From positions 1-64,000 of IMG/VR virus record IMGVR_UViG_3300045988_130750: a stretch of 64,000 nt of DNA; one strand, written 5' to 3'. Both the position numbers and the translations under genes were made by a program. Below the pieces are notes generated by a model, which saw nothing but the letters and a program-made list of their open reading frames with translations, made no database searches and was not told the DNA's origin. This document shows positions 1 through 64,000 of the stretch, piece after piece. This DNA is from a virus. Each line of letters begins with the position of its first letter. Positions within the stretch are counted from its first letter, which is position 1.

Positions 1-339
1 ATGAAAAATACACAAAACATTGCATCATTAATAGCACAACTTGAATATGAAGTTGGGAGAGAGTGTTACAATCCCAATTCATATGATGGTTATACAGGAA
101 TAGAAGGACTTGGATATAGATATCCTGTAAAAGTATATCAGAACGAAGATATGAGAACATATCGTGGCTTGATTACTTCAATTTCTCCATCTGAGGTTCA
201 TACTATGAAATATGTATTCGGATCTAATCATTTATTTATCGGTAAAGGTATATATAATATACTCAATGAACTTGAAAAGAGATATGGACTAGATTTTAAT
301 AAGATGGAAGAAGAATTTGAGAAAGAAGATAAGAATTAA
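1..339 (+). CDS. hypothetical protein (112 aa)
   Basis: ORF track; ATG at window position 1, stop at 337-339; no motif recognised; may be cut by the window edge. Confidence 0.4.
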   Translation: MKNTQNIASLIAQLEYEVGRECYNPNSYDGYTGIEGLGYRYPVKVYQNEDMRTYRGLITSISPSEVHTMKYVFGSNHLFIGKGIYNILNELEKRYGLDFNKMEEEFEKEDKN

Positions 340-518
340 CATTCCGACTCTAATCCATCATAAACACCTTTACCAAGAATTCGTTCCTCAACAATTTTAA
401 GAATGTCCCGATATTCCTGTTGAGTACAATTTTCATACAACAAACGTTTTGTAATATGATCAGCAATATAAGATTCTTTCTCATGTTGAATCATTTGTTG
501 TTCGATAGAATTTAACAT
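336..518 (-). CDS. hypothetical small protein (60 aa)
   Basis: ORF track; convergent with 1-339 (4-nt overlap); no motif. Confidence 0.3.
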   Translation of the reverse strand: MLNSIEQQMIQHEKESYIADHITKRLLYENCTQQEYRDILKIVEERILGKGVYDGLESEC

Positions 519-549
519 ATTTTCACCTGCTTTCTGAAAGGAGATATTT

Positions 550-996
550 ATGACTTTAAATTATGATTGTATAAGAGATGTTTTATTATATCTTGAAGAT
601 ACGCTTGAATATACTGATAATCAAATGGCTATGACACATAAAAGATTAACTATTAGTAGTATTGCAAATGCTTTATCATCTTATTCTAAAGAAGACATAC
701 AATATACAATAGAAAAACTTTTTGAGGCAAGATATATCCGTATTGTTGATATTATACATGATAAAAATGGTTATATATCATCTGGCTATGTGGATGACAT
801 CACTTGGGATGGATATAATTTTCTAAATAACATCCGTGAAAAATCTATTTGGGAAGCAACCAAAGCTGGTGCTAAGAAAGTTGGAGCTATGTCTATATCT
901 GCTATAAATATGATTTCTTTTGAGATTGTAAAAGCTGTTGTAACCAATCAAGAAGTAATTAGTAAGATTGTTGCTCATATTCCGTGGGCGAAATAA
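550..996 (+). CDS. winged-helix DUF2513/YjcQ-like protein with hydrophobic C-terminal segment
   Basis: AAAGGAG RBS upstream; N-terminal CIRDVLLYLED...IEKLFEARYI pattern resembles DUF2513/YjcQ phage wHTH proteins (recognised from memory only). Confidence 0.45.
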   Translation: MTLNYDCIRDVLLYLEDTLEYTDNQMAMTHKRLTISSIANALSSYSKEDIQYTIEKLFEARYIRIVDIIHDKNGYISSGYVDDITWDGYNFLNNIREKSIWEATKAGAKKVGAMSISAINMISFEIVKAVVTNQEVISKIVAHIPWAK

Positions 997-1079
997 TGAT
1001 GAAATCACTTAAACATATGTTCAGACTATACCACAAGAAAAGAGTAGTGAGAATATTAAAAGAATAGAGAACTTAAAAA

Positions 1080-1280
1080 TTAAAGTGAGAGAGGCTTAAA
1101 TGCAACCTCTCTCATAATATCTTCGTTATATATTTTTAATTTAAAATCTAATGTTTTTGACAATTTTAATTGGCTTTTGAAAAACGGATATTTTTTAATA
1201 AATATTCTATCCCGTATATCTTCTAAAACCATCAAATAATAATCGTCACTAAAATAATCATTTGTAAAATATATTCCCAT
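1080..1280 (-). CDS. hypothetical protein (66 aa)
   Basis: ORF track; overlaps the 3' end of 1258-1923 by 23 nt (operon-like). Confidence 0.35.
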   Translation of the reverse strand: MGIYFTNDYFSDDYYLMVLEDIRDRIFIKKYPFFKSQLKLSKTLDFKLKIYNEDIMREVAFKPLSL

Positions 1281-1923
1281 TCTTTTCTATTTTTCGGATT
1301 GTTTCAAAATTCAAATTATTATCTATCGTATCATCGAACTTTGACCCATCATCCACTACCTCCTGCATGATATTTTTCCATTGTCTAATTGTTAGTTGTT
1401 TTTTATTTTCAAAATAATGTTTTTGTGCCAAAATTTCAAAATTGTCTTTGTGCTTTGTCAATCCTGCAATTGCTGCTTTATACGGAAAATCTTTTGCTTT
1501 ATGTACGGTCATTACACCATCTGGAAATCCTAGTGTTAATCCAAGACTAAGGGTAATGATTTCAAATTCACTTCCGTTAAATCCACATATAATATCTCCA
1601 ATATCATATTGTTTCTTATTAACTATGTGTTCTTTATACATTTCATTGTATCTATTTAAAATAATATTTACAAAATCCTCATATGAAATATCAAATGTAT
1701 TATCTAAATTTGAGAAGCCGTTTACTTTATTATAAAAACAATATCCATCAAACAATTTAAAACTATTAATTGGATTACCAGTAACACCAAACATAATATT
1801 ACTGTTTAGTTTGATAATTTTATTAAACCCACTAGAGTGTTCATTTGTTTTAATATTTGTCGTTCTGTTATCACAAGATAGTACACATATGCTATCGGTT
1901 ATAACTGCTTGAATTATACTCAT
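1258..1923 (-). CDS. Ntn-hydrolase, proteasome beta / HslV-like protein
   Basis: GGGAGG RBS; N-terminus MS-IIQAVITDSICVLSCDNRTT...GFNKIIKL...FGVTGN follows the proteasome-beta/HslV pattern (N-terminal Ser/Thr nucleophile, D-x-R, K, G-x-x-G). Confidence 0.4.
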   Translation of the reverse strand: MSIIQAVITDSICVLSCDNRTTNIKTNEHSSGFNKIIKLNSNIMFGVTGNPINSFKLFDGYCFYNKVNGFSNLDNTFDISYEDFVNIILNRYNEMYKEHIVNKKQYDIGDIICGFNGSEFEIITLSLGLTLGFPDGVMTVHKAKDFPYKAAIAGLTKHKDNFEILAQKHYFENKKQLTIRQWKNIMQEVVDDGSKFDDTIDNNLNFETIRKIEKNGNIFYK

Positions 1924-2288
1924 AGTAACCTCCCAATCATTTGTATTTTAGCTACATCACATAATAATAAATTGTATAATTAAAACTTATTATATATCTT
2001 ATATACACTATAAACACATCTCCAATTTGTCGAAAAATGTCGGATAAGGTGCTTGAACTAATGTTTGGGATATTCAAGAACTTTAAGAGATGATAAGATA
2101 ATCAATGTACAGGACAGACTGTGAACGCACCACAGTCTTGTGCGTTGTCCTGTCATGCAACTAAATAATTTCACATTTCCTAGTTCTTAGGAGGAAAGTG
2201 AGTGTAACGCTCTTGGAAGAAAAACATCTTGTGGGTTCTCCACACCGAATTCCCGACCGTTATCTACATCACGGAAAGGAGGTGAAAA

Positions 2289-2444
2289 ATGGCAGAACTT
2301 GTACTCACATTTATTGTGAAGATTGCTGGATTAGCATTATGTTATTATCTGGTACATAATATCTTTTCTAAAAGAACTAAAAGCTTTCATTTATCTGCAA
2401 GTCAAAGCGGAATTGAAGTAGATAGTACTTTCTATGAAGAGTAG
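2289..2444 (+). CDS. small hydrophobic peptide (51 aa), candidate type I toxin
   Basis: GAAAGGAGG RBS 6 nt upstream of ATG; MAELVLTFIVKIAGLALCYYLVHNIF = one TM helix plus polar tail; own terminator; below the 60-aa cutoff of the ORF track. Confidence 0.45.
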   Translation: MAELVLTFIVKIAGLALCYYLVHNIFSKRTKSFHLSASQSGIEVDSTFYEE

Positions 2445-2500
2445 TTTTTCATCATCAATAGTTTCATCATTGTGTCAAGAGTAGGAGAGTATCATCATCA

Positions 2501-2544
2501 AAGTAGAGTCTGTACACCAATTACAGGCTCTACTTATTTATATT
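2501..2544 (+). terminator. rho-independent terminator of the 2289-2444 unit
   Basis: AAGTAGAGTCTGTA / TACAGGCTCTACTT 14-bp stem (one mismatch) followed by ATTTATATT. Confidence 0.6.
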
Positions 2545-2600
2545 CTACAAAACCTGCTATATGTATTAATCCAACGCAACCACACGCCAATGTGATTCAT

Positions 2601-2618
2601 CATTATATTCTCCCAAAA
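2601..2618 (-). promoter_or_regulatory. recurrent GGAGAATA-type promoter-like motif
   Basis: minus-sense TTTTGGGAGAATATAATG; points toward the 3' end of the 2289-2444 ORF. Confidence 0.35.
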
Positions 2619-2729
2619 TACTATCAAGAGAGTCCTTTTTAAAATATCCTTGATCATGTATCTGTACATAGACACCTGAAATATCAAGAATGACGATATG
2701 TACCAAATCTGGTTGAACTGTTGTTACCA

Positions 2730-3527
2730 TTATGCCACCTCCAAATATCCATATTTACGAAGCAGCTTAGTTATGTAAGAGATACCGTCAGGATAAATTC
2801 TTGTCTGCAAATGAGCAGTTCCATCAGGTGCAATAGCAGGAATAGCAGTGAACTTACCTTTCATAACAGGTTTCTCATATGGAACATTATCTCCATTTTC
2901 ATTCTTGAAAAGCAGTCCAACATTTCTCATGTAAGAAAATAGATTGTATTCACCAATTCCTATAAAGTGTGCAATTTCATTTACAGAGAATGTTCCTTTT
3001 ATGTTCATTAGGAGCTTCCAATCCTTTTCGGTTTCTTCCAATGACTTTATTCTCTTTTTCTGATTGACAATGATTTCATCTTTGTGTTTGATCGTTTCGT
3101 TTGCAATCTGAACAGCTCTTGCCAAGAATAACTCATTTGATTCGTCTTCTTTGATAGGTATGTATCCACCTGTTTGACGAATCTGTGGTAAAACTTCCTG
3201 TGTCACCCATTTACGGAATTTCCTTGCATTCTTCGCTTTAGACTCAAGTATTAAATCATATAATGCGTCTTCCGTAATCCTTGTATTGTCAAAATTTGTG
3301 TCTAAATCAATAATTTCAAAGTTGTCACTTGGTGACAACCCTTTAATATCAAGGGTTTCACAGATATTAACGATTTTATCTTTACGCAAGTACGGTTTTC
3401 CTTTAGCAATTTTAGTATAACCTAAACATCTACACTCCTCGCCCAAAAAAAAGTAAATACCATCATCCGTGTTGTTCACAGACAATTCTCCAAAATCTGT
3501 GTTGCTAAAAATTTTCAGTTCATTCAT
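2730..3527 (-). CDS. phage antirepressor (Bro-N-like N-terminus, KilA-C/ANT-like C-terminus)
   Basis: GGAGG RBS; N-terminal F..FGEL...YFFLGEECRCLGY (Bro-N-like) and C-terminal TFSVNEIAHFIGIGEYNLFSYMRNVGLL...PYEKPVMKGKF (KilAC-like). Confidence 0.7.
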   Translation of the reverse strand: MNELKIFSNTDFGELSVNNTDDGIYFFLGEECRCLGYTKIAKGKPYLRKDKIVNICETLDIKGLSPSDNFEIIDLDTNFDNTRITEDALYDLILESKAKNARKFRKWVTQEVLPQIRQTGGYIPIKEDESNELFLARAVQIANETIKHKDEIIVNQKKRIKSLEETEKDWKLLMNIKGTFSVNEIAHFIGIGEYNLFSYMRNVGLLFKNENGDNVPYEKPVMKGKFTAIPAIAPDGTAHLQTRIYPDGISYITKLLRKYGYLEVA

Positions 3528-3644
3528 TTAATTTCCTCCATATCTTGAAAAATAATTCAACATAGAGTAAAATGAAATATGTCTAGTAATAGACTATGTA
3601 TGAGAATCGCTTCAATCTTGGGAGGAGAGGGCGGTTCTCACTTT

Positions 3645-3827
3645 TTATTCTCTTTCTAATATTTTGTCTGTTATGAAATTCAAGCCTTTTCGAACTAATT
3701 CTGCCTTTGATTTTCCTGTAATATCACAACATTTTTCCAAGTCCTCATTTTCCTTATCGGTCAATCTAACAAACAGTTTATGATTTCTTGGATTATCAGA
3801 AAGAGGTCGTCCCATTTTCGTAGACAT
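3645..3827 (-). CDS. small ribbon-helix-helix / Cro-like regulator
   Basis: 60 aa; GRPLSDNPRNHKLFVRLTDKENEDLEKCCDITGKSKAELVRKGL fits a beta-strand plus two-helix RHH pattern; divergent from the XRE repressor. Confidence 0.5.
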   Translation of the reverse strand: MSTKMGRPLSDNPRNHKLFVRLTDKENEDLEKCCDITGKSKAELVRKGLNFITDKILERE

Positions 3828-4001
3828 ATAACACCTACTTTCTGTCTATCAACAAGTACAAGATAATAATACTTTATGATAGGCGAAAAGTCAAGTGCTA
3901 TTTATATAAAAGTTGATTTTCTTTCCAAGAATTTCAGTTTCTTGGATGACTGATAAAACGACATCATTATCCATAATGACACCTCCTTTTGAAAAAATAT
4001 A

Positions 4002-4030
4002 TTGAATGTTTCAAAAGGAACGTGTATACT
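4002..4030 (+). promoter_or_regulatory. sigma-A-like promoter of a candidate ~70-nt sRNA
   Basis: TTGAAT (4002-4007), 17 nt, TATACT (4025-4030); overlaps the left arm of a 12-bp inverted repeat. Confidence 0.3.
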
Positions 4031-4063
4031 ATGTATTGTACAAACGTGATATACACGTTCCTA

Positions 4064-4102
4064 AATCCTTACTAAACTTTGGTCGGTGGAGTAAGGATTT
4101 TT
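4064..4102 (+). terminator. rho-independent terminator in the switch region
   Basis: AATCCTTACT / AGTAAGGATT 10-bp stem followed by TTT. Confidence 0.5.
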
Positions 4103-4107
4103 CATAT

Positions 4108-4137
4108 TTGACTAAAACATCAAATATGTGATATATT
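4108..4137 (+). promoter_or_regulatory. promoter of the XRE repressor gene
   Basis: TTGACT (4108-4113), 18 nt, TG-n-TATATT extended -10 (4129-4137). Confidence 0.5.
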
Positions 4138-4232
4138 CATAGTATATAGTAGTATAAATCAAAAGTCAATATGAAAATTACAAAAATGTATTTTTTTCAA
4201 AAAATGCAAAAAACATCAAAAAGGTATATGGC

Positions 4233-5093
4233 ATGGATAATGAATTATTAGTAAAATCAATTAGAAAACTTTGTAAAGAAAACAACATCACACCAGCTCA
4301 ATTAGAAACAAAATTAAACTTTGGAGCTGGACTGATTAGCAGATGGTCTAAGAGTTCCCCATCTATAGATAAAATAATAGATATTGCAGACTACTTTAAT
4401 GTTACATTAGATGAAGTAGTTGGACGTGATATAGAACTAAATAATAGTCAAGACAATGATTTATTAATATCTCTTATACAAATGACTAATAGTAAAGAAA
4501 TTAAATGGGAATATATTCCTAATTATGAGAATTTACAATTAAATGGAATGTCATACGATGAAGTATTCTCTTTAGATTCTTACGGTGACGAAGATATAGA
4601 AATATATAAATGCAAATATCATGATAGTAATTTATTTCTAATAGCGCGATATATTATAATAGATGGTATTATAAATAATCTTCTTATAGAATTATATTTG
4701 CAGCCAGATATGGAATCTCGACCTGTTATTCAGGAAATTGACGAAAGTTATGCAGAAAATTTTTGGATTAATATTCGAAAACAATATAAGGGAATTCCTG
4801 ATGAATTAAAAGCAGATGTAATAAAAAATCAAATCATTAATCAGGATTTTGAAATTACACTTGATACCATGGAACAGTATATCAGTAAAATTCCTAATAA
4901 TAAAAAAGATATTGAAAAATTGTTAAAAGATAAAAATGCTAAAAAAGTTTTAATCGAAGAAGATGATCCACTTATACAGCAATTAGTATCTACATTTTCA
5001 AATCAAAAATTAGCACAAACCATTGATGCTACCAATAAATTAATTCAATATATGTCTGAAATTGATAAGTTACGAAATAAGAAAGATAAATAG
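4233..5093 (+). CDS. XRE-family HTH repressor (CI-like) with large C-terminal domain
   Basis: N-terminus SIRKLCKENNITPAQLETKLNFGAGLISRWSKSSPSIDKIIDIADYFNVTLDEVVG is a canonical Cro/C1 HTH; divergent from RHH and antirepressor genes. Confidence 0.75.
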   Translation: MDNELLVKSIRKLCKENNITPAQLETKLNFGAGLISRWSKSSPSIDKIIDIADYFNVTLDEVVGRDIELNNSQDNDLLISLIQMTNSKEIKWEYIPNYENLQLNGMSYDEVFSLDSYGDEDIEIYKCKYHDSNLFLIARYIIIDGIINNLLIELYLQPDMESRPVIQEIDESYAENFWINIRKQYKGIPDELKADVIKNQIINQDFEITLDTMEQYISKIPNNKKDIEKLLKDKNAKKVLIEEDDPLIQQLVSTFSNQKLAQTIDATNKLIQYMSEIDKLRNKKDK

Positions 5094-5187
5094 AATGGAT
5101 GTTTTATCTATTGATTTTTTGGATGTATTGAAGAGTTGAATATATCACAAAGAGCAGAATATTAAGTTCTGCTCTTTTCTTTGAATG

Positions 5188-5427
5188 TTAATTCTTAAAT
5201 TTGTTTTCCAAAAGGCATTGATTTCCAATAAATCTTGCCTCATCCCAACCATTTTTCTGTGCTTCGGCAATAGTCCATTCTTGAACTTTAGGTGTAACCT
5301 TTTGCATTTCTTCATCATCGTGAGACTGATTATAAAGTCCTAAGACTTTTTTAGTATCCATGATGATACAAGGATCATTTTTTGACCTATCATCTGGATC
5401 TGGTAATATATACTTTGCCAATTTCAT
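5188..5427 (-). CDS. hypothetical protein (79 aa)
   Basis: strong AAAGGAGG RBS; no motif. Confidence 0.55.
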   Translation of the reverse strand: MKLAKYILPDPDDRSKNDPCIIMDTKKVLGLYNQSHDDEEMQKVTPKVQEWTIAEAQKNGWDEARFIGNQCLLENKFKN

Positions 5428-5649
5428 ATTTCCTCCTTTCCTGGAAATTTGCGATATATTATCGTATTTCCATTATATAACATTATTAGACACAATACTA
5501 TTGTAAATATATATTCAAATTTAATTTTTCTGCATAATAAAAGAGTCAACTACAAAGTAATTGACTCTTATAATATATATACAATTTTATATTCCTTATA
5601 AAGTTTTTAAAATTTCTCTCCAATAATTCAATCTAAATCTTACTGATTT

Positions 5650-7260
5650 TTAACTACATTGTTTTCTTTCTTGGTATAATGCATCTAATTTAGGAACTAA
5701 GCCTGGATTATTTTTTACAAATTTTTCAAATTCTATAAGTATTTTATTATTTACTTCTTCTAATTTTATCTTGTTTAAATTTTTATTTAAAAGTGCATCG
5801 TCTTCACTTGTTAAATCCGATGAAAACCTAAATATGAATCCTCTTATATTTTGTACCTTTCTATTACAACATGTGGAAATTGAACTGACTGATATTTTTT
5901 GACCAAAGATTTCTTCAGATTTTTTAGATAATTCAGCACTAGACTTGAAAATCATTCCATTATTAAGACAGATAACTTCTCTCAAATTAAGTGGTAAATT
6001 GCCTTTATGAAATTGAAATCGAGTTTTTTCAAATTCAGCATCATAATTACATATACCAGCTTTTCTTCCATAATTTAACCAACGCCTAATAGTAGTTTCT
6101 CCAAATTTTAATTTATTTGCTATATCAAAAGTTGTATAACTAGGATTCTCATTCTTTAAATTTATTGCTATTATTTGATAATTTGTCAATGATTCTCGTT
6201 CGCATCTTTCCCATGAAATATCATTTAAATCAAATATTTTTCCTAAATTATTTAAGACTGATTGTTTGAAATCATTTTGATCAGAAACTCGAATAACTTT
6301 ATAGCCGTTATCAATTGCACATTTATCTTTTGCATCATCTATAAATTTTGATTCTTCTGCTGTCTGACCACTCATTAAATTATCTGTTCTATGAAATCCA
6401 CCATCTGTTTCTATAATAAGTTTCATACTTTCTATAACAAAATCAAAAATTCCATATGATGCTTTTTCTTTATAAACATTATAAAAATTACACCAATCGA
6501 ATTTTATTTCTGTATCATATGAATCAATTTGATTTAAATTTACCAATTGGTTTAAAAGGCTTCTCATATATTTCGAAATTTTAGATAATGAATCGCTACA
6601 TTCACAAGGGAAGCCGTGATATTTATGTAATTCTGATATTTTATATAAATATTTTGAAACTTTCCCGCAATTTTGACATATAGGCTTTATTTGATGACTG
6701 CTTGTATGTGTATAGTTTTTTGCTTCATCATACCCACCTTGAAAATATGGTATCATCCAAGGATCTGTTGTAGGTATATCGTTAATTCCATGAACAACTA
6801 CTTTGTTGGAACAACAAGGACATTTTTGCCCCCATTTTAAATTCCTTTCTGAAATAAAATAATTATCGTATCCGCAAGTATTACATTTTACATTGTAACC
6901 ATACTTAAATTCTATTTTATTATCTTTTCTATTAATTTTTTGTTTGGTTAAATCAACTACTGTGAAATTATTATCGTCGTTTATTATTTTATCGCCTATA
7001 TTATATAAATAAATATGCTCTTTTTTATAACCAATCAATTTCCCTATACGTGCTTTCAATAAATCCTCAGACGTTAAACTTTTACTTACATCTCCATACT
7101 TTAACACGATGTTGTATTTCCCATTTGTATTATAATCAATAATTTGCAACTTTCCACTTACTGACTCATATACAAAATCTATATACATTCCAATACTTTT
7201 ATTCCATAAAATTTGACCATTCGATCTTTTAGGTAAGTTTTCAAAAAATAATTTCTTCAT
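5650..7260 (-). CDS. homing-endonuclease-like protein, Vsr/DUF559-type PD-(D/E)XK nuclease with Zn ribbons and C-terminal HTH
   Basis: start moved to ATG 7260 (GAGGA RBS); CxxC...CPCC ribbons; FDFVIESMKLIIETDGGFH...DKCAIDNGYKVIRV matches the DUF559/Vsr core (D-hhhE-x-D/N-G-x-x-H...hhR); paralogue of 55130-56164. Confidence 0.6.
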   Translation of the reverse strand: MKKLFFENLPKRSNGQILWNKSIGMYIDFVYESVSGKLQIIDYNTNGKYNIVLKYGDVSKSLTSEDLLKARIGKLIGYKKEHIYLYNIGDKIINDDNNFTVVDLTKQKINRKDNKIEFKYGYNVKCNTCGYDNYFISERNLKWGQKCPCCSNKVVVHGINDIPTTDPWMIPYFQGGYDEAKNYTHTSSHQIKPICQNCGKVSKYLYKISELHKYHGFPCECSDSLSKISKYMRSLLNQLVNLNQIDSYDTEIKFDWCNFYNVYKEKASYGIFDFVIESMKLIIETDGGFHRTDNLMSGQTAEESKFIDDAKDKCAIDNGYKVIRVSDQNDFKQSVLNNLGKIFDLNDISWERCERESLTNYQIIAINLKNENPSYTTFDIANKLKFGETTIRRWLNYGRKAGICNYDAEFEKTRFQFHKGNLPLNLREVICLNNGMIFKSSAELSKKSEEIFGQKISVSSISTCCNRKVQNIRGFIFRFSSDLTSEDDALLNKNLNKIKLEEVNNKILIEFEKFVKNNPGLVPKLDALYQERKQCS

Positions 7261-7312
7261 ATAATTCCTCACTTTCAATTAAAAATTTGCAATAAAAAGA
7301 GTGGTCAATTAT

Positions 7313-7489
7313 TTATTCTCTCTTTGACCACTCTGACGTTAATGTATTTAATTTTTCATCTTTGATATAAACCCAAAACATTTTATGTGTTTCAGGATGT
7401 AGTCCTACTAGCTCATATCTAATTCCATGAGATGTTAAGAAATCTCTAAGTGGAATAGAGTAGCAGGGAAATAATTTTGATTGTTTCAT
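7313..7489 (-). CDS. small phage protein (58 aa), DUF5659-like
   Basis: ATG at 7489 with AAAAGGAA RBS; below the ORF-track cutoff; followed by a terminator hairpin at 7299-7332. Confidence 0.45.
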   Translation of the reverse strand: MKQSKLFPCYSIPLRDFLTSHGIRYELVGLHPETHKMFWVYIKDEKLNTLTSEWSKRE

Positions 7490-7574
7490 TCCTTTTAATC
7501 CTTAATTTTGTGCATAATAAAAAGCCTACCTAATTAAAGACAGGCTCTTTTATGTTTTTGTGATATAAAAATAC

Positions 7575-8582
7575 CTATATTTCTTTTATTGCATCTTTAA
7601 AGAACTGCAATCTACCATTTACCATTTCGGCACTGGAGGTAGCGTTTGAACAATATTGCAGATAATCTAAATTTGTATCATAAGATGCTAAAAACTCATT
7701 GAGCCATTCCATATACTTAGAAGTAGACTTTGAATCTCTAACCATTCGATACATTCCATAAACACACATAGGAATCGTGCTAATTTTAATTTTGATATTT
7801 TCTGGAAGTTCTTCATTTAACTTATCTAATGCTTTTCGCAAATTATCAATTTTCTTTTCAACAAATGATTTTTCATTTGGATCAGCAATTTTGTCATTAT
7901 AATACTCAATAAACTTATTCATATCTACACTTTTGAATGAAGTAAAATTGTTCTTGTCTGTCTTTTCTGTAAGCATCAAACATTGAATCACGATATCTCT
8001 ATCAAGATTCTTTTTGAACTGAGCAACAGATAAAACCTTTTCAAAGAACGGATGGGCAGCGAGAGAGTACACAATTTCTCTGACTTCTTTACTTTGAATT
8101 GTACTTCTTTTCTGACCATTTGTTAATTGGTGTCCCATGTTGATACGTTCAAAAATATCAGAAATCTCTTCTTCAGTTGCATCTGTCATTGTAATAATAG
8201 AAATATCTCTATCGTTGAATCTTGACTGTACAACTTCATCAAGTTTGGAAAACTTCTTTCCTGCGATTTCATATTCAGTTCCATCAATTGTTAATGGTTT
8301 CAGATCTTTTGACAATTTAAATTCGTCATTTGCGAAGGCTGCGATTGTAGTAAAACGTTGCTTAAAATCAACTACATCAATTTCTTTTGTATCGCTATGT
8401 TTATTTACAAGTGCAGGATACAAAGGATAGTTTCTTAAAAGAGTATCTATAAATAGTGATTTTTCTTTTGGTTTCCAAATACCAGCCCTACGTTGAATTG
8501 GTAAATCAAAATTATACTTTCCTTTATTAATTTCGCCTACCAATGAACGCAAACTTTTAGGACTTGTTTTTATATCTTCCAT
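7575..8582 (-). CDS. DUF262 (ParB/Srx-fold, GmrSD N-terminal-like) domain protein
   Basis: start moved to ATG 8582 (GAAGGAGG RBS); FDLPIQRRAGIWKPKEKSLFIDTLLRNYPLYPALV...FKQRFTTI fits the DUF262 signature; no DUF1524/HNH half present. Confidence 0.6.
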   Translation of the reverse strand: MEDIKTSPKSLRSLVGEINKGKYNFDLPIQRRAGIWKPKEKSLFIDTLLRNYPLYPALVNKHSDTKEIDVVDFKQRFTTIAAFANDEFKLSKDLKPLTIDGTEYEIAGKKFSKLDEVVQSRFNDRDISIITMTDATEEEISDIFERINMGHQLTNGQKRSTIQSKEVREIVYSLAAHPFFEKVLSVAQFKKNLDRDIVIQCLMLTEKTDKNNFTSFKSVDMNKFIEYYNDKIADPNEKSFVEKKIDNLRKALDKLNEELPENIKIKISTIPMCVYGMYRMVRDSKSTSKYMEWLNEFLASYDTNLDYLQYCSNATSSAEMVNGRLQFFKDAIKEI

Positions 8583-8929
8583 ATGTGTTACCTCCTTCAA
8601 AAAAATTGAAAATTTTTATATTTTGAAGATAACACAGATGGAATTTTTTGTAAAGATTTTTGGAAAATTTTGATTATTTTTCGTATTACATAAGTCGACA
8701 AAAACCTATGTTCTGGATTTATGAAGTTGGAAGTATATGGTAATATAATACCAGGCAAACTGCGACTGTATTACCACATTGCAGCCCATTGTCACGGCAA
8801 ATGCTTGGTATTCATACCATGTGGGAGTACCTTATGTAAGTGGTACTAGGATGAACATTTCAGTCCGTTCTGGACAAATACAAAATTCCTGAAAATGAAA
8901 TATCTTACAGGAAAGGAGGGTAGAAGAGA

Positions 8930-9109
8930 TTGTACATTGTTATATTATTTTGTGCAATCATCGGATTACTTGCGGTGCGTAGATATTTTAAATCACAAGA
9001 TCACGCCATTGATCAGATTGCTAATCATCCAGAAATATCCGATGAGAAAGCAGACGCTATCGCAAGAATTTCGACAAAACAACATAAAATCTTTAAGAAA
9101 GTTAGTTAA
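8930..9109 (+). CDS. small membrane peptide (59 aa, TTG start), candidate type I toxin
   Basis: GGAAAGGAGGG RBS 9 nt upstream of TTG; (M)YIVILFCAIIGLLAVRRYFK = N-terminal TM helix plus charged tail; own terminator; different frame from the implausible track ORF 8895-9239. Confidence 0.4.
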   Translation: MYIVILFCAIIGLLAVRRYFKSQDHAIDQIANHPEISDEKADAIARISTKQHKIFKKVS

Positions 9110-9147
9110 TCACCATTCTCCAATTTGTATCAATATTCATCTCATTT

Positions 9148-9165
9148 ATTTATTCTCTTTAGAGG
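9148..9165 (-). promoter_or_regulatory. recurrent GAGAATA-type promoter-like motif
   Basis: minus-sense AAAGAGAATAAATAAATG; antisense to the 3' end of 8930-9109. Confidence 0.3.
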
Positions 9166-9200
9166 GCAAGTCATCACGACTGTCCTCTATTTTATTTATT
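9161..9200 (+). terminator. rho-independent terminator of the 8930-9109 unit
   Basis: AGAGGGCA...TGTCCTCT hairpin followed by ATTTTATTTATT. Confidence 0.5.
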
Positions 9201-9211
9201 CTCTATTTGTT
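9194..9211 (-). promoter_or_regulatory. recurrent GAGAATA-type promoter-like motif
   Basis: minus-sense ATAGAGAATAAATAAAAT; second copy 46 nt upstream of the first. Confidence 0.3.
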
Positions 9212-9707
9212 TGTAATTTGTTATAAAACCCTCAACTGAATTATAACAATTAGTTTTACAACTTTTTACCTATCCGTTACACTCAAATAGGAGAGCAGTT
9301 ATACTCATGTACACATGAACACGCATCATACTTGCGTCTACCTGGACTATACCATCATGAAGAAATTCTCCACGCAACCATTATAGTCTCTGAACGTTCC
9401 TAGCATTTTAATGTACGACTAGGCTTCGCTGCGAATTACCCCAATAACACAAAATAAGATATTACTCTTAATCCCTTTCGAGTTAAGTTTTCCTTTCAAG
9501 ATTTCGTACTTTTCCTGAATAATAGTTTTATTTTGCTGTTGAGTCCTCGATGTCTGTTCACTAAACACCTTGCAGTTTAGGTCGTTGTTTACGCTATTGA
9601 AAAACTATATCAGTGCAAATAATATAGAACCAATAACCACCATACTCCTCATTATTAATATAACTTGTTCCATGTTACCATGCTAGTATGGGTGGGCAAG
9701 ACGGTAA

Positions 9708-12700
9708 CTATATAGATACTGGAACTATATAATGTTCACCCACGTTTTTAACGGCAATACCTGCACCAATTCCTGTTAAGAGTGTTGGGAGGATACCTAT
9801 TGTGTCTACAAAATCTGTAGCACCTTTTGTTAAGTTTGTTAATAAATCTATTCCGTTCTTAATAGTTTCTGAATCAATGACTTTGAACCAGAATTCTTGT
9901 GCTCTGTTGGAGAGCTGTTGAAGTTTGCCATCTACACTATCAAGATAAGAGTTTAATTCTTGTTCTACTGAACCTTCTGAATTTTGTGCATCTTCATACA
10001 CAGACTTTAACATTTCTCCATTTTGGAGTATACTAGCTGCAATATTCGATCTATTCTTACCTGCTATAGTCTCCAATAAAAGATTAAGATTGTTTGTTCC
10101 TAGTTCTTTATCTTTTTTTACAATATCATCATATAAATCTGCTAACCCCTGCATGATCTCATATGTGCTCTTGTAATTTCCATTATCATCAAGAATATCA
10201 AAACCTTTACCATCTGCGGAAGCTGCTTTAGTAGCGTCCATAATAGTATCTCTTAGTTTTGAAACAGTTGTAATCATGCCATCTGTTTCTTCGCCTAAAT
10301 CTGAAAGTTCTTGTTTTGCTTCTTCAGTGCCTACGAGTCTAAGAGAAATGGTACGAAGACCTGCTCCTACTTTTGATGGATCTTGTGTAATTGCATTGCC
10401 AGCCGTAGTGAGAGATACAGCCTCATTTAAATCGTTGTTTGCAGTAACTAATGCACTTGCAGAATCTTTCAGAGCAGTAGCTAAACCGTCTGTACTAATA
10501 CTATAATTGTTTCCGATATTATTTAGGACATTTATAATATCCATTTTATCAAGATCTTTATAAGCCTGACTCATAGATACAAGAGATTCTGTTGCTTCGT
10601 CAATCCCCTCAAATTCAGATACATTAAAAAGAATATTTGCATCTTTTGCACTCTCAGCGGCTTCTGACATGGATTCACCTAAACGCATCCAATCTGCCGT
10701 GGAATTTTGTATCTGTTTTGCAGTAGTACCAACCACATTTGCTACATCAAAAGTCGTATTCTGATAATTTTTTAAGCTTTGTGTTGTTTCTTCAGATACT
10801 TTTCTCATTTCTGTAAGAGCAGTATTAAGTTCACGAACAGTAGATAGTCCATTCCTAAAAGAATTCATCATTCCGTAGAAACCAACATACATACTCAAAT
10901 AACTTTGCATCTGACCAATAAATCCATAATAAGATTTTGATGCTAAAATATCGAAAAAGTTTTTTCCAGCTCTACCCGCTAATTCTTCAGCATTTTTAAT
11001 TTCCATTACCTTTGTATGAATTGCTTCAAGATTAACAGTCGGATCACCAGATATTAATTGAGTAATTAATGACCTTAGTTCAATTTTTGCTTCTTTAGAA
11101 TAACGTGTATTCTCTCTTAAAAGTTGATTGATTTTATCAATTTCTTTTTGTACAGAAACAGATTTCATACCTTTTTCAGAGGCAGACATATTTTTTAATG
11201 ATTTTTGAGCTTCTTCTGCATTTTGAGTAAGACGTTTAAAACTATCAATCTGTTCCTGTTTAACAAACTCGCCATTAGAAATTGAACTTGATAAATTCTT
11301 TAAATCATTTAAACTAGAATTGAAAGACGAAAGTTTATCAGAAAACTCAACACTCGGATTATAGCCATTTCGAGATGCATCAGTTGAATATTTATCATAG
11401 CTATTTTGAAAACGTTTAATAACAGAATTCATATATTCAATCTGAGAATTATTTGCATTTCTCATAGCATCTTCTAATCTTGCAATAGACCTAGTAGACC
11501 CTTGTGATGCTTGGTCAAATTGCTTCATAACATTAACCCATTTTTCCCATGTGTTAACATCAGCTTTATTAGAATTAGCAATGGACGATAATGTTTTTTT
11601 TGCTTCATATGCAATATTTTTTAAACGTTCAACTTCTTGTTCTTGGTCAGCAATAACACTTGTATTTTTGCCAGTCCCTTTATCTTTTGCCTTGAGATGA
11701 TTTAATTCTGTAACAGCATCCATATATTTCTGAATTGCTTTTACATTCTTGTCCCATTCATTTTTGTCAAAAGCATTATTTTCATCTTTGATTGCACCAA
11801 CACTTGCGTTTGCACTATCTTTGACTTCCTTATTTGCATTTGCAAATTTCTTTTTACTATTTGCAGCCTTTTCAGCACTTTGAGTAGTCTGTTCTAATGC
11901 ATTATTCTCTTCTTTAATAGCAGAAGTAGAAGCATTTGTAGCAGAAGAATCAGTCTTAGGAAATGCGTCTTTCATTCCATTTGAAATATTCGTTTCAGAA
12001 GAAGTAAAAGATACCTCTTTCTGCGTTTCTGCTAATTTTTTTTCTGCTTCAGCAGTGGCAATTGCTTGGATTTCTTGTGTTTTTAATGAATCTGTATAAT
12101 TATAATTCTGTTCTTGTGCTTTATATATTGCACTATCTAAAAAATATTTAGCACTTGATTCATCTTGGGCAATAATATCTTTATCATCAGATTTATTCCA
12201 GCTTTTCAGATATCTCACATTATCCAATAATTCAACATAGTGTTCTATATTAGAAATTATCTCTGGTGTTATTGGTGCTTCGCCAAGATTCTTTTTTACT
12301 TCAGCATAAGCACTGCTAAAATCTTTTAATTTTCCATCTAACGAAGCAATTTCCAAAGATAAATCCGATAAATCGCCACCGTATTTTTGATAATTTTCAA
12401 ATTCTTTAATTCTCCGACTAGATAAATCAGATGAATTGAAATTATAACCTTTTTCTACATCAATAGTAACCTTTTCTAGTCTTGTCTGTGCTACACCTTT
12501 TTTTAAAGCTTCTTCATATGCTTTATAATAATTATAAGCGGCTTGAGTACCTTCTTGTGTAGCCATTGCTTTTTCATTACCATAAAACTTTTCATATGCA
12601 ACAGATGCTTCCTTTAATTGATTAAAAGCTTCTGTCTTATTTTTTGTTGAAAATGATTTATTTAAAATCTCACTTGTTTTATTAAGAGATTTATTTATCT

Positions 12701-13037
12701 TGTCAATTTCTTTAATAGTGGAAGAGGAGTCAATAATAGATTTTCCTTTTCCTAAATTAATAATCTCATTTATCTTATTCTCTAATTTGTCAAATGTTTG
12801 TAGTTGTTCTTTTAATCCAGAATTACCAAACTCGAATGTGAATTTATCTAATTTAAGTTTTTGTAATTCCTTAATTTTATTAATTACCTTATCATCTTTT
12901 GCATCTAACTGAATTGTAATTTTCTGTTTACCAGCCTTAGAACTAATTCCGTCAAATACACCATTTGTTTCTTTTTCAAATTGTGCAAGACTGGATCTGT
13001 AATCAAAACCAATCTTGATAATATCTGAACTTGCCAT
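9708..13037 (-). CDS. tail tape measure protein (TP901-family core)
   Basis: 1109 aa; long coiled-coil N-terminal two thirds; then TTAKQIQNSTADWMRLGES...LATALKDSASALV...AGNAITQDPSKVGAGLRTISLRL (TP901-type TMP core) and a terminal hydrophobic segment. Confidence 0.85.
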   Translation of the reverse strand: MASSDIIKIGFDYRSSLAQFEKETNGVFDGISSKAGKQKITIQLDAKDDKVINKIKELQKLKLDKFTFEFGNSGLKEQLQTFDKLENKINEIINLGKGKSIIDSSSTIKEIDKINKSLNKTSEILNKSFSTKNKTEAFNQLKEASVAYEKFYGNEKAMATQEGTQAAYNYYKAYEEALKKGVAQTRLEKVTIDVEKGYNFNSSDLSSRRIKEFENYQKYGGDLSDLSLEIASLDGKLKDFSSAYAEVKKNLGEAPITPEIISNIEHYVELLDNVRYLKSWNKSDDKDIIAQDESSAKYFLDSAIYKAQEQNYNYTDSLKTQEIQAIATAEAEKKLAETQKEVSFTSSETNISNGMKDAFPKTDSSATNASTSAIKEENNALEQTTQSAEKAANSKKKFANANKEVKDSANASVGAIKDENNAFDKNEWDKNVKAIQKYMDAVTELNHLKAKDKGTGKNTSVIADQEQEVERLKNIAYEAKKTLSSIANSNKADVNTWEKWVNVMKQFDQASQGSTRSIARLEDAMRNANNSQIEYMNSVIKRFQNSYDKYSTDASRNGYNPSVEFSDKLSSFNSSLNDLKNLSSSISNGEFVKQEQIDSFKRLTQNAEEAQKSLKNMSASEKGMKSVSVQKEIDKINQLLRENTRYSKEAKIELRSLITQLISGDPTVNLEAIHTKVMEIKNAEELAGRAGKNFFDILASKSYYGFIGQMQSYLSMYVGFYGMMNSFRNGLSTVRELNTALTEMRKVSEETTQSLKNYQNTTFDVANVVGTTAKQIQNSTADWMRLGESMSEAAESAKDANILFNVSEFEGIDEATESLVSMSQAYKDLDKMDIINVLNNIGNNYSISTDGLATALKDSASALVTANNDLNEAVSLTTAGNAITQDPSKVGAGLRTISLRLVGTEEAKQELSDLGEETDGMITTVSKLRDTIMDATKAASADGKGFDILDDNGNYKSTYEIMQGLADLYDDIVKKDKELGTNNLNLLLETIAGKNRSNIAASILQNGEMLKSVYEDAQNSEGSVEQELNSYLDSVDGKLQQLSNRAQEFWFKVIDSETIKNGIDLLTNLTKGATDFVDTIGILPTLLTGIGAGIAVKNVGEHYIVPVSI

Positions 13038-13051
13038 AATTCACATCCTTT

Positions 13052-13474
13052 CTAAATTGTGCAACGTTTTCTATATTCGTCTTTTAATCGTTCATGATAC
13101 TTATGCATTTCTCTATACACACTGAAACTAGCAGGAATGTTATACCAACCATGATAAGTACCTTTCGGATTGTAAATAAATTCCGACATAAGATCTGAAG
13201 GTGTGATTTGATCATAGTTATCAAGCATTCTTTCAGGCGTTACTTCGACACCACCGTAAAAAATAGTACCGTGGCTATTTTTATAAAATTTGTTATAAGA
13301 CATATATAAGTTATGTGTTCTTACATATTGTTGTGGTGTGTAATCGCTATAATATAAATCAATAAATGACACGTAACCATCTGTTAATCTCTGTTGAGCT
13401 TCATGTGCTAATTCAGAAGCTTTTTTCTGAGCCTGTTTTTCCAAATATTTAATAGTGTCTTTATTTAATCCCAT
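13052..13474 (-). CDS. hypothetical protein (140 aa), upstream of tape measure
   Basis: GGAGG RBS; position suggests a tail-assembly role; no motif. Confidence 0.6.
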   Translation of the reverse strand: MGLNKDTIKYLEKQAQKKASELAHEAQQRLTDGYVSFIDLYYSDYTPQQYVRTHNLYMSYNKFYKNSHGTIFYGGVEVTPERMLDNYDQITPSDLMSEFIYNPKGTYHGWYNIPASFSVYREMHKYHERLKDEYRKRCTI

Positions 13475-13610
13475 TCATCATTACCTCCAAAATTTTCACT
13501 ATTTTTACACTATTTACACTAAAATAGGAGAGCAGTATTATCACTCTCCATAAGAAAAGCCCTATACGCTGTGACACGCATAGAGCCTATTTATTACATA
13601 TTTTTTATAT

Positions 13611-13829
13611 TTACCATATTACTTGAAAATGCGTATCTGATTCATTTACCTTATATCCATTTTCTTTTAGAATCTCAGCAGTTTCTGTACTAATGAATCC
13701 ATCAACCATAATTGAAAATTTTCCTGCATAAATGGCATCGTCAATACAATAATTAATTTCATCAATAGACTTCTGTAATTTTAAACGACTTTCTTCTGTA
13801 ATTTTTCTAGCTTCTGTTGCTGAAGTCAT
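13611..13829 (-). CDS. hypothetical protein (72 aa)
   Basis: AAAGGAG RBS; no motif. Confidence 0.55.
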   Translation of the reverse strand: MTSATEARKITEESRLKLQKSIDEINYCIDDAIYAGKFSIMVDGFISTETAEILKENGYKVNESDTHFQVIW

Positions 13830-13869
13830 AATATTTTATCTCCTTTATTTTCCCTTTGAAATTTGAATT

Positions 13870-14268
13870 TCAAAACCAACATGGTTTTAATATATATGTC
13901 CAAGACTCATCACACTTTGAACCACCAGACACAGACTTAATTTTATAGTTTTTATACATCCTAATATATGGAAGCAATTCTGTCACATTATTATAATTTA
14001 CGAAAAATCCCTTTTCTTCCATTTTATGTATTTTGTTTTTGTTTTTATAAAAATCAAACAACCCATCGTTATAAAAGCAACAATCAATTTTTATACATCC
14101 ATCATCTAATAATTCTATATAAAATTCGTGTATGTCAATAGTGCGTCCATTAACATACAATGTTAATTCAGTTGTTTTATCGAATATTAGATTATTAATA
14201 TCTTCTTTATATCTATTCAAAGTATTCGCGTGAAAAATTTTTAATTCGCCGATATGTTTATCTTTCAT
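13870..14268 (-). CDS. hypothetical protein (132 aa)
   Basis: AAGGAGG RBS; no motif. Confidence 0.6.
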   Translation of the reverse strand: MKDKHIGELKIFHANTLNRYKEDINNLIFDKTTELTLYVNGRTIDIHEFYIELLDDGCIKIDCCFYNDGLFDFYKNKNKIHKMEEKGFFVNYNNVTELLPYIRMYKNYKIKSVSGGSKCDESWTYILKPCWF

Positions 14269-14271
14269 ACT

Positions 14272-14880
14272 TTATGCCTCCTTAAAATCACCTTTCTCAG
14301 CAAACTCAACAATCTTGACTAAATCTTCCTCAGATAAACTATCAAGTTTCTCTTTTACAACAGTAGCAAGTGGCGTAAGAGTGGATTCACCTAAGTCTTT
14401 AAATCTATCAACCTGTCTTTTTACGAATACATCAATAGAAGATTCAGTTGTAAGCAAGTCATTTTTCTTCATTTCGATAATTGTTCTCAGTTCTGCAATT
14501 TCCTCCTCTGGAATAATTGAATTTTCACCACCCATTAAAATGTTAAGCAACCCAGAGGTCTTGAGTAAATCATAATCAGTATCAAAATGTTCTTTATCAA
14601 TTTCCAAATTTGTATATTCTTCAATTACAGTACGACAAAACAGTATGTACCCAATAAACGTATTTACCTTTACATTTTCAGTTGAACGAGTTTTAGTTGT
14701 TCCATCCTCTGCAATATAATTTTCACATTCAAACACAGTTCTTCTTGCAATAATATCAGCAAGTGCGTCTTTTCTTAATACAGGTACATAAGGCGTGATT
14801 TTGATTTTATCCAAACACTGTTTCTTTAATGTCTCGTTTCCTAATTTACTATATTCTGTACAAATTTCTTTTACTGTCAT
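14272..14880 (-). CDS. hypothetical protein (202 aa)
   Basis: GGAGGAAAAGG RBS; acidic helical protein; no motif. Confidence 0.6.
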   Translation of the reverse strand: MTVKEICTEYSKLGNETLKKQCLDKIKITPYVPVLRKDALADIIARRTVFECENYIAEDGTTKTRSTENVKVNTFIGYILFCRTVIEEYTNLEIDKEHFDTDYDLLKTSGLLNILMGGENSIIPEEEIAELRTIIEMKKNDLLTTESSIDVFVKRQVDRFKDLGESTLTPLATVVKEKLDSLSEEDLVKIVEFAEKGDFKEA

Positions 14881-14959
14881 TTTCCTTTTCCTCCAATTAA
14901 AAAGAAGCCAAGTATAATACTTGACTTCATAATATCCATTAATCTGCTATATGTATTTT

Positions 14960-15139
14960 CTATTTTGCTATTTTACATGGTAGCAATAACCATTTACAAT
15001 CAGGATGTTTATGAATGTGATTGCTAACAAATTCATGTACTTCATCCAATGTTTTTCTGTTTGTATCTTCTTCTATACGATATTCAAATACATCATTATC
15101 ATTAAAACAAACAACTTTAAAAAATACATTATCTCCCAT
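14960..15139 (-). CDS. hypothetical small protein (59 aa)
   Basis: GAAGGGAG RBS; MGDNVFFKVVCFND...; below the ORF-track cutoff. Confidence 0.45.
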   Translation of the reverse strand: MGDNVFFKVVCFNDNDVFEYRIEEDTNRKTLDEVHEFVSNHIHKHPDCKWLLLPCKIAK

Positions 15140-15160
15140 AACTCGTCACTCCCTTCATAT

Positions 15161-15355
15161 TTATTTAATACAAAATAAATCGTATAAATCCGCATGGAGT
15201 ACCTTTGACAAGATTATGGCATTAGACAACATTATATCCTTCGAGACATTATTTTCAATATTTGATAATTCACCAACTGAAATGCCTGTTAATTTTGATA
15301 ATTGCTTTAATGTTAAATTACGTTCATTTCTATAATACCATACTTTATTTTCCAT
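15161..15355 (-). CDS. small XRE-family HTH protein
   Basis: start moved to ATG 15355; RNERNLTLKQLSKLTGISVGELSNIENN is a Cro/C1-type HTH. Confidence 0.65.
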   Translation of the reverse strand: MENKVWYYRNERNLTLKQLSKLTGISVGELSNIENNVSKDIMLSNAIILSKVLHADLYDLFCIK

Positions 15356-15621
15356 ACAGAACACCTTTTTTCTTTTTAGTGTTCCCAACGATTTATTTTA
15401 TATTATGGTATTATTTTACAATACCTAAATTTCAACAAACTGAAAATTAGATAGGGTATAATTATATTTTAGAATATTTTCCACATTCCATATTATGTTA
15501 TTCATAGTCTACAATTACCTCCGTCCTTGGATTATTTTTATCTGTATAACATTCCATGGTTAAAGAAGTAATATGTTTGCTATCATCATCAATAATAAAA
15601 CCACTTTCTGAAAATCCATAT

Positions 15622-16377
15622 TCAGCAAGAATATTCCCAGATATAACCCATTGAACTTTTTATTTTATGTTTACAACACTTAATTATATTGCTAATGTCA
15701 GCACCAGTATATTGAGACGCTTCTGTTGCTGTTGAAAATGTACGAATTAAAATCTTATTCTTATCATACATAGCTACAGATCTGCTATGAACACTTTCTG
15801 CCCCTCTTTTAGCTGCTTGTTTCATATGTAATAAATGTTCTTCTGAAAATTTAATACCTTTTCTTCCTTCACTTATATGTCTTCTTTGTTCGTCAGTTGC
15901 CTTTCTGCCATAATTTGGATTATTTTCTCCATATTTTCCATACATTGGATGAAGGATACCAGTTCTCCCGTAACATGGATTATTTTTACCAGAGTTATTT
16001 ATTCTCATTTTCTCACGTTGTTCATCTGTGAAAATATAACCATGTGTCCCTTCGCCACCATCTGTCATATTATAACCATATCTATTGTCTTTTAAATTTA
16101 AAGATTTTATATAATTTTTCTCATATTCACATGATTCTTCATAAGACAAATTAGTATGTAAAATAATATGGTCAAAATTATCCCAACCATATTTTTGAAT
16201 TGCTGCATTAAAATGAGGGTTTCTTTTATAGGCTGTCCCATTTTGCCATCTTAATTCTGGTGTTCTTGACGTAATACCTATATATTTTTTATCATTGATT
16301 TTATTTATGTGCATATACACTGTATAGTTATTTTTTGCTTCGTTTTCTTTCTGCTCGTTGTTTTTTAACGTACTCAT
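15622..16377 (-). CDS. GIY-YIG homing endonuclease with NUMOD3-like repeats
   Basis: start moved to ATG 16377 (GGAGGG RBS); YTVYMHINKINDKKYIGITS...RW..G = GIY-YIG core; repeated G(K/E)NNP.YG(R/K) motifs; C-terminal HTH-like tail; 50-nt overlap with the upstream gene. Confidence 0.8.
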   Translation of the reverse strand: MSTLKNNEQKENEAKNNYTVYMHINKINDKKYIGITSRTPELRWQNGTAYKRNPHFNAAIQKYGWDNFDHIILHTNLSYEESCEYEKNYIKSLNLKDNRYGYNMTDGGEGTHGYIFTDEQREKMRINNSGKNNPCYGRTGILHPMYGKYGENNPNYGRKATDEQRRHISEGRKGIKFSEEHLLHMKQAAKRGAESVHSRSVAMYDKNKILIRTFSTATEASQYTGADISNIIKCCKHKIKSSMGYIWEYSC

Positions 16378-16762
16378 AAGTTTGCCACCCTCCATCAATT
16401 TTTGAATAGCAGATCCACTTATAATCAACAGTAGGATAGTGATACCAAAATAATTTTCTTTTTAAAATTGCAACACTATCAGGACACCCTTTGGTGTCAA
16501 TAACTTCTTCATGACCGTCTTTATAGACAATAAAAAAATCAGCCACATATTTAATTGGCTGAACAGATTTTCCGTCATGTATGAACTTTGGTTGTAACTC
16601 ATATGGTTTTTGTAATTCGTAATTCACCACATCGCCACTCTCCACTAATGGGCAAAGAACATCTCTGTAATATTTCATTTCTAATACAGAATCAAAAGTT
16701 ATTCCATTATAAGTTCGTTTGCTAACATCTTTATTAACATTAAATTTTGTTCTAGCTGCCAT
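16328..16762 (-). CDS. DUF1064-like (PD-(D/E)XK-type) phage protein
   Basis: ITFDSVLEMKYY...YVADFFIVYKDGHEEVIDTKG resembles DUF1064 / RecU-like nuclease fold proteins. Confidence 0.45.
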   Translation of the reverse strand: MAARTKFNVNKDVSKRTYNGITFDSVLEMKYYRDVLCPLVESGDVVNYELQKPYELQPKFIHDGKSVQPIKYVADFFIVYKDGHEEVIDTKGCPDSVAILKRKLFWYHYPTVDYKWICYSKIDGGWQTYEYVKKQRAERKRSKK

Positions 16763-16826
16763 TTATCTTCCTTTTAACTCCTTTACATAACAAAAGAGTG
16801 ACCTCCGAAGAAATCACTCTTTCAAA

Positions 16827-17777
16827 TTAAATTAACTGCAAAAATTCAGAAGCAGTGATCTTTAATCCATCATCTCCAAATTTATGTTTAGATGCATTAG
16901 TAAGACCATTTCCATATATACCAGGATACTCAACACCATTTGGATTATATCCATTAAGATACATTAATATTTCTGCGGCAGTTACCATATATTGTTTTTC
17001 ACCTTTTTTAACATAATGATTTCCTAATGCTTTTTTAGAAGCACGACCAAATTTTCCATCTTCAACAAGACTGGATTTATAATCTAAATTAATAGCATGT
17101 TGCAATACTCTTGACTTCATTTTATTTGTATTTTTTCCACAAATACCATCAATTGCAATATTTACACCAGTAAATTTAACTGCTTCCTGTTGACCACGTT
17201 TAATTAAAGCATTTCCAGCTACGGCACTTGCAACAGTAGTTTTTACTGTGTTCTGAGATGTTTTAGAACCATCTGTATAAGCAACAATTACATGTTTTCC
17301 TGGGGCAACAATAATATCTCCACACTCAATATATTCAGATTTACCAAGATATTTAGAAGCTTTTAATTCTTGGAATAAACCTGTATTTAAAAGTGCTTTT
17401 CCGATATTACCAGAATATACAGATGATGAAATCATAGATTTTCCATATGCTACATTTACTGCACAAGCAGCTAACTCAGAACAATCTATTTCAACAGGAG
17501 ATTTAACATTTGCAACAACCCATCCTGCATTTTTAAGAGCATTATATCCTGTTGTTCTATGATTTTGACAATAGCCAAAATTATTATTAGTTGCCATTCC
17601 TTTTGCAGCCGCACCGATTCTAACCGCCTTATTTCTATTTTTACAACGGTATACTCGTGTCTGTCCAAAATTATAGATTCTTCCGCATTTTACTTCTTTA
17701 CCTGTTTGATCACCAGCTTTACCACCATTAACTTTACCTAATTCATTAACAGAAGCCCATGCACACATTACAGCCAT
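16827..17777 (-). CDS. endolysin: NlpC/P60-like peptidase plus PG-binding domain
   Basis: EIDCSELAACAV (Cys nucleophile) and GDIIVAPGKHVIVAY (His) in the N-terminal half; C-terminal DGICGKNT...EDGKFGRASKKAL resembles PG_binding_1; immediately follows the holin. Confidence 0.7.
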   Translation of the reverse strand: MAVMCAWASVNELGKVNGGKAGDQTGKEVKCGRIYNFGQTRVYRCKNRNKAVRIGAAAKGMATNNNFGYCQNHRTTGYNALKNAGWVVANVKSPVEIDCSELAACAVNVAYGKSMISSSVYSGNIGKALLNTGLFQELKASKYLGKSEYIECGDIIVAPGKHVIVAYTDGSKTSQNTVKTTVASAVAGNALIKRGQQEAVKFTGVNIAIDGICGKNTNKMKSRVLQHAINLDYKSSLVEDGKFGRASKKALGNHYVKKGEKQYMVTAAEILMYLNGYNPNGVEYPGIYGNGLTNASKHKFGDDGLKITASEFLQLI

Positions 17778-17795
17778 AATAATTTTCTCCCTTCA

Positions 17796-18077
17796 TTATT
17801 TTTTTGGAATTTTATAAGTAAGAGCAGTAGTAGAATCACCAATTCCTCTTGTAGTTGGGTCAGTAATTGCATTGAATAATGATACTAATGCCATGACCAC
17901 AACATAAGGATTACTTACTGCCTGTACAAAAGTTTCCCATACCTTCGACCAAGTTGTTAAATCTGAAGCTTGCAATCCAAAATATGTAAGAATTGGAATT
18001 ACAACAGAAATAACAATCTGTGCGATAAACAAAATATTTTCTTTATTAAAACGTACTTTCCAATTAATTTTATTCAT
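17796..18077 (-). CDS. holin (LL-H / phiLC3-type)
   Basis: 93 aa; MNKINWKVRFNKENILF..., two hydrophobic segments, C-terminal DPTTRGIGDSTTALTYKIP signature; adjacent to the lysin. Confidence 0.7.
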   Translation of the reverse strand: MNKINWKVRFNKENILFIAQIVISVVIPILTYFGLQASDLTTWSKVWETFVQAVSNPYVVVMALVSLFNAITDPTTRGIGDSTTALTYKIPKK

Positions 18078-18093
18078 TTCTACTCCTCCTTAA

Positions 18094-19194
18094 TTAGTTT
18101 AATTTCTTTAATATTTCTACATTTTTTTTGATTTTTTCACATACATAATCTAATTCTTTTTTATTTTCATTGCCAGAAAAAGTGATTCTAATACAGCTAT
18201 TTATATCCTTCTTATCCATCCCAATTGATTGTAAAGTAGTAGATGATGTTAAATCTCCACTCGTACAAGCAGAACCCGTTGATACTTGAATATCTTTCAT
18301 ATCAAGTAATATCATAAGTGATTCGCCCTGAATTCCTTTAAAGCACACATATAAATTATGTGATAATCTGTGTTTTAAATCTGCACCAACTAGATAGCTA
18401 TCTGGGATATTTTTTAAGATATATTCATAGATATAATCTCTATTTTTAGATGAGATAGAAGAGTAGTTATATTTTTCAACTGCTTTTCCAATAGATGCAA
18501 TTCCGAGAACATTCTCAGTTCCTGCAAACAATCCATTATTTTGTATTCCATATATAAGAGGTTCTAATTGTATATCTGATTTCTTATATAAAACTCCAAT
18601 ACCTTTTAAAGCATGGATTTTATGTCCACTAAATCCTATCATATCAGCATCTAATTTTTTAACATCTATAGGAATTTGACTAATTGAACCTGTACAATCT
18701 ACGTAAACTTTTGCATTGTAAAAATGACATAAATCTATAATTTCTTTTACATTTTGAATTGTACCAATCTCTGAATTAGCATACTCAATTACAACTAGAT
18801 ATTTTTCACGAGCATTTAACAATCCTTTCAAATCTTGTATATCAATAAATCCTTGTGAATTTACTTTTAATGGATATGCCTTTTTAATATGTTCCACGCA
18901 TTTAAGAATTGATTTATGACATGTTGGTTGATATAAAATAATACAATTGTTTTTTTCGTAATAACCTTTTACAGCTAAAGAGTTTGATGCTGAACCACCA
19001 CTTGTAAAGATAATATCTTCTGGATTAGCATTGATAAATTTCGCTATGCTATTTCTAGCAGTAGATATAATCTGTTTTACATTTACACCTGACTGATACA
19101 TAGAAGATGGATTCTGATATGTATCTAATAGAGATATAATATAATCCTTAACTTCTTGTGTTAAAGGAGTAGTCGAAGCATTATCAAGATACAT
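18094..19194 (-). CDS. cysteine desulfurase (class V aminotransferase, NifS/IscS-like)
   Basis: MYLDNASTTP..., PLP-lysine motif GFSGHKIHALKGIG, active-site loop STGSACTSG. Confidence 0.85.
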   Translation of the reverse strand: MYLDNASTTPLTQEVKDYIISLLDTYQNPSSMYQSGVNVKQIISTARNSIAKFINANPEDIIFTSGGSASNSLAVKGYYEKNNCIILYQPTCHKSILKCVEHIKKAYPLKVNSQGFIDIQDLKGLLNAREKYLVVIEYANSEIGTIQNVKEIIDLCHFYNAKVYVDCTGSISQIPIDVKKLDADMIGFSGHKIHALKGIGVLYKKSDIQLEPLIYGIQNNGLFAGTENVLGIASIGKAVEKYNYSSISSKNRDYIYEYILKNIPDSYLVGADLKHRLSHNLYVCFKGIQGESLMILLDMKDIQVSTGSACTSGDLTSSTTLQSIGMDKKDINSCIRITFSGNENKKELDYVCEKIKKNVEILKKLN

Positions 19195-19209
19195 GTATAT
19201 TAATCCTCC

Positions 19210-19434
19210 TTAATTTGACTCATAATTACACCATTTCTTATATACCTCAATTGTGTCACTTCTAAGAAAAATCATTACAATAATTTTTCTGTCATTCTTA
19301 GGATTATAGCTTGGATATAAATCTATCGGATAAACGCCAGAATTAACATAAAAAGTTTGCTGATCTCTGTTGTATATCCGAACGACTTCTTTTTCACTAT
19401 AATCTCTTCCATGTAAATTACTTTTAATAATCAT
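19210..19434 (-). CDS. hypothetical protein (74 aa)
   Basis: GAGGAATAAAAGG RBS region; no motif. Confidence 0.5.
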   Translation of the reverse strand: MIIKSNLHGRDYSEKEVVRIYNRDQQTFYVNSGVYPIDLYPSYNPKNDRKIIVMIFLRSDTIEVYKKWCNYESN

Positions 19435-19460
19435 CCTTTTATTCCTCGTATAACGTAAAA

Positions 19461-19504
19461 AATAGGGAACATAAAACCATTGAATAGTAATTATGTTCCC
19501 TATT
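19461..19504. terminator. 13-bp-stem hairpin (bidirectional terminator candidate)
   Basis: AATAGGGAACATA ... TATGTTCCCTATT perfect inverted repeat flanked by A/T runs. Confidence 0.5.
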
Positions 19505-19537
19505 AATATTTTTCAAAATCACTATTCAACATTACCA

Positions 19538-19906
19538 TCAGTCTTTTTCTTCGACTTTTGTAACAATACCATTTTTAGTAAATTCTTCATATACTTTATT
19601 TTCTTTCTTATTTACTGTTTTCTTCAGTTGTGTTTTTATTTTCATAATAGAAGCAATAGATTTCTGATAACTTTCACCAAAGTTATTTTTTCTTGACAAA
19701 TCCAACTTAGATAATTTTTCTTTTGCTTCAATATCTGTCATTCGTCCATCTTCATATGCAGAAGTTACATTATAAATGTCCTTACAATTTTCGGAACAAT
19801 ATGCGAAATACCAAGTTGGTTTGTTCACATCTTCTGGGTCACAGACTGGACAATAAGAAAATTTGCCATGACAAACACAACACATTCTTAAATCTTTTTT
19901 AGCCAT
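19538..19906 (-). CDS. zinc-ribbon protein (122 aa)
   Basis: AAGGAGG RBS; CCVCHGKFSYCPVCDP...YCSENC cysteine clusters. Confidence 0.55.
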   Translation of the reverse strand: MAKKDLRMCCVCHGKFSYCPVCDPEDVNKPTWYFAYCSENCKDIYNVTSAYEDGRMTDIEAKEKLSKLDLSRKNNFGESYQKSIASIMKIKTQLKKTVNKKENKVYEEFTKNGIVTKVEEKD

Positions 19907-19957
19907 TGATCCTCCTTATAAGAAAGGGCAGTAGTTAAACTGCCCAAATAATCTTAA

Positions 19958-20797
19958 TTAGATATCTTCCTCTTCCTCGTCAATGTAGTAGATAGAGAAA
20001 AGCTCAGAGTCAGTAGAACAAGCATTAAGCATCATAGCTCCCTTGTAATCCATTGTCTGAGAATCACCACCCTGAAGGGCAAGAGTGAACTCTGGACTTG
20101 GCATAAATGATGGAATGTGAATAATAGCAGCTCTAAGAGTCTCTGTATCACATTTATCAACAACTAATGCCTTGAAGAACAATTCATGAGCTTTCGGGAA
20201 TTTCTTACCAGAGTTAGTAATCTTAGCGCCGCTATGAATTGTCTTCTTATATTTAACGATGTACTGTGTCTCACCATCTGCTGTTGGAGGCTCCAATACG
20301 TCACTTGCGGCTACAGAACCTGGTTCTCCTGGAGTTCCAGAAGCATCTGTATGTTTAATATTAAACTCTGTTGCAGTAGCAGAAGATCCCTTTGTGTATA
20401 CTTCCTTACCCATAGAACCTTTTGGAGACAGAGAATTTACAACTACAGAACCGTCAACATATCCTGTAATATCAAGAGTCTCACCTGCCTTTACAATCTG
20501 AATCATTGGCATAACAATACCCTTGTCTTCAGTTGCAATTTCTGCATCTGTAGCTGAAATAGCTTCAACAACAGCAAGGTTAAGGAATGCATTAGTTGCA
20601 GTTACTTCACCTTTCTTACCCGTATATTTTCTATATACAAGATTTCCATCCTTATCATTGATATCAGTAGAATCAGCGGTAATATCAATATTTGCTTCTG
20701 TAAGCTGAGTTAAAGCGTACAGTGGTGTACCGTTAGATTTTGCACCGTAACCAAACTGAAGTCTATCAACGATTACGTCACCTAATTTAAATGCCAT
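19958..20797 (-). CDS. putative major tail (tube) protein
   Basis: AAAGGAGG RBS preceded by a hairpin cassette typical of highly expressed genes; size, Thr/Gly/Ser-rich beta-type composition, last gene of the head-tail module; function by position only. Confidence 0.4.
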   Translation of the reverse strand: MAFKLGDVIVDRLQFGYGAKSNGTPLYALTQLTEANIDITADSTDINDKDGNLVYRKYTGKKGEVTATNAFLNLAVVEAISATDAEIATEDKGIVMPMIQIVKAGETLDITGYVDGSVVVNSLSPKGSMGKEVYTKGSSATATEFNIKHTDASGTPGEPGSVAASDVLEPPTADGETQYIVKYKKTIHSGAKITNSGKKFPKAHELFFKALVVDKCDTETLRAAIIHIPSFMPSPEFTLALQGGDSQTMDYKGAMMLNACSTDSELFSIYYIDEEEEDI

Positions 20798-20846
20798 AAT
20801 TATTTTCCTCCTTTAAAAATTGTTTTTATGCAATAAAAATGAGCGA

Positions 20847-21680
20847 TTATAAATCGCCCATAAAATTGATTAAGTCGTTTGGTATGTCTTTTGCTGAAAC
20901 CATACCACCATAAATTCCATGTAAAGCAGCTATGCCTTGTTCATACTTTTGTATTCTTTGCACAGAATCCATAAATTGACATATATTTACTTGTTTTAAG
21001 TCTTCCAATTTGTATTTAAAACCAGGATGATTTATACAAGCAGACACAAGTGGCAAAAGAGTGGAAGAATCTTTTTTGTCATTGTTTTGTTGTGCTTTCA
21101 TCCTATCTTCTTGAAGCATCCAATGTTTTGTTGTTTTACCTTTTGCTTTTTCTGTCTTTGGATGTATATTCATCATCGCTCGAATAAACTCGGCAATCTC
21201 AAGATAATCATCATCGTAAATGATTACGTTTTTCTCTCCATTAAATAATGCCAAATGATTAAATTCAGTATCATCAATGTTTTTCTTTGCTGAAGTTAAT
21301 TCAAATCCATCAAAAGAAAAGTCTTTAAAAATCAATCTTAATGGTTCTTTGTCTTGTAAAATTTGATACAAAATATAAAATACTTCTATATCTTTTGTCT
21401 TATTCCAATCCTTTTTAAATGCATCATAAAGCATAACTCTTACAGATGTTGGATTATTTAAGAACGGAGACAATGATTGATAAAATCTCTGTTCTCCAAT
21501 ATTCAAAATATCCCCGATAGTTGGAATAGAAATAGTAATACCATTTATCTCATAATCCTCGCCAAAATACATTTTGAGTTTGTCAAAGTGATATTCTGGT
21601 TTATTATTCTGAGATTGTTTTTTTTCTGAGTCTTTTTCAGCAGCATTTTGCAGATTATCCAGTGTTTCTAATACATCCAC
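20847..21680 (-). CDS. hypothetical structural-module protein (277 aa)
   Basis: ORF track (GTG start); in the head-tail module. Confidence 0.5.
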   Translation of the reverse strand: MDVLETLDNLQNAAEKDSEKKQSQNNKPEYHFDKLKMYFGEDYEINGITISIPTIGDILNIGEQRFYQSLSPFLNNPTSVRVMLYDAFKKDWNKTKDIEVFYILYQILQDKEPLRLIFKDFSFDGFELTSAKKNIDDTEFNHLALFNGEKNVIIYDDDYLEIAEFIRAMMNIHPKTEKAKGKTTKHWMLQEDRMKAQQNNDKKDSSTLLPLVSACINHPGFKYKLEDLKQVNICQFMDSVQRIQKYEQGIAALHGIYGGMVSAKDIPNDLINFMGDL

Positions 21681-21684
21681 TCAA

Positions 21685-22335
21685 TCACCGCCTAACTCCA
21701 TAATTTGTGATTGAAGTTTTTCCATCAGTTGTTTTATGAATACCGTTAGTATCAACAACTTGGAATACGAGAGTACGAACAAGATAATTATTATCTGTTG
21801 TAGATTCCTTTGATGATACAAGATGTGTTTGCATTCCAAATATATTTGACCAATTAAATCGCTCTCTTATAATAGAAGCAATAAGATCGTGTCTTGGAAC
21901 ACCAGTTAATTTATCATTTCTGTCATTACCATGAACAAAAATAGTAAATGTAACATTTGTATACTTTAATGTATCCTGATAGCGAGGCATTTCATCAAAA
22001 GATACTTGGTAACAGATATAATGTTTTACCTCCGTCTGAGTGTCAGGGATAAACAAATAAGGACGGATATTGGATGTTCCACCGAAATATCTATCCCATT
22101 CTCCAAGAGGTTCATATTCTTTTGTATCTTCGTTCCATTCCCAATTGATATTACCATCATCATCAAAAAGTTCAGATTCTAATGATTTTTCATTAAGTGC
22201 ATATAAAAGACATGGATTAAGCATAAGTGCTTTTTCAATCTTTTTCTTATACTGAATATTTTCATCATCAGGAGTTGTCTTATATGCACGAAGCTTATTT
22301 AACAAATCATTCTTTGTAACTAATTTTTCTGCCAT
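21685..22335 (-). CDS. hypothetical structural-module protein (216 aa)
   Basis: AGGAGGTG RBS. Confidence 0.6.
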   Translation of the reverse strand: MAEKLVTKNDLLNKLRAYKTTPDDENIQYKKKIEKALMLNPCLLYALNEKSLESELFDDDGNINWEWNEDTKEYEPLGEWDRYFGGTSNIRPYLFIPDTQTEVKHYICYQVSFDEMPRYQDTLKYTNVTFTIFVHGNDRNDKLTGVPRHDLIASIIRERFNWSNIFGMQTHLVSSKESTTDNNYLVRTLVFQVVDTNGIHKTTDGKTSITNYGVRR

Positions 22336-22345
22336 AAAACACCTC

Positions 22346-23608
22346 CTATTCGATTAATTCTAACGGCAAAATTTCAGATTCAATCGGCAAGTTATCCTTG
22401 ATAATTTCACATTTAACAGAAAGTATTTTGCCGATAGTAGAAGTGTCGTTAGGAAACTTTACTTTCTTTTGGTTGTATTCTGTACCAGCTCGCCATGTTA
22501 CTTTATTAGTCCAATCTTCATCGTCAATAGAGCAAGTCCATGTAAAGGTTGCATCAGTATATTCAGTTGTGATATCTTCGTTGGAATCGTTGAATAGATT
22601 TACTGTAAGATTTTTATAAGAGCCACCAACTTTAATTGTTGAAGTGGATGCGGAAATCTTTGCCGTGATAGAAGATGGGGGAGTAGTTGGAGTGGATGGA
22701 TCTGTTGGGGCGATTTCTGAATCGAAATAGTTCGCATACATTTCGCCCGTTTCAAGATTGACATAATCAGTATGCTCATTCCAAAATGCTGTATATATAG
22801 TAAGCTTTTGAATACCAAATGGCATTGAATTTTCAACCTTGGTCACTGTCCATACGGTAGGATGTTCTGTCAAAGCACTTACTACAACACGCATATTTTT
22901 AGAATCTTCAGAAGTGTACCAAAACTTCTCTGTAATAGAGTTCATTGGCAACCATATCTTATCCTGATTATCTGTATGTGTAAAATATCGGTCTGTATAA
23001 GTTCCGATTGTGTAGGAGTTTTGCTGTCTTAAACAACACCACATACGTCTCTTTATACGTTTATCATTAGATTTTTCAATCCATGTAAGTTCGTAATTTA
23101 CTGGTAAAATTAGATACTTTGGAAACTGATTTGCAGGTTCATCACGACAGACAATCCACTTATGATAAATTCCTCTATCATCTGGAACGTCCACAAAAAG
23201 CCCTATCGGGAATGTCGCTCCAAAGCGTTTCTTAAAATCTGTTTCGTAATAGTAAAGGTCATCACCTTCTGAAAATCTCACAGGCTGACTTGGACGAAAC
23301 ATTAAATAGTATTCTACTTGATCCTTATCCATTGACTGATAAGATTTTACAATAAACTTTGCATCAATCTTTGTTTTATTTGTATTTTCATAAGTCATTC
23401 CTTCGGCAAGAGAACGAATAATACCATGTTCATCTGTATAAAAATCATCATGAAAATAGTCATAAATGTAACAAGTCTTTGTAGCGATGTCGTTTTCAAA
23501 TGTCTGTTCCATCGCCCAATCAGATTCTTCCTTATAAATCTGACCAATCGTTTTAGCACCGTTGTTCTTGGCGTTTGCGACACGCCTAGCTGTTTGTAGA
23601 CTCGGCAT
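22346..23608 (-). CDS. structural protein with C-terminal Ig-like domain
   Basis: start moved to ATG 23608 (GAGGAGGTGG RBS); PT-rich linker PTDPSTPTTPPSS then an Ig-like beta-rich ~90 aa. Confidence 0.55.
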   Translation of the reverse strand: MPSLQTARRVANAKNNGAKTIGQIYKEESDWAMEQTFENDIATKTCYIYDYFHDDFYTDEHGIIRSLAEGMTYENTNKTKIDAKFIVKSYQSMDKDQVEYYLMFRPSQPVRFSEGDDLYYYETDFKKRFGATFPIGLFVDVPDDRGIYHKWIVCRDEPANQFPKYLILPVNYELTWIEKSNDKRIKRRMWCCLRQQNSYTIGTYTDRYFTHTDNQDKIWLPMNSITEKFWYTSEDSKNMRVVVSALTEHPTVWTVTKVENSMPFGIQKLTIYTAFWNEHTDYVNLETGEMYANYFDSEIAPTDPSTPTTPPSSITAKISASTSTIKVGGSYKNLTVNLFNDSNEDITTEYTDATFTWTCSIDDEDWTNKVTWRAGTEYNQKKVKFPNDTSTIGKILSVKCEIIKDNLPIESEILPLELIE

Positions 23609-23951
23609 CGCAACCCACCTCCTCAAACATCTGCTTAATATATCCGTGAGAATCCAAGATTGCTCTACGGAATTTTTTGTAACTAAAATGGTCGCTCTTG
23701 AAATTATCCATAGCACCTTGTAAGGTTGCCATAAGAGTTACCATAAGTCCGTTATCATTAAATAAGGTTTTTGTGCCACCTAATTTAAACATAACATTCT
23801 CAAAGAAGACGAGAAATGCTTCATCATCTTCAAATATTTTCTCTTCAATTGTCTTGTCTTTATAGAGCAGTAGTTTGTGAATATCACCATGCATTGCACG
23901 AACTGCTTCATTGATTTGCTTGTCTGTGAAGTCACCATATATGTATTGCAT
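23586..23951 (-). CDS. hypothetical head-tail joining module protein
   Basis: start moved to ATG 23951 (GGAG RBS); overlaps neighbours by a few nt. Confidence 0.5.
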   Translation of the reverse strand: MQYIYGDFTDKQINEAVRAMHGDIHKLLLYKDKTIEEKIFEDDEAFLVFFENVMFKLGGTKTLFNDNGLMVTLMATLQGAMDNFKSDHFSYKKFRRAILDSHGYIKQMFEEVGCDAESTNS

Positions 23952-23952
23952 A

Positions 23953-24408
23953 TTAGGACTCCGTGTTAATATAGGAATTATACATATATCCGTAATCACG
24001 AATACGTTTATTCAATTCAATTTTCATGGAATCCAGACGATCAATCATATTTTTATGATTGTCAAGTAACTTCTTTTCTTCCTTGCCACCTATCATTACT
24101 GATGTGTGCATAATAGAATCAACCTGTGGTTGTAACCACTCAATCGTCATTCCAAGTATAAGAATTCCTACGACAAAATTCATATCAGCAGTTTCATCTA
24201 CTGAATTATTCAGCGTAAAATCCAACTGTTGAATTTCATCATCGAGTGTGAGAGAAGAGAATAGCCTGCGCACTCTTGGATTAGCAATTACATTGTTTAA
24301 TCGCTCTGTATATATTTCAAGCAAATCATTTTCGTCAAGAGAGAGTTCCTTCGGATCTGAAATTCGTCCTCTTGTTCGTGAAAAAATTGTTTCGTATGGA
24401 AGCGTCAT
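23953..24408 (-). CDS. hypothetical head-tail connector module protein
   Basis: AAAGGAGG RBS; position after the capsid gene. Confidence 0.5.
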   Translation of the reverse strand: MTLPYETIFSRTRGRISDPKELSLDENDLLEIYTERLNNVIANPRVRRLFSSLTLDDEIQQLDFTLNNSVDETADMNFVVGILILGMTIEWLQPQVDSIMHTSVMIGGKEEKKLLDNHKNMIDRLDSMKIELNKRIRDYGYMYNSYINTES

Positions 24409-24423
24409 TGTGAGCCTCCTTTA

Positions 24424-24957
24424 CTACATATTCAATTTTAAAAGTAACTCTGTTCCAAAAATAGAATCAAGCGTCTGAATTCTCTTAACAGAATCAAGTG
24501 TTCCGTCATCAACCATACTTGTTGCAATAGTTTTTAATGCTTCCTGTGCTCCAATTGGAAGAGAATAGATTGCTTTTTCCATTTGCGAAGGAGTCATCTT
24601 TAAAATATCTCTTAAATCATTTGTCGAGTGAAGAGTAGAATATAAATCATCAAGTTCTGGATGTAATGCGATAAAATCTGCATCCTGTACAACAAAACGA
24701 GGTTTAAACATCATCTTGTCACCCTTCCTTGCTGCATAATCCAAATCTCTAAATTCAATTTCCTGAACGTCATCAATATCTGCAAATGTATATAAAGTAT
24801 CTGATTTAAGTCCAACATAAAATAATTCTCCTGCTGTAAGAGACACACATGGAATCATTTCTGTTGGCTCAAACTTCTTTTTTTCTGATTTCTTTTCAGC
24901 CACATCAGTATTAGTATTTTCTACTGCTTTTGTGGTGGTCTTTTTTGTATATGCCAT
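24424..24957 (-). CDS. hypothetical head-module protein (177 aa)
   Basis: AAAGGAAAA RBS; follows the capsid gene. Confidence 0.55.
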   Translation of the reverse strand: MAYTKKTTTKAVENTNTDVAEKKSEKKKFEPTEMIPCVSLTAGELFYVGLKSDTLYTFADIDDVQEIEFRDLDYAARKGDKMMFKPRFVVQDADFIALHPELDDLYSTLHSTNDLRDILKMTPSQMEKAIYSLPIGAQEALKTIATSMVDDGTLDSVKRIQTLDSIFGTELLLKLNM

Positions 24958-25022
24958 TTATTTTTCCTTTCTATCCAATATAAAAAGAGTGGCTAGATAA
25001 ACTAACCACTCAACCTTATTTA

Positions 25023-26144
25023 CTATTCAAGAGTCCACTGACCAAAGTACTGTGGCAATACTACCTCAACACCCATTTCTCTCTGAACTTCATATTTCTG
25101 GAAGTCATCAGCGTGTTCTCCCTTCTGAGTACCAGACTCATAAATCTGAGTTTCGCCCTTATCTATAAACCACACGAACTGTTCCTGATTCTTTGCAAAG
25201 ATAAGAAGTCTCTTATCGTCAATAAGTCTCTTTGTTACATCATTGAAAGCAAATCTCTGAGGAATCTCAATAAGCTCTGTTCCTTCATATGTACCAAGGC
25301 GACCAGTCTTTGCAACATCTTCTTTCTGAGACAAACTTCTCCAATCAACTTCTGTAAGACCATTAAGTTTCTTTAATGCAGTCTTTGTACCCATAATAAC
25401 AACTTCTGCACTGTTAGCAGTTCCAACATCCTCAAGAAGTGTATCAAACTTGTCCTTAGTAGAAGCAGATAAAGCACCTGTTTTTACAAACTGAGAGTTG
25501 TTAGGTAACTTAGTTGCAGCACCATAAATTCCTGTATAGCAAAGTTCCTGAACTTTATATACAAACGCTTCTGCAATCTTATCTGTCAGCTCAGTAAAAT
25601 CAATACGTCCAAGTAAAATAAGATCAATATCCTTACCAATCTTTACACCATACTTCTTAGTATGAATCTTGTGTGCTGTACCTTCATTTAAGTACTGTAA
25701 AGTCAGATCATGGTGGTCACCACTAATTTCAGCAACAGCAAGCATAACCTTTTCTCTTGACCAAAACTCTTCCTCGTCGCCAAGTTTAACATTTCTCATA
25801 TCTACAAAATCATTAAACCACTCAGACTCCTTGAATGCTGTATCTACCTTAAAATCAATATCAGACTCAAGTAACTCATATACTTCTGTGTGATGAAGCT
25901 CTAAGGCTCTTTCACGTCTCTTATTGGATCTAAGATCCTCTTCAGTAAGGTCACATACCTCCATAATAATTTTACGGATTGCCTTATTTGCTTCGTGCTT
26001 AGAAACCTTTCTCTGGTTTCCGTCATCATCATACTCATAAATATCAATTCCGTGATTTAAATTGTATGTAAGCTTCTTAAAATTTTCATACTTATCAGCA
26101 TCTTCAAAAACTTTTCTTAAATGTTCTGTACTAAATCTCATCAT
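25023..26144 (-). CDS. major capsid protein (HK97-fold type, by position and size)
   Basis: 373 aa; AAAGGAGG RBS; follows scaffold-like and small head genes, precedes the connector genes. Confidence 0.6.
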   Translation of the reverse strand: MMRFSTEHLRKVFEDADKYENFKKLTYNLNHGIDIYEYDDDGNQRKVSKHEANKAIRKIIMEVCDLTEEDLRSNKRRERALELHHTEVYELLESDIDFKVDTAFKESEWFNDFVDMRNVKLGDEEEFWSREKVMLAVAEISGDHHDLTLQYLNEGTAHKIHTKKYGVKIGKDIDLILLGRIDFTELTDKIAEAFVYKVQELCYTGIYGAATKLPNNSQFVKTGALSASTKDKFDTLLEDVGTANSAEVVIMGTKTALKKLNGLTEVDWRSLSQKEDVAKTGRLGTYEGTELIEIPQRFAFNDVTKRLIDDKRLLIFAKNQEQFVWFIDKGETQIYESGTQKGEHADDFQKYEVQREMGVEVVLPQYFGQWTLE

Positions 26145-26165
26145 TATTCTATATCCTCCTTTCTA

Positions 26166-26636
26166 TTACGCACCAATTTTTAATTTTCCACTAGAAATCG
26201 TTGTGATTTCAGCTCCAACTGTAGGTGAGCCATCAAAATTATCTTCTGTAAGCCAATAACGATCCTGTGAATGAAGCATGTATCCACGAACTGCACCGTC
26301 TGCTGGATCGTTATAGAAATTAGAAGCAAGTGCGAGTGAACGAGGACTCTCGACATTGTTGAGAGGTTTCTGATAGATAACACCAACTCCCTTTGGATCT
26401 CTAATTACAACAAGGTATCTTCCTGACGCATCCTTCATTGCGATATAAGCATCAATTTCAGTTGCAGCTTCCATCTCCCAATTATCAAGAGAAGTCATCT
26501 TACCTGGTTTGAAATGATATCCGTTAGGTGTATCTTCTGTGATCTTTACAGATAAAATGTGCTCACCATAATCCTGAGCAAGTAAATTACCAATTTCCAT
26601 CTGTGGAAATTTTGTAGCAGCATATTTAATAGCCAT
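26166..26636 (-). CDS. head-module protein (decoration or scaffold accessory?)
   Basis: start moved to ATG 26636 (AAGGAGGAAAAC RBS) just after a hairpin-TTTTTTATTGCA cassette. Confidence 0.5.
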   Translation of the reverse strand: MAIKYAATKFPQMEIGNLLAQDYGEHILSVKITEDTPNGYHFKPGKMTSLDNWEMEAATEIDAYIAMKDASGRYLVVIRDPKGVGVIYQKPLNNVESPRSLALASNFYNDPADGAVRGYMLHSQDRYWLTEDNFDGSPTVGAEITTISSGKLKIGA

Positions 26637-26724
26637 TATGTTTTCCTCCTTAAATTTTGTTTTTTTTTGCAATAAAAAAGAACGCATAAAGCGTTCTATA
26701 TGAAATGAAGTTATATTCAGTTTT

Positions 26725-28419
26725 TTAATCAAATAAGTTGCCGTAGTTTTTCTTAGGCTTTGATTTCTTATTCATATTTGTAAGTATTTTAACCGAATTT
26801 GTGTTTTTCTTTGTGTCAACAGAAGAGAAGTTCGCATGTGCAGACATATAATCTGAATGCATAACCTTTACTTTTGTTTCAAAGTCTTCTACGGAATAAT
26901 TATCCATAGTCTTTACTAATTCAGCGAAATCAGTATTTATATAATTTCCTTCTGAATCTTTCTCTGTAAGAACAGAATAGTTATCAGCATTGATAATAGC
27001 TTCTTTCTGTGCATGAAGTTCATTATTTTCTGCTGTCTCTTTAAAATCTTTGAGTGCAACGTAGTTTGAACGCATAGATTCAAGTTCAGCCTTCTCACTT
27101 GCTGTTAAAAGTTCACGGAATAATTCAATACGTTCACCATCAAATGCAACATTGTCACCATCTTTCGTATAGTTCTGGCGGTAGATTTTATCAGTACACC
27201 AACCCTCATATACAAAATAAGAATCAAATACATTTGAGATATAGTAATAATCATTATCTGACTCTTCATATGGTGCTAACAGATTATAGAGTGCATATCT
27301 TGTATCTTCATGAGAAATCTCATATGTACGAACAATCTTTTCAAAAGTCTGACTTCCACCTTCATTCCCATCTGGATCTGAAGCTCCTTCGCCATCACCG
27401 TCTCCATCATTGGAAGGCTCACCAGATTCTCCGTTATCTGAATTGTCTCCTTCTAAATTGTCATCATCGAACATCTCAGCGAATTTTGCTTCAAGTTCCT
27501 CATCTGACATTTCTGTATAGTCGAATGTTACATCTTCAGCAGTCTTACCATATTTGGCAAGTAACTCTTCAAATTTTGTCATTTTGTTATTTGTTCCTCC
27601 TTCCTTTGATTGTGTTTGAACAGAAGTCTGTTCTTTATTGAAATTAGAAAGTGTCTTATTAAGATTTTCTAAGAGTTCAATCAATTTTTCATTTTTGTCA
27701 AATTTTACTGAATTGTTATTTACACTAAAATCTGCAATATCGGCACGAGAACCTTCCATACCTTCCTGAATTTCTGTACCATCATCATGACTTCCTAACA
27801 AAGTCGAAGCGTTTACATAGAAATCATTTAATTCAAGATACTTCTCCTTGGCGTTGTAAGAAAGTTCATCAATGAAAAGCTCGCAACTATTTTTTGAACC
27901 TTGTTTTGCACGAATAATTTCACAAGCCTTTGTGTATTCTTCACTTATATAAGCATAAGCACATACATAATCTTTATCTAAGTTGTCATCATGTTCCCAA
28001 AATGCAGGTTCAGATGAGAAAGAACCAACTTGAGATTCAATATATCTCAGTTCTTCTTTACCTTTTTCGTCTTTAACAATTTCCATCTCATGACCTTCGA
28101 AATCCCAACTGCCATCGTCAAGCTGATGGATTGCAGCCAATACAGGTCTGTCAGCAATTGTATTCATTGCTTTCTCAGCAGCATCCTTTGATACATAACT
28201 CTTATTTCTGTTAAGTCCTGTATGAAAAATTCTGAATTTAAGACGCATCATTCCACGATGATTTTCGTCTACGGTATCATCTATCTCAAAAGTAGTAGGT
28301 ACTTTTAAAGCCAACTGATAACCAGTATCTTTAGAACTGAATTTTGCAAATTTTTGTTCTTGGCAAAATTTTAGTAAATCATCTTCAGTTAAAATTTTCT
28401 TTTTAATAACCTTTGGCAT
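26725..28419 (-). CDS. putative scaffold / prohead-core protein with acidic low-complexity linker
   Basis: 564 aa between portal and capsid; DDDNLEGDNSDNGESGEPSNDGDGDGEGASDPDGNEGG linker; coiled-coil C-terminus. Confidence 0.45.
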   Translation of the reverse strand: MPKVIKKKILTEDDLLKFCQEQKFAKFSSKDTGYQLALKVPTTFEIDDTVDENHRGMMRLKFRIFHTGLNRNKSYVSKDAAEKAMNTIADRPVLAAIHQLDDGSWDFEGHEMEIVKDEKGKEELRYIESQVGSFSSEPAFWEHDDNLDKDYVCAYAYISEEYTKACEIIRAKQGSKNSCELFIDELSYNAKEKYLELNDFYVNASTLLGSHDDGTEIQEGMEGSRADIADFSVNNNSVKFDKNEKLIELLENLNKTLSNFNKEQTSVQTQSKEGGTNNKMTKFEELLAKYGKTAEDVTFDYTEMSDEELEAKFAEMFDDDNLEGDNSDNGESGEPSNDGDGDGEGASDPDGNEGGSQTFEKIVRTYEISHEDTRYALYNLLAPYEESDNDYYYISNVFDSYFVYEGWCTDKIYRQNYTKDGDNVAFDGERIELFRELLTASEKAELESMRSNYVALKDFKETAENNELHAQKEAIINADNYSVLTEKDSEGNYINTDFAELVKTMDNYSVEDFETKVKVMHSDYMSAHANFSSVDTKKNTNSVKILTNMNKKSKPKKNYGNLFD

Positions 28420-28473
28420 CTACTTAGTCTTTTCCTCCTTTCTGACATAATAAAAGTCGCCCAAGGAAGACGA

Positions 28474-28653
28474 CTAAAATGTAAGCATATTTGTATACTT
28501 TAATTTATTTATATCTGTATTTTCTGAAAACCGAAGAGTGTCAGTATTCAAAAATACATAAATACCATTAGAATTTTGCACCTGTTGATATCCTAATTGA
28601 GATAGGAGAGTAGCAGTAGGAATATCTTGGGTTATTATAAATTTTTGTTTCAT
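28474..28653 (-). CDS. hypothetical small protein (59 aa)
   Basis: ATG 28653 with GGAG RBS; below the ORF-track cutoff; between portal and scaffold genes. Confidence 0.4.
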   Translation of the reverse strand: MKQKFIITQDIPTATLLSQLGYQQVQNSNGIYVFLNTDTLRFSENTDINKLKYTNMLTF

Positions 28654-28667
28654 AATCCTTCTACTCC

Positions 28668-30245
28668 TTATTTATTGTTCTTATCTTGGTCTTTTGTCTT
28701 GAGTCCTTCATCACTTAAATCTGATTGATCTTTCTCTTGACCGCCACCTTGATTAGCACCAGATTGTGTATATGATGTACTAAATGGTTTAAGCTTCTCT
28801 CCAAGATTCAGACAGTCTTCCTCTAAGAAATTCATAGCAAGAGTATCTTTTTCAGATACACCGTTTAATGTGTTATATAAAATCTTGTTTGGAAGTCCAT
28901 TTTGACAAGACTCAAGGATTGATTTCTTAAAATCATCTTTCTGATAAATGGAAACATCAAAGAATTTAACTTTGCAAGGTTCAGATATCCAATTAGATAG
29001 AAGTCTATTAACAATAGCTTGAATCTGTGGAATAAGAGTTGAAATAGAAAATGTAGAATCTGCAAGAACACCATACTTAAAAGCAGTAGAATTAGATGCA
29101 GAGTTTAGGTTTAATATCTGAGCACCGCCAGCCGTATTGAGAATTTCTTTTGTGGCTTTTTCAACCTTTGTAACATCACCTGTTGCATCATCTGGAAAAC
29201 TTATCTCATGTAATTCACCAGGAACAATAGCAGCAGAGATATAGGGTGGCAATGCTTCTTCAAGCATACGATTGAAATACTGAATCATTATATCTGGATT
29301 TACAGCCCAATCATCTACATCATTGCCCATAGTTTTCATTTCAAGCCACACCAATTTATAAATATTGGCTGCTTGTTGAACTGCCTGATAATCAGAAGCA
29401 TCCATAAGATCAATCAATGATAAAAATATAGGTGTAAGCACGGGAACGATAGTTTCCCAGTCTTCAGACCTGAATTTAATACATACATTATATTCTTCTG
29501 GGATTAACTGATATTTTTCATTTGTGCTCTGATATGTATTCCACATACTATTGAATGGTTCACCCCAATATTCAAGAAGTTCCTGATGGCTACGGAAATA
29601 ACTCATGTCCATAGCTCCTGCAAATGAACCGTCAGGAAACATACCTGCAATTTTCATATAATCTGGATCTAATGGAAGAACAAACATTCCTTGTCCTTCT
29701 GTATAATAAGCACATCCATAAAATACATCTTCTCTTAAAGTGATAGACGCAGCTTTACGAAATTCATAATTCAATCCTAGAGTGTCAACTATATCAACTG
29801 TTTCTTGATACTTTTGCAATGTGGATTGTACATCATTTTCGCCTGAGATTATAAATGGAGGAACTATATTACGAATTGTAAGATCAATCTGATTTGCATA
29901 ATATTTACAAAGACGATAATAGATTTCTGAACGATAATAAAGATAACGAGATAGGCTTCGTAGATTCTTTTCATTAGAAGAGATATTCTTTATGTATGAT
30001 TTTACATCTTCCTTTGAATAGTTACTGATTGACGTATATCTGGATGATTTCTGAATATCTCGAAGACTTGTGATAGCACTTGTTGCGTCTTCATAACGTT
30101 CAAGTCTACTTTTATTTTTTTCATACCATTCACGCATTTCATTTGCGGTTGGCTGTTTTGGAGTAGAAGAAGTGGTTTTCTTCTGTGAATTATTTATTTT
30201 AGTAGGTGCATTAGAATTTGCATCTACTTTCTTAGGTCTAGGCAT
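28668..30245 (-). CDS. portal protein
   Basis: 525 aa directly downstream of terL; AAGGAGGTG RBS; charged C-terminal tail; assignment by position and size. Confidence 0.6.
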   Translation of the reverse strand: MPRPKKVDANSNAPTKINNSQKKTTSSTPKQPTANEMREWYEKNKSRLERYEDATSAITSLRDIQKSSRYTSISNYSKEDVKSYIKNISSNEKNLRSLSRYLYYRSEIYYRLCKYYANQIDLTIRNIVPPFIISGENDVQSTLQKYQETVDIVDTLGLNYEFRKAASITLREDVFYGCAYYTEGQGMFVLPLDPDYMKIAGMFPDGSFAGAMDMSYFRSHQELLEYWGEPFNSMWNTYQSTNEKYQLIPEEYNVCIKFRSEDWETIVPVLTPIFLSLIDLMDASDYQAVQQAANIYKLVWLEMKTMGNDVDDWAVNPDIMIQYFNRMLEEALPPYISAAIVPGELHEISFPDDATGDVTKVEKATKEILNTAGGAQILNLNSASNSTAFKYGVLADSTFSISTLIPQIQAIVNRLLSNWISEPCKVKFFDVSIYQKDDFKKSILESCQNGLPNKILYNTLNGVSEKDTLAMNFLEEDCLNLGEKLKPFSTSYTQSGANQGGGQEKDQSDLSDEGLKTKDQDKNNK

Positions 30246-30263
30246 ATTTAATAATGCACCTCC

Positions 30264-31826
30264 TTAATTATATTTTGCTTTACGGATTGTAAGCTTATTG
30301 ATGAAACTTGTGGCATCTTCGGTTGGACGTTTCTTATTTGTAATGGCTTTTCTACGTTCACACATAAGGGCGTAAGAAGCCATGCAGCACGTATATGCTC
30401 TGTCATCGTGAAGCTTATTAGCCTTTTCTGGTGTTAATTCAAATGAATCTTTTCCAGAGTCTCTTTTCTTACGAACCATATTCACAAGTTCTTCTTTAAG
30501 AGCATCAATATTAGCAAGAGCTATTTCATCTTGCCAATCAAGTTTAATGGTTTTGGTATTAACTGATTGGATTTTTCCAAGTTCGTCATTTAACCGACTT
30601 TCAAATTCTTTTTCGTTGAGCTTTTCTTTCTTCAAATCTTTTGTGATTTTTTCTCTTGCTTGTGTAAGTTTTTCTTCATCAATGTCAAAAACGGTTAAAT
30701 AATCCTTATTATCATAGGGTGCGGTAAAACTTACTTTATCTTGATTTATCAATTCAATCATTGCTTCATACATTTCAGATTTAAAAGCAGTAGGAGACAT
30801 TAAGTGTACTTTATCTACTGCATTTGGGAATTTTTTTATATAATCAGCAGAGTATTCCTTATCAATTAAACCCCTATGTACAATTCCAGCAGAGTCAGTG
30901 AAATCAGGCATCAAATAGTCTGCTATATTTACGCCGCCACCTCCAGAACCTGCATCAATATATACTCCAATAATATTTCCATAAGCATCAGCACCGCCAT
31001 TATAAGCAAGAATAACTTTTTTCAAGTATTCAATCTGGTCTGGTGTTTGCATAGGTGACTTGATTTTTTTTCCAACGTCTATTAAGTTTATACAATTTAC
31101 AAGTCGCATTCTTGTATCAATACTTCCATCAACTTGTTCAAAATCATATATTTCTCCAACAAGAATAACTGAATTATCACGACTTCTGGCAGGATCATAT
31201 GTAATGACAAATTTCTTGTCACCTGTGTCATTGTATAGAAGTGGTTTACGCACTTCTTCATTACGAGTTATAACACCACGTCTAATAATCGCATCCGATC
31301 CCGCATCTGTTGTAAACTCACAAAAATATTCACGCCTAGCTTTTTCTGGATTTGTTCTCATATCAGAATCAATGGTAGACTTTTCAAATAGAGGTGCCAT
31401 CATCTGTCCATGAATAGTAGGGCGTAGTGGTACTTCGCAAGTAATATTGGCAACAAAATAGTCTTTATTTCCCATTATCATTTGTTTTGAAAATTCTCTA
31501 TATAGTGAATAATATTTTGTGGAAGTATCAGAAGCAGAAGATATATAGAATTTTTGGTTTGGAATTTCTCTTGGAATTGCTCTTAATCGAACAGTATCAA
31601 TTCTGTTTCCGTCTCTATCTTTACCAGATTTGAAGCTTTTATTTACGATTGCAAAAGCTGAATATACCGACATCATTTCATCAGAAAGGAAACCACACTC
31701 ATCAAAAATTACATTTCCTCGCATACCTCTTTTTCGATCTACATTAGAATTTAATGTCTGAGTAAATCCACCATTATATGTCGAATATGAAAAACCATTA
31801 CTGCCATGTGAAACAAATTTGTTACT
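30264..31826 (-). CDS. terL: terminase large subunit, 3' exon-like part (Walker B plus nuclease domain)
   Basis: RGMRGNVIFDECGF (Walker B), VITYDPARSRDNS (RNaseH-like nuclease Asp); the track start ATG 31856 has no RBS and lies in a hairpin loop, so the 5' limit is set at the proposed 3' splice site. Confidence 0.7.
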   Translation of the reverse strand, partial: SNKFVSHGSNGFSYSTYNGGFTQTLNSNVDRKRGMRGNVIFDECGFLSDEMMSVYSAFAIVNKSFKSGKDRDGNRIDTVRLRAIPREIPNQKFYISSASDTSTKYYSLYREFSKQMIMGNKDYFVANITCEVPLRPTIHGQMMAPLFEKSTIDSDMRTNPEKARREYFCEFTTDAGSDAIIRRGVITRNEEVRKPLLYNDTGDKKFVITYDPARSRDNSVILVGEIYDFEQVDGSIDTRMRLVNCINLIDVGKKIKSPMQTPDQIEYLKKVILAYNGGADAYGNIIGVYIDAGSGGGGVNIADYLMPDFTDSAGIVHRGLIDKEYSADYIKKFPNAVDKVHLMSPTAFKSEMYEAMIELINQDKVSFTAPYDNKDYLTVFDIDEEKLTQAREKITKDLKKEKLNEKEFESRLNDELGKIQSVNTKTIKLDWQDEIALANIDALKEELVNMVRKKRDSGKDSFELTPEKANKLHDDRAYTCCMASYALMCERRKAITNKKRPTEDATSFINKLTIRKAKYN

Positions 31827-32040
31827 CTTTTTATAAAATAAAAAGGGATAGGTCATTTCTGCCTATCTCTGCAATTTCATTATATATTAGATTATAGTTG
31901 CAGTTCAGATCATACCATCTTCCCCTAAGGAAGCTCCCGTATGTCTAATTGTTACCAATTAAACTGTGATCGTTGCAGGACGCAAGTATAACTTGCATTA
32001 CCCTCATGATTATCCATCTCTGGACTTCCCATGATTTGAG
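31827..32040 (-). ncRNA. candidate ORF-less group I intron splitting terL (~214 nt; boundaries approximate)
   Basis: terL halves lie in different frames 88 nt apart after 45 junk codons; R-like UGCAACGAUCACAG and S-like AAGAUGGUAUGAUCUG elements (GAUCA/UGAUC pairing); GNRA-capped hairpin UAAUUG-GUAA-CAAUUA; four more hairpins; ends in G. Confidence 0.45.
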
Positions 32041-32574
32041 AGAGTTTTGATATACATTACTGTATAAAAGGTCTTTACTTAAACCATCACCAGCAGCATT
32101 TTTAATTTCAATTTCAGCTTTAAATATGTATCCTGTCGAACCCATCATTGTATCAATATTATCATTTGCAAGTCTCTCCAAAGTGGTAAAAGTTTGTTCA
32201 GCCTGACTGCCGCTACCGCTTGCAATATACGTCCAATAGTTGTTAAATAACATATTTTTTGACATTATGATTATGTCGATAAGAGTGGATTTACCAAATC
32301 CACGGCTACATACCAACAATACATTGGGGCAAGTCCAACTTTGTTGAACTATCCATGCTTGTGCATCCAAAAGTTCTATATTGAAAAAGTCGTTTATAAA
32401 GCGAACAGGATTACATTGATAATATTTTTGCATATATGCTATTTTTATCAACGAATCTATTTTTCTTGAAGACATAGCATAAGTGCCAGGTTTTACATAA
32501 ATAATATCCTCTTGAATACATTGGTCATCGTACTTAATCACATCTAACGGATCAGAAATATCTTTAAACCTCAT
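32041..32574 (-). CDS. terL: terminase large subunit, 5' exon-like part (Walker A ATPase)
   Basis: LLVCSRGFGKSTLID = Walker A; start at ATG 32574 (GAGGA RBS; 32583 also possible), overlapping the stop of the upstream gene. Confidence 0.7.
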
Positions 32575-33865
32575 TGTTCTCATCCTCACTTTCTGAATCA
32601 TCAGATTCGTCAGATGCTTGTTCTGAGAAACAAGAGAATAAGTCATTTAAGTCAACTAAGTTCATATCAAGAGATATATTTTTATCTTTTAAATAATCTT
32701 TAATGTCAAGATTTTCTCTAAGTAAAATACGAGATATTTCAATATATTTATCCAAATCTCTTTGCAAATCAACGATTTTTTGTCGTTGTTCTGCAACCAT
32801 ATCAGACCATTCAGATTCATCAAGAGCAAGTGTTTTCATAATAGAAGCATTACTCAAATCCATTACTTGTTTCATAGCTTTACAAGTTTCTAAATCAAAA
32901 CCATTGACTTCACCTTCACGAAGATTAAGTTCTTTTATTTTTTTGATTTTTCCTGTCCACGTATTTTCACCTTTTTTCGCATTTTTATTATGCTTGAGTG
33001 AAATACAACTATCTTGTGCCAAACTTGTAATAACAGAGGTAATTTTACCTTTGCTTTCTTGCAATGATTTTATTGTTGCAGAATTACGTTCAATATTGGA
33101 AATATCACTCATTAATTTAGCAACAGTATCATCTATTTTTGATTGCTGTAAGAAACCACGAACAATAGAAATAGCAGAAGATGTGCGCATCATATCTTCA
33201 TTTGCATCTTCACTTGAATCGAGAATTCCCAATAATTGAGAATATAAAAATGGTTGGTCTGCAATATCTTCTTTTTCAAATGGATCATAACTCAATAGTC
33301 GAATGACATCATCTTTGTTTTTCAAGAAACTATCATATGTATCCAATCCTGCATGAGTTTCAATTAACTGTTCTTCAGTTGTTTCTTCTTTTGGAGAATC
33401 AACAGTAACAGTAGATTTAAATATATCCGAATCCTTGAAAGTATCGCCATTATATTGCCCCATAGCAACGTTTTTTACATATGATAAGTATCCATTAGAA
33501 CGAACCTTGCCTGACGCAAGATTCTCAGATTCTTGAACACTGGAATCCCATAACTTTGTATAGAAAGGTTTGTTAAGATACCGCATAGCTTCAATTACTG
33601 AAGTTTTATCAGGATCGTGTTCGACTTTATCCTTACCGATTTTAAGAGCAATCTTACGTGCACAGTCTTTACAAATAGGAGTAAGCCCACTTTTATTTAG
33701 CGGATCTGTACTGACATAAAATTTATCTCGTGCCTTATGTGTATCACACATATAACACCAAGCACCATCTTTTAGAGTTTGCACTCTATCTTCAAGTGTT
33801 TCTATTTTCTTTCTCAGTTGAGCAGCCGTCAATTTCGTTTCGGTTGCATTACTTTTCGTAGCCAA
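32564..33865 (-). CDS. hypothetical DNA-packaging-module protein (possible small terminase / accessory), zinc ribbon
   Basis: 433 aa, TTG start with GGAGGTGG RBS; CYMCD...CKDC ribbon; acidic tail; immediately upstream of terL, so function is by position only. Confidence 0.3.
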   Translation of the reverse strand: MATKSNATETKLTAAQLRKKIETLEDRVQTLKDGAWCYMCDTHKARDKFYVSTDPLNKSGLTPICKDCARKIALKIGKDKVEHDPDKTSVIEAMRYLNKPFYTKLWDSSVQESENLASGKVRSNGYLSYVKNVAMGQYNGDTFKDSDIFKSTVTVDSPKEETTEEQLIETHAGLDTYDSFLKNKDDVIRLLSYDPFEKEDIADQPFLYSQLLGILDSSEDANEDMMRTSSAISIVRGFLQQSKIDDTVAKLMSDISNIERNSATIKSLQESKGKITSVITSLAQDSCISLKHNKNAKKGENTWTGKIKKIKELNLREGEVNGFDLETCKAMKQVMDLSNASIMKTLALDESEWSDMVAEQRQKIVDLQRDLDKYIEISRILLRENLDIKDYLKDKNISLDMNLVDLNDLFSCFSEQASDESDDSESEDENNEV

Positions 33866-33922
33866 TCAACAGCCACCTCCTTTTATTCAAATAAAATAGA
33901 AGAGTACCAACAGATACTCTTC

Positions 33923-35767
33923 TTAATAACCAACTACATATTTTTCTTTTATTAGTTCCAATTCATTATTATCATTCAATTCATAATTGAAAGAATGATA
34001 ATTTTCTAATTTTCCATTATTTTTTATGTATAACTCTATGAGTTTTTTACATAATTCAAAATTTTCATTTATGTCTTTTTCCCAAAGATACAAAACTTCA
34101 ATTCCATACTTATTTTTAATATAGGTATGTTTACGTTTATCCTTTATTAAATTTCCCTTAATACCAGAAGTGTTTGATTTATCAGACAAGAGAGGACTAC
34201 AATGCCAAAAATCACCTTGTACCTCGATCATTAAATGATAATCAGATAAATAATGGTCTACTAAATAATATTTACAATCGTATTCACCAATATATTTAAT
34301 ATCCATTTCGTCCAATAAATCATTTATCATTTGTTGTGGCTTTGAAGTTTCAATACTATTCTTCGTACCTTCAAGTGTTACCCATCTGATATAATCCTTA
34401 GTTTTCTTGACTCCCATTCGTCTAGCATATCTTTCTAATTGATCAACAGTTCGACCAGGAAATTTATCAATAAAATCACTTGTTCTATTGTTTGGATATA
34501 ATTGCCGAATCATTTCTCGTTCATTCTCAGAGAATAATTCATCTTTCCTATATATTCCAAATACATTAACAGCTCTATATTGAACAGATGATTCATCTTT
34601 ACCTAATATCTTGGCAATGTCAGAAACAGAATAATCCATATTTCTATAATTATCTTTTAAGAATTGATCTTGTTCTGAAGTCCAACCAGTAACAAATTCT
34701 TCATCTTTCTTAATACCAAGACTATTTATTTTCCCATACAAGCCAGATAAGCTCATATCATCTTTAAAATATTTATTATAGAATTTTTCTGTATTCATAT
34801 ATGGATATTCATTAAATAATAATTCTAATTTATCCTCAGTCCAATATACCTCACCGTTTCTAAAACGATTTGTTACAACTAAACCAAGTTCTGCTTTCTT
34901 TTTATCTATCTGTCCAATTTTTCTATCAGGGAAGAATTTTTCAATCAGAACATCAGCAGAATATGTATTATAATATTTCTTCAATATATCAATTTCTTCA
35001 TCAGTCCATTCTCTCGGTTTTTCATTCCTTAATAAACCAATAGAATTAGCTTTACCAGTAATTTCTGAAATTGTTCGATTGGGAATATATTTATTGTGAA
35101 TTTCTTCTAAAGAAATATCTTGTGAATAGTATTTGTTAAGATATGAGATTTCTTCATCAGTCCAAGAAATGTAATCTTGTTTAAGATTTAATTCACCAGC
35201 TCTGTGTAAAATTGCACTATATGTTTTTGAAAAATAATTTATCAAGTCATCATTCTTTACAGTTCCATAAATTTGCTTTAATAAATTATCTTCCTCAACA
35301 GTCCATACAATTTCTGCTTTATTGAGAGATAATTTTCTCCCTCTTGCTTCAATGGCACGAACAGTTTTATTTGGTAAGAACAAATCATGTAATTCTGTAT
35401 TAGTATAATTTGCAAATTTATCTTTAAGGATTTCGTCTTCTTCAATCGACCATACACAACTGACTTTATGTTTTAAGTGTAAAACGCTTGCTTTACTTGT
35501 TACTTGTGATAATGTCAACTGTGGAAAATAATTCTTTTGAATGTCTTTTACATACATTCCATTTTCATATTTCTCTGTCAGTAGAGCAATATCTTCATCA
35601 GACCATCTAAAAGTTTTTGATTCTAATCCAAGTGTTTTTATTCTTCCTCGTACACTTGGAACTGTTCTTTCGGGAAAATATTTTTCTACAATTTCTGGAT
35701 ATGACATTTTATCATATACCTGTTTTAATATTTCATCTTCTTGAATTGTCCATTTTTTACTTGCCAT
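33923..35767 (-). CDS. array of ~8 Myb/SANT-like repeats fused to a Vsr-like endonuclease domain
   Basis: repeats of W(T/S).EED..L...Y.......I......RT...I..R...LGL about every 55 aa; C-terminus YLVDHYLSDYHLMIEVQGDFWH...KRKHTYIKNKYGIEVLYLWE = Vsr/DUF559-type core. Confidence 0.6.
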   Translation of the reverse strand: MASKKWTIQEDEILKQVYDKMSYPEIVEKYFPERTVPSVRGRIKTLGLESKTFRWSDEDIALLTEKYENGMYVKDIQKNYFPQLTLSQVTSKASVLHLKHKVSCVWSIEEDEILKDKFANYTNTELHDLFLPNKTVRAIEARGRKLSLNKAEIVWTVEEDNLLKQIYGTVKNDDLINYFSKTYSAILHRAGELNLKQDYISWTDEEISYLNKYYSQDISLEEIHNKYIPNRTISEITGKANSIGLLRNEKPREWTDEEIDILKKYYNTYSADVLIEKFFPDRKIGQIDKKKAELGLVVTNRFRNGEVYWTEDKLELLFNEYPYMNTEKFYNKYFKDDMSLSGLYGKINSLGIKKDEEFVTGWTSEQDQFLKDNYRNMDYSVSDIAKILGKDESSVQYRAVNVFGIYRKDELFSENEREMIRQLYPNNRTSDFIDKFPGRTVDQLERYARRMGVKKTKDYIRWVTLEGTKNSIETSKPQQMINDLLDEMDIKYIGEYDCKYYLVDHYLSDYHLMIEVQGDFWHCSPLLSDKSNTSGIKGNLIKDKRKHTYIKNKYGIEVLYLWEKDINENFELCKKLIELYIKNNGKLENYHSFNYELNDNNELELIKEKYVVGY

Positions 35768-35925
35768 AATTATTTCGCTCACTTTCTTGCTCGCTTATTT
35801 ATAAAAAGATGGAAGAGTGGTGCGAGCGATTACCAACTCATATGGCTCATGACTTCCATATGTCTTCCATCCATAATCCAACTACCTGCAATCGAAACAG
35901 TAACGATCCTCTCATAGTTGGCTAT

Positions 35926-35943
35926 ATATTTATTCTCTTTTTA
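35926..35943 (-). promoter_or_regulatory. recurrent GAGAATA-type promoter-like motif
   Basis: minus-sense AAAAAGAGAATAAATATAT about 150 nt upstream of 33923-35767; the leader contains GATGGAAGA...TCTTCCATC plus TTTTTAT (attenuator-like). Confidence 0.35.
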
Positions 35944-36055
35944 AATTCCATCACAATATAAAAAGAAGCCACTTCATACGAAATGACTTCTCATAATTTC
36001 CAATATTAAATTTCCAATGAAAGTGCAATTTACATTGAAAAGAGTAGCACTGTGG

Positions 36056-36604
36056 CTACTCTCTATCACTCATATTTCTAATTGTTGTATATGGAATATC
36101 ATGACTGTCTAATAAATCACAAACATATTTACCTAATCCAGTGTCATCAACGTAAACAGTCATATTACCTTTATTACAGTAAGAAGTAATTGTATATATA
36201 AAAATTGCTTTATCTTTCTTTAAATCAAAACGAAATTTCCTTCTACCAACATATACAAGTGTCACATCAGTTCCATAGTCAATATACATTGTTGTACTAT
36301 CACCAACAGTCCATTTTTTATGATTTCTAATTTCGCCAGAATGATTCTGTTCCCAAACAGCAACTTCGTTATGCCCATCTGTTTCGTATTCAGAATATTC
36401 TAAATGCCAATCATACTCTTTAATTAAAGACAATGTATCTTTTAAAAGTCGAAGAGTATCAATTGTCATTTTATTTCTAAATGCACAATTATCTGGATCA
36501 GCTTCTGCGCTTACATATTTATTGTATCTTTCTGTAAGAGCCTTTGCGTCCTTGATTAACGTGTCAACAGTTTCATCAAAAATATTTTTGTTTCCTTTAT
36601 TCAT
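36056..36604 (-). CDS. hypothetical protein (182 aa)
   Basis: GGAGGAAAA RBS; terminator hairpin overlapping the stop. Confidence 0.6.
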   Translation of the reverse strand: MNKGNKNIFDETVDTLIKDAKALTERYNKYVSAEADPDNCAFRNKMTIDTLRLLKDTLSLIKEYDWHLEYSEYETDGHNEVAVWEQNHSGEIRNHKKWTVGDSTTMYIDYGTDVTLVYVGRRKFRFDLKKDKAIFIYTITSYCNKGNMTVYVDDTGLGKYVCDLLDSHDIPYTTIRNMSDRE

Positions 36605-36665
36605 TTAATTTTCCTCCAAGCAGTAAGTTGCAAGCTATTATTTGTTAATACAATTTTGTACTTAG

Positions 36666-36738
36666 CACACCTTCTACGATTTGAACATAGACCTGACGAT
36701 TTTGGAGATCGTTGCTCTACCAATTAAGCTAAAGGTGT
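36666..36738 (-). tRNA. tRNA-Trp (anticodon CCA)
   Basis: hand-folded cloverleaf: ACACCTT/AAGGTGT acceptor, GCTT/GAGC D-stem, ACGAT-CTCCAAA-ATCGT anticodon arm, CTATG-TTCAAAT-CGTAG T-arm; no encoded CCA. Confidence 0.8.
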
Positions 36739-36834
36739 ATATAACAAAAGAGCCATCTCAACACATGAAATGACTCTTTCTTAACACAGTATTAAATTTA
36801 CCAATCAGTCGCCAAACTGATTATAACTGTATAG

Positions 36835-36914
36835 GGCGGTAGGGTAGTGATGAACTACCAGGGATAAAACCGTATGTGCACCACAGCAAAATCCTTCGAC
36901 ATCAGGCTTACCGC
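36835..36914 (-). tRNA. non-canonical tRNA-like gene (possible GCA/Cys anticodon loop GUGCACA)
   Basis: GCGGTAA/CTACCGC acceptor and GGTAG-TTCATCA-CTACC T-arm, 4 nt from tRNA-Glu; the D region is irregular and the anticodon arm is extended (GGAT/ATCC plus CTGTG/TACGG). Confidence 0.4.
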
Positions 36915-36918
36915 ATAA

Positions 36919-36991
36919 TGACTCTGGCGTGACTTGAACACAGCATTACCACCTTGAAAGGGTGGTGTCCTTACCTTTAGACCACAGAGCC
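36919..36991 (-). tRNA. tRNA-Glu (anticodon TTC)
   Basis: GGCTCTG/CAGAGTC acceptor, GTCT/GGAC D-stem, CCACC-CTTTCAA-GGTGG anticodon arm, T-arm with one C-C mismatch. Confidence 0.75.
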
Positions 36992-37052
36992 ATATTTATT
37001 TTTCATAACCTTTACAGAGTGCTTTGAAAAATATAAAGTCAAGTATCTCTAA

Positions 37053-37124
37053 CTGACTCGGTAGGGATTGAACCTACGACATGCAGATTAACAGTCTGCC
37101 GTTCTACCACTGAACTACGAGCCA
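37053..37124 (-). tRNA. tRNA-Asn (anticodon GTT), copy 1
   Basis: TGGCTCG/CGAGTCA acceptor (G3-U70), GCAGA-CTGTTAA-TCTGC anticodon arm, GTAGG-TTCAATC-CCTAC T-arm. Confidence 0.8.
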
Positions 37125-37129
37125 ATAAA

Positions 37130-37890
37130 ATCAGCATAAAGCACTAACTATCTGATATTGGATTGTACACATCCAGTTATTTAGAATAGGAATACCTAGA
37201 AAATTCCCATTCATACTTACTCATTATTCTTCCCATATTTTCAGTCTTCGGAGCAAAGACCTCTTGACAATGTTTAATGTCTCTTATCCGACAGACCGCC
37301 CAGTAATCATTCGCTATTTCTATCTCAAAAACTCGGATACGAATTTAGCGATAAATCCATACCTTACAAAACTAAATAGAAAAGTTTTCAATCTAAATAT
37401 TTTAAAAAAATAATCCAGCTTCGTTGCCGATCTCATCAATAATGATAGTCTTTTGGACTTAGTATATTTATACAATCTTCCAATGCGGAATTATTTTAAT
37501 CTCATTAACGCAGAGAAGCACGAACACCATTCCATTATAGGTTGGAATAAACCGATTATCCGTGGTGTTGTTAGGATATAACATTATCTCACTAAGTTTC
37601 GTGCGCACTAGAGTCGCTAAACTGTCAGCTCTACCTAGCGAGATAGTAAGACTTACAATCTACAGGACGTAGAAATGCCAAAACATGTTAATTGTCTACT
37701 AAGGCAAGACTTCTCCATAACACCGCCAATGAGCAGTAGCAGTGGGAAGTTTTAGACCATTCCAAGGTGAAATATTTCTGCAAACCGACCATTATATTTA
37801 TGTCGCATATCGGTTAGCGACAGCTCACTTGTAAAAATCTGTCAACGGATTGACAGACCGCCCTCACTTCTTTTGGATGTGAGCAGCTTG
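37130..37890 (-). ncRNA. candidate large structured non-coding RNA co-transcribed with the tRNA array (GOLLD/ROOL-class hypothesis)
   Basis: no credible ORF; promoter-like motif at 37895-37912; many hairpins (CTGTCAA/TTGACAG 37839-37856, TGTCGC/GCGACA 37801-37822, ATTCCA/TGGAAT 37529-37548 nested in AACACCA/TGGTGTT); GGGCGGTCTGTC occurs twice. Confidence 0.4.
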
Positions 37891-37894
37891 TTGT

Positions 37895-37912
37895 ATTTTA
37901 TTATTCTCCAAA
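37895..37912 (-). promoter_or_regulatory. recurrent TGGAGAATA promoter-like motif
   Basis: minus-sense TTTGGAGAATAATAAAAT; 19-nt block TATTTTATTATTCTCCAAA (plus strand) identical to the copy at 49336-49354. Confidence 0.4.
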
Positions 37913-37915
37913 CAC

Positions 37916-37944
37916 TTGTTGCATGTCCTTGTTTCTGCTATAAT
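37916..37944 (+). promoter_or_regulatory. sigma-A-like promoter, divergent from the ncRNA promoter
   Basis: TTGTTG, 17 nt, TATAAT; followed by a TAAGGAGG RBS and a 15-codon ORF (37981-38028); the transcript would be antisense to the tRNA-like element and the int 3' end. Confidence 0.4.
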
Positions 37945-38035
37945 ATTCTTCTCCCTATATGGACTAAGGAGGAATTGCCCATGAAAGCAGTTTTGAATCT
38001 GTCCCGTCCAACTGAAATAAGCAGCTAAAAGGACA

Positions 38036-38113
38036 TGTAATAAAGCGGAATCGAAACCGCTTAAAGTGTGTATCCGTGTTAAGAAAGATCAAGTTGGTAA
38101 CTTGCTTTGTTAC
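38036..38113 (-). other. tRNA-like element next to the integrase stop (attP core candidate / pseudo-tRNA)
   Basis: GTAACAA/TTATTAC acceptor (1 mismatch), perfect CAAG-TTACCAA-CTTG D-arm, AGCGG-TTTCGATT-CCGCT T-arm, but a 14-nt anticodon loop. Confidence 0.35.
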
Positions 38114-38236
38114 ATAATAGGCGTAGTAACAATGCCACAACGGAGGTTGGAAAATAAATTCGACATGGGACGACCTCACCAATCGTCTCATTTGAAGTAT
38201 ATGTTTGAGGATTTATCAAGGGTTAGATGAAAGCTT

Positions 38237-39262
38237 CTAAAATCCAAACATGGAATTTATAGTATCTTCCGAATGATCCTTCAAGTATCCCTGTGTGGTA
38301 CTCGGATCTGAATGATGGGCAAATACTTGAACTTGTTCTAATGGAAACTTTTTAGGATTTCCATTCTCATCAAGTAATCGCATATCTGTTCCTTGTGAAA
38401 GACACTCTAACCTAGAATGGCGCATCGTATGTGTAAATATATTACATGGCTCGCCACGCACTTCAGAAAGTATTTTAGAAATACTTACAATTCTGTCGTA
38501 GAGTACACTAGAATCAGCAATAGGTTGTTTGTGATCACCAGAACCTTTAATCCATAATGAATCAATATCATCGTCTCCACGCCATTCTAAATATTTTCTA
38601 ATCAATTCTTTAGTATCATCTAAATATACAAGAGGAAACTTCTTACCTCGTTTACCAATAACAACATTCGTTTTATTTCCATCCAATAATCCATGTTTTT
38701 GTATCTGAAACAACTCGTTTTTTCTGCCAGCAGAATCAAAACCTATGCTCCACAATACGGCTAGTTGCCACTTTTCTTGTGATACTAAAATATCACGAAC
38801 TTTAATAAATTCATCATATGTAAAGAAAAAATCATCATCATCGTCTTTTACACGAGATTTTGGAATACCACGAACTTTTTTGGCATAATTGACCTCATAT
38901 TCATAGTCATCATCATCTTCACAGAATGTAAGCAAACTGTTAATAGAACTTTTAAGTCTATTTGTTCTTGCTGCTGACATTTCACATTCTTCTGTAAAAT
39001 ACAAACTCAAATTACGAAAATCCTTCTTCTTTAATTCGAGAACACAACGATTGTCTAACTCCTTGAGTATGTAAATCATAATAATCCGTAGATCATTGTG
39101 ATATCCTGATATCGTACCTTTACTCATTTTTCGTTGTTTGTATTCTTGAAGAAAATCATCCATTATTCGTTTATTCTCTTTATTAACTTGTTCCCATAAT
39201 TCAGGAGTATAAAAATTATGATATATTCGACCTCTATTTCCCAAAATCTCACTTCCTTTCAA
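38237..39262 (-). CDS. tyrosine recombinase / phage integrase
   Basis: SAM-like N-domain; catalytic pattern ...SAGRKNEL... HTMRHSRLE ... FAHHSDPSTTQGYL (R, H-x-x-R, H, Y); start codon uncertain (TTG 39262 or 39244). Confidence 0.85.
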   Translation of the reverse strand: MKGSEILGNRGRIYHNFYTPELWEQVNKENKRIMDDFLQEYKQRKMSKGTISGYHNDLRIIMIYILKELDNRCVLELKKKDFRNLSLYFTEECEMSAARTNRLKSSINSLLTFCEDDDDYEYEVNYAKKVRGIPKSRVKDDDDDFFFTYDEFIKVRDILVSQEKWQLAVLWSIGFDSAGRKNELFQIQKHGLLDGNKTNVVIGKRGKKFPLVYLDDTKELIRKYLEWRGDDDIDSLWIKGSGDHKQPIADSSVLYDRIVSISKILSEVRGEPCNIFTHTMRHSRLECLSQGTDMRLLDENGNPKKFPLEQVQVFAHHSDPSTTQGYLKDHSEDTINSMFGF

Positions 39263-39287
39263 ATCAAAAGAAGCGAAGTAGTAATAA

Positions 39288-40466
39288 CTAGATCACTTCT
39301 TGATAGTCAATAACATTTCTTCCCCATTTAATATCATCTTTATATTTCAATTCACCAATTTTTGATACTTTATTCCAATTGATATTATTCTTAATAAAAG
39401 ACTCAATATTTTTTCTAAGTGCAATAGAATCTTCAACTAGAATTTTATGTATGTTTTCTTTAGTTAGATCACAGGGGAAGAGTATATAATAATTTAAATT
39501 GTTTTCTTTTAACATAGATTGTTTTTCGGATAACTTTTGACGATAAATTTCTTTAGAATTGCTACATGTTATTTCTTTGTTAGAAAAGAAATGGTTCTTA
39601 TACGATTCAATAACTCCAGCAATTTCAATATAAATATTTTTACCATTAATATTAATTAAATAATCACAGTTCATATTTTTATTGTAATTTGGAATAAAAG
39701 ATGAATATTTTACATCTCTTTGATAGTCAACGCCATATTTAAGACCAAAATCACGTAAACACTTAGAAAAAAGATATTCAAATTGACTTGTTACATGTTC
39801 GCCGTCTAGAAAATCAAAAGTAATTCCTCTACCTTGTTTCCCAAGATTTATATTTTCTTTTGATAAAATAGTTTGCAAATCGCAATTGTAATACTTCTTA
39901 ATCGTTTTTTGTAATGTATCAGCATTTAGCCAATTATGATTATTGTCAATTTCTGATGTTGTTATAAAATTACGATTATCATTTTTAACATAGACACAAA
40001 TATCAAGTATCATTTTATCTAGTTCATCTTTAGATAAAGATTTATCTATCATTGATTCTTGAACTATTTCTAATCCAAGTTCCTTTTTCATATTATTAAT
40101 TGTTCCCCAATATTTTTTGATTCCTTCTATGGGTGGATGGTAACATCCTCTTCCTCTAAAGTCATCATACATTAAAGGTCTATCTTTTTCTGATTGTAAT
40201 TTGTAAATCAGTTTTATCATTTTATTCTTTGATGGTGTTTTACCTTTTGCTACAAAACCACACCAATCAACAAAATCAGCCCAAGTTTTAACTGATTCAT
40301 CTGGACAATTATTTATATACCATCTACCATCAGGTAAGTTAAAAGGCTCTTTCCGCAATAAATCATATTTTATTGGTTTGCCTAATTCTTCACTTTTTTG
40401 AACATATTCCCTTACATAATGGTCGTAATCTTCGATATTAAATTCTCTCTGTTTTGTACTTCCCAT
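39288..40466 (-). CDS. homing-endonuclease-like protein (Vsr/DUF559-type core, divergent)
   Basis: start moved to ATG 40466 (AGGTG RBS); C-terminal half NCDYLININGKNIYIEIAGV... resembles the hhhE-x-x-G core of the other three paralogues. Confidence 0.45.
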   Translation of the reverse strand: MGSTKQREFNIEDYDHYVREYVQKSEELGKPIKYDLLRKEPFNLPDGRWYINNCPDESVKTWADFVDWCGFVAKGKTPSKNKMIKLIYKLQSEKDRPLMYDDFRGRGCYHPPIEGIKKYWGTINNMKKELGLEIVQESMIDKSLSKDELDKMILDICVYVKNDNRNFITTSEIDNNHNWLNADTLQKTIKKYYNCDLQTILSKENINLGKQGRGITFDFLDGEHVTSQFEYLFSKCLRDFGLKYGVDYQRDVKYSSFIPNYNKNMNCDYLININGKNIYIEIAGVIESYKNHFFSNKEITCSNSKEIYRQKLSEKQSMLKENNLNYYILFPCDLTKENIHKILVEDSIALRKNIESFIKNNINWNKVSKIGELKYKDDIKWGRNVIDYQEVI

Positions 40467-40645
40467 ATTTTTCACCTATGCCTTTCCCTATGCCAACAAC
40501 TAAAAATAGAACAGTAGAAGAGAGGCATAGGTTCTCATATACTTGGTAGCTACTCCAAGTACCTACTGTTCCATAAATCCTCCAACCAGCTATGACACCA
40601 ATCAGAAGCACATATATTTGTTCTCTATTTGTCGCACGACAAATA

Positions 40646-40680
40646 TCAAAAACTTGTTCATATCACATTACTTGAACAAG
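40646..40680 (-). terminator. rho-independent terminator after tRNA-Asn copy 2
   Basis: minus-sense CTTGTTCA...TGAACAAG 8-bp stem followed by TTTTTG. Confidence 0.55.
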
Positions 40681-40685
40681 TTAAG

Positions 40686-40757
40686 CTGGCTCGGTAGGGA
40701 TCGAACCTACGACATCCTGATTAACAGTCAGGCGTTCTACCTCTGAACTACGAGTCA
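40686..40757 (-). tRNA. tRNA-Asn (anticodon GTT), copy 2
   Basis: TGACTCG/CGAGCCA acceptor (A3xC70 mismatch), CCTGA-CTGTTAA-TCAGG anticodon arm with compensated changes relative to copy 1, GTAGG-TTCGATC-CCTAC T-arm. Confidence 0.7.
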
Positions 40758-40799
40758 ATACAAAAAGAGTGCGCAGCATAAACCACACACTCTAAAAAT

Positions 40800-41474
40800 T
40801 TAAAAAATAAAATCAAGCAAATCAAATAATCTTCCAACCGAATTATATTCGTCAAAATCACTTAAATCAATCGGCTTACTAGAATAAAATTCACGCTTTT
40901 CATATCCATTAACATCACTTTTAACAGAAGTAAATCCGTGAATATTTCCGTTTTCATCTTTATCAAATGTAATATTCTTATGAGAATCATCACTTACGTC
41001 ACTGCAACTGCAATTCTTACAATTGCCATCACAATCATCGTCTACATCTTCAGCGTCCTCACCAATGTTGAATTCATGAATAATGCATCCAGAATATTTA
41101 TTGTCCTTGACAAAAGCTGAACTTACATCTCCATGAATAAATACAATGTCTGTCTCATCCATATTGATATAAGTATCACTTCCCTCATACTTGGCAGCCC
41201 GAACACATACATTCATTTCAGAATCAATACTAAGAATAAATGCATCATCATAACCGTCCAAATAAGGATCATTCAAATCGTTACAAGAAGCAAGTTTAAA
41301 ATTCGTATTTTTAATAACAGAATTAAGAACATCTTTCATCACATCATACTTAGCCACAACTACAATTTCTGAACAATCATCGTCATAATCTCTTGTACAA
41401 ACATCCAGCTTGTCAAAAGTATCTGCTAAAAATTCAGCAAAATCATTTGTATCTGTAAAACCAAATGTTTTCAA
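40800..41474 (-). CDS. highly acidic Cys-containing protein (224 aa)
   Basis: TTG start with AAGGTGGTG RBS; runs such as EDAEDVDDDCDGNCKNCSCSDVSDDSH. Confidence 0.55.
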   Translation of the reverse strand: MKTFGFTDTNDFAEFLADTFDKLDVCTRDYDDDCSEIVVVAKYDVMKDVLNSVIKNTNFKLASCNDLNDPYLDGYDDAFILSIDSEMNVCVRAAKYEGSDTYINMDETDIVFIHGDVSSAFVKDNKYSGCIIHEFNIGEDAEDVDDDCDGNCKNCSCSDVSDDSHKNITFDKDENGNIHGFTSVKSDVNGYEKREFYSSKPIDLSDFDEYNSVGRLFDLLDFIF

Positions 41475-41495
41475 TATATTTTCACCACCTTAGAA

Positions 41496-41780
41496 TTAGA
41501 GCTGTTTTGCAGACTTTGACATCTTAAAGCAAATCTCATCATGCTGTGGAGTTACATATTCCTCGCCCTTGCGATCACCCATCATAATTTTTCCTCTACG
41601 CTCTGGAACTGTCTTAACCTTAAACTTTCCAAGTTTTCCAACTGCAACTGATTCTGCGTGATTTGCTGTTAATGTCTCTGTGATTACATCAGCAAAAGCA
41701 TCAAGAATAACTGAGATGTCCTTCTGTGAAGCTCCCTCAACTTTATTTACTACTGCCTTTAATACCTCGTTCTTTGTCAT
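41496..41780 (-). CDS. HU/IHF-family DNA-binding protein
   Basis: start moved to ATG 41780 (AAGGAG RBS); MTKNEVLKAVV...SQKDISVILDAFADVITETL...VGKLGKFKVKTVPERRG is the HU fold signature. Confidence 0.8.
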   Translation of the reverse strand: MTKNEVLKAVVNKVEGASQKDISVILDAFADVITETLTANHAESVAVGKLGKFKVKTVPERRGKIMMGDRKGEEYVTPQHDEICFKMSKSAKQL

Positions 41781-41986
41781 TTTAATTTTCTCCTTTTTTC
41801 TCAACTATTTATTTTTTTAATACAAAAAGAGGGTAGTGTTTCATTTGAGTACACTCCCTCCGATACATACAATTGTGACAGCAACATCACAATTTCTATA
41901 CAATCGGACTAATTAAAAGTAGAAAATTAGCCCAATTTTCATAGTTACTTATACATAATATAAAAACCAAGTCACTCGTACTTGGT

Positions 41987-42982
41987 CTACTTTGTCATGA
42001 AATTAGTAATAATTCTTGTCTTGGAATCAATAATGTCACCATTTGAATCCAATGCAAGATACATAAACCCGTTCTGATTTGGAATTATAAGTTTACCGTT
42101 GTTATAATCCAGCTTATCCAAATCACACACACAACCTTGCTCATACATTTTTATTCCACCTTGAGTAAAACTTCCTACTTTATGGGTATGAGCCATTACG
42201 ATTCCAGTAAATGTGCGATCTACACGCAAGAAATAATTGACTGCCTTTTCTGTTGTTTTTAACATACCAGATGAATAATTTAATGGGTGACAGAAAATTA
42301 CATTACCTTCTTTTATCCACCATTCTTTATCATAAACGATTTCAATATTTGAATCTTCAAACACTTCACGAATAGAAGAGTATTGTGTCTGGGTTTTATT
42401 TCTTTCATCATTAACTTTGAATCCATCGTCTACAATCATTTCTAGCGGATCTGTTGGAATGATGCCAAGTAATTCATTTGATAATCTATCAGAACAGTAT
42501 CTTTGCATACGGTATTCATGATTTCCCATCACAAACATTACCTTTTTAGGTGTAGTCAGATTGATTAAATCAATAATATACTGTCTTCCTAAAACAAGTT
42601 CTTCATCAAGATTTATTTTGAATTTTTTAGGAAATGCAGAACATGAAAAACAATCCAATAAATCACCATTGACTATTAAAGTGTCTATAATTCCCTTATA
42701 ACCTGAAAAAATATCAATAGGTAAATTAAACGGAATATGAACATCTGACACACATAAAATTCTTTCAGATGCACCCTCACAGTTGTGAATATAATTATCA
42801 TACTCTTCATATCCAACAGCCTGTTTTCTAAGCTGATCTGGTGTAATATTCAATCCAAGCATATCTCGAATTTCAATCCAATCCATATCTGTCTCTTTAC
42901 GTTTCTTTGCAAGACAACATCTTAATTTCCATTCAAAATCTGTTTCATTTTCTAATCTATGTAAGTCGATTATAATGTCCAC
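41987..42982 (-). CDS. calcineurin-like metallophosphoesterase
   Basis: VSDVHIPF, NGDLLD, MGNHE, AHTH motifs in canonical order. Confidence 0.75.
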   Translation of the reverse strand: MDIIIDLHRLENETDFEWKLRCCLAKKRKETDMDWIEIRDMLGLNITPDQLRKQAVGYEEYDNYIHNCEGASERILCVSDVHIPFNLPIDIFSGYKGIIDTLIVNGDLLDCFSCSAFPKKFKINLDEELVLGRQYIIDLINLTTPKKVMFVMGNHEYRMQRYCSDRLSNELLGIIPTDPLEMIVDDGFKVNDERNKTQTQYSSIREVFEDSNIEIVYDKEWWIKEGNVIFCHPLNYSSGMLKTTEKAVNYFLRVDRTFTGIVMAHTHKVGSFTQGGIKMYEQGCVCDLDKLDYNNGKLIIPNQNGFMYLALDSNGDIIDSKTRIITNFMTK

Positions 42983-42992
42983 CTACTCTCTA

Positions 42993-43220
42993 TTACTCTT
43001 CATCAGACGGAACATCCAGCTCCTCATCTGTTTTTAATGCAACAGTAAAATCAATTACCTGATTCTTAAATGATGTAAGCAGATCGGCTACTTTTACTTC
43101 CTGCTCCATATCATTTTCATCAGTATATGTAATAGTAGTACAATCCTCTGAGAGTGTACCTGCCTTTACTGTCAACTTATCTGTAGTTGTTCTTGTAAAT
43201 TTTAATTTACTAGCTGCCAT
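42993..43220 (-). CDS. hypothetical acidic protein (75 aa)
   Basis: GGAGGAAAAGG RBS. Confidence 0.55.
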   Translation of the reverse strand: MAASKLKFTRTTTDKLTVKAGTLSEDCTTITYTDENDMEQEVKVADLLTSFKNQVIDFTVALKTDEELDVPSDEE

Positions 43221-43241
43221 AATTCCTTTTCCTCCATAAAA

Positions 43242-43535
43242 TTAAAAATTCCCACCAGAACGCTTTCTGCCAGGATTATAATACATTTGTTTCGTTTTAT
43301 TCTGTTTTACTTCAATATACTCACGAATCTTCCTAATATAATTTTCATCATAGCTTAAACGAATATGTGACTCCAAATAATAACATCCACAACGAGTAGG
43401 AATTTTATTAGATAACACATTGTCTATAAGCCTATATGACGGGTTAAGATTTGAGAGATGAGTATGCTTTTCTGTATCTTCTTTTCTGCTAATACGATAG
43501 CCATTTTCTGTTCTGTCAATATAAAACCCTTTATA
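43242..43535 (-). pseudogene. 3' part of a small gene interrupted by the TnpB element (start-less 97-codon ORF)
   Basis: open frame YKGFYIDRTENGYRISRKED... begins exactly at the IS right end and has no start codon; joins in frame to the 7-codon ORF at 44842-44862. Confidence 0.5.
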
Positions 43536-43720
43536 GTGAACTGCCCATTGGCTTTAGACAATGGACTTCTTGCTTCATCGTCCTCGTAACCTACTAACTC
43601 CACAAGCGTAAATTCCGATAGTTCCTACCGTACTAAATATCCGTTATGCTGCTTCCAACAGCCTTAATCCTTCATTGAGAATGTTCTTTGCAGCGTTTAT
43701 ATCTCTGTCATGCTTCGTCC
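43536..43720 (-). ncRNA. omega (right-end) guide RNA scaffold of TnpB; limits approximate
   Basis: in known TnpB systems the scaffold spans the tnpB 3' end to the right end; structured 110 nt after the stop; the guide would be read from the flank TATAAAGGGTTTTATATTGAC. Confidence 0.5.
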
Positions 43721-44753
43721 CACACTTAGGACAAATCCATTCTCTTACAGATAAATCTTTGGTATTCTTATTGACATATCCACAAATATTACAAAGCTGA
43801 CTAGACGGAACATATCTGCCAATTTTGATATATGTACGCCCATTCCATTCAGCCTTATATGTGAGCTGCCTTGTCAATTCATACCATCCACAATCTGTAA
43901 TTGCTTTAGCAAGATTATGATTCTTTACCATATTAGATACTGCTAAATCCTCACTAACTATCACTTGGTTTTCGCTGATAAGCCGATGTGAAATCTTATG
44001 CAGATTATCAATTCTAGTATTGCGAATCTTTTCGTGCACTCTTGCAAGTTTTATTCTTTGCTTTTGATAATTCTTACTACCTTTTGTTTTATGAGATAAT
44101 TTACGCTGTTCTTTTGCAAGTTTGTTCTCATATTTTTTTATAGTCCGAATATTATTAAATTTTTCTCCATCAGAAGTGATAAGTAAATCCTTAATACCTA
44201 AATCAATACCGACTATACTGCTTGTTTCTGGAAGAACTTCATGGTCAGTTTTGACCAATACAGATACAAAATACTTCCCACTTGGAACTTGTGAAATGGT
44301 GGCTGATTTTATTTTACCGACAAACTCTCTATGAACTTTTGCCTTGACCCATTTCAGTTTTGGAAGTTTGATTCTGTTATTCTCAAAAGAAACTTCGATA
44401 TTTCCATTTGTGAAGTTTGTCTTATAAGACTTTTTATTGTCTCGCTTGCTCTTAAATTTCGGATAACCTGCATGTTCTTTGAAAAATTTCTGATACGCTG
44501 AATCCATGTTAATGACTGCATTATCTAACGCAAATTTATCTACTTCTTTTAACCATAAATATTCGGTTTTCAGAGTCTTGTTCTTCCAGTTATTACAATC
44601 AATCTTACTTAAAGATTCTTTTTTGGTTTCATAAAGATTCCTCCTATATGCAAGCGTCTGATTATATACAAATCTACAACAACCAAAAGTTTTCTGAATC
44701 TGAATTTCTTGCTCTTTGTTTGGATATAGTCTGTATTTATAGGCTTTAAGCAT
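43644..44753 (-). CDS. tnpB: TnpB RNA-guided nuclease (OrfB_IS605)
   Basis: MLKAYKYRLYPNKEQ...FGCCRFVYNQ; RuvC motifs GIDLGIKD, VSEDL, HDRDINAAKNI; zinc finger CNICG...CPKCG. Confidence 0.95.
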   Translation of the reverse strand: MLKAYKYRLYPNKEQEIQIQKTFGCCRFVYNQTLAYRRNLYETKKESLSKIDCNNWKNKTLKTEYLWLKEVDKFALDNAVINMDSAYQKFFKEHAGYPKFKSKRDNKKSYKTNFTNGNIEVSFENNRIKLPKLKWVKAKVHREFVGKIKSATISQVPSGKYFVSVLVKTDHEVLPETSSIVGIDLGIKDLLITSDGEKFNNIRTIKKYENKLAKEQRKLSHKTKGSKNYQKQRIKLARVHEKIRNTRIDNLHKISHRLISENQVIVSEDLAVSNMVKNHNLAKAITDCGWYELTRQLTYKAEWNGRTYIKIGRYVPSSQLCNICGYVNKNTKDLSVREWICPKCGTKHDRDINAAKNILNEGLRLLEAA

Positions 44754-44841
44754 TCACTACTCACCCCATTCTAATATATTCTCTTTTTATTGTGCTTCTC
44801 ACCCATCAGCTAAAGCTAATGGGATTGCGAACCGATTCTTA

Positions 44842-44862
44842 TTTTTTAATTCGATTTTTCAT
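44842..44862 (-). pseudogene. 5' stub (MKNRIKK) of the gene interrupted by the TnpB element
   Basis: ATG AAA AAT CGA ATT AAA AAA then TAA at the predicted left-end junction. Confidence 0.4.
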
Positions 44863-44871
44863 AGACAAAAC

Positions 44872-45042
44872 CTACTTAACATATTTATCTTCAATGTAAC
44901 GTTTTCTTGCAACACCTTTGGTACGATAGTAGCCGACCTGTTCGCCTCTGCGGTCTACATAACCTCGTTTAGTATTACGAATTACACCTTCAGATAATAA
45001 TTTTTCAATTTCACTTTTAGAAATCTGTTTGATAATTTTCAC
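44872..45042 (-). CDS. small basic protein, paralogue of the interrupted gene
   Basis: KRGYVDRRGEQVGYYRTKG resembles YKGFYIDRTENGYRISRK in 43242-43535; start uncertain (GTG 45042; the track start 45111 would overlap tRNA-Lys). Confidence 0.45.
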   Translation of the reverse strand: MKIIKQISKSEIEKLLSEGVIRNTKRGYVDRRGEQVGYYRTKGVARKRYIEDKYVK

Positions 45043-45080
45043 TTCCTTTGATTTATTTTCTGCTGAATAGCAGAAGAGAG

Positions 45081-45155
45081 TGAGCGTGGAGGGATTTGAA
45101 CCCATCGACAACTCGATTAAAAGTCGAGTGCTCTACCAAACTGAGCTACACACTC
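45081..45155 (-). tRNA. tRNA-Lys (anticodon TTT) with weakened T-stem
   Basis: GAGTGTG/CACGCTC acceptor, GCTC/GAGC D-stem, CTCGA-CTTTTAA-TCGAG anticodon arm; T-arm ATGGG-TTCAAAT-CCCTC has two mismatches. Confidence 0.65.
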
Positions 45156-45251
45156 AAAGAGAAAATCAGTGACCATACCACAAGAATTGTAGCACAGCCA
45201 CCGATTATAGAAAGGTAAGGTACAAAATGAATATGTACTTGAAGTGTTTAC

Positions 45252-45269
45252 ATTTTATTATTCTCTGTT
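45252..45269 (-). promoter_or_regulatory. recurrent GAGAATA promoter-like motif upstream of tRNA-Lys
   Basis: minus-sense AACAGAGAATAATAAAAT about 100 nt upstream of the tRNA. Confidence 0.35.
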
Positions 45270-45531
45270 CTATCAGCTAAGAAAGGCTGATTTCATTGTT
45301 TTAGCCTTTCGGCATAGCCCTCAATTAAGAGGGCTTAGTATTTTTTTATAAAACGATCGTTGCTTATTTATATTCCGCATTTGCATGTAAGCGGAGAGGT
45401 ACTAAGATAAAGAAAAATCCTTTCTCCTCATTATACAACTTAACGAAGTTGTTAAAAATGCACTAAAATCAATGGTTTCGGAACATTAAAATTGTCTAGG
45501 TGTCCCTAAAAAACACTATTTTTGAACAAAA

Positions 45532-48141
45532 TTAATAATTTTCCGAGAAACATTTTAGCAAATTTGCACTATTGATATCATATAATGCCTTGATTAAAAT
45601 AGATTTTCTTTTCTTGATTTTTGATTTTAACTTATACTGATTTTGCTTTTGAGAAATAGAAACACAGAAAGCTCTATCAATCAACCAACTAAATAATCCA
45701 ATATAATTCTTAGATACATAAACTTTTTTTATATCCTGAATCATATTATCAAAATCCATTTTTAAAAGAAAATAAGAATCTTCATTTTCAGAGCTAATAG
45801 TAGAATAATATTTGTTCATATACATTTCTATTATTTCTTCAACTTTTTTACATGTTTTTCTGTTCTTTTCTATCTCAAATTTCTTGAAAAAATATTGGAT
45901 TGGAATTGTAGATTCATTTGACCTGAATTGGTCGAGTTTTAGATTATAAAGATAATTCATAGGACAAACAAGATTATAATTGATATTTTTTTCTTTAAAA
46001 TCTCTTCTAATAACTTTCCAGAAAGCAGGATATTTGTTATTTTCAACATCCATATCTTTTTTTATACGCTTTATTTCAGAACCAACATCAACATCAAAAA
46101 GACGTTTTGCTGAATCTATAGCGATCTGAGCTAATACACTGAGTATACAAACATAATCCTTATATTTCTGTTCATCAAACGTACAATCATAAGTCTGAGC
46201 AAGTTGCGCAAGATTACTTGATTCGCCTATATCTAATTGTGAAGCTGCTAATTTATTATCTAATCTCGCAAAATCTTTCATAGTGCTATCATATACATTT
46301 GAATCTTTAGGAATATTATTTACAATGGTTAAATATTTTTCCTTACAATTTTTCGCATGTAATACGATGTCGGCTTGGTTTGTAGTATAAATACTATCAC
46401 TATCCATGTCACTACCATTGTTACGGTCTTGAAAATCAGTACCATTCATGTTTACAGCAATAATCTGGTCACAAAATTTAAAATACTTCTTGAATCTGTC
46501 ATTATATACATTATGTAAATACCCAAGATTATACTTTCCATTAAACGGACTTCTAAACTCAGCAAGATATTCATTATCATTAAATCTGGTGGTATAACAT
46601 TGAGTTGCTAAATCTTCAACAGAAAATGTATCATCTTTATCAACATCACAGGAATTACCAGTCGCACCATACAGCAACATTGCATATGGTGAACCAACTA
46701 TCACCAAATTATCTGCATTTTGAATTACTTTACCACTCTTGAAATTTAAAACATATGTCATAATAATTGCCTTTTTACGATCCCTGAAATAAGAACTTCT
46801 AAGAAAATCTCGATTCTGTTCACATAAAGCAATTAATGCTTCGTAATCGTTTGAAAAGTTAATATTTTTCCTCAAATAATCAAGAAAGAAATCATCATCG
46901 GTCTTTAACCTATTGATATATTCAATACTTTCCTTGCATACATTTTCCATAATTTCAACATCAAGAGAATTTACCATCTGGTAACTCATACGCTGCACAG
47001 TTCCAAGCTTACTTGGATGAGCAGTTTTAACAATACCAAACATACAGTCGTTCTCATAAACTTTATTACACCAATAGTCATATGACACGTCATACTTAAT
47101 CCATTTCATTGCGTTATCAGTTGTAATAAGTTCTATATCTTTTACATAATGCTCATTTCCCCACATATCTTTTACTGTGGCAGAATAGTAGTCATCACCA
47201 AAATAATCACGGAAAAATAATTGAATGTTGCTACAGAAAGCAGCCATTTTACAGAAATGATGTCTAAGAAGAATATAACCATTTCCCCAATTTGGAAAAA
47301 TAGAAGAGTCGATTAAAGCCTGTCCATCAAATAACGTATTTTTTAATTTATAATCTTTAATAGCTTTCGCAATACAATGTTTATTTTCATCTATTTCAAC
47401 AGAAATAACATTTGTGTTAAAATACCTATCAACATCTTTTAATACCAAAATATTTTTAGGATTGATTTTAACTTTTCCAACAATTCCGCTACATACGAGA
47501 GAAGAGTATGCGCTAATCCCAACAATATCCGCATTATGTTTTGGAAGTTTTATTCCCATTCTAAGATAATTAATTGCCTTGTTATACAATTTATCTCTTA
47601 TAAACATACAAGTACCTTTTTTTGCTTTACCTGTACTTCTATATAACATTTTATAATGGATAACTTCTGTTTTAATAATATCACCGTTCCTTTTACGAGT
47701 AATATATTCTACATTAACTCCATTATTATAAAATTCTTCTCTTATTGTATCTGCTGATAATGAGAAATAATCTGTTTTATGATTAACAGCAAAATTATAT
47801 AAACTTATTATTTTCTTTTTCTTATTCGTCTGTAGTTCTATTAGTTTTTTACTTCCAGAGCTAATTGCCTTTTTATATTCAATTCTTGCATTTTTTGCTA
47901 TTTTTCTAATATGAGCTATTTCCTCATCATAAGAACGTGTACCAAAATTAAATTCCAAGCATATTAAGTCTCTCGTAGATTCATCATTCCATACCTTCAA
48001 TTTGTTCTCACACATAAAGTCTTTAAATAAGCTATTTACGAACATTGCGTCTTTATAATCATAATGATCACGAAGTCCTTTATTATATTCATAAAGAGTT
48101 GCAGCTTCAATATTTTTTATTTTAATTCCAAATTCACTCAT
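45532..48141 (-). CDS. single-subunit RNA polymerase, SPbeta YonO-like / RdRP-like two-barrel family (hypothesis)
   Basis: 869 aa; NGSDMDSDSIY matches the D-b-D-G/S-D metal-binding loop (GSDLDGDxY in cellular RdRPs, same family as YonO); size close to YonO; HU gene nearby as in SPbeta. Confidence 0.5.
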   Translation of the reverse strand: MSEFGIKIKNIEAATLYEYNKGLRDHYDYKDAMFVNSLFKDFMCENKLKVWNDESTRDLICLEFNFGTRSYDEEIAHIRKIAKNARIEYKKAISSGSKKLIELQTNKKKKIISLYNFAVNHKTDYFSLSADTIREEFYNNGVNVEYITRKRNGDIIKTEVIHYKMLYRSTGKAKKGTCMFIRDKLYNKAINYLRMGIKLPKHNADIVGISAYSSLVCSGIVGKVKINPKNILVLKDVDRYFNTNVISVEIDENKHCIAKAIKDYKLKNTLFDGQALIDSSIFPNWGNGYILLRHHFCKMAAFCSNIQLFFRDYFGDDYYSATVKDMWGNEHYVKDIELITTDNAMKWIKYDVSYDYWCNKVYENDCMFGIVKTAHPSKLGTVQRMSYQMVNSLDVEIMENVCKESIEYINRLKTDDDFFLDYLRKNINFSNDYEALIALCEQNRDFLRSSYFRDRKKAIIMTYVLNFKSGKVIQNADNLVIVGSPYAMLLYGATGNSCDVDKDDTFSVEDLATQCYTTRFNDNEYLAEFRSPFNGKYNLGYLHNVYNDRFKKYFKFCDQIIAVNMNGTDFQDRNNGSDMDSDSIYTTNQADIVLHAKNCKEKYLTIVNNIPKDSNVYDSTMKDFARLDNKLAASQLDIGESSNLAQLAQTYDCTFDEQKYKDYVCILSVLAQIAIDSAKRLFDVDVGSEIKRIKKDMDVENNKYPAFWKVIRRDFKEKNINYNLVCPMNYLYNLKLDQFRSNESTIPIQYFFKKFEIEKNRKTCKKVEEIIEMYMNKYYSTISSENEDSYFLLKMDFDNMIQDIKKVYVSKNYIGLFSWLIDRAFCVSISQKQNQYKLKSKIKKRKSILIKALYDINSANLLKCFSENY

Positions 48142-48160
48142 CTATAAATAAATCACCACC

Positions 48161-48400
48161 TTAATCAAATAATTGCTCCCAAAATTCTTCTTCTGAATCA
48201 TAACCGTCATAATTGATATTTTCAGCAAATTCACTATTACAACGAGAATTTGCTTTCATGTAACAATCTTTTATATTGCCACATTGTATGCAATTATAAT
48301 TGTTGCCGATTAAGTCTTCGGAGCATTCTCTCTTTGAAATATAATCTGTGATCAAATCAGTCATTGATTCCAAGTCATCTTCGCTAAATTGTTTATTCAT
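48161..48400 (-). CDS. hypothetical Cys-rich protein (79 aa)
   Basis: start moved to ATG 48400 (GGAAGGAG RBS). Confidence 0.55.
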   Translation of the reverse strand: MNKQFSEDDLESMTDLITDYISKRECSEDLIGNNYNCIQCGNIKDCYMKANSRCNSEFAENINYDGYDSEEEFWEQLFD

Positions 48401-48416
48401 ATAAAAATCTCCTTCC

Positions 48417-48434
48417 ACTTATATATTCTCCAAA
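48417..48434 (-). promoter_or_regulatory. recurrent TGGAGAATA promoter-like motif
   Basis: minus-sense TTTGGAGAATATATAAGT; GAGAAT lies 24 nt upstream of the ATG. Confidence 0.45.
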
Positions 48435-48450
48435 TGAAATTCCTATTTGC

Positions 48451-48675
48451 TCAATAATCTTTATTCATTTCTTTGATTTTATAACCTAAAAATTTAGCCA
48501 AATCTCTTGCATAATTCACACATTCCCAATGAGCATATTCATAATCACCATTAACAATATATTCTTCACCATCATAAATACCTTCGTTACAAATAGAACA
48601 TACCTCTTTTATTTGTAATGATTCTGTATTAGGACATCTTGGATGACAAGGATGTTTTCTACATATTTCACACAT
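48451..48675 (-). CDS. zinc-finger protein (74 aa)
   Basis: CEIC..HPCHPRC...CSIC...HWEC cysteine/histidine clusters. Confidence 0.55.
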   Translation of the reverse strand: MCEICRKHPCHPRCPNTESLQIKEVCSICNEGIYDGEEYIVNGDYEYAHWECVNYARDLAKFLGYKIKEMNKDY

Positions 48676-49253
48676 TATTTATTTTCACCTAAATCTAACC
48701 AAACTTCCCAATATCCGTTACAATATTTTGTTCTTAAATCATCATAGTGAAATTTGAGAATATCAAGAATTTGATATATATAATAACAATAATCAATTTG
48801 ACCAGACTGAATATTACGAAGAACATCATTTATGTAAGCACAATATTCTTGCCAATTTGTTGCACCATGATAAGTACTCATTGTTTCTTCGTTCCAATAC
48901 CCTGTCTCTTTGGAATACTTCATATTCTGACCTAATTTTGTAATGCCTGATACTGGTTTAACAAAAAGTTTTCTAATATTAAACTCCTTCTGCCATTTAT
49001 CATCCGTAAGAGTAGAAGATGGTCTACCATTTGTATTACTTACAAGTTTCATTTCTCTAAGTTCTTCAAGTGTCATTGACTGATAATTTTTCATTTCTTT
49101 TTTCTGTCGCTCCTTTTTAATAATTGTTTTTTCGAGGTTATCTGCCTCTATGTATTTATTTATTCTCTTTTTGTTTGGTGTTTCTGTAGAAAAATCATCA
49201 ATATCAATTTCACCTGCAAATGTGTTATGGTTCTGTGTGTAGCTTGTTTTCAT
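48675..49253 (-). CDS. hypothetical protein (192 aa)
   Basis: AAAGGAG RBS. Confidence 0.6.
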   Translation of the reverse strand: MKTSYTQNHNTFAGEIDIDDFSTETPNKKRINKYIEADNLEKTIIKKERQKKEMKNYQSMTLEELREMKLVSNTNGRPSSTLTDDKWQKEFNIRKLFVKPVSGITKLGQNMKYSKETGYWNEETMSTYHGATNWQEYCAYINDVLRNIQSGQIDYCYYIYQILDILKFHYDDLRTKYCNGYWEVWLDLGENK

Positions 49254-49332
49254 ATTTTAATAATTCTCCTTTAGTTTTTAAAATAATTTTGTTCATTGCA
49301 ATCAACTCCTTTGAGTGCTGCGTTATTAGTTC

Positions 49333-50112
49333 CTATATTTTATTATTCTCCAAAAGCTCTATCTGTTTTTTTATTTCTTTATCTGGACAATATTCTTTAT
49401 CAATTCTTTGACCGTGTTCATCATGAATAAAATGTCTATAATCAGCAAATACCTTTGGAGTAGTAGTGTATTTTTCTTTGCCATCCTTAATATATTTTTC
49501 TCTCTTCATAGGCTGATATTTTACAATTTTGAGTGCTTCTAAAATGTTAATTATGCGACTAATATATCTTTCAGAAAGTCCAATATCTTCTGAAATAGTC
49601 TTAAAATATCTATAACAACATAGTGGTTTTCTATCCATTCGATTCAAATTGACACGAATATAAGAGAGTACAAGTAGAATATAAGCTGATGATATTCTTG
49701 CAGTATCAATCTCTTTATCCTTCAATTCTTCTTTGAAATTTAATATTGCATCCAACTCATCAAAATAAATAATTCCAAACTTATCAGGTACATCGAATTT
49801 TTTTATATTAAGTTTTACTTGCTGATATTTGACCGAATTGGTCTTTTCTTTTAGACATTTCTCAAAATCTGGACACGATTCAAAGTATTCATAATGAGAG
49901 AGAAGTGATAGAACTTCATAATATTTCTGATTTATCTTTCCATCTCTGTAGTTAGGTTTCAGTTTAGACCAATGACAAAGTTCTGTTGTAGAAAATGCCA
50001 CTGTGTCATCAAGTGAACGCCTTGCACAAAGATATGAGAAGATTATTACGCGTTTAGATGAGAGATCCTTATCATAAATGATTTCTCGTGGAATTTTTAC
50101 ATAGTTTGGCAA
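49333..50112 (-). CDS. hypothetical protein, possible replication-organiser-type wHTH
   Basis: TTG start with GTGAGGTG RBS; N-terminus YVKIPREIIYDKDLSSKRVIIFSYL resembles phage replisome-organiser N-termini (weak). Confidence 0.35.
   Translation of the reverse strand: MPNYVKIPREIIYDKDLSSKRVIIFSYLCARRSLDDTVAFSTTELCHWSKLKPNYRDGKINQKYYEVLSLLSHYEYFESCPDFEKCLKEKTNSVKYQQVKLNIKKFDVPDKFGIIYFDELDAILNFKEELKDKEIDTARISSAYILLVLSYIRVNLNRMDRKPLCCYRYFKTISEDIGLSERYISRIINILEALKIVKYQPMKREKYIKDGKEKYTTTPKVFADYRHFIHDEHGQRIDKEYCPDKEIKKQIELLENNKI
49337..49354 (-). promoter_or_regulatory. recurrent TGGAGAATA promoter-like motif
   Basis: minus-sense TTTGGAGAATAATAAAAT, overlapping the last codons of 49333-50112. Confidence 0.4.
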
Positions 50113-50131
50113 GACGTATCACCTCACTATG

Positions 50132-51004
50132 TTAATCTACATAAAGTTGGCAAGCAATTTTAAGTAAAACATTTCCTTGTTGCATATCATTAACTATAAA
50201 GTCAACCTTTGGATAATTCCAATCAGGATGTTCAAGATTATTTTCTTTGAATTTTTTATCTGCCTTTTCCCAATCTTTATAAAAATTAGGAAATGTCTTT
50301 GAAAATTCTTTATACATTGGAGTCCATTTAGCGGAACTATTCATGCCACAAATTCGCTTTACCTCCTCTTTATAATCTTCTACTCTTTTTACAGAAACGT
50401 TTTTTCGAGCAATTTTATATTCTTTTTCTTTTTTTTCATATCTGATAATAGACTCCCTTATCTTATCTTGATTACTCTCAAAATATGTAATAATGTCTTT
50501 ACTAAATGTGATTTTTTTCTTTGAAATATGAATATAATTAAGTAATTCTTTATCTACAGATTCATCAAAAGTTGACTTAATAAAATACGAGTTTCTAAAT
50601 TCGTTAATTTTCATATCAAAAATTCCATGCTCATATAAATAATATTTAAGATTAGTAGGAGCAAACCCTGGAATATTTAACTCTCTGCATAAACTGCGAA
50701 TATCAAGAATATCATTGACTTCTGGTGGTTTAAGTTCTGAATTATTTAAGTTATTGACAGTAATTTCATCTTTTTTTTGTTCTTCTAAGATAGAAATTCT
50801 CTCAAGCAAATTCTTGATAGCTTTATTGATTTCGTTATTTTCTTCTCTATGCTTTAAATTGTAATTACTAAGATCCAAATGAAGTTTGTTTACTTCTGCT
50901 TGAATTTCTTTATTTACAAATTGATTGATAATTCCTGTCTCATTGGTTGTAGACTCATCTACAATTCTTTTGACATCCTGTTCATTTACAATAAGTTTAC
51001 CCAT
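50132..51004 (-). CDS. hypothetical protein (290 aa)
   Basis: start overlaps the stop of the ParB-like gene. Confidence 0.55.
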   Translation of the reverse strand: MGKLIVNEQDVKRIVDESTTNETGIINQFVNKEIQAEVNKLHLDLSNYNLKHREENNEINKAIKNLLERISILEEQKKDEITVNNLNNSELKPPEVNDILDIRSLCRELNIPGFAPTNLKYYLYEHGIFDMKINEFRNSYFIKSTFDESVDKELLNYIHISKKKITFSKDIITYFESNQDKIRESIIRYEKKEKEYKIARKNVSVKRVEDYKEEVKRICGMNSSAKWTPMYKEFSKTFPNFYKDWEKADKKFKENNLEHPDWNYPKVDFIVNDMQQGNVLLKIACQLYVD

Positions 51005-52182
51005 TAGTTCAATTCCTCCATATCAATTATATTTTTATTTGTAGTAACACCGATTGTTTCAGCCATTGTTTCACACCAATCATTCACCATATATATAATA
51101 TTCTCTAAATTTTTTCTTAAAGCTGTATTATCTTTTATAACAGGTAGAATTTTGGAATATCTTAATGGCGATAGAGTAGTAGATAATAATTTTTCTATTT
51201 CATTTACAAGAGTTGTAATGTCTTTTGAAATCTCAATAACGTTATAATCTCCACTTGGATCTAAATTCAAAGTTGCTATATCATTTTTCAATTTTATGTA
51301 TTCTTCGGATTCTTTTTTATATGATTGCAAAAGACTTTCATTAAATTCATTAGAAGATTTTAATGTACTATTCATAATTTCCAAGTTATTGATTTTCGTC
51401 TTTAAGTTAGAAATCTGAGACATGGCTTTTTTATATTTATTCTCTAAATCATAATCAGTTTTATCAATTATTTTTTCTTTGGCAGATTGTGATTTTAGCT
51501 GATTTATCTCGTTAATATATTTTTGAACTTCATTTTTAGTGATTTTCTTAGTTGTGTCCATAGAAGATATAAGTTCAATTTGTTCATCTTCAGATAAATT
51601 TCGCATTATGGCAAGGGCAGTAGTAGGCATTACTATTCCTGTATCAACAAGGTCTTTCAACTCTGGTATCATTTCAGTGAGCTTTTTGTAGTTTTGAAGA
51701 GATTGAACAGATATACCTATTTCTTTTGCTATATCCGCCTCAGTTTTTGGAGTCTTATAATTATTAGATGACTCCTCATATTGATTCCCATAATATCCAG
51801 ATCCGCCTTGTTTTATATCATAAATTCTTTCAAGTTCTTTAATACATTTGCCGAGTTTAATTGCATTAGGATTACCAATACCACGTTGACGAATATTAGT
51901 TTCTATGAGATCAGCAAGGATTTCGTCATCTGAATCATATATTTTAATTTCAGCATTAACCTGTTTCTCTCCAAGTTCTTTCAACCCCCTGACTCTTTGA
52001 TGTCCTGATACTATAGTTTTATCTTGAGTTATTACAATTGGTTCTACGTTCCCAGTTTTTCCATTTTTTATTCGTTCTCGCATAGAATCCAGAAATTGTT
52101 CCCAATTAGAACCAGTAATATCATCAAAAAATTCATTGTTTCTTGGATGAGGTTTTAATTCACCTATATTTATTGGTTGCAT
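51004..52182 (-). CDS. ParB-like N-terminal (ParB/Srx) domain protein with HTH and coiled-coil tail
   Basis: start moved to ATG 52182 (GGAAAGGAAAG RBS); IGELKPHPRNNEFF...EPIVITQDKTIVSGHQRVRGLKELG is the ParBc signature. Confidence 0.75.
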   Translation of the reverse strand: MQPINIGELKPHPRNNEFFDDITGSNWEQFLDSMRERIKNGKTGNVEPIVITQDKTIVSGHQRVRGLKELGEKQVNAEIKIYDSDDEILADLIETNIRQRGIGNPNAIKLGKCIKELERIYDIKQGGSGYYGNQYEESSNNYKTPKTEADIAKEIGISVQSLQNYKKLTEMIPELKDLVDTGIVMPTTALAIMRNLSEDEQIELISSMDTTKKITKNEVQKYINEINQLKSQSAKEKIIDKTDYDLENKYKKAMSQISNLKTKINNLEIMNSTLKSSNEFNESLLQSYKKESEEYIKLKNDIATLNLDPSGDYNVIEISKDITTLVNEIEKLLSTTLSPLRYSKILPVIKDNTALRKNLENIIYMVNDWCETMAETIGVTTNKNIIDMEELN

Positions 52183-52285
52183 TTTTCTTTCCTTTCTTCT
52201 AAAACATAATTTACAGTTACAATTTGTGAGATGAGAGTGTGGTAAGTGATTCAATTAGTTATTCTCTTTTTATTTATGAAATATA

Positions 52286-52294
52286 TGGTATAAT
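52286..52294 (+). promoter_or_regulatory. extended -10 promoter (TGGTATAAT) for 52327-52497
   Basis: TG-n-TATAAT; back to back with the minus-strand GAGAATA motif at 52257-52266. Confidence 0.45.
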
Positions 52295-52326
52295 ATTTGC
52301 ATCAATACAAGAGAGGAGATGAGATT

Positions 52327-52497
52327 ATGGCTAAAACCGATAAAGAAATTACATCAGAAATCGTTTGTGAATTCATCCGTGCTTGGGGAACACAAGATAA
52401 CTGTATACCAATTAAAATGGACGTGCTTCCAGAACTAATAAAGAAAACTTACAACACAGTTCATTCTTTAGAAAAATCTGATTCTGATGAAGAATAG
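52327..52497 (+). CDS. hypothetical small acidic protein (56 aa)
   Basis: start moved to ATG 52327 (GAGGAG RBS); isolated plus-strand gene; 3' end overlaps 52461-52661 by 37 nt. Confidence 0.45.
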   Translation: MAKTDKEITSEIVCEFIRAWGTQDNCIPIKMDVLPELIKKTYNTVHSLEKSDSDEE

Positions 52498-52661
52498 TCT
52501 TTATGTGGTTTAATCGTTGCTCTTGCTTTTACCAATGAAGCGAGGGCTTCGATTTCATCACATTGCTTTATTGAGCCTTCTCCATACATACTACTGATAT
52601 TCTTAGAAATTGTCTCAATAAGGTTTGTTACACAATTGTCAATTCTTTCACTATTTGTCAT
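52461..52661 (-). CDS. hypothetical small protein (66 aa)
   Basis: start moved to ATG 52661 (GGAGG RBS). Confidence 0.5.
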   Translation of the reverse strand: MTNSERIDNCVTNLIETISKNISSMYGEGSIKQCDEIEALASLVKARATIKPHKDYSSSESDFSKE

Positions 52662-52697
52662 TTTGAATTCCTCCATAATAAATATTTATTTTGTCAC

Positions 52698-52715
52698 ATT
52701 GTAATATTCTCCATC
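52698..52715 (-). promoter_or_regulatory. recurrent TGGAGAATA promoter-like motif
   Basis: minus-sense GATGGAGAATATTACAAT. Confidence 0.4.
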
Positions 52716-52764
52716 TTAACTTTCAAAAGTTATGAACTTTTACATTTATGAAATTGTCAAAAAT

Positions 52765-53008
52765 TCATTTAGGTACATACAGCATGTACCTAAAAGTGAA
52801 AAAATACTTCATTTGGGTACATGCCAGCTATCAATTTTGTGCAGTCTATATCTATATAGACTCATATTATCAAGAGAAGAATATTCCGTTTGTATTTCGC
52901 TTACGCTACATACAAACTCCATAATTTTTTGTTTGATTGTTATTGATTGATTTAGGTATATGGTGTTTTGGATTGATAGTTTCATTTGGGTACATATATG
53001 ATGCACCT
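52765..53008. repeat. four TCATTTRGGTACAT boxes, two extended to palindromes
   Basis: boxes at 52765-52778, 52809-52822, 52949-52961 (degenerate), 52982-52995; palindromes AGGTACAT-N5-ATGTACCT (52771-52791) and GGGTACAT-N5-ATGCACCT (52988-53008). Confidence 0.6.
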
Positions 53009-53014
53009 ATAGTT

Positions 53015-53416
53015 TTATTCTCCATCTGGATTATTATTCTGTCCCAAATCAACATACTTCTCTTTAAAAATATCCTCTACAAAGAATACTGGTAATTTGT
53101 CATGGTATTTTTCATATAATTCCTCGCCTGATATACTTATTACACAAAAATGTTTATCTTCTTCTTGTCTTTGTTTTTGCAATGATTCAATTTCTTTTGA
53201 ATATTTACCACTTTTAAGATATTCACCTATTTTCCCACAAATAGTACAATAACTGCTTAATTGTGTATGTATACTATTCTTTCCTGCAAATGAAAATGGA
53301 TTTTGAATCAGACATTCTTCATAATGATGTTTGTGCTTTGATTTCTTCTTTGCTTTGGATATATTGCTTTCTCTCTGTTTAAGATATTTTGGTATCTCTA
53401 TTTCATATTTGTTCAT
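53015..53416 (-). CDS. hypothetical Zn-ribbon protein (133 aa)
   Basis: HKHHYEEC...CTICG motif. Confidence 0.55.
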   Translation of the reverse strand: MNKYEIEIPKYLKQRESNISKAKKKSKHKHHYEECLIQNPFSFAGKNSIHTQLSSYCTICGKIGEYLKSGKYSKEIESLQKQRQEEDKHFCVISISGEELYEKYHDKLPVFFVEDIFKEKYVDLGQNNNPDGE

Positions 53417-53444
53417 TTGGTTTTTTATTCCTTTCTATATTGAT

Positions 53445-53462
53445 ACTTATATATTCTCCACA
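53445..53462 (-). promoter_or_regulatory. recurrent TGGAGAATA promoter-like motif
   Basis: minus-sense TGTGGAGAATATATAAGT directly after a terminator hairpin (53473-53496); no -35 TTGACA. Confidence 0.45.
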
Positions 53463-53516
53463 TAAAAATAAAAGGCAGATGATTTCTCATCTACCTTTAA
53501 TAATATAATGCGTATT

Positions 53517-54572
53517 TTATTCTTCTGTTTCTTCCTCAATAATATAATCAGCACATAACCAATCTGATTCTGGCTTTGCAATTAATCTTGCATCCATATA
53601 AGCCATTTCCATAGTAAGACATGTTTTTGCTTGATAATGATTGCCTCTTCGTTTTTCAAGAACCAATGCAATATCTGGTTTATCATCCTTTGTAAAACAT
53701 AATGGAATCATTAATTGGATCTTTTCTTGATAATAGTGCGGAATGGCTAACTTATAATTGGCAGTTACTTTTTGTATAGCAGTATCAATATAACCTTTTA
53801 ATACCTCTAATGGTCTTTCACTTTCTTTGATACAGTTTGGTAATCTGTTGTATGTATTTAAGTCATCTAATATGTGATTATAATTAGGATGTACCTTACA
53901 ATGCCAATCAAATACTAGAAGAGTAGTATCCTGAAAATAATCTGCTCTTTCGGGAAAATCTGCATCAACATCAAGAGATGTTAATTCATATTCATCTTTA
54001 AATCCTTTAAAATACCATTTTTGTACCGAATCATCAGTTAAATATCTTTGATTTAATTCGCCATATGCATAAATTGGTATATAACGATCAGTGAATAAAC
54101 CAGTATTAAATAAACAATATTCATCAGTTTCAATGATTTTGTGTTCACGCTGTAATTGATAAAATGTGTTTAATAGATAATTTTTTAGAATTGCATTATC
54201 ATTTTTATTTTCAAAATTCCAGGACTCTTTTATAGCTTTTTCAGCAAGCGATTGAATTTGAGAATTATAATCTCCCCAATACATATAATCATATAATTTT
54301 ATAAGTTCCATATATTCCATGCCTTCTTTCTGAAAAGTTTCTTTTAGTATAGCATTTTTTCTTGATATAGAAAAGAATTTTTCTGGAATCTTAAGTTCTT
54401 TATAAAATGTTTCATAAGGATTATCTGTATATTCTTGAATATGACGTGCTGATAATCCTTTTTGAAAAATTGCTTTTTGATACGCTTCTTTTTCTGATTC
54501 AGCATAAATTACAATTATGTTTTTGTATACATTTCCGAATTCTTCCGTTGTTGGTACTAAATATGTGTTCAT
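53517..54572 (-). CDS. DUF3825 domain protein
   Basis: C-terminus NYKLAIPHYYQEKIQLMIPLCF...DIALVLEKRRGNHYQAKTCLTMEMAYMDARLIAKPESDWL matches the DUF3825 signature. Confidence 0.65.
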   Translation of the reverse strand: MNTYLVPTTEEFGNVYKNIIVIYAESEKEAYQKAIFQKGLSARHIQEYTDNPYETFYKELKIPEKFFSISRKNAILKETFQKEGMEYMELIKLYDYMYWGDYNSQIQSLAEKAIKESWNFENKNDNAILKNYLLNTFYQLQREHKIIETDEYCLFNTGLFTDRYIPIYAYGELNQRYLTDDSVQKWYFKGFKDEYELTSLDVDADFPERADYFQDTTLLVFDWHCKVHPNYNHILDDLNTYNRLPNCIKESERPLEVLKGYIDTAIQKVTANYKLAIPHYYQEKIQLMIPLCFTKDDKPDIALVLEKRRGNHYQAKTCLTMEMAYMDARLIAKPESDWLCADYIIEEETEE

Positions 54573-54611
54573 GTGTTAATTCCTTTCGTTGAATATATTT
54601 TATTGGTTCAT

Positions 54612-54629
54612 GGTTATATATTCTCTGTT
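54612..54629 (-). promoter_or_regulatory. recurrent GAGAATA promoter-like motif
   Basis: minus-sense AACAGAGAATATATAACC upstream of the DUF3825 gene. Confidence 0.4.
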
Positions 54630-54639
54630 TGGAACTTTA

Positions 54640-55110
54640 TTTTACTTAAAATTTATTTTTCCGTATTTTTTATGAGTAGTAGTGAGATATGAGATATGAT
54701 TTCTGTATGGTTTTAATGTACCCCCTATGTATGGGAGTAAATTAAAGAAAATGAGGATGATTTTCGATTTTAGGTTGTTAGGTATGCAATTTATCATTGA
54801 GGTAGTTTTGATTGAAATTTGAGTCGATTTCGTGTGATTTAGTCTAAGGATTGGGGTGTTGGGATTAGCTGGTGAGTGCTTGGTAATGATGTAAGAAATG
54901 AGATATGGGATTTTTTAGAATTTTTGAATTAAATTTGATTTGAGAATTTATGTCACGATTATTTGATAATTTTCGTGAAAACTGGTTATCGGTGAAAATG
55001 CTTATAAATAAGGAAGAAAGTTGCGTTGGTTGGATGATTTTTGGTATGATAAAGTTTTAAAAAATTGGGTGTGAAGAGGGTAAAATAGTTGAAAAATAAA
55101 AAGCAGATAG
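54640..55110. other. C-depleted G/T-rich non-coding region
   Basis: hand counts give about 1-6 C per 60-nt line on the plus strand; stops in all frames; short repeats GAGATAT, TGATTT, AAATTTGA. Confidence 0.6.
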
Positions 55111-55129
55111 AGATATCTGCTTTAAAATT

Positions 55130-56164
55130 TTATTTATTGGGATTAGTAATCCTATGATTTTTCATATTTAATTTTTTATCATAATTACATAAATTATAAA
55201 TATTTCCTTGTCTTAATCTGGTTTGCACTGTTTGTATAGAACAATCAAGCTTATTGGAAATTTTTTCTACTGAATATCCTTTATTCCATAATTTACAATA
55301 TTTTGATACTACATTCTGTGTTGCAAATTTGCTACATTCAAATTCGGATATATTTGAAAAATCAATAAAAGTTAATACAGATTTTGCTATATTATATAGA
55401 TTGTTTTGATCTCTTGCATCTATAACATAATATGATAGTCCATTTTTTATAGCTGTATCATATTTTAATTTATCTGATGATATACATTCAAGGTATTGTT
55501 GTTCAGCAGTTCTCTGTTCTCTATTTGGATTTTTAATTGGTTCGTAATGTTGTACTCCGTTTATTTCGACAATAGCATTATATTTTGGAAGATATACGTC
55601 ATACCATCTATTTTGTAACCAATTAAATTCTTTTTGAACTTCAAATTCTATTCCAGCTTGTATAAATATGGAAAATATAAATCTTTCAGTCCAAGAACTT
55701 CTAATTCCACAAACAGGACAAGATGATAATATCTCTTCACGAGTTTCATATTTATATCCACAGGATAAACATTTTAATTTATATCCTCTTGCAGTTTCAT
55801 AACCTTTTGATGATTTTACAGAAATCCTACATTGCTCAATTACTTTAGATTTTTGAAAATCTTTGTCTATAATATTTCCAACATTATATTTATATTTTCT
55901 TGTATTTACATTTTTATTGAGAAAAGTAGGGATTCTTAATTGAAGTAAATTTGATGTAGAAGTTGTCATTATATTGTCTTGATATTGAATTGTAATGAGA
56001 TTTTTCCGATTAATAGATTCATAATCTATAATTTTAATTATTCCTTCTAAGTCATCATATTGAAATGGTAACTCCTTGCCTATATTCTCTTTCCAATAGA
56101 AGTGTCCTTTATTATTACCTGAAGTATATTTCGTGAGAGTAGAAGTGTCTAAGTATTTTGTCAT
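55130..56164 (-). CDS. homing-endonuclease-like protein, Vsr/DUF559-type nuclease with Zn ribbon and C-terminal HTH
   Basis: CLSCG...CPVCG; WYDVYLPKYNAIVEINGVQH...DTAIKNGLSYYVIDA core; N-terminal region collinear with 5650-7260. Confidence 0.6.
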   Translation of the reverse strand: MTKYLDTSTLTKYTSGNNKGHFYWKENIGKELPFQYDDLEGIIKIIDYESINRKNLITIQYQDNIMTTSTSNLLQLRIPTFLNKNVNTRKYKYNVGNIIDKDFQKSKVIEQCRISVKSSKGYETARGYKLKCLSCGYKYETREEILSSCPVCGIRSSWTERFIFSIFIQAGIEFEVQKEFNWLQNRWYDVYLPKYNAIVEINGVQHYEPIKNPNREQRTAEQQYLECISSDKLKYDTAIKNGLSYYVIDARDQNNLYNIAKSVLTFIDFSNISEFECSKFATQNVVSKYCKLWNKGYSVEKISNKLDCSIQTVQTRLRQGNIYNLCNYDKKLNMKNHRITNPNK

Positions 56165-56198
56165 TTAATTCCTCCTTAAATAGAAAATGTTTTTGTTA

Positions 56199-56216
56199 CA
56201 TTTATTTATTCTCTAT
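56199..56216 (-). promoter_or_regulatory. recurrent GAGAATA promoter-like motif
   Basis: minus-sense ATAGAGAATAAATAAATG upstream of 55130-56164. Confidence 0.4.
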
Positions 56217-56530
56217 TCGATTGGAGTTTTATTTAAAAAATTGATATCGAAAAAGTATTTGATTTTCTTGGTGATTTTTTGATATGTGATTAATTTTTAA
56301 TAATGAAAAATTTTAAAAAATGACTATTTAGGTGTTTAAAACGCTTATTTATAAGGGGATTTCACGATACGGTATACGATAAGAGTAATTTCTGTTAAAA
56401 TTATGATTTTTGCTTAATTTTCTTGGGATTTCAGAAGTTAAAATCTGAAGTGTGTGTCGAGATGAATCAGCTATATGGATTCCAGAAAAAACAAGCTGCG
56501 GATCTAGTTTTTAGTACCCCGGTCAAACAC

Positions 56531-56764
56531 TTGTTCGATAAAACATACCATAATAGTACAATATTAGAGTATGTTTTTATTAGAACGTTTGTTCGATATA
56601 ATCAGATCTGGACTATTAGAGCAGAATGTACTAGAACGTATGTTTGGATATATTTTTGTATCGTTTCAAATCCCCACTTTTATGTTAAAATCAATCAAAA
56701 AATGGTCATTACTCACCACTTTCCACCCAAAAACCTATATAAAAATGGGATAACTCACCACTTT
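56531..56764. repeat. direct-repeat (iteron-like) cluster
   Basis: TTGTTCGATA at 56531 and 56589; ATTAGAG...TAGAACGT(T/A)TGTT units at 56563-56598 and 56615-56650; ACTCACCACTTT at 56711 and 56753. Confidence 0.55.
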
Positions 56765-56800
56765 GATATAAAATCAGATAAATTTTAAAAAATATTTAAA

Positions 56801-56835
56801 AAGTAGTTGACAAGTAGTGATAAAAGTATTATTAT
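56801..56835 (+). promoter_or_regulatory. promoter P1 with AAGTAGT half-sites
   Basis: AAGTAGT-TGAC-AAGTAGT around -35 TTGACA (56807-12); 17 nt; TATTAT (56830-35). Confidence 0.5.
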
Positions 56836-56902
56836 ATAGTCAAGTCAAGAGGATACAACATGATGGTTGAAACGACATTGACAAAAATATTTTAAATAAC
56901 TA

Positions 56903-56931
56903 TTGACAAACTACTTACAAAGTAGTACAAT
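56903..56931 (+). promoter_or_regulatory. promoter P2 of the RHH gene with palindromic operator in the spacer
   Basis: TTGACA (56903-08), 17 nt, TACAAT (56926-31); palindrome ACTACTT-ACA-AAGTAGT at 56910-56926. Confidence 0.6.
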
Positions 56932-56955
56932 CTAATTATCAAATAAAGGAGGGAT

Positions 56956-57153
56956 GTGATTACCACGGCAGACAAAAAACAATTAAATACTCCGATACAA
57001 GCTGATATTCTGGATAATTTCAGATTAACTTGTAAAGAGTATAATCTTAATATGAATGTTGTTTTAGAAGCATTACTAAAAGATTTTAGCAATGGCAATT
57101 ATAGTATTATCATCAATAGAGGCAATGATATACAGGTCAAGAAAAATATTTAA
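56956..57153 (+). CDS. ribbon-helix-helix (Arc/MetJ/CopG-like) repressor
   Basis: GTG start 8 nt after AAGGAGGG; KKQLNTPIQADILDNFRLTCKEYNLNMNVVLEALLKDF = beta-strand plus two helices. Confidence 0.6.
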   Translation: MITTADKKQLNTPIQADILDNFRLTCKEYNLNMNVVLEALLKDFSNGNYSIIINRGNDIQVKKNI

Positions 57154-57155
57154 AA

Positions 57156-57189
57156 ACTACTTGACAAGTAGTAAACAACATGATATATT
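57156..57189 (+). promoter_or_regulatory. promoter P3 with 17-bp perfect palindrome over the -35
   Basis: ACTACTTG-A-CAAGTAGT (57156-57172) containing TTGACA (57161-66); 17 nt; TG-n-TATATT (57181-89). Confidence 0.6.
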
Positions 57190-57385
57190 ATAGTCACAGG
57201 GTAACAAAAAACCCTGTACCACCTAAAAAGATAGTACAGGGCATTTGAAAAGATTGTATAAGTGTATATACAACCTAATCAGAACAATTAGATTATACAA
57301 TTCTTTTCAATAGCTGTCAAGTCCGGCAGTAATAAATCCCTTATTATAAACCAGCACTAAAAATCATAAATAAGTACATTGATAA

Positions 57386-57415
57386 TTGAATAAAGGCTTT
57401 ACACTATGGTATAAT
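57386..57415 (+). promoter_or_regulatory. extended -10 promoter of the 57443-57580 micro-gene
   Basis: TTGAAT (57386-91), 18 nt, TG-g-TATAAT (57407-15). Confidence 0.55.
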
Positions 57416-57442
57416 ACCACTAACGAAAGAAGGTGGTAGAAA

Positions 57443-57580
57443 GTGAGTGAATACATGACGGGTAAAGAAGTAGTAAACCTTATAACAGCTCTCGAAAAAG
57501 AAGGTATGACAGCCGAAAAGATTATTGAAATAATCAAGTATATTGAAACGGCAGACCCGAAAGACCCTAGTAACAATTAA
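57443..57580 (+). CDS. hypothetical micro-protein (45 aa)
   Basis: GTG 6 nt after GAAGGTGG; hydrophilic helical peptide; own promoter and terminator. Confidence 0.4.
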   Translation: MSEYMTGKEVVNLITALEKEGMTAEKIIEIIKYIETADPKDPSNN

Positions 57581-57607
57581 CCAATAGTAACTCTATAAAC
57601 CCTATCT

Positions 57608-57652
57608 AAGGTGTAAAGTCTTTATTGAATTATCAAGGCTTTACACCTTTTT
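57608..57652 (+). terminator. rho-independent terminator
   Basis: AAGGTGTAAAG ... CTTTACACCTT 11-bp stem followed by TTT. Confidence 0.65.
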
Positions 57653-58248
57653 AATTATGTTAGCACATCTGTAGACCGGACACCGAACCGGACTTGATAC
57701 CATTAGTCAAGATAGAACCATCCAAGAACGATGTAAAACCTCACGGCTACTTGTACAGCCTACCCGAAGTGGTATAAAAAAAGCTATCATATATAGCAAC
57801 GTACATAGGCACTTGATAGCAGTTATCAAGAGGTCGGATTAATACCTTAAAGAAACAATCCAGTCAAGCCACACTATAGCAGGCACGTAGTAGCAGGAAC
57901 GATAGTTACCTCATAAGTAGTGAAGTCGCTACTTATTACCATTCCGGCGTTGTGTAACCGGCAAGATAGCAACTCATAAACGTATTTAAAAATTCTTTTG
58001 AGTGTTTCACTCATTCAGTGATAGTAAACATTAAATTATATACGAGGTTTATTCTATCACATTTCCAGGTTTGTTTCAAACCATAGAATCTTTAAATATA
58101 GTACCGCTTTTTATGTCAAGCGTTAAAAAATGATAATAAGACATAGTTATAGCAGTGTTCGCAAGCTATGACAAAAATATATACTTTGCACATTATAATA
58201 ATTATCAAGAAGTAACCTATAAGACCAGGCGAAAAAGTTTAAAAATCA

Positions 58249-58336
58249 GGTCATAAAGTGCCAGGCACATTCTACGCTTTTTGAGCGGTGCGTATTAAAA
58301 CGCTTTAGGAAGTCGGTTCAAATCCGACTATGACCT
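58249..58336 (+). ncRNA. tRNA-like element T1 (acceptor plus canonical T-arm, non-canonical core)
   Basis: GGTCATA/TATGACC acceptor; GTCGG-TTCAAAT-CCGAC T-arm; the interior 56 nt forms three short hairpins but no standard D or anticodon arm. Confidence 0.45.
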
Positions 58337-58389
58337 TTTACCCAAAAATATATTGCACTCATGCGTTAAATGGGAGAAAGAAGGATATT

Positions 58390-59187
58390 ATGTTAAAATC
58401 TGAAAAATTCTATTCAAAAACTAATGCACTCAAAGACACTACTTTTGACTTTGCAGGTCATGTTCGTACACTTGTACGCCACACTGAATTATCACGGATG
58501 CAGGATAAGAAGTCATTCAAGGATGGCAAAAAAGCCCTTGAGGATTTACACGCTAATATTGACGTTATGACTTGCGAAAAGTCTATTATCAATGAGGCTT
58601 TAGGTGTAGACGCTGGGCAGTTCATCAAAGACCGTGAAGAGATTATTGCACTTAAGGAAGAAATTGCAAGCCTTCCTATTACTATTGACCAGGTAACTGC
58701 ATTGTGTCCTACTGACCGTGTGCATATTACTTTGATGGCTCATGCTATCTATAAGAATGTACAGCTTGATGCGGATATTTTCGATACTGAAAAAGGCGGT
58801 GTTGATATTTCTAAAGCTATTCACGCTTACTACAGTAAAGGCTCTATTAAGGACTTAAAGGATGCTTTGCGTCCAATATTCAATAAGTTAATCGGTTCTG
58901 AAGGTGACCATTTCTACGGCATTAAACCCAAAAAGTCCGACTTTACCGAAAAAGACCTTCGCAACTTCCTTGCTACTTTTGGCGGTTCTGCTAAACGTGA
59001 GCAGGTCAAGTCTAAAAAGGATGGAGTAGAAACAATCACATTCAAGGATTTTAACTATACAGACAAATCAGGCAATAAAAAAGTACAGATTACAGCCTTT
59101 ACAACTCTTTGTGCAGTAGTCCTTGATAATGCATCAAAACACGAAGTTATTAAACCAGAAGAGAAGAAGAAAGAAGAAGCAAAATAG
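58390..59187 (+). CDS. hypothetical protein (265 aa)
   Basis: start moved to ATG 58390 (GAGAAAGAAGG RBS); the track start 58330 lies inside the tRNA-like acceptor stem. Confidence 0.6.
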   Translation: MLKSEKFYSKTNALKDTTFDFAGHVRTLVRHTELSRMQDKKSFKDGKKALEDLHANIDVMTCEKSIINEALGVDAGQFIKDREEIIALKEEIASLPITIDQVTALCPTDRVHITLMAHAIYKNVQLDADIFDTEKGGVDISKAIHAYYSKGSIKDLKDALRPIFNKLIGSEGDHFYGIKPKKSDFTEKDLRNFLATFGGSAKREQVKSKKDGVETITFKDFNYTDKSGNKKVQITAFTTLCAVVLDNASKHEVIKPEEKKKEEAK

Positions 59188-59235
59188 GATAACGGCTCAC
59201 GCTGGGTTAGCAGGGTTCGATTCCCTGCTTATCCT
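59187..59235 (+). ncRNA. tRNA-like mini-helix T2 (acceptor plus T-arm only)
   Basis: GGATAA/TTATCC stem enclosing GCAGGG-TTCGATT-CCCTGC; starts at the last base of the stop codon. Confidence 0.4.
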
Positions 59236-59295
59236 TTAAAAACTATAAACGCAAATTAGGGCTACAAGTCTGCCCATTTTTAAGGAGGAATCACC

Positions 59296-59769
59296 ATGAT
59301 TAAGCATGAACCAAAATTTTATGTGCGACTTTGCAAGGGGAAATCTGTAAATTTCCCTGATAATTTTACAATCTATCCTGGTTCGATTTATGGACGTTTT
59401 CAAGACTCAAAAGGCAAACGTATTTTCTGGGTGTGTGATTCTTACACACTATCAGATGATAAACTTCCAGTGCATATTTTTAATGGATTATACTGGAAAT
59501 TATGCCTAGTTTCTGTGGATCATCCATGCTATCAGTGGGTAAAGTCTGCGATTGAATCAATGGGTAAAGTGCCTAAAATTCAAAAGGAAAATGTAACTTT
59601 TGATGATTGTAAAAATATGATGAAGTCATATTCTTTGCATAAAAAAGGAATTGGTTCACGGATTAACACGCACCAAATCAACAACCCGTTGCAATGGAAT
59701 GAGGTCACTGAAACTGCGCATTGGTATGGTAAAGGAAACGCAAGCGTAGTTGCGTCAAATATTAGATAG
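59296..59769 (+). CDS. hypothetical protein (157 aa)
   Basis: AAGGAGG RBS. Confidence 0.6.
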   Translation: MIKHEPKFYVRLCKGKSVNFPDNFTIYPGSIYGRFQDSKGKRIFWVCDSYTLSDDKLPVHIFNGLYWKLCLVSVDHPCYQWVKSAIESMGKVPKIQKENVTFDDCKNMMKSYSLHKKGIGSRINTHQINNPLQWNEVTETAHWYGKGNASVVASNIR

Positions 59770-59784
59770 TTGGAGGGAAATACT

Positions 59785-60024
59785 ATGCTTAACACACTTG
59801 ATATGTACGGGATTTGTCACGAAATTTACAGGGATTTTAGGGGAAAATCTGTCTATGAAAAGACAGATGAAAATATACTTAATGTTATTTTTATGCTTTA
59901 TAATACAACAGAGATAGACTGCGAAGAAATTCGAGATTTATGGATTGAGTACCTTACAAAAGGGAGTTTGTCTATTCCTACAATGATACAACGTGCAAAA
60001 ATGCGCAGTTATAAGGCAAGCTAA
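59785..60024 (+). CDS. hypothetical protein (79 aa)
   Basis: start moved to ATG 59785 (GGAGGG RBS). Confidence 0.55.
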   Translation: MLNTLDMYGICHEIYRDFRGKSVYEKTDENILNVIFMLYNTTEIDCEEIRDLWIEYLTKGSLSIPTMIQRAKMRSYKAS

Positions 60025-60033
60025 ATACTTGCC

Positions 60034-60083
60034 TTCCGTCTTACGGTGAAAGTCCGTAACCGATGAGCAGAAGCGAAACGGAA
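60034..60083 (+). ncRNA. hammerhead-like self-cleaving ribozyme motif (type III topology)
   Basis: stem III UUCCG/CGGAA plus U-A; GUC cleavage triplet; stem I UUACGG/CCGUAA; core CCGAUGA (consensus CUGAUGA); stem II GC-AGAA-GC; GAA. Confidence 0.5.
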
Positions 60084-60158
60084 ATTGTAAAGGAGGCTGA
60101 TTATATGGTATCATATTAACTAGGCTATATGCCTAATAAACACAAATGGAGGATTACC

Positions 60159-60422
60159 ATGTTAAAAATCAATGAATGGTCTGTAAACCGTAGAATAGAA
60201 TCTTTACGTCAGATGGATAAAATGCTATCTGAAATGAACGTAGGATCTCGCTATACTATATGGCAGGAATACGGTGGAGGACTAAAGGCAACCGCAGACG
60301 AAACACGCGCAAACTGGAAACGCATTGCAGAAGATGATGAGCTATATCAAAATGCATTATTCTGTTATATGGTTTGCACACTTGAAAAGCAAACTCTCAA
60401 AGGTTGGGAAAACGTAAAATAG
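60159..60422 (+). CDS. hypothetical protein (87 aa)
   Basis: start moved to ATG 60159 (GGAGGA RBS). Confidence 0.55.
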   Translation: MLKINEWSVNRRIESLRQMDKMLSEMNVGSRYTIWQEYGGGLKATADETRANWKRIAEDDELYQNALFCYMVCTLEKQTLKGWENVK

Positions 60423-60514
60423 TCTGCGAATTAGGGCAAGGGAAACTTTGCCCTTTTACAAAATGGAAATTATATGCTAGAATTGGAGGTGAAAAAACAT
60501 TGGAGGCATATAAA

Positions 60515-60811
60515 GTGAAAGTAAGTTATAATAGGCTTTTTAACAAGTTAAAAGAAAATAGCGTAACACAAAAGCAATTTAGGGAAACCGTTGGAATTGG
60601 TGGAACTACTATGGCAAAACTAAAAAACAATGAATCAATCACGATAGATACTATATGTAACATTTGTGATTATTTTCGCTGTATGCCTGATGAAATAATG
60701 GAATTTATTCCAGAATCCAATTATCCAGCAGACATTATAGAAAAGCAAAGACAAAAAGAAGAGGTACAATCTCAAATCGCCTCTCTCCAAGCAAAACTAA
60801 AACAAATGTAA
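60515..60811 (+). CDS. XRE-family HTH protein
   Basis: start moved to GTG 60515 (GGAGG RBS); SVTQKQFRETVGIGGTTMAKLKNNESITIDTICNICDYFRCMPDEIMEF is a Cro/C1-type HTH. Confidence 0.65.
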   Translation: MKVSYNRLFNKLKENSVTQKQFRETVGIGGTTMAKLKNNESITIDTICNICDYFRCMPDEIMEFIPESNYPADIIEKQRQKEEVQSQIASLQAKLKQM

Positions 60812-60864
60812 ATAACCATCACCCACAAAGCACCCACGTAGGCAAACTACAAGGAGTAAGGATA

Positions 60865-61155
60865 ATGAGTAAAGCGAAAATAAATCCCAGGGGTTCTTCC
60901 TGGGATGAACTTGAGAAACAGTTGTTTAGTCCACAAGAGATTGCAGAAAGTGAAGCTAGAGTTGCAATTATCAACGAAATGATAAACGCAAGGGAAGAAA
61001 ATGGAATCACACAAAAACAACTTGAAGTAATGAGTGGAATTAAACAACCTGTTATTTCAAGAATGGAAAAGGGAATGACTGATCCACAGTTATCCACGGT
61101 TTTAAAGATTTTAAATTCATTAGGAAAAACAATTAAAATTGTACCTATGAAATAA
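60865..61155 (+). CDS. XRE-family HTH protein (HigA/antitoxin-like size)
   Basis: ENGITQKQLEVMSGIKQPVISRMEKGMTDPQLSTVLKILNSLGKTIKIV. Confidence 0.65.
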   Translation: MSKAKINPRGSSWDELEKQLFSPQEIAESEARVAIINEMINAREENGITQKQLEVMSGIKQPVISRMEKGMTDPQLSTVLKILNSLGKTIKIVPMK

Positions 61156-61325
61156 AAAAAGAAAATACATTGCGTAAAAATAAAATGAATAAATTACGGA
61201 GATACTCTGTATATTAGGTATAATATGCAGAGGATAATTAAATGAGCAATAGCATCTAATGGAAACAAAAATCTGTTAGGTGCTATTTTTATACCCAAAA
61301 ATGCAAATCAAAAGGAGGAAACCAC

Positions 61326-61553
61326 ATGAAAGCGAAAGTAATTTACATCATCGCAACAGCAGCACTCACATTATCAGCCTTTTTTACAGGCAAATTCACA
61401 GCACCAACCGTAATAAAAACGGAAACACCTACAGCATCGCAAACAAATAACTCTGACATGCTCAATATGAATACTGTCACAGATTTTGAAGCAACAAAAA
61501 CAGGATTAATGCTTTATACAAGCAATGGTGACGGATATTATTGGGAAAAATAA
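61326..61553 (+). CDS. small secreted/membrane-anchored protein
   Basis: N-terminal MKAKVIYIIATAALTLSAFF signal/TM segment; AAAGGAGG RBS. Confidence 0.55.
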   Translation: MKAKVIYIIATAALTLSAFFTGKFTAPTVIKTETPTASQTNNSDMLNMNTVTDFEATKTGLMLYTSNGDGYYWEK

Positions 61554-61588
61554 AATGGAAAAGAGAATAAAGGCAAAGGAGGTGTAAG

Positions 61589-61927
61589 ATGAAAAATATA
61601 TTATTTACAATTAAAACTGTCTATAGTGAAGAAAATTACTTTTTAAAGGCAAATGAAGAACAACCGATTGAATCACAAATTGACAACGCATTAGCAGAGA
61701 TATGTTTCTGCGATGCTTATGAGATTATCTCATATAAAGAAGTACCAAATGAATACGTTGAGCAAAGGGGAAGTCTCATAAAAGAATATGAGAAATTTTC
61801 TAACGAATCGGTTGAAGATACTTTTATGAATTGGAAATATGCAACTTTAGAAATAATTCAAAGCGAAATTGAATGCATAAAGCAAAGGAGGATGAAAGAT
61901 GTCAGAAAAACAGAAAGCAATTCATAA
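61589..61927 (+). CDS. hypothetical protein (112 aa)
   Basis: AAAGGAGG RBS. Confidence 0.55.
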   Translation: MKNILFTIKTVYSEENYFLKANEEQPIESQIDNALAEICFCDAYEIISYKEVPNEYVEQRGSLIKEYEKFSNESVEDTFMNWKYATLEIIQSEIECIKQRRMKDVRKTESNS

Positions 61928-62075
61928 TGCCTATTGCGACTATGAAGTAACAAAGGCAAAACAACCGTCACGGATTTATTCTGTTCGATTAGAAGTAAAA
62001 CGTAAACCACAGGGAATTAAAACTTATAACATGAGTAGAGCGATATTAGCAAGACAGTTAGCATCGCTTTTTTAA
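61899..62075 (+). CDS. hypothetical small protein (58 aa)
   Basis: AAAGGAGG RBS; overlaps the previous gene by 29 nt; below the ORF-track cutoff. Confidence 0.45.
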   Translation: MSEKQKAIHNAYCDYEVTKAKQPSRIYSVRLEVKRKPQGIKTYNMSRAILARQLASLF

Positions 62076-62089
62076 AGGAGGAAAAATAA

Positions 62090-62380
62090 ATGCAAACAAT
62101 AACTTATACAGAAATGCCAAATGGAGCACGGTATTTATCTACAGAAGGCAAACAGATGGATATTATGAACGTTTTAACACAAAAGGAATTTAAAGAGAAA
62201 TTCCCGGAAGTCTCCACATATGGAATTGAAATGCATATGCCTGTATTCCTCGAAAATGGAGAAATCCTCTTAGATACACAATGGAACGGAGAACAATATC
62301 TTGTAAATGGAAAATCATACTCACCGTTTTATAAGGAAACAGAAGAAGATACGGAAATTATTGGCTACTATGAAGATTAA
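62090..62380 (+). CDS. hypothetical protein (96 aa)
   Basis: AAAGGAGG RBS. Confidence 0.55.
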   Translation: MQTITYTEMPNGARYLSTEGKQMDIMNVLTQKEFKEKFPEVSTYGIEMHMPVFLENGEILLDTQWNGEQYLVNGKSYSPFYKETEEDTEIIGYYED

Positions 62381-62401
62381 GACAAAGGGAGGAAAACGCA
62401 A

Positions 62402-62623
62402 ATGTTTCATTTTAGAATCATCACCACACCAGACGGAAACCAGATCATAGACAGAAATTTGTCTACACCATACGAATCACTCACACCAACACAAATGGTT
62501 GAGTACACAGAAATAGATAATCAGCTTACGATCATGGATAGATTGGAACGCAAAGCAAGGGAAAGAGCAAAACAAAAACAGAAATGGTGTAAAAGACTTG
62601 CATCGGCTTGTGGACTGTTATAG
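62402..62623 (+). CDS. hypothetical protein (73 aa)
   Basis: AAGGGAGG RBS. Confidence 0.55.
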   Translation: MFHFRIITTPDGNQIIDRNLSTPYESLTPTQMVEYTEIDNQLTIMDRLERKARERAKQKQKWCKRLASACGLL

Positions 62624-62635
62624 AAGGAAGAAATC

Positions 62636-62758
62636 ATGGAAGAATTGTTATTAAATCGAATGTTAAAGGCAAATTATTATGCATTGTTTATAGCAATTAC
62701 AAAGAATATGAGTGCTAAGAGTGCATTAAAATTACTAGGGATTTACCCTGAAAAATAG
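62636..62758 (+). CDS. hypothetical micro-protein (40 aa)
   Basis: GAAGGAAG RBS; tightly spaced in the operon. Confidence 0.35.
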   Translation: MEELLLNRMLKANYYALFIAITKNMSAKSALKLLGIYPEK

Positions 62759-62773
62759 AGGAGGAAGGCAAAA

Positions 62774-62896
62774 ATGAATAAAATGAAAGGCTATACCGTT
62801 CCAAACGGTTACATGGGATATGTGAATGGAAAATATATGTTGTTTGAAACAGAAAAAGCATACCATGAATATCTTCTTATGGAGGTCGAAGTATGA
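62774..62896 (+). CDS. hypothetical micro-protein (40 aa)
   Basis: GAGGAGGAAGG RBS. Confidence 0.4.
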   Translation: MNKMKGYTVPNGYMGYVNGKYMLFETEKAYHEYLLMEVEV

Positions 62897-63045
62897 GCGA
62901 AAAACAAGTAAGAGAAATCAAACGCAATCTTTGCATAAACTGTTGTGATAAACATTTTTGTCACGGAATGCAAAGTTGTAAAGATGCAAACGAATATTTA
63001 AAGAAGGGAAGTGATTTGAATGGCAAATTTAATTCACTTATTTAA
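62893..63045 (+). CDS. hypothetical Cys-rich micro-protein (50 aa)
   Basis: ATGA start/stop overlap with the previous ORF; CINCCDKHFCHGMQSC. Confidence 0.4.
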   Translation: MSEKQVREIKRNLCINCCDKHFCHGMQSCKDANEYLKKGSDLNGKFNSLI

Positions 63046-63217
63046 AGTGGGTCAGGAAGTCCGTTGCAATATGGATGGTACTTTTTATAAGGGAACTGTA
63101 AAAGAAACATATACAGATCATATTATTGTAGACATTCCAGAAATATCAGATCATTGTTGGTTTGAAAATAATCTTAATATGGATTGTGTATATCCAGAAA
63201 ATAACTTTAGTAACTAA
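63020..63217 (+). CDS. hypothetical protein (65 aa)
   Basis: GAAGGGAAG RBS. Confidence 0.5.
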   Translation: MANLIHLFKVGQEVRCNMDGTFYKGTVKETYTDHIIVDIPEISDHCWFENNLNMDCVYPENNFSN

Positions 63218-63281
63218 ACGGCAAGGGAAACCAAGCCGTTATTTTTATGCAAAAAAATCAAATTCAAGGAGGATATAAAAA

Positions 63282-64000
63282 ATGGGTAAAACAAGAAAGG
63301 TAGAACCAAGTGTAATTGAAAAAGAAATGCAGGAATCACGGAACAAGGCAAAATTTGTTGATGAAGTAGAAAGAATTTCAATCGAACAAATGGTTGAGAG
63401 TTCAAAGGCAAATAACAGGATTGGAGACAAAATTCTTATGGTAATCAATCCATTATATGTGCATATTCCAGAATGGCAGAGACAATGTGATGTTATTGCA
63501 GCAACGGAAATTGGAACGCATTATGATAAACACAAATGGGAAATCCCGAAATTATTATATTTTGATGGAAAACTTTGGTGTGTAGATGGTATGCATAGAA
63601 TTTATGGAGCTTATAAGGGAAATATAAAATCTGTTATCTGTGAAATTATTGAATGCTCTATGAAAGATGCTATTGAATTATTTTTAGGGCAGACAGATGA
63701 CAGACGGAAAATGTCACAAGTTGATTATTACAAAGCTGCCATTGCTCTTGGTGATGAAAGATATATTGGGTTAAAAACCATTTGCAATAGTCATAATGTG
63801 GCTGTAAAGGGAGATCCAATTGAAAATCAGGTTGGTATTTTCACACCGATTAAAGATGGTATTCGGTCAATCGAAAAGAATGGAACAGAATTACTTGATA
63901 GGATTATTAATCTTATCACTGATTTGCAGTGGAATGGGTATGCAGATACATACAATGGGAAGGCATATACAGCAAAATATATCAGGGTGATGCATTCACT
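63282..64000 (+). CDS. ParB/Srx-fold (DGxHR) domain protein, 3'-truncated by the window
   Basis: AAGGAGG RBS; open to the window end; KLWCVDGMHRIYGAY is the ParB-like nuclease-domain motif. Confidence 0.6.
   Translation, partial: MGKTRKVEPSVIEKEMQESRNKAKFVDEVERISIEQMVESSKANNRIGDKILMVINPLYVHIPEWQRQCDVIAATEIGTHYDKHKWEIPKLLYFDGKLWCVDGMHRIYGAYKGNIKSVICEIIECSMKDAIELFLGQTDDRRKMSQVDYYKAAIALGDERYIGLKTICNSHNVAVKGDPIENQVGIFTPIKDGIRSIEKNGTELLDRIINLITDLQWNGYADTYNGKAYTAKYIRVMHS

Follow-up and report, generated by a model that had tools for sequence, protein, structure and literature searches.

What is encoded in the three-quarters of a kilobase, free of genes, that stands directly ahead of a phage tRNA array? 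The window analysed here, a stretch of 64,000 nucleotides, comes from a large siphovirus-like Firmicutes phage, whose tape-measure protein is ~30% identical to its counterparts in Brevibacillus and Enterocloster phages. Its minus strand carries tRNA-Asn(GUU), tRNA-Glu(UUC) and tRNA-Trp(CCA) as an array at 36665–37125, in which tRNA-Asn(GUU) comes first (37052–37125); these were identified with both ARAGORN and Rfam. A preliminary description, made from the letters alone, proposed that the segment between tRNA-Asn and a promoter-like motif is a structured non-coding RNA transcribed into the array, perhaps a single ornate molecule of the GOLLD or ROOL kind or a relative of these. Comparison with related loci upheld the structured RNA, with conserved helices on the minus strand, which is also the strand of the tRNAs. 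It went against the single ornate fold, in that the supported helices are all local, the modules carrying them have been gained and lost independently, and no covariation links one module to another.

Coding content and boundaries

The segment has no coding potential. Its longest open reading frame in any frame (37126–37912) is 51 aa, as expected from the earlier judgement that it holds no credible ORF, and none of its eight small ORFs matched Pfam or PHROGs at E≤0.1. A decayed protein gene, which the preliminary description had named as one finding that would undo its proposal, left no trace either: tblastn with every ORF of ≥60 aa from neighbour loci returned only noise in the gap, in agreement with the Pfam and PHROGs results. 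Moreover, the conserved blocks of the element contain frame-breaking 1-nt indels.

Both edges of the element lie where they had first been placed, just past the promoter-like motif and at tRNA-Asn. Upstream of 37925, homologue coverage falls from ~60 loci to 3, which indicates that the conserved unit ends at the 5′ end originally proposed. Conservation starts 2–8 nt downstream of the promoter-like motif TTTGGAGAATAATAAAAT, at A(C/U)AAGCUGC, and this sequence is the common joining point for four unrelated upstream contexts, hence a genuine 5′ boundary. At the other end the element abuts tRNA-Asn, with its last hairpin 4–5 nt from the tRNA. Base composition is not uniform between these edges: the segment had been called less AT-rich than its flanks, which is true of ~37450–37900, to which a G+C of 0.39–0.43 is confined, and untrue of the 3′ part (37150–37450), where G+C is 0.31–0.33, as in the coding flanks. 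A repeated 12-mer, GGGCGGTCTGTC, was found exactly twice in the 64-kb window (expected number 0), at 37290–37301 and 37852–37863, just as reported.

The whole ORF-free gap (37126–38236) is wider than the 0.77-kb minus-strand element, and a separate plus-strand unit occupies part of the remainder (37936..38192). It comprises an extended −10 promoter, TGcTATAAT (37936–37944, plus, read from sequence), a 15-codon ORF preceded by AAGGAGG (37981–38028, plus) and a FuFi-1-like RNA (RF02986; 38017–38192, plus) with a 3′ hairpin followed by UUU; a divergent tyrosine recombinase gene (38237–39262) lies upstream of it. The alignment to FuFi-1 runs the full length of the model, taking in its principal helices and the terminator hairpin at the 3′ end; at 37.9 bits (E = 7.5e-7, 401-nt search) it falls below the gathering score, which is 59.6. 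Related phages have true FuFi-1 in their tRNA regions, a bona fide copy being present in relative L006. The FuFi-1-like RNA lies outside the minus-strand element and on the opposite strand.

Relatives and modular architecture

Homologues were gathered from loci sharing the downstream ORF (36056–36604) and by exact-pattern scans from two conserved blocks, the latter adding 141 viral loci and 15 human-gut metagenome contigs. Pieces of the element (37126–~37920) were present in 135/189 loci, amounting to more than 130 uncultured phage contigs from IMG/VR and human-gut metagenomes. Every homologue shared the strand of the tRNAs and lay ahead of an array of them; the element precedes the array in 38 unique relatives, and the first tRNA after it may be Gln, Met, Asp, Asn or Tyr. 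No similar sequence was found in 185,579 representative bacterial and archaeal genomes, and BLAST searches of cultured phages (INPHARED) and plasmids (PLSDB) returned only a tRNA match. The clade holding the element consists of large uncultured human-gut Firmicutes phages only.

The neighbouring recombinase proved a poor guide to relatives. It retrieved 54 IMG/VR loci, many of which also have ~1-kb ORF-free gaps, but similarity stopped exactly at the recombinase stop codon, making these loci useless for aligning the element. Judged by these alignments, the recombinase gene behaves as a cassette. An integron-like arrangement of attC cassettes was considered and rejected, as element and recombinase rarely co-occur.

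The element is pieced together from at least eight modules, designated A–H from its 5′ end. In the 39 unique copies starting with A, these combine into 16 architectures, with 102 to 877 nt separating module A from the first tRNA. Modules A, B and C were near-universal in these copies and E was present in 35/39; D, F, G and H were variable. Even the common modules are separable, however: some loci have C-E but lack A-B, some have A-B but lack E, and some have only A, and C-E is also seen behind a different 5′ module. By profile search, one relative (L002) further proved to have modules C, E and H on the downstream side of its recombinase gene. Such a mosaic is best explained by recombination among related phages, which would have shuffled, inserted and deleted modules.

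Compensatory changes on the tRNA strand

Covariation was counted for named helices on alignments of unique copies, and pairing was maintained throughout. In modules A+B (38 sequences) 98.9% of cells were paired and three pairs had changed on both sides; in module E (29 sequences) the figures were 99.5% and 5/15 pairs, in module G (33 sequences) 96.4% and 6/10 pairs, and in module H (38 sequences) 97.6% and 6/11 pairs. In each of these four alignments the observed covariation score was reached by 0/500 shuffles, and when partners were slid by 1–3 columns as a control, pairing fell to 14–58%. The helices already singled out in the preliminary description, namely CUCAC/GUGAG, CUGUCAA/UUGACAG, UGUCGC/GCGACA and the nested AACACCA/AUUCCA pairings, were among those supported. 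The alignments are low in diversity (87–91% mean column identity), which means that several compensatory changes represent single inherited events, and that long-range pairs may have escaped detection.

The strand on which pairing acts could be read from the mismatches. Supported helices contained ~332 G-U cells, compared with ~39 unpaired cells; since each G-U cell would read as an A-C mismatch if the plus strand were the one folded, pairing acts in the minus-strand RNA. Alifold energies likewise favoured the minus-strand sense for modules A, B, G and H; numbers from Ribosum-scored alifold were uninformative. A plus-strand reading, prompted by z = −4.0 from 20 shuffles, was overturned by this asymmetry and by tests on sub-segments with 100 dinucleotide shuffles, in which z-scores for four sub-segments lay between −0.5 and −1.7 whichever strand was folded. 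In folding energy the first 66 nt alone, comprising the two hairpins of module A, were exceptional. Evidence for function therefore comes from comparison with relatives, the folding energy of the single sequence being unexceptional, and this comparison identifies ~10 local hairpins that are maintained by compensatory changes as minus-strand RNA.

Structure of the individual modules

Module A (37828..37893, minus) has a 5′ hairpin, CUCAC/GUGAG (37883–37863), and a terminator-like hairpin, GGUCUGUCAA/UUGACAGAUU (37859–37831), with a 10-bp stem and a 4-nt loop followed by UUUUU. Its minimum free energy was −20.6 kcal/mol (z = −3.9; 0/200 shuffles equally stable), and its alifold energy was −14.3 in the sense orientation against −3.0 in the antisense. 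The second helix was 99.7% paired, with G-U, G-C and A-U exchanges and one AU-to-GC double change. This hairpin thus has both the layout of an intrinsic terminator, a stem-loop running directly into a U-run, and compensatory changes, and from its layout module A resembles a small RNA of ~60 nt or an attenuator.

Module B (37712..37832, minus) contains UGUCGC/GCGACA (37822–37801), GGAA/UUCC (37763–37745) and CACUGC/GCGGUG (37744–37721). Within the first of these, pair 115–128 was A-U in 26 sequences and G-C in 10; the other helices were 99–100% paired, with one-sided changes to G-U only. A candidate H-type pseudoknot would join AACCGAU (37815–37809) to GUCGGUU (37789–37783) on the same strand, by a stem that is invariant. 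The most widely shared module is C (37640..37712, minus), in which a hairpin reading AUUUCUAC-GUCCU-GUAGAU (37676–37658) is flanked by conserved sequence, CUUGGCAUUU on its 5′ side and AUUGUAAGUCCUAC on its 3′ side. Module D (37585..37640, minus) is found in some relatives only and has a hairpin, UAGAG/CUCUA (37633–37609); the structure signal from its 11 aligned unique copies was weak.

In module E (37495..37585, minus), ACACCA/UGGUGU (37568–37563 with 37529–37524) encloses UUCCA/UGGAA (37547–37530), and a short hairpin, CGUG/UGCG (37522–37509), is followed by the invariant UUAAUGAGA. Module F (37294..37499, minus) shares its 5′ half (F1) with only one relative (L062), ends at its 3′ side in the second copy of GGGCGGUCUGUC, and showed slight consensus structure; a terminator scan placed within it a terminator-like hairpin followed by U7 (37430–37405, minus). 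Module G (37225..37296, minus) has UGUC/GACA with a conserved loop, GGAUAAGA (37293–37278), and then GGUCUU/AAGACU (37261–37243), while module H (37126..37200, minus) has UGGAU/AUCCA with the loop GUGUACA (37175–37159) and AUCAGA/GCUGAU (37156–37130).

Some of these helices had been picked out by eye in the preliminary description, with good but uneven accuracy. CTGTCAA/TTGACAG (37839–56) and TGTCGC/GCGACA (37801–22) lie exactly where they had been placed, and ATTCCA/TGGAAT is nested as claimed. CTCAC/GTGAG and TGGTGTT exist as well, each one base away from the position first given (37863–37883 and 37523–37529, respectively). GTAAG/CTTAC, by contrast, would leave a loop of 1 nt and is infeasible as a hairpin.

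Candidate transcription signals

The promoter-like motif TTTGGAGAATAATAAAAT (37895..37912, minus) is a weak match to a sigma-70-type promoter (AGGACA-18-AATAAT), scoring 9/12 against the consensus. It occurs again on the minus strand at 45252 (45252–45266, upstream of tRNA-Lys) and at 49337, where an identical 19-mer lies within a coding 3′ end (49336–49354); strings similar to the motif act as ribosome-binding regions or coding sequence. Its assignment as a promoter at 37895–37912 is accordingly a weak one. A second motif of this general kind, the GGAGAAUA-like GAAGAATAAT, lies at 37232–37223 on the minus strand, after the module G hairpins. Upstream of tRNAs the GGAGAAUA motif is only ~1.7-fold enriched, and its peak at 100–119 nt is due to conserved module context and hence not independent.

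These signals leave more than one transcript layout conceivable. The GAAGAATAAT motif could give the tRNAs a promoter of their own. The terminator-like hairpins at 37859–37831 and 37430–37405 could stop transcription short of the tRNAs, and the terminator-like site in module F, taken together with the GGAGAAUA-like motif at 37232–37223, could split the region into two units.

A proposed modular RNA unit heading the tRNA operon

The reading that best accounts for these data is that the element is a conserved, modular non-coding RNA unit, part leader and part source of small RNAs, which heads a phage tRNA operon and is read on the minus strand from ~37893; we give it a probability of about 0.5. 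It is best explained as a series of independently folding local hairpins (A–H) rather than as one global fold, matching no catalogued RNA family. Transcription would begin near 37893 and run toward tRNA-Asn, so that element and tRNAs would be co-transcribed. Module A, with its 5′ hairpin and a terminator-like hairpin that is presumed leaky, would function either as an attenuating leader or as a small RNA. Hairpins further along, including the one abutting the tRNA 5′ end, would serve as RNA signals for processing, stability or protein binding, and cutting of the precursor would yield the tRNAs together with several small stable RNAs.

A precedent exists in phage T4, whose tRNA cluster yields two stable non-tRNA species (species 1 and 2 RNAs). 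Like these, the modules would be small structured RNAs that share a strand with a phage tRNA cluster, lie inside it or precede it, and presumably come from a common precursor. The element differs in its modular build and its much greater length, which reaches 877 nt, and it is unrelated to them in sequence. The conserved loops GGAUAAGA, GUGUACA, UCUAAAAC and GCUCAUUGG point to specific partners, and are left unexplained by a simple role in processing or stability. Individual modules could also coincide with some of the unnamed candidate viral RNAs, thousands in number, that have been predicted from IMG/VR (PMC10690425).

A Cas12a-like handle sequence in module C

The sequence ATTTCTACGTCCTGTAGAT at 37676–37658 (minus) has the pattern of a Cas12a handle, AAUUUCUAC-loop-GUAGAU, and agrees at every specified position with the 3′ handle of type V-A repeats; the exact pattern ATTTCTAC-N5-GTAGAT is expected 0.03 times per window, and the match is on the presumed transcribed strand. 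The validated RacrVA1-3 and canonical type V-A repeats share the ending AATTTCTACTGTTGTAGAT (PMC10651486), and CracrVA1, from an uncultured phage of gut Ruminococcus, is a validated anti-CRISPR consisting of a 19-nt handle and a 21-nt guide (bioRxiv 10.1101/2024.10.29.618823). The element might then be an array of anti-defence RNAs in which module C is a solitary repeat mimic, either of the Racr type, an RNA anti-CRISPR, or of the Cracr type, a crRNA-like RNA that represses Cas: host Cas12a would take up the 19-nt handle AUUUCUAC-GUCCU-GUAGAU, the conserved UGUAAGUC(C/U)UAC would be a short guide, and other modules may be decoys aimed at other systems of the host. The 11–12 nt after the hairpin (UGUAAGUCCUAC) do resemble a seed, being constant in all variants of module C, while the sequence beyond differs by architecture.

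We nevertheless consider this reading unlikely. The resemblance was noticed after the fact, and it is shared by a minority of relatives. The form AUUUCUAC-GUC(C/U)U-GUAGAU was found in this window, in the near-identical L062/L103, and in L155, L160 and L205; the exact handle form occurs in only four viral contigs, with near-forms in L167 and the L076 group. Most relatives carry instead GCUAU-UCAU-GUAGC, in which an extra base pair and flanking insertions alter the handle register. Within ~200 nt downstream of 37658 there is no terminator (hairpin and U-run), so that the putative guide is not followed, as the spacer-like part of CracrVA1 is, by a Rho-independent terminator. A search of viral contigs for targets, as TTTN plus the 11-nt seed, gave more than 120 unrelated matches, which is chance level for 14 specified bases, and in related loci the seed had no match outside the element. 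Assignment as Racr or Cracr depends on a match to a host CRISPR repeat and, for Cracr, also on at least 9 PAM-proximal nt matching a cas promoter. Module C is comparable to Racr and CracrVA1 in that a virus genome carries a lone repeat-like hairpin, here a 19-nt Cas12a handle with a conserved short stretch, but differs in being embedded in a long multi-module RNA.

The two readings might also be joined, as an anti-defence RNA array within a tRNA operon leader, although we regard this as improbable. An evolving Cas12a-handle mimic with an 11–12-nt seed would hijack or titrate Cas12a. The other hairpins with conserved loops would be decoys for further host nucleases or RNA-binding defence proteins, with host processing enzymes releasing all of them from the tRNA precursor.

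Comparison with large phage RNAs and DNA-level elements

GOLLD (RF01998) and ROOL (RF03087) are long non-coding RNA loci of Firmicutes phages and prophages, often situated by tRNA islands (PMC12286853, PMC5737381), and the element matches them in adjoining phage tRNA genes and in a comparable size of 0.5–0.8 kb. It could then be a single large, ornate RNA, the first of its class, with a conserved 5′ core (A-B-C-E), a variable 3′ part, and a global fold or oligomeric assembly; the retention of A, B and C in nearly all A-starting copies and of E in most, the candidate pseudoknot in module B and the several loops conserved in sequence are all in keeping with this. Known families are, however, not represented. 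A cmscan of 36600–38400 on both strands, with permissive filters and E≤10, gave nine matches, none of them to GOLLD, ROOL, HEARO, OLE, raiA or group I/II introns, and Rfam scans of the window and 27 related loci at gathering score found no GOLLD or ROOL. What the relatives yielded at that score was limited to tRNAs, one FuFi-1 and two drum RNAs. The membership of GOLLD or ROOL raised by the preliminary description, and likewise of HEARO, was thus not sustained by a search with the models of these families.

Nor does the element appear to fold as one molecule. When all module pairs were scanned for antiparallel runs that persist in ≥93% of sequences, none of the helices between modules had compensatory support. 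The best candidates, the pseudoknot stem in module B and a 10-bp complementarity that joins a conserved loop of that module (37732–37723) to the 3′ end of module E, which is invariant (37510–37501), had zero double changes, and complementarities of 8–10 bp are expected by chance. All covariation-supported helices are local hairpins, neither multistem junctions nor supported pseudoknots were seen, and the folding energy is not better than that of shuffled sequence. Local helices and independent module turnover, as in the separate occurrence of C-E, A-B and A, together argue against a global fold like that of GOLLD or ROOL, within the limits that low diversity sets on the test. GOLLD, moreover, is conserved in its 3′ domain, whereas the element is conserved at its 5′ end, and the coming and going of modules also sets it apart from both families. 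A single large RNA is, on balance, a doubtful description of this locus.

It is still less probable that the segment acts as DNA, whether in replication as an origin, in recombination as a hotspot or attachment region, or as a set of binding sites for proteins, with palindromes that happen to read as hairpins. Such a role would suit an ORF-free segment that adjoins a tyrosine-recombinase gene, contains a repeated 12-mer and has module boundaries acting like recombination junctions. Duplex palindromes, however, would not account for helices that tolerate G-U and not A-C (332 versus 39 cells), a property of one-strand RNA; the arms change while pairing persists, leaving no fixed binding-site sequence. 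There are no iterons, most loci with the element have no nearby recombinase, and most recombinase loci have no element.

That the segment is functionless debris of a protein gene or of degenerate tRNA genes is barely credible, for although phage tRNA regions turn over quickly and partial tRNA-model matches occur in the gaps of three relatives (L022, L036 and L043), 37130–37890 itself gave no match to the tRNA model (RF00005) even at E≤10, where the three annotated tRNAs alone matched, no tRNA by ARAGORN and no protein similarity, and its nucleotide conservation across many contigs is 87–91%, with compensatory changes.

Implications for phage tRNA operons

Phage tRNA islands are known for enigmatic RNAs, among them GOLLD, ROOL, FuFi-1 and drum, and the modular RNA unit described here joins them as a family with no entry in Rfam. 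Because it is built of exchangeable hairpin units with conserved loops, the related phages provide natural presence and absence variants that are usable for genetic tests. If the units are processing signals, the locus would show how phages organise long tRNA precursors; if at least one of them is a decoy, as the Cas12a-handle form may be, tRNA operons would be worth searching for RNA-based anti-defence.

Candidate mobile genes around the tRNA region

A divergent tyrosine recombinase gene (38237–39262, minus strand), matching PHROG integrase families and Pfam models below cutoff, lies beside the ORF-free gap that holds the hairpin modules. When about 50 contigs of related phages were compared, similarity at the nucleotide level broke off exactly at the recombinase stop codon, and one related locus, L062, possessed the sequence downstream of the recombinase while the gene itself was absent. 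The recombinase gene therefore acts like a cassette that moves among positions in tRNA regions.

Homing-endonuclease-like ORFs occurred on both sides of the tRNA region (39288–40475 and 33923–35782, both minus strand), one with an HNH-associated repeat and the other with Myb/GcrA-like repeats and a PHROG HNH endonuclease match, an arrangement consistent with a mobile-gene hotspot. A full-length TnpB/IS605 OrfB-type ORF was also present (43644–44753, minus strand; OrfB_IS605, Cas12f1-like TNB and HTH_OrfB_IS605 matches); a guide (omega) RNA would be expected downstream of it.

Many recombinase loci had ORF-free gaps of their own, of about 1 kb, ahead of tRNAs or genes and spanning approximately 0–1000 nt past the recombinase stop (related loci L002, L017/L025, L020, L022/L023/L036/L043, L030/L041/L045/L049 and L042). 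Their sequences were unrelated to the window's gap, with the exception of L002, which carried modules C, E and H; in some, partial tRNA-model matches were seen. These gaps may represent further families of the same kind. Some human-gut metagenome contigs with module E (L190, L195 and L197; 257–331 kb) far exceed the viral contigs (80–200 kb) in length; they may be phages of greater size, or else integrated copies from which the host would become apparent.

tRNA genes, spacers and the promoter-like motif

A second tRNA-Asn(GUU) (40685–40757, minus strand) shared 88% identity with the first (37052–37130, minus strand), the match extending slightly into the 5′ flank. Downstream of this second copy lies a strong terminator-like hairpin of its own (~40655–40690). 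tRNA-Glu and tRNA-Trp were separated by a 179-nt spacer (36739–36917, minus strand), which had no Rfam match and was partly kept among relatives (window 36841–36738 matched L002, L056 and L062); it may be another small structured module. The ‘promoter-like’ motif recurred at 45252–45266 (minus strand), ~97 nt upstream of tRNA-Lys, and an identical 19-mer lay at 49336–49354 (minus strand), within the 3′ end of ORF 49333–50112; near-copies were ribosome-binding regions (for example, 49260–49269).

Structured RNAs in the tRNA regions

The ORF-free gap also holds a plus-strand unit (37936–38192), which has counterparts only in L062/L103 and L084. It comprises an extended −10 (TGcTATAAT, 37936–37944), a 15-codon ORF, MKAVLNLSRPTEISS, preceded by a strong ribosome-binding site, AAGGAGG (together 37981–38028), and a FuFi-1-like RNA (38017–38192; 37.9 bits, where the gathering score is 59.6) with a terminal hairpin and UUU. 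Among related phages, a bona fide FuFi-1 RNA was found inside a tRNA array in L006 (7086–7334, minus strand, 64.9 bits), and drum RNAs in L030 (5706–5809, plus strand, 53.4 bits) and L050 (533–629, plus strand, 44.7 bits). In this phage clade, orphan structured RNAs are abundant in the tRNA regions.

Follow-up and report, generated by a model that had tools for sequence, protein, structure and literature searches.

Introduction

Hammerhead ribozymes have been known in phages since 2011. Hundreds of bacterial and prophage hammerheads, often flanking small genes, were described by Perreault et al. 2011, who also found that transcripts with multiple ribozymes cleave in vitro, that stem II often has no more than 2 bp and that the core seldom varies (PMC3088659). 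According to reviews, what hammerheads do in bacteria and phages is unsettled, and the main role proposed for them is to process polycistronic transcripts (PMC6765202; PMC6155905). A natural departure from the conserved core has been described in a viroid hammerhead with a U4C substitution, which, in the account given by Perreault et al. with reference to Ambros & Flores 1998, "considerably decreases activity in vitro" yet leaves activity sufficient in vivo (PMC3088659).

The window analyzed here is a 64,000-nt stretch of viral DNA (positions 1 to 64,000 of IMG/VR record IMGVR_UViG_3300045988_130750), within which an earlier note had folded the 50 nt at 60034-60083 (+) by hand into a type III hammerhead. 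Like the described bacterial and phage type III hammerheads (PMC3088659; Rfam clan CL00010, e.g. RF00008 Hammerhead_3), this element has the three-way junction, the conserved core and a 2-bp stem II; it too lies between small phage ORFs of unknown function, and the proposed role is again the processing of long transcripts. It differs from them in carrying C at core position 4 (C4), in having conserved loops of its own with a covarying pair, in being invisible to Rfam models and in the hairpin that usually abuts the 5' side of the ribozyme in its family. Like the viroid hammerhead, as summarized in that secondary account, it is a natural type III ribozyme with C for U at position 4 as its one core substitution. 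The viroid sequence, however, is a variant of an RNA replicon, whereas C4 in the present case is DNA-encoded in phages, occurs in at least 20 distinct sequences from 54 IMG/VR contigs and is accompanied by compensating changes in the stems, close relatives alternating between it and U4.

Fold and core of the element

The element reads, from 5' to 3', as stem III, GUC, stem I, CCGAUGA, a 2-bp stem II, GAAA and the closing strand of stem III. Stem III opens with UUCCG (60034-38) and U16.1 (60039), and this stretch (60034-60039) pairs with 60078-60083, which comprises A15.1 (60078) and the 3' strand CGGAA (60079-83). The predicted scissile bond, placed by hammerhead numbering, lies between C17 (60040) and U1.1 (60041). 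Stem I (60041-60059) consists of 6 bp formed by UUACGG (60041-46) and CCGUAA (60054-59), with the 7-nt loop I, UGAAAGU (60047-60053), between them. The core strand C3 C4 G5 A6 U7 G8 A9 (60060-60066) carries C60061 in place of the consensus U4. It is followed by stem II and loop II (60067-60074), in which the pairs G10.1-C11.1 and C-G flank the loop AGAA, and by G12 A13 A14 (60075-77), which can be read directly from the sequence together with the rest of the 3' segment (60075-60083).

We found three helices around one junction in the type III order, with stem III open and stems I and II forming hairpins, both in the ViennaRNA centroid of the 50-mer and in the RNAalifold consensus of 20 C4 relatives. 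The centroid is the hammerhead fold, and its energy, -11.0 kcal/mol, equals the minimum free energy (MFE). The core nucleotides C3, G5, A6, G8, A9, G12, A13 and A14 are all in register (60060-66 and 60075-77), and the cleavage-site context is present, with U60039 paired to A60078 (A15.1-U16.1) and C60040, which is not G, as H17. The exception is the U-turn CUGA, where C60061 replaces the expected U. On re-reading the sequence, all coordinates and bases that the earlier note had assigned to stems, loops and core proved correct, and its type III reading held with respect to register, predicted cleavage site, short stem II and the U4-to-C deviation. The MFE was no lower than that of shuffled sequences for the 50-mer (z = -0.76) and not significantly lower for a 126-nt segment (z = -1.34), a statistic that we judged to be of little use for so small an RNA. 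We also considered an alternative register in which C60060 is an extra nucleotide and C60061 serves as C3, and rejected it: it deletes U4 and breaks the C3-G8 spacing, and the family covariance model described below aligns the 50 positions without gaps.

Homology to canonical phage hammerheads

A loose type III descriptor that tolerates one mismatch matched the window eight times, which shows that hand-drawn hammerheads with one mismatch are cheap. With a compact version (stem I of at least 5 bp, stem III of at least 5 bp including A15.1-U16.1, loops of at most 10 nt, one mismatch), the sole match in the window was 60034-60083, and a match was found in 1 of 150 random first-order Markov windows (mean 0.007). 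Searching the whole window with Rfam cmscan at the gathering score, we obtained no hammerhead or other ribozyme, and the 221 nt around the site likewise gave no hammerhead and no other ribozyme at E ≤ 10. The same models returned no hammerhead match at E ≤ 1 for 16 loci with perfect-consensus relatives. In a 131-nt search of one such relative (L052), the best result was a mis-registered Hammerhead_II alignment of 17.2 bits. The Rfam negative at 60034-60083 is thus uninformative, because the models also miss relatives with a perfect consensus. The compact subfamily seems to be poorly covered by Rfam models; Rfam-based annotation is blind to a compact type III subfamily that is frequent in gut-phage contigs, and genome annotations probably miss it. 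Other self-cleaving classes (twister, pistol, hatchet, twister-sister and HDV-like) were set aside, as they gave no Rfam signal and the element bears no resemblance to them.

We built a covariance model, R1, from an alignment (A1) of 31 canonical (U4) phage hammerheads that lack the stem I of the window. In a search of 128 kb, R1 gave a single significant match, 60034-60083 (+), with 65.5 bits and an E value of 1.2e-17, covering the full length of the element (1-50). This match identifies the element as a homologue of canonical hammerheads and not a look-alike, and on these sequence comparisons 60034-60083 is almost certainly a true member of the class. The earlier note had counted a covariance-model score at noise level against its reading; such scores were indeed obtained with the Rfam models, but the family-specific model placed the element far above noise.

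A compact hammerhead family

We searched IMG/VR with two flanking proteins and recovered 44 loci on phage contigs of 50-200 kb. About half of these loci hold a near-unchanged 50-mer, preceded by different upstream sequences and followed by at least three different downstream genes. Within this close group, the sequence changes only at position 17 (C to U), at loop I positions 3-4 and in stem III, where one U-A has become U-G. A blastn search of 59296-60811 against 50,697 GenBank phages gave no match. We then extended the comparison with the pattern CYGATGAGC-N4-GCGAAAC, which fixes only the core and stem II. IMG/VR yielded 52 hammerheads of type III that are complete and distinct, 35 with CUGAUGA and 17 with CCGAUGA. 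All 52 share a 6-bp stem I, a loop I of the form U-R-N-R-A-G-U and a loop II of the form A-N-N-A, the loops being left free in the pattern. Three members (L061, L074 and L104) have exactly the interior of the window's element, but with U4 and another stem III. Judged from these sequences, the family layout is a stem III of 3-7 bp, GUC, a 6-bp stem I, C-Y-G-A-N-G-A, a 2-bp stem II and GAAA.

Across 58 distinct family sequences, position 17 was C in 53, U in 5 and G in none, and the A15.1-U16.1 pair was invariant. Positions C3, G5, A6, G8, A9 and G12-A14 were likewise invariant in these 58 sequences, most of them being fixed by the search pattern.

Covariation of the stems and loops

To the canonical side of the family belongs alignment A1, in which 93% of cells were paired as against 27-41% in slid controls, both sides had changed in 9 of 14 pairs and the covariation score was 0.533 versus 0.10 for shuffles, all in sequences that had been pre-filtered for having stems. 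In a second alignment (A2) of 20 distinct C4 sequences, stem I was 100% paired and stem III 96.7%; seven pairs showed changes on both sides, and none of 500 shuffles did as well. Changes on both sides affected four pairs of stem III in A1 and three in A2, while stem I contributed five covarying pairs in A1 and four in A2. RNAalifold applied to the C4 relatives independently returned the hammerhead junction. The stem I arms vary with pairing kept, for example UUACGG/CCGUAA, CGCCGG/CCGGCG, UGCAGG/CCUGCA and AGCCGG/CCGGCU. The earlier note had looked to homologous loci for compensatory changes, and their absence is contradicted by the strong covariation of stems I and III across relatives.

A second kind of covariation links the two hairpin loops. 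Position 2 of loop I covaries with position 3 of loop II in each of the 58 distinct sequences, as A:G in 31, G:A in 19 and G:U in 8, and the window obeys this rule with G60048 and A60071. On sequence grounds, this pattern is consistent with docking of the two loops, a typical feature of fast natural hammerheads, and its perfect covariation offers a candidate loop-loop tertiary pair, which may rest on few evolutionary events.

Variation at core position 4

We next took a census of the core by running the pattern AGTCC-N4-C-x-GA-x-GAGC-N4-GC-x-AAAC against IMG/VR with one core position freed per run. Position 4 was U in 71 contigs and C in 54 contigs (20 distinct sequences), with A or G in none. 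By the same procedure, a non-G nucleotide occurred at G5 in no contig and at G12 in a single contig (L217), and a nucleotide other than U (A or C) occurred at position 7 in 47 contigs. Position 7 is known to be free in hammerheads. Read from these counts, the census profile mirrors known hammerhead constraints, with C4 as an allowed state. Because one related phage group and one large sample set (3300045988) account for most C4 contigs, counting contigs overstates how independent they are. C4 sequences are interleaved with U4 sequences, many nearest neighbors being 0-2 interior differences apart, and they form several separate clusters, which indicates repeated switches between U and C.

The alternation of U4 and C4, the census and the reported natural U4C hammerhead together indicate that U4 is highly conserved but not an absolute requirement for membership. 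At the population level, these data are evidence that natural hammerheads can carry C in place of the "invariant" U4 with all other catalytic bases fixed. From the sequence comparison, C4 looks like a tolerated or selected state and not like decay, and the C4 ribozyme is probably slower, or dependent on context or Mg2+, rather than dead. The earlier note had suggested that the element may be a variant, weakened or decayed ribozyme. With C4 in 54 contigs and 20 sequences and the other core positions fixed, decay appears unlikely, and a variant that is possibly slower is the best reading.

Genomic setting

The element lies on the coding strand within a block of small + strand genes at about 58.3-62.6 kb. 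The stop codon of the upstream 79-aa ORF occupies 60022-24, leaving 9 nt between stop and motif, and the next ORF (87 aa) has its likely start at 60159, preceded by a GGAGG ribosome-binding site (RBS) at about 60147-51. The 285-, 157-, 79- and 87-aa ORFs that flank the element matched no family in PHROGs or Pfam, and gene function thus gives no clue. Two helix-turn-helix (HTH) regulators are encoded just downstream (60491-60808 and 60865-61152). We also considered the 868-aa ORF as a YonO-like RNA polymerase. A YonO-like polymerase might ignore terminators. This candidate was set aside, as it showed only a DMDSD motif and a distant "RNA-dependent RNA polymerase" match, with no PDB or Pfam support. 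The window has a G+C content of 31.5%, and GGAGG-type RBSs are in use.

Immediately upstream of the element, with 0 nt between them, lies a hairpin of 6 bp, GGCAAG-CUAAAUA-CUUGCC (60015-60033, +), whose loop contains the stop codon 60022-24. It does not qualify as an intrinsic terminator: it is followed by UUCCGUCUU, with no U-tract, and a terminator scan does not call it. Of 65 distinct contexts from the family, about 63% had a stable hairpin ending 0-7 nt 5' of the ribozyme, compared with 11.5% of controls (Mann-Whitney p = 6e-18); the controls were coding segments 100-200 nt upstream, so that the enrichment may partly reflect gene ends, where hairpins are common. The upstream hairpins of the family are unrelated in sequence; it is the layout that recurs. 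In 110 distinct contexts, the ribozyme is intercistronic and on the coding strand, with the upstream stop at a median of 21-26 nt from it and a downstream Shine-Dalgarno sequence and ORF at a median of 18 nt in U4 members and 75 nt in the main C4 clade.

Downstream of the element, a promoter scan identified a promoter-like block, TTGTAA, an 18-nt spacer and TG-n-TATCAT (60085-60114, +), which relatives have kept whether or not they carry the ribozyme. The same bases can also be read as an RBS, AAGGAGG (60090-96), and a four-codon mini-ORF at 60105-60119 (MVSY*), and GGAGG is conserved inside the putative promoter spacer of relatives. A further small hairpin, UAGGC-UAUAU-GCCUA (60121-60135, +), precedes the RBS of the 87-aa ORF and has an equivalent, UAGGUAC..GUGCCUA, in relatives. 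Relatives that lack the ribozyme (L025-L040) have a homologous GGCAGA...UCUGCC hairpin, then UUUU and then the same GGAGG / TATGGTA block. Compared with these intrinsic terminators, the window has the homologous hairpin in the same place, right after the upstream gene, and the expected RNA end is likewise a hairpin with a short tail. In the window, however, UUUU is replaced by UUCCGUC, the 5' strand of the ribozyme, and the end would arise by predicted cleavage instead of release by the polymerase.

Proposed role in transcript processing

Taken together, the fold, the homology and the setting point to a type III hammerhead that quite likely cuts read-through transcripts after C60040 and thereby separates the upstream and downstream messages. 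Transcripts that run on from the upstream 79-aa gene would fold into the three-way junction, and the 2'-OH of C60040 would attack its own 3' phosphate. The upstream product would end in the hairpin (60015-33) followed by UUCCGUC with a 2',3'-cyclic phosphate, and the downstream product would begin at U60041 with a 5'-OH. The hairpin at 60015-60033, which has no U-tract, would then lie close to the new 3' end, where it would protect the upstream message. Cleavage would form the 3' end of the upstream mRNA and uncouple both messages while transcription continues. We infer cleavage, its rate, protection by the hairpin and the set of transcripts that carry the element. Cleavage fast enough to matter biologically, with the role described here, appears likely. 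The idea in the earlier note that the element would cut a polycistronic mRNA agrees with the intercistronic placement seen across the family, but the promoter-like block restricts it at this locus to read-through transcripts. Transcripts of the next gene that start from this block may lack the ribozyme altogether.

Joining a hammerhead to a hairpin has an engineered counterpart. RiboJ, a synthetic insulator, combines the sTRSV hammerhead with a hairpin, which lies downstream, and the device sits in the 5' UTR. As in such cassettes, the combination of hammerhead and hairpin is predicted here to give defined RNA ends and to uncouple transcription units. Unlike the engineered device, the natural element has its hairpin upstream, near the predicted 3' end of the upstream message.

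A bolder version of the same proposal, which we regard as possible but doubtful, is that C4 is a selected alternative core, slower or gated by Mg2+ or folding, which together with the abutting hairpin without a U-tract would replace an intrinsic terminator. If true, phages of gut Clostridia would make hairpin-capped 3' ends and uncouple small genes with the polymerase still transcribing, and a comparison of the ribozyme alleles (the window and L001-L024) with the terminator alleles (L025-L040) would offer a natural test of the purpose of phage hammerheads. The locus suggests a recurring layout of hairpin then hammerhead, which, together with the homologous ribozyme and terminator loci, allows the idea that processing replaces termination to be tested.

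Alternative explanations

The most serious alternative is that the element is a hammerhead-derived RNA whose catalysis has been disabled by U4C and whose fold is kept for another role, such as a structured 3' UTR or insulator, a site bound by protein or one at which transcription pauses. Low activity of single mutants in the CUGA U-turn, seen when a type III hammerhead was comprehensively mutagenized and assayed co-transcriptionally (PMC9901934) and in line with the reduced activity of U4C in vitro (PMC3088659), favors this explanation. The oligonucleotide list of Perreault et al. also includes an Aedes "cCgauga" construct, and an Aedes example appears among the inactive hammerhead-like RNAs in their Figure S7; that RNA diverges at more than one core position (PMC3088659). 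In addition, the element is nearly sequence-invariant across the main C4 phage clade, as any sequence-specific role would produce. A non-catalytic role, however, has no need of G5, A6, G8, A9 and G12-A14, nor of a position 17 that avoids G, yet all these features are fixed in C4 members whose stems change in a compensatory manner. C4 and U4 also alternate among near-identical ribozymes in equivalent contexts, position 4 is never A or G, and a natural U4C viroid hammerhead is reported, in the secondary account noted above, to work in vivo (PMC3088659). We therefore consider a catalytically dead relic unlikely, and we favor a cleaving hammerhead.

At the level of DNA, the palindromes TTACGG-N7-CCGTAA and TTCCG...CGGAA before the next -35 could instead form an operator or activator site, with the likeness to a hammerhead incidental. 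With respect to the promoter-like TTGTAA-18-TATCAT, the element occupies about -36 to -85, the two HTH regulators are encoded just downstream, and sequence identity is very high within the close phage clade. Yet the arms change freely with pairing kept, which is the signature of RNA structure and not of protein-DNA recognition, and the half-sites differ widely in sequence while staying complementary. The invariant bases are those of the unpaired hammerhead core, most family members directly precede an RBS and not a promoter, and the covariance-model match is specific to the coding strand; an operator site is thus very improbable. Coincidence, in the form of a hand-drawn descriptor permissive enough to match by chance, would account for the eight loose matches in the window, the lack of an Rfam match and a folding z of only -0.76. 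Against this stand the 0.007 matches per window expected for the compact descriptor, the family covariance-model match (E 1e-17) and the conservation of the element in dozens of related contigs with different gene contexts, which leave coincidence hardly credible. A functional type III hammerhead remains our preferred reading.

Distribution among gut Clostridia

No report of a C4 hammerhead subfamily was found in the literature searched. We found the family pattern in genomes or metagenome-assembled genomes (MAGs) of Butyrivibrio, Roseburia zhanii, Lachnospiraceae, Clostridia, Eubacteriales and Caproicibacter and in two Bacteroidales MAGs, and three of nine copies from bacterial genomes and MAGs carry C4. 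On this sequence evidence, the compact hammerhead family is common in phages and prophages of gut Clostridia. The Firmicutes context suggested by the earlier note was borne out by the relatives in Roseburia, Butyrivibrio and Lachnospiraceae/Clostridia genomes and by a large ORF of the window, which matches human-faecal phage records and, distantly, Enterocloster phages.

A covarying loop pair and further copies of the hammerhead

We examined the loops of the compact type III hammerheads that make up the family of gut-Clostridia phage ribozymes to which the window copy (60034-60083, plus strand) belongs. Position 2 of loop I and position 3 of loop II, which occupy columns 15 and 38 of the family alignment and correspond to G60048 and A60071 in the window, covaried perfectly in all 58 distinct family hammerheads (58/58). 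The pairs were A:G in 31 hammerheads, G:A in 19 and G:U in 8. From this covariation, we propose the two positions as a candidate tertiary loop-loop pair.

Several family hammerheads were found within less than 1 kb of each other on each of three contigs, L137 (1146-1982, minus strand), L102 (4107-4756, minus strand) and L098 (5474-5933, plus strand). The three hammerheads of L137 comprise one with C at core position 4 (C4) and two with the canonical U (U4), so that the two core states occur together in a single phage. The 50-mer of the window ribozyme also recurs without change in L171 (IMGVR_UViG_3300045988_142974, 172,867 bp; 3644-3672), where the sequence 3′ of it differs; this ribozyme allele thus occupies more than one context. 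Two further copies are probably decayed: that of L217 (6791-6819, plus strand), in which G12 is replaced by U in an otherwise intact ribozyme, and the C4 copy of Roseburia zhanii BX1005 (L216, 7155-7183, plus strand), in which stem I contains a C-A mismatch and stem III is mismatched at its end.

Other structured RNAs were observed in related loci. At 2027-2086 on the plus strand of L066, approximately 800 nt 5′ of the hammerhead of that locus, is a twister-P1-like ribozyme that scores 50.6 bits, short of its gathering score of 67.2; a skipping-rope RNA (76.6 bits) lies at 1297-1377 on the minus strand of L111. Ribozymes and the RNAs associated with them are known to cluster in phages, and both finds agree with this pattern.

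Elements in the gene block of the window ribozyme

Directly 3′ of the stop codon of the ORF at 58330-59187, the plus strand of the window folds into a tRNA-like mini-structure (59187-59235; MFE −19.9 kcal/mol, z −3.1). It has an acceptor-like stem of 6-7 bp (GGAUAA/UUAUCC) and a perfect T-arm (GCAGGG UUCGAUU CCCUGC), along with a small hairpin; ARAGORN did not call it, nor did the tRNA model of Rfam. The element is conserved in about 30 related loci, in which the acceptor stem shows compensatory changes (GGAUGA/UCAUCC, UAGGUAG/CUGCCUA) and the middle hairpin differs. Two possibilities are a signal for processing by RNase P/Z within the same gene block and the remnant of an att site.

Just 3′ of this element, at 59241-59250, the window contains the short motif (G)ACTATAAAC(T), which also occurs immediately 5′ of several canonical family hammerheads (L057, L066, L077 and L082) and might serve either as a phage promoter or as a signal for processing.

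The block 3′ of the ribozyme (60085-60119, plus strand), shared by L001-L044, the loci recovered with the proteins flanking the window ribozyme, can be read in two ways. As a promoter, it offers a -35 element (TTGTAA/TTGAAA), TRTG-n and a -10 element (TAnnAT). Alternatively, it provides an RBS (GGAGG) and a 4-codon mini-ORF (MVSY*, MVTL*, MVKL* or MVAL*), the stop codon of which is kept in every case; GGAGG is itself conserved inside what would be the promoter spacer. The two readings fit equally well.

Other features of the window

An 868-aa ORF on the minus strand (45532-48141), assigned to phrog_8308 (unknown function), carries a DMDSD motif near residue 578 and distantly matches a gene of Enterocloster phage PMBT24 annotated as 'RNA-dependent RNA polymerase'; sequence searches of Pfam and PDB returned no match. 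The protein is possibly a single-chain RNA polymerase of the YonO/QDE-1 type.

A sub-threshold match to FuFi-1 RNA (RF02986; 37.9 bits and E 1e-4, with the gathering score at 59.6) spans the full model length at 38017-38192 on the plus strand. Five tRNA genes (Trp-CCA, Glu-TTC, two Asn-GTT and Lys-TTT) lie on the minus strand between 36665 and 45155, and near them are genes for a ParB-like protein (51004-52254) and a DUF3825 protein (53517-54572), together with an HNH/homing-endonuclease-like ORF (55130-56164).
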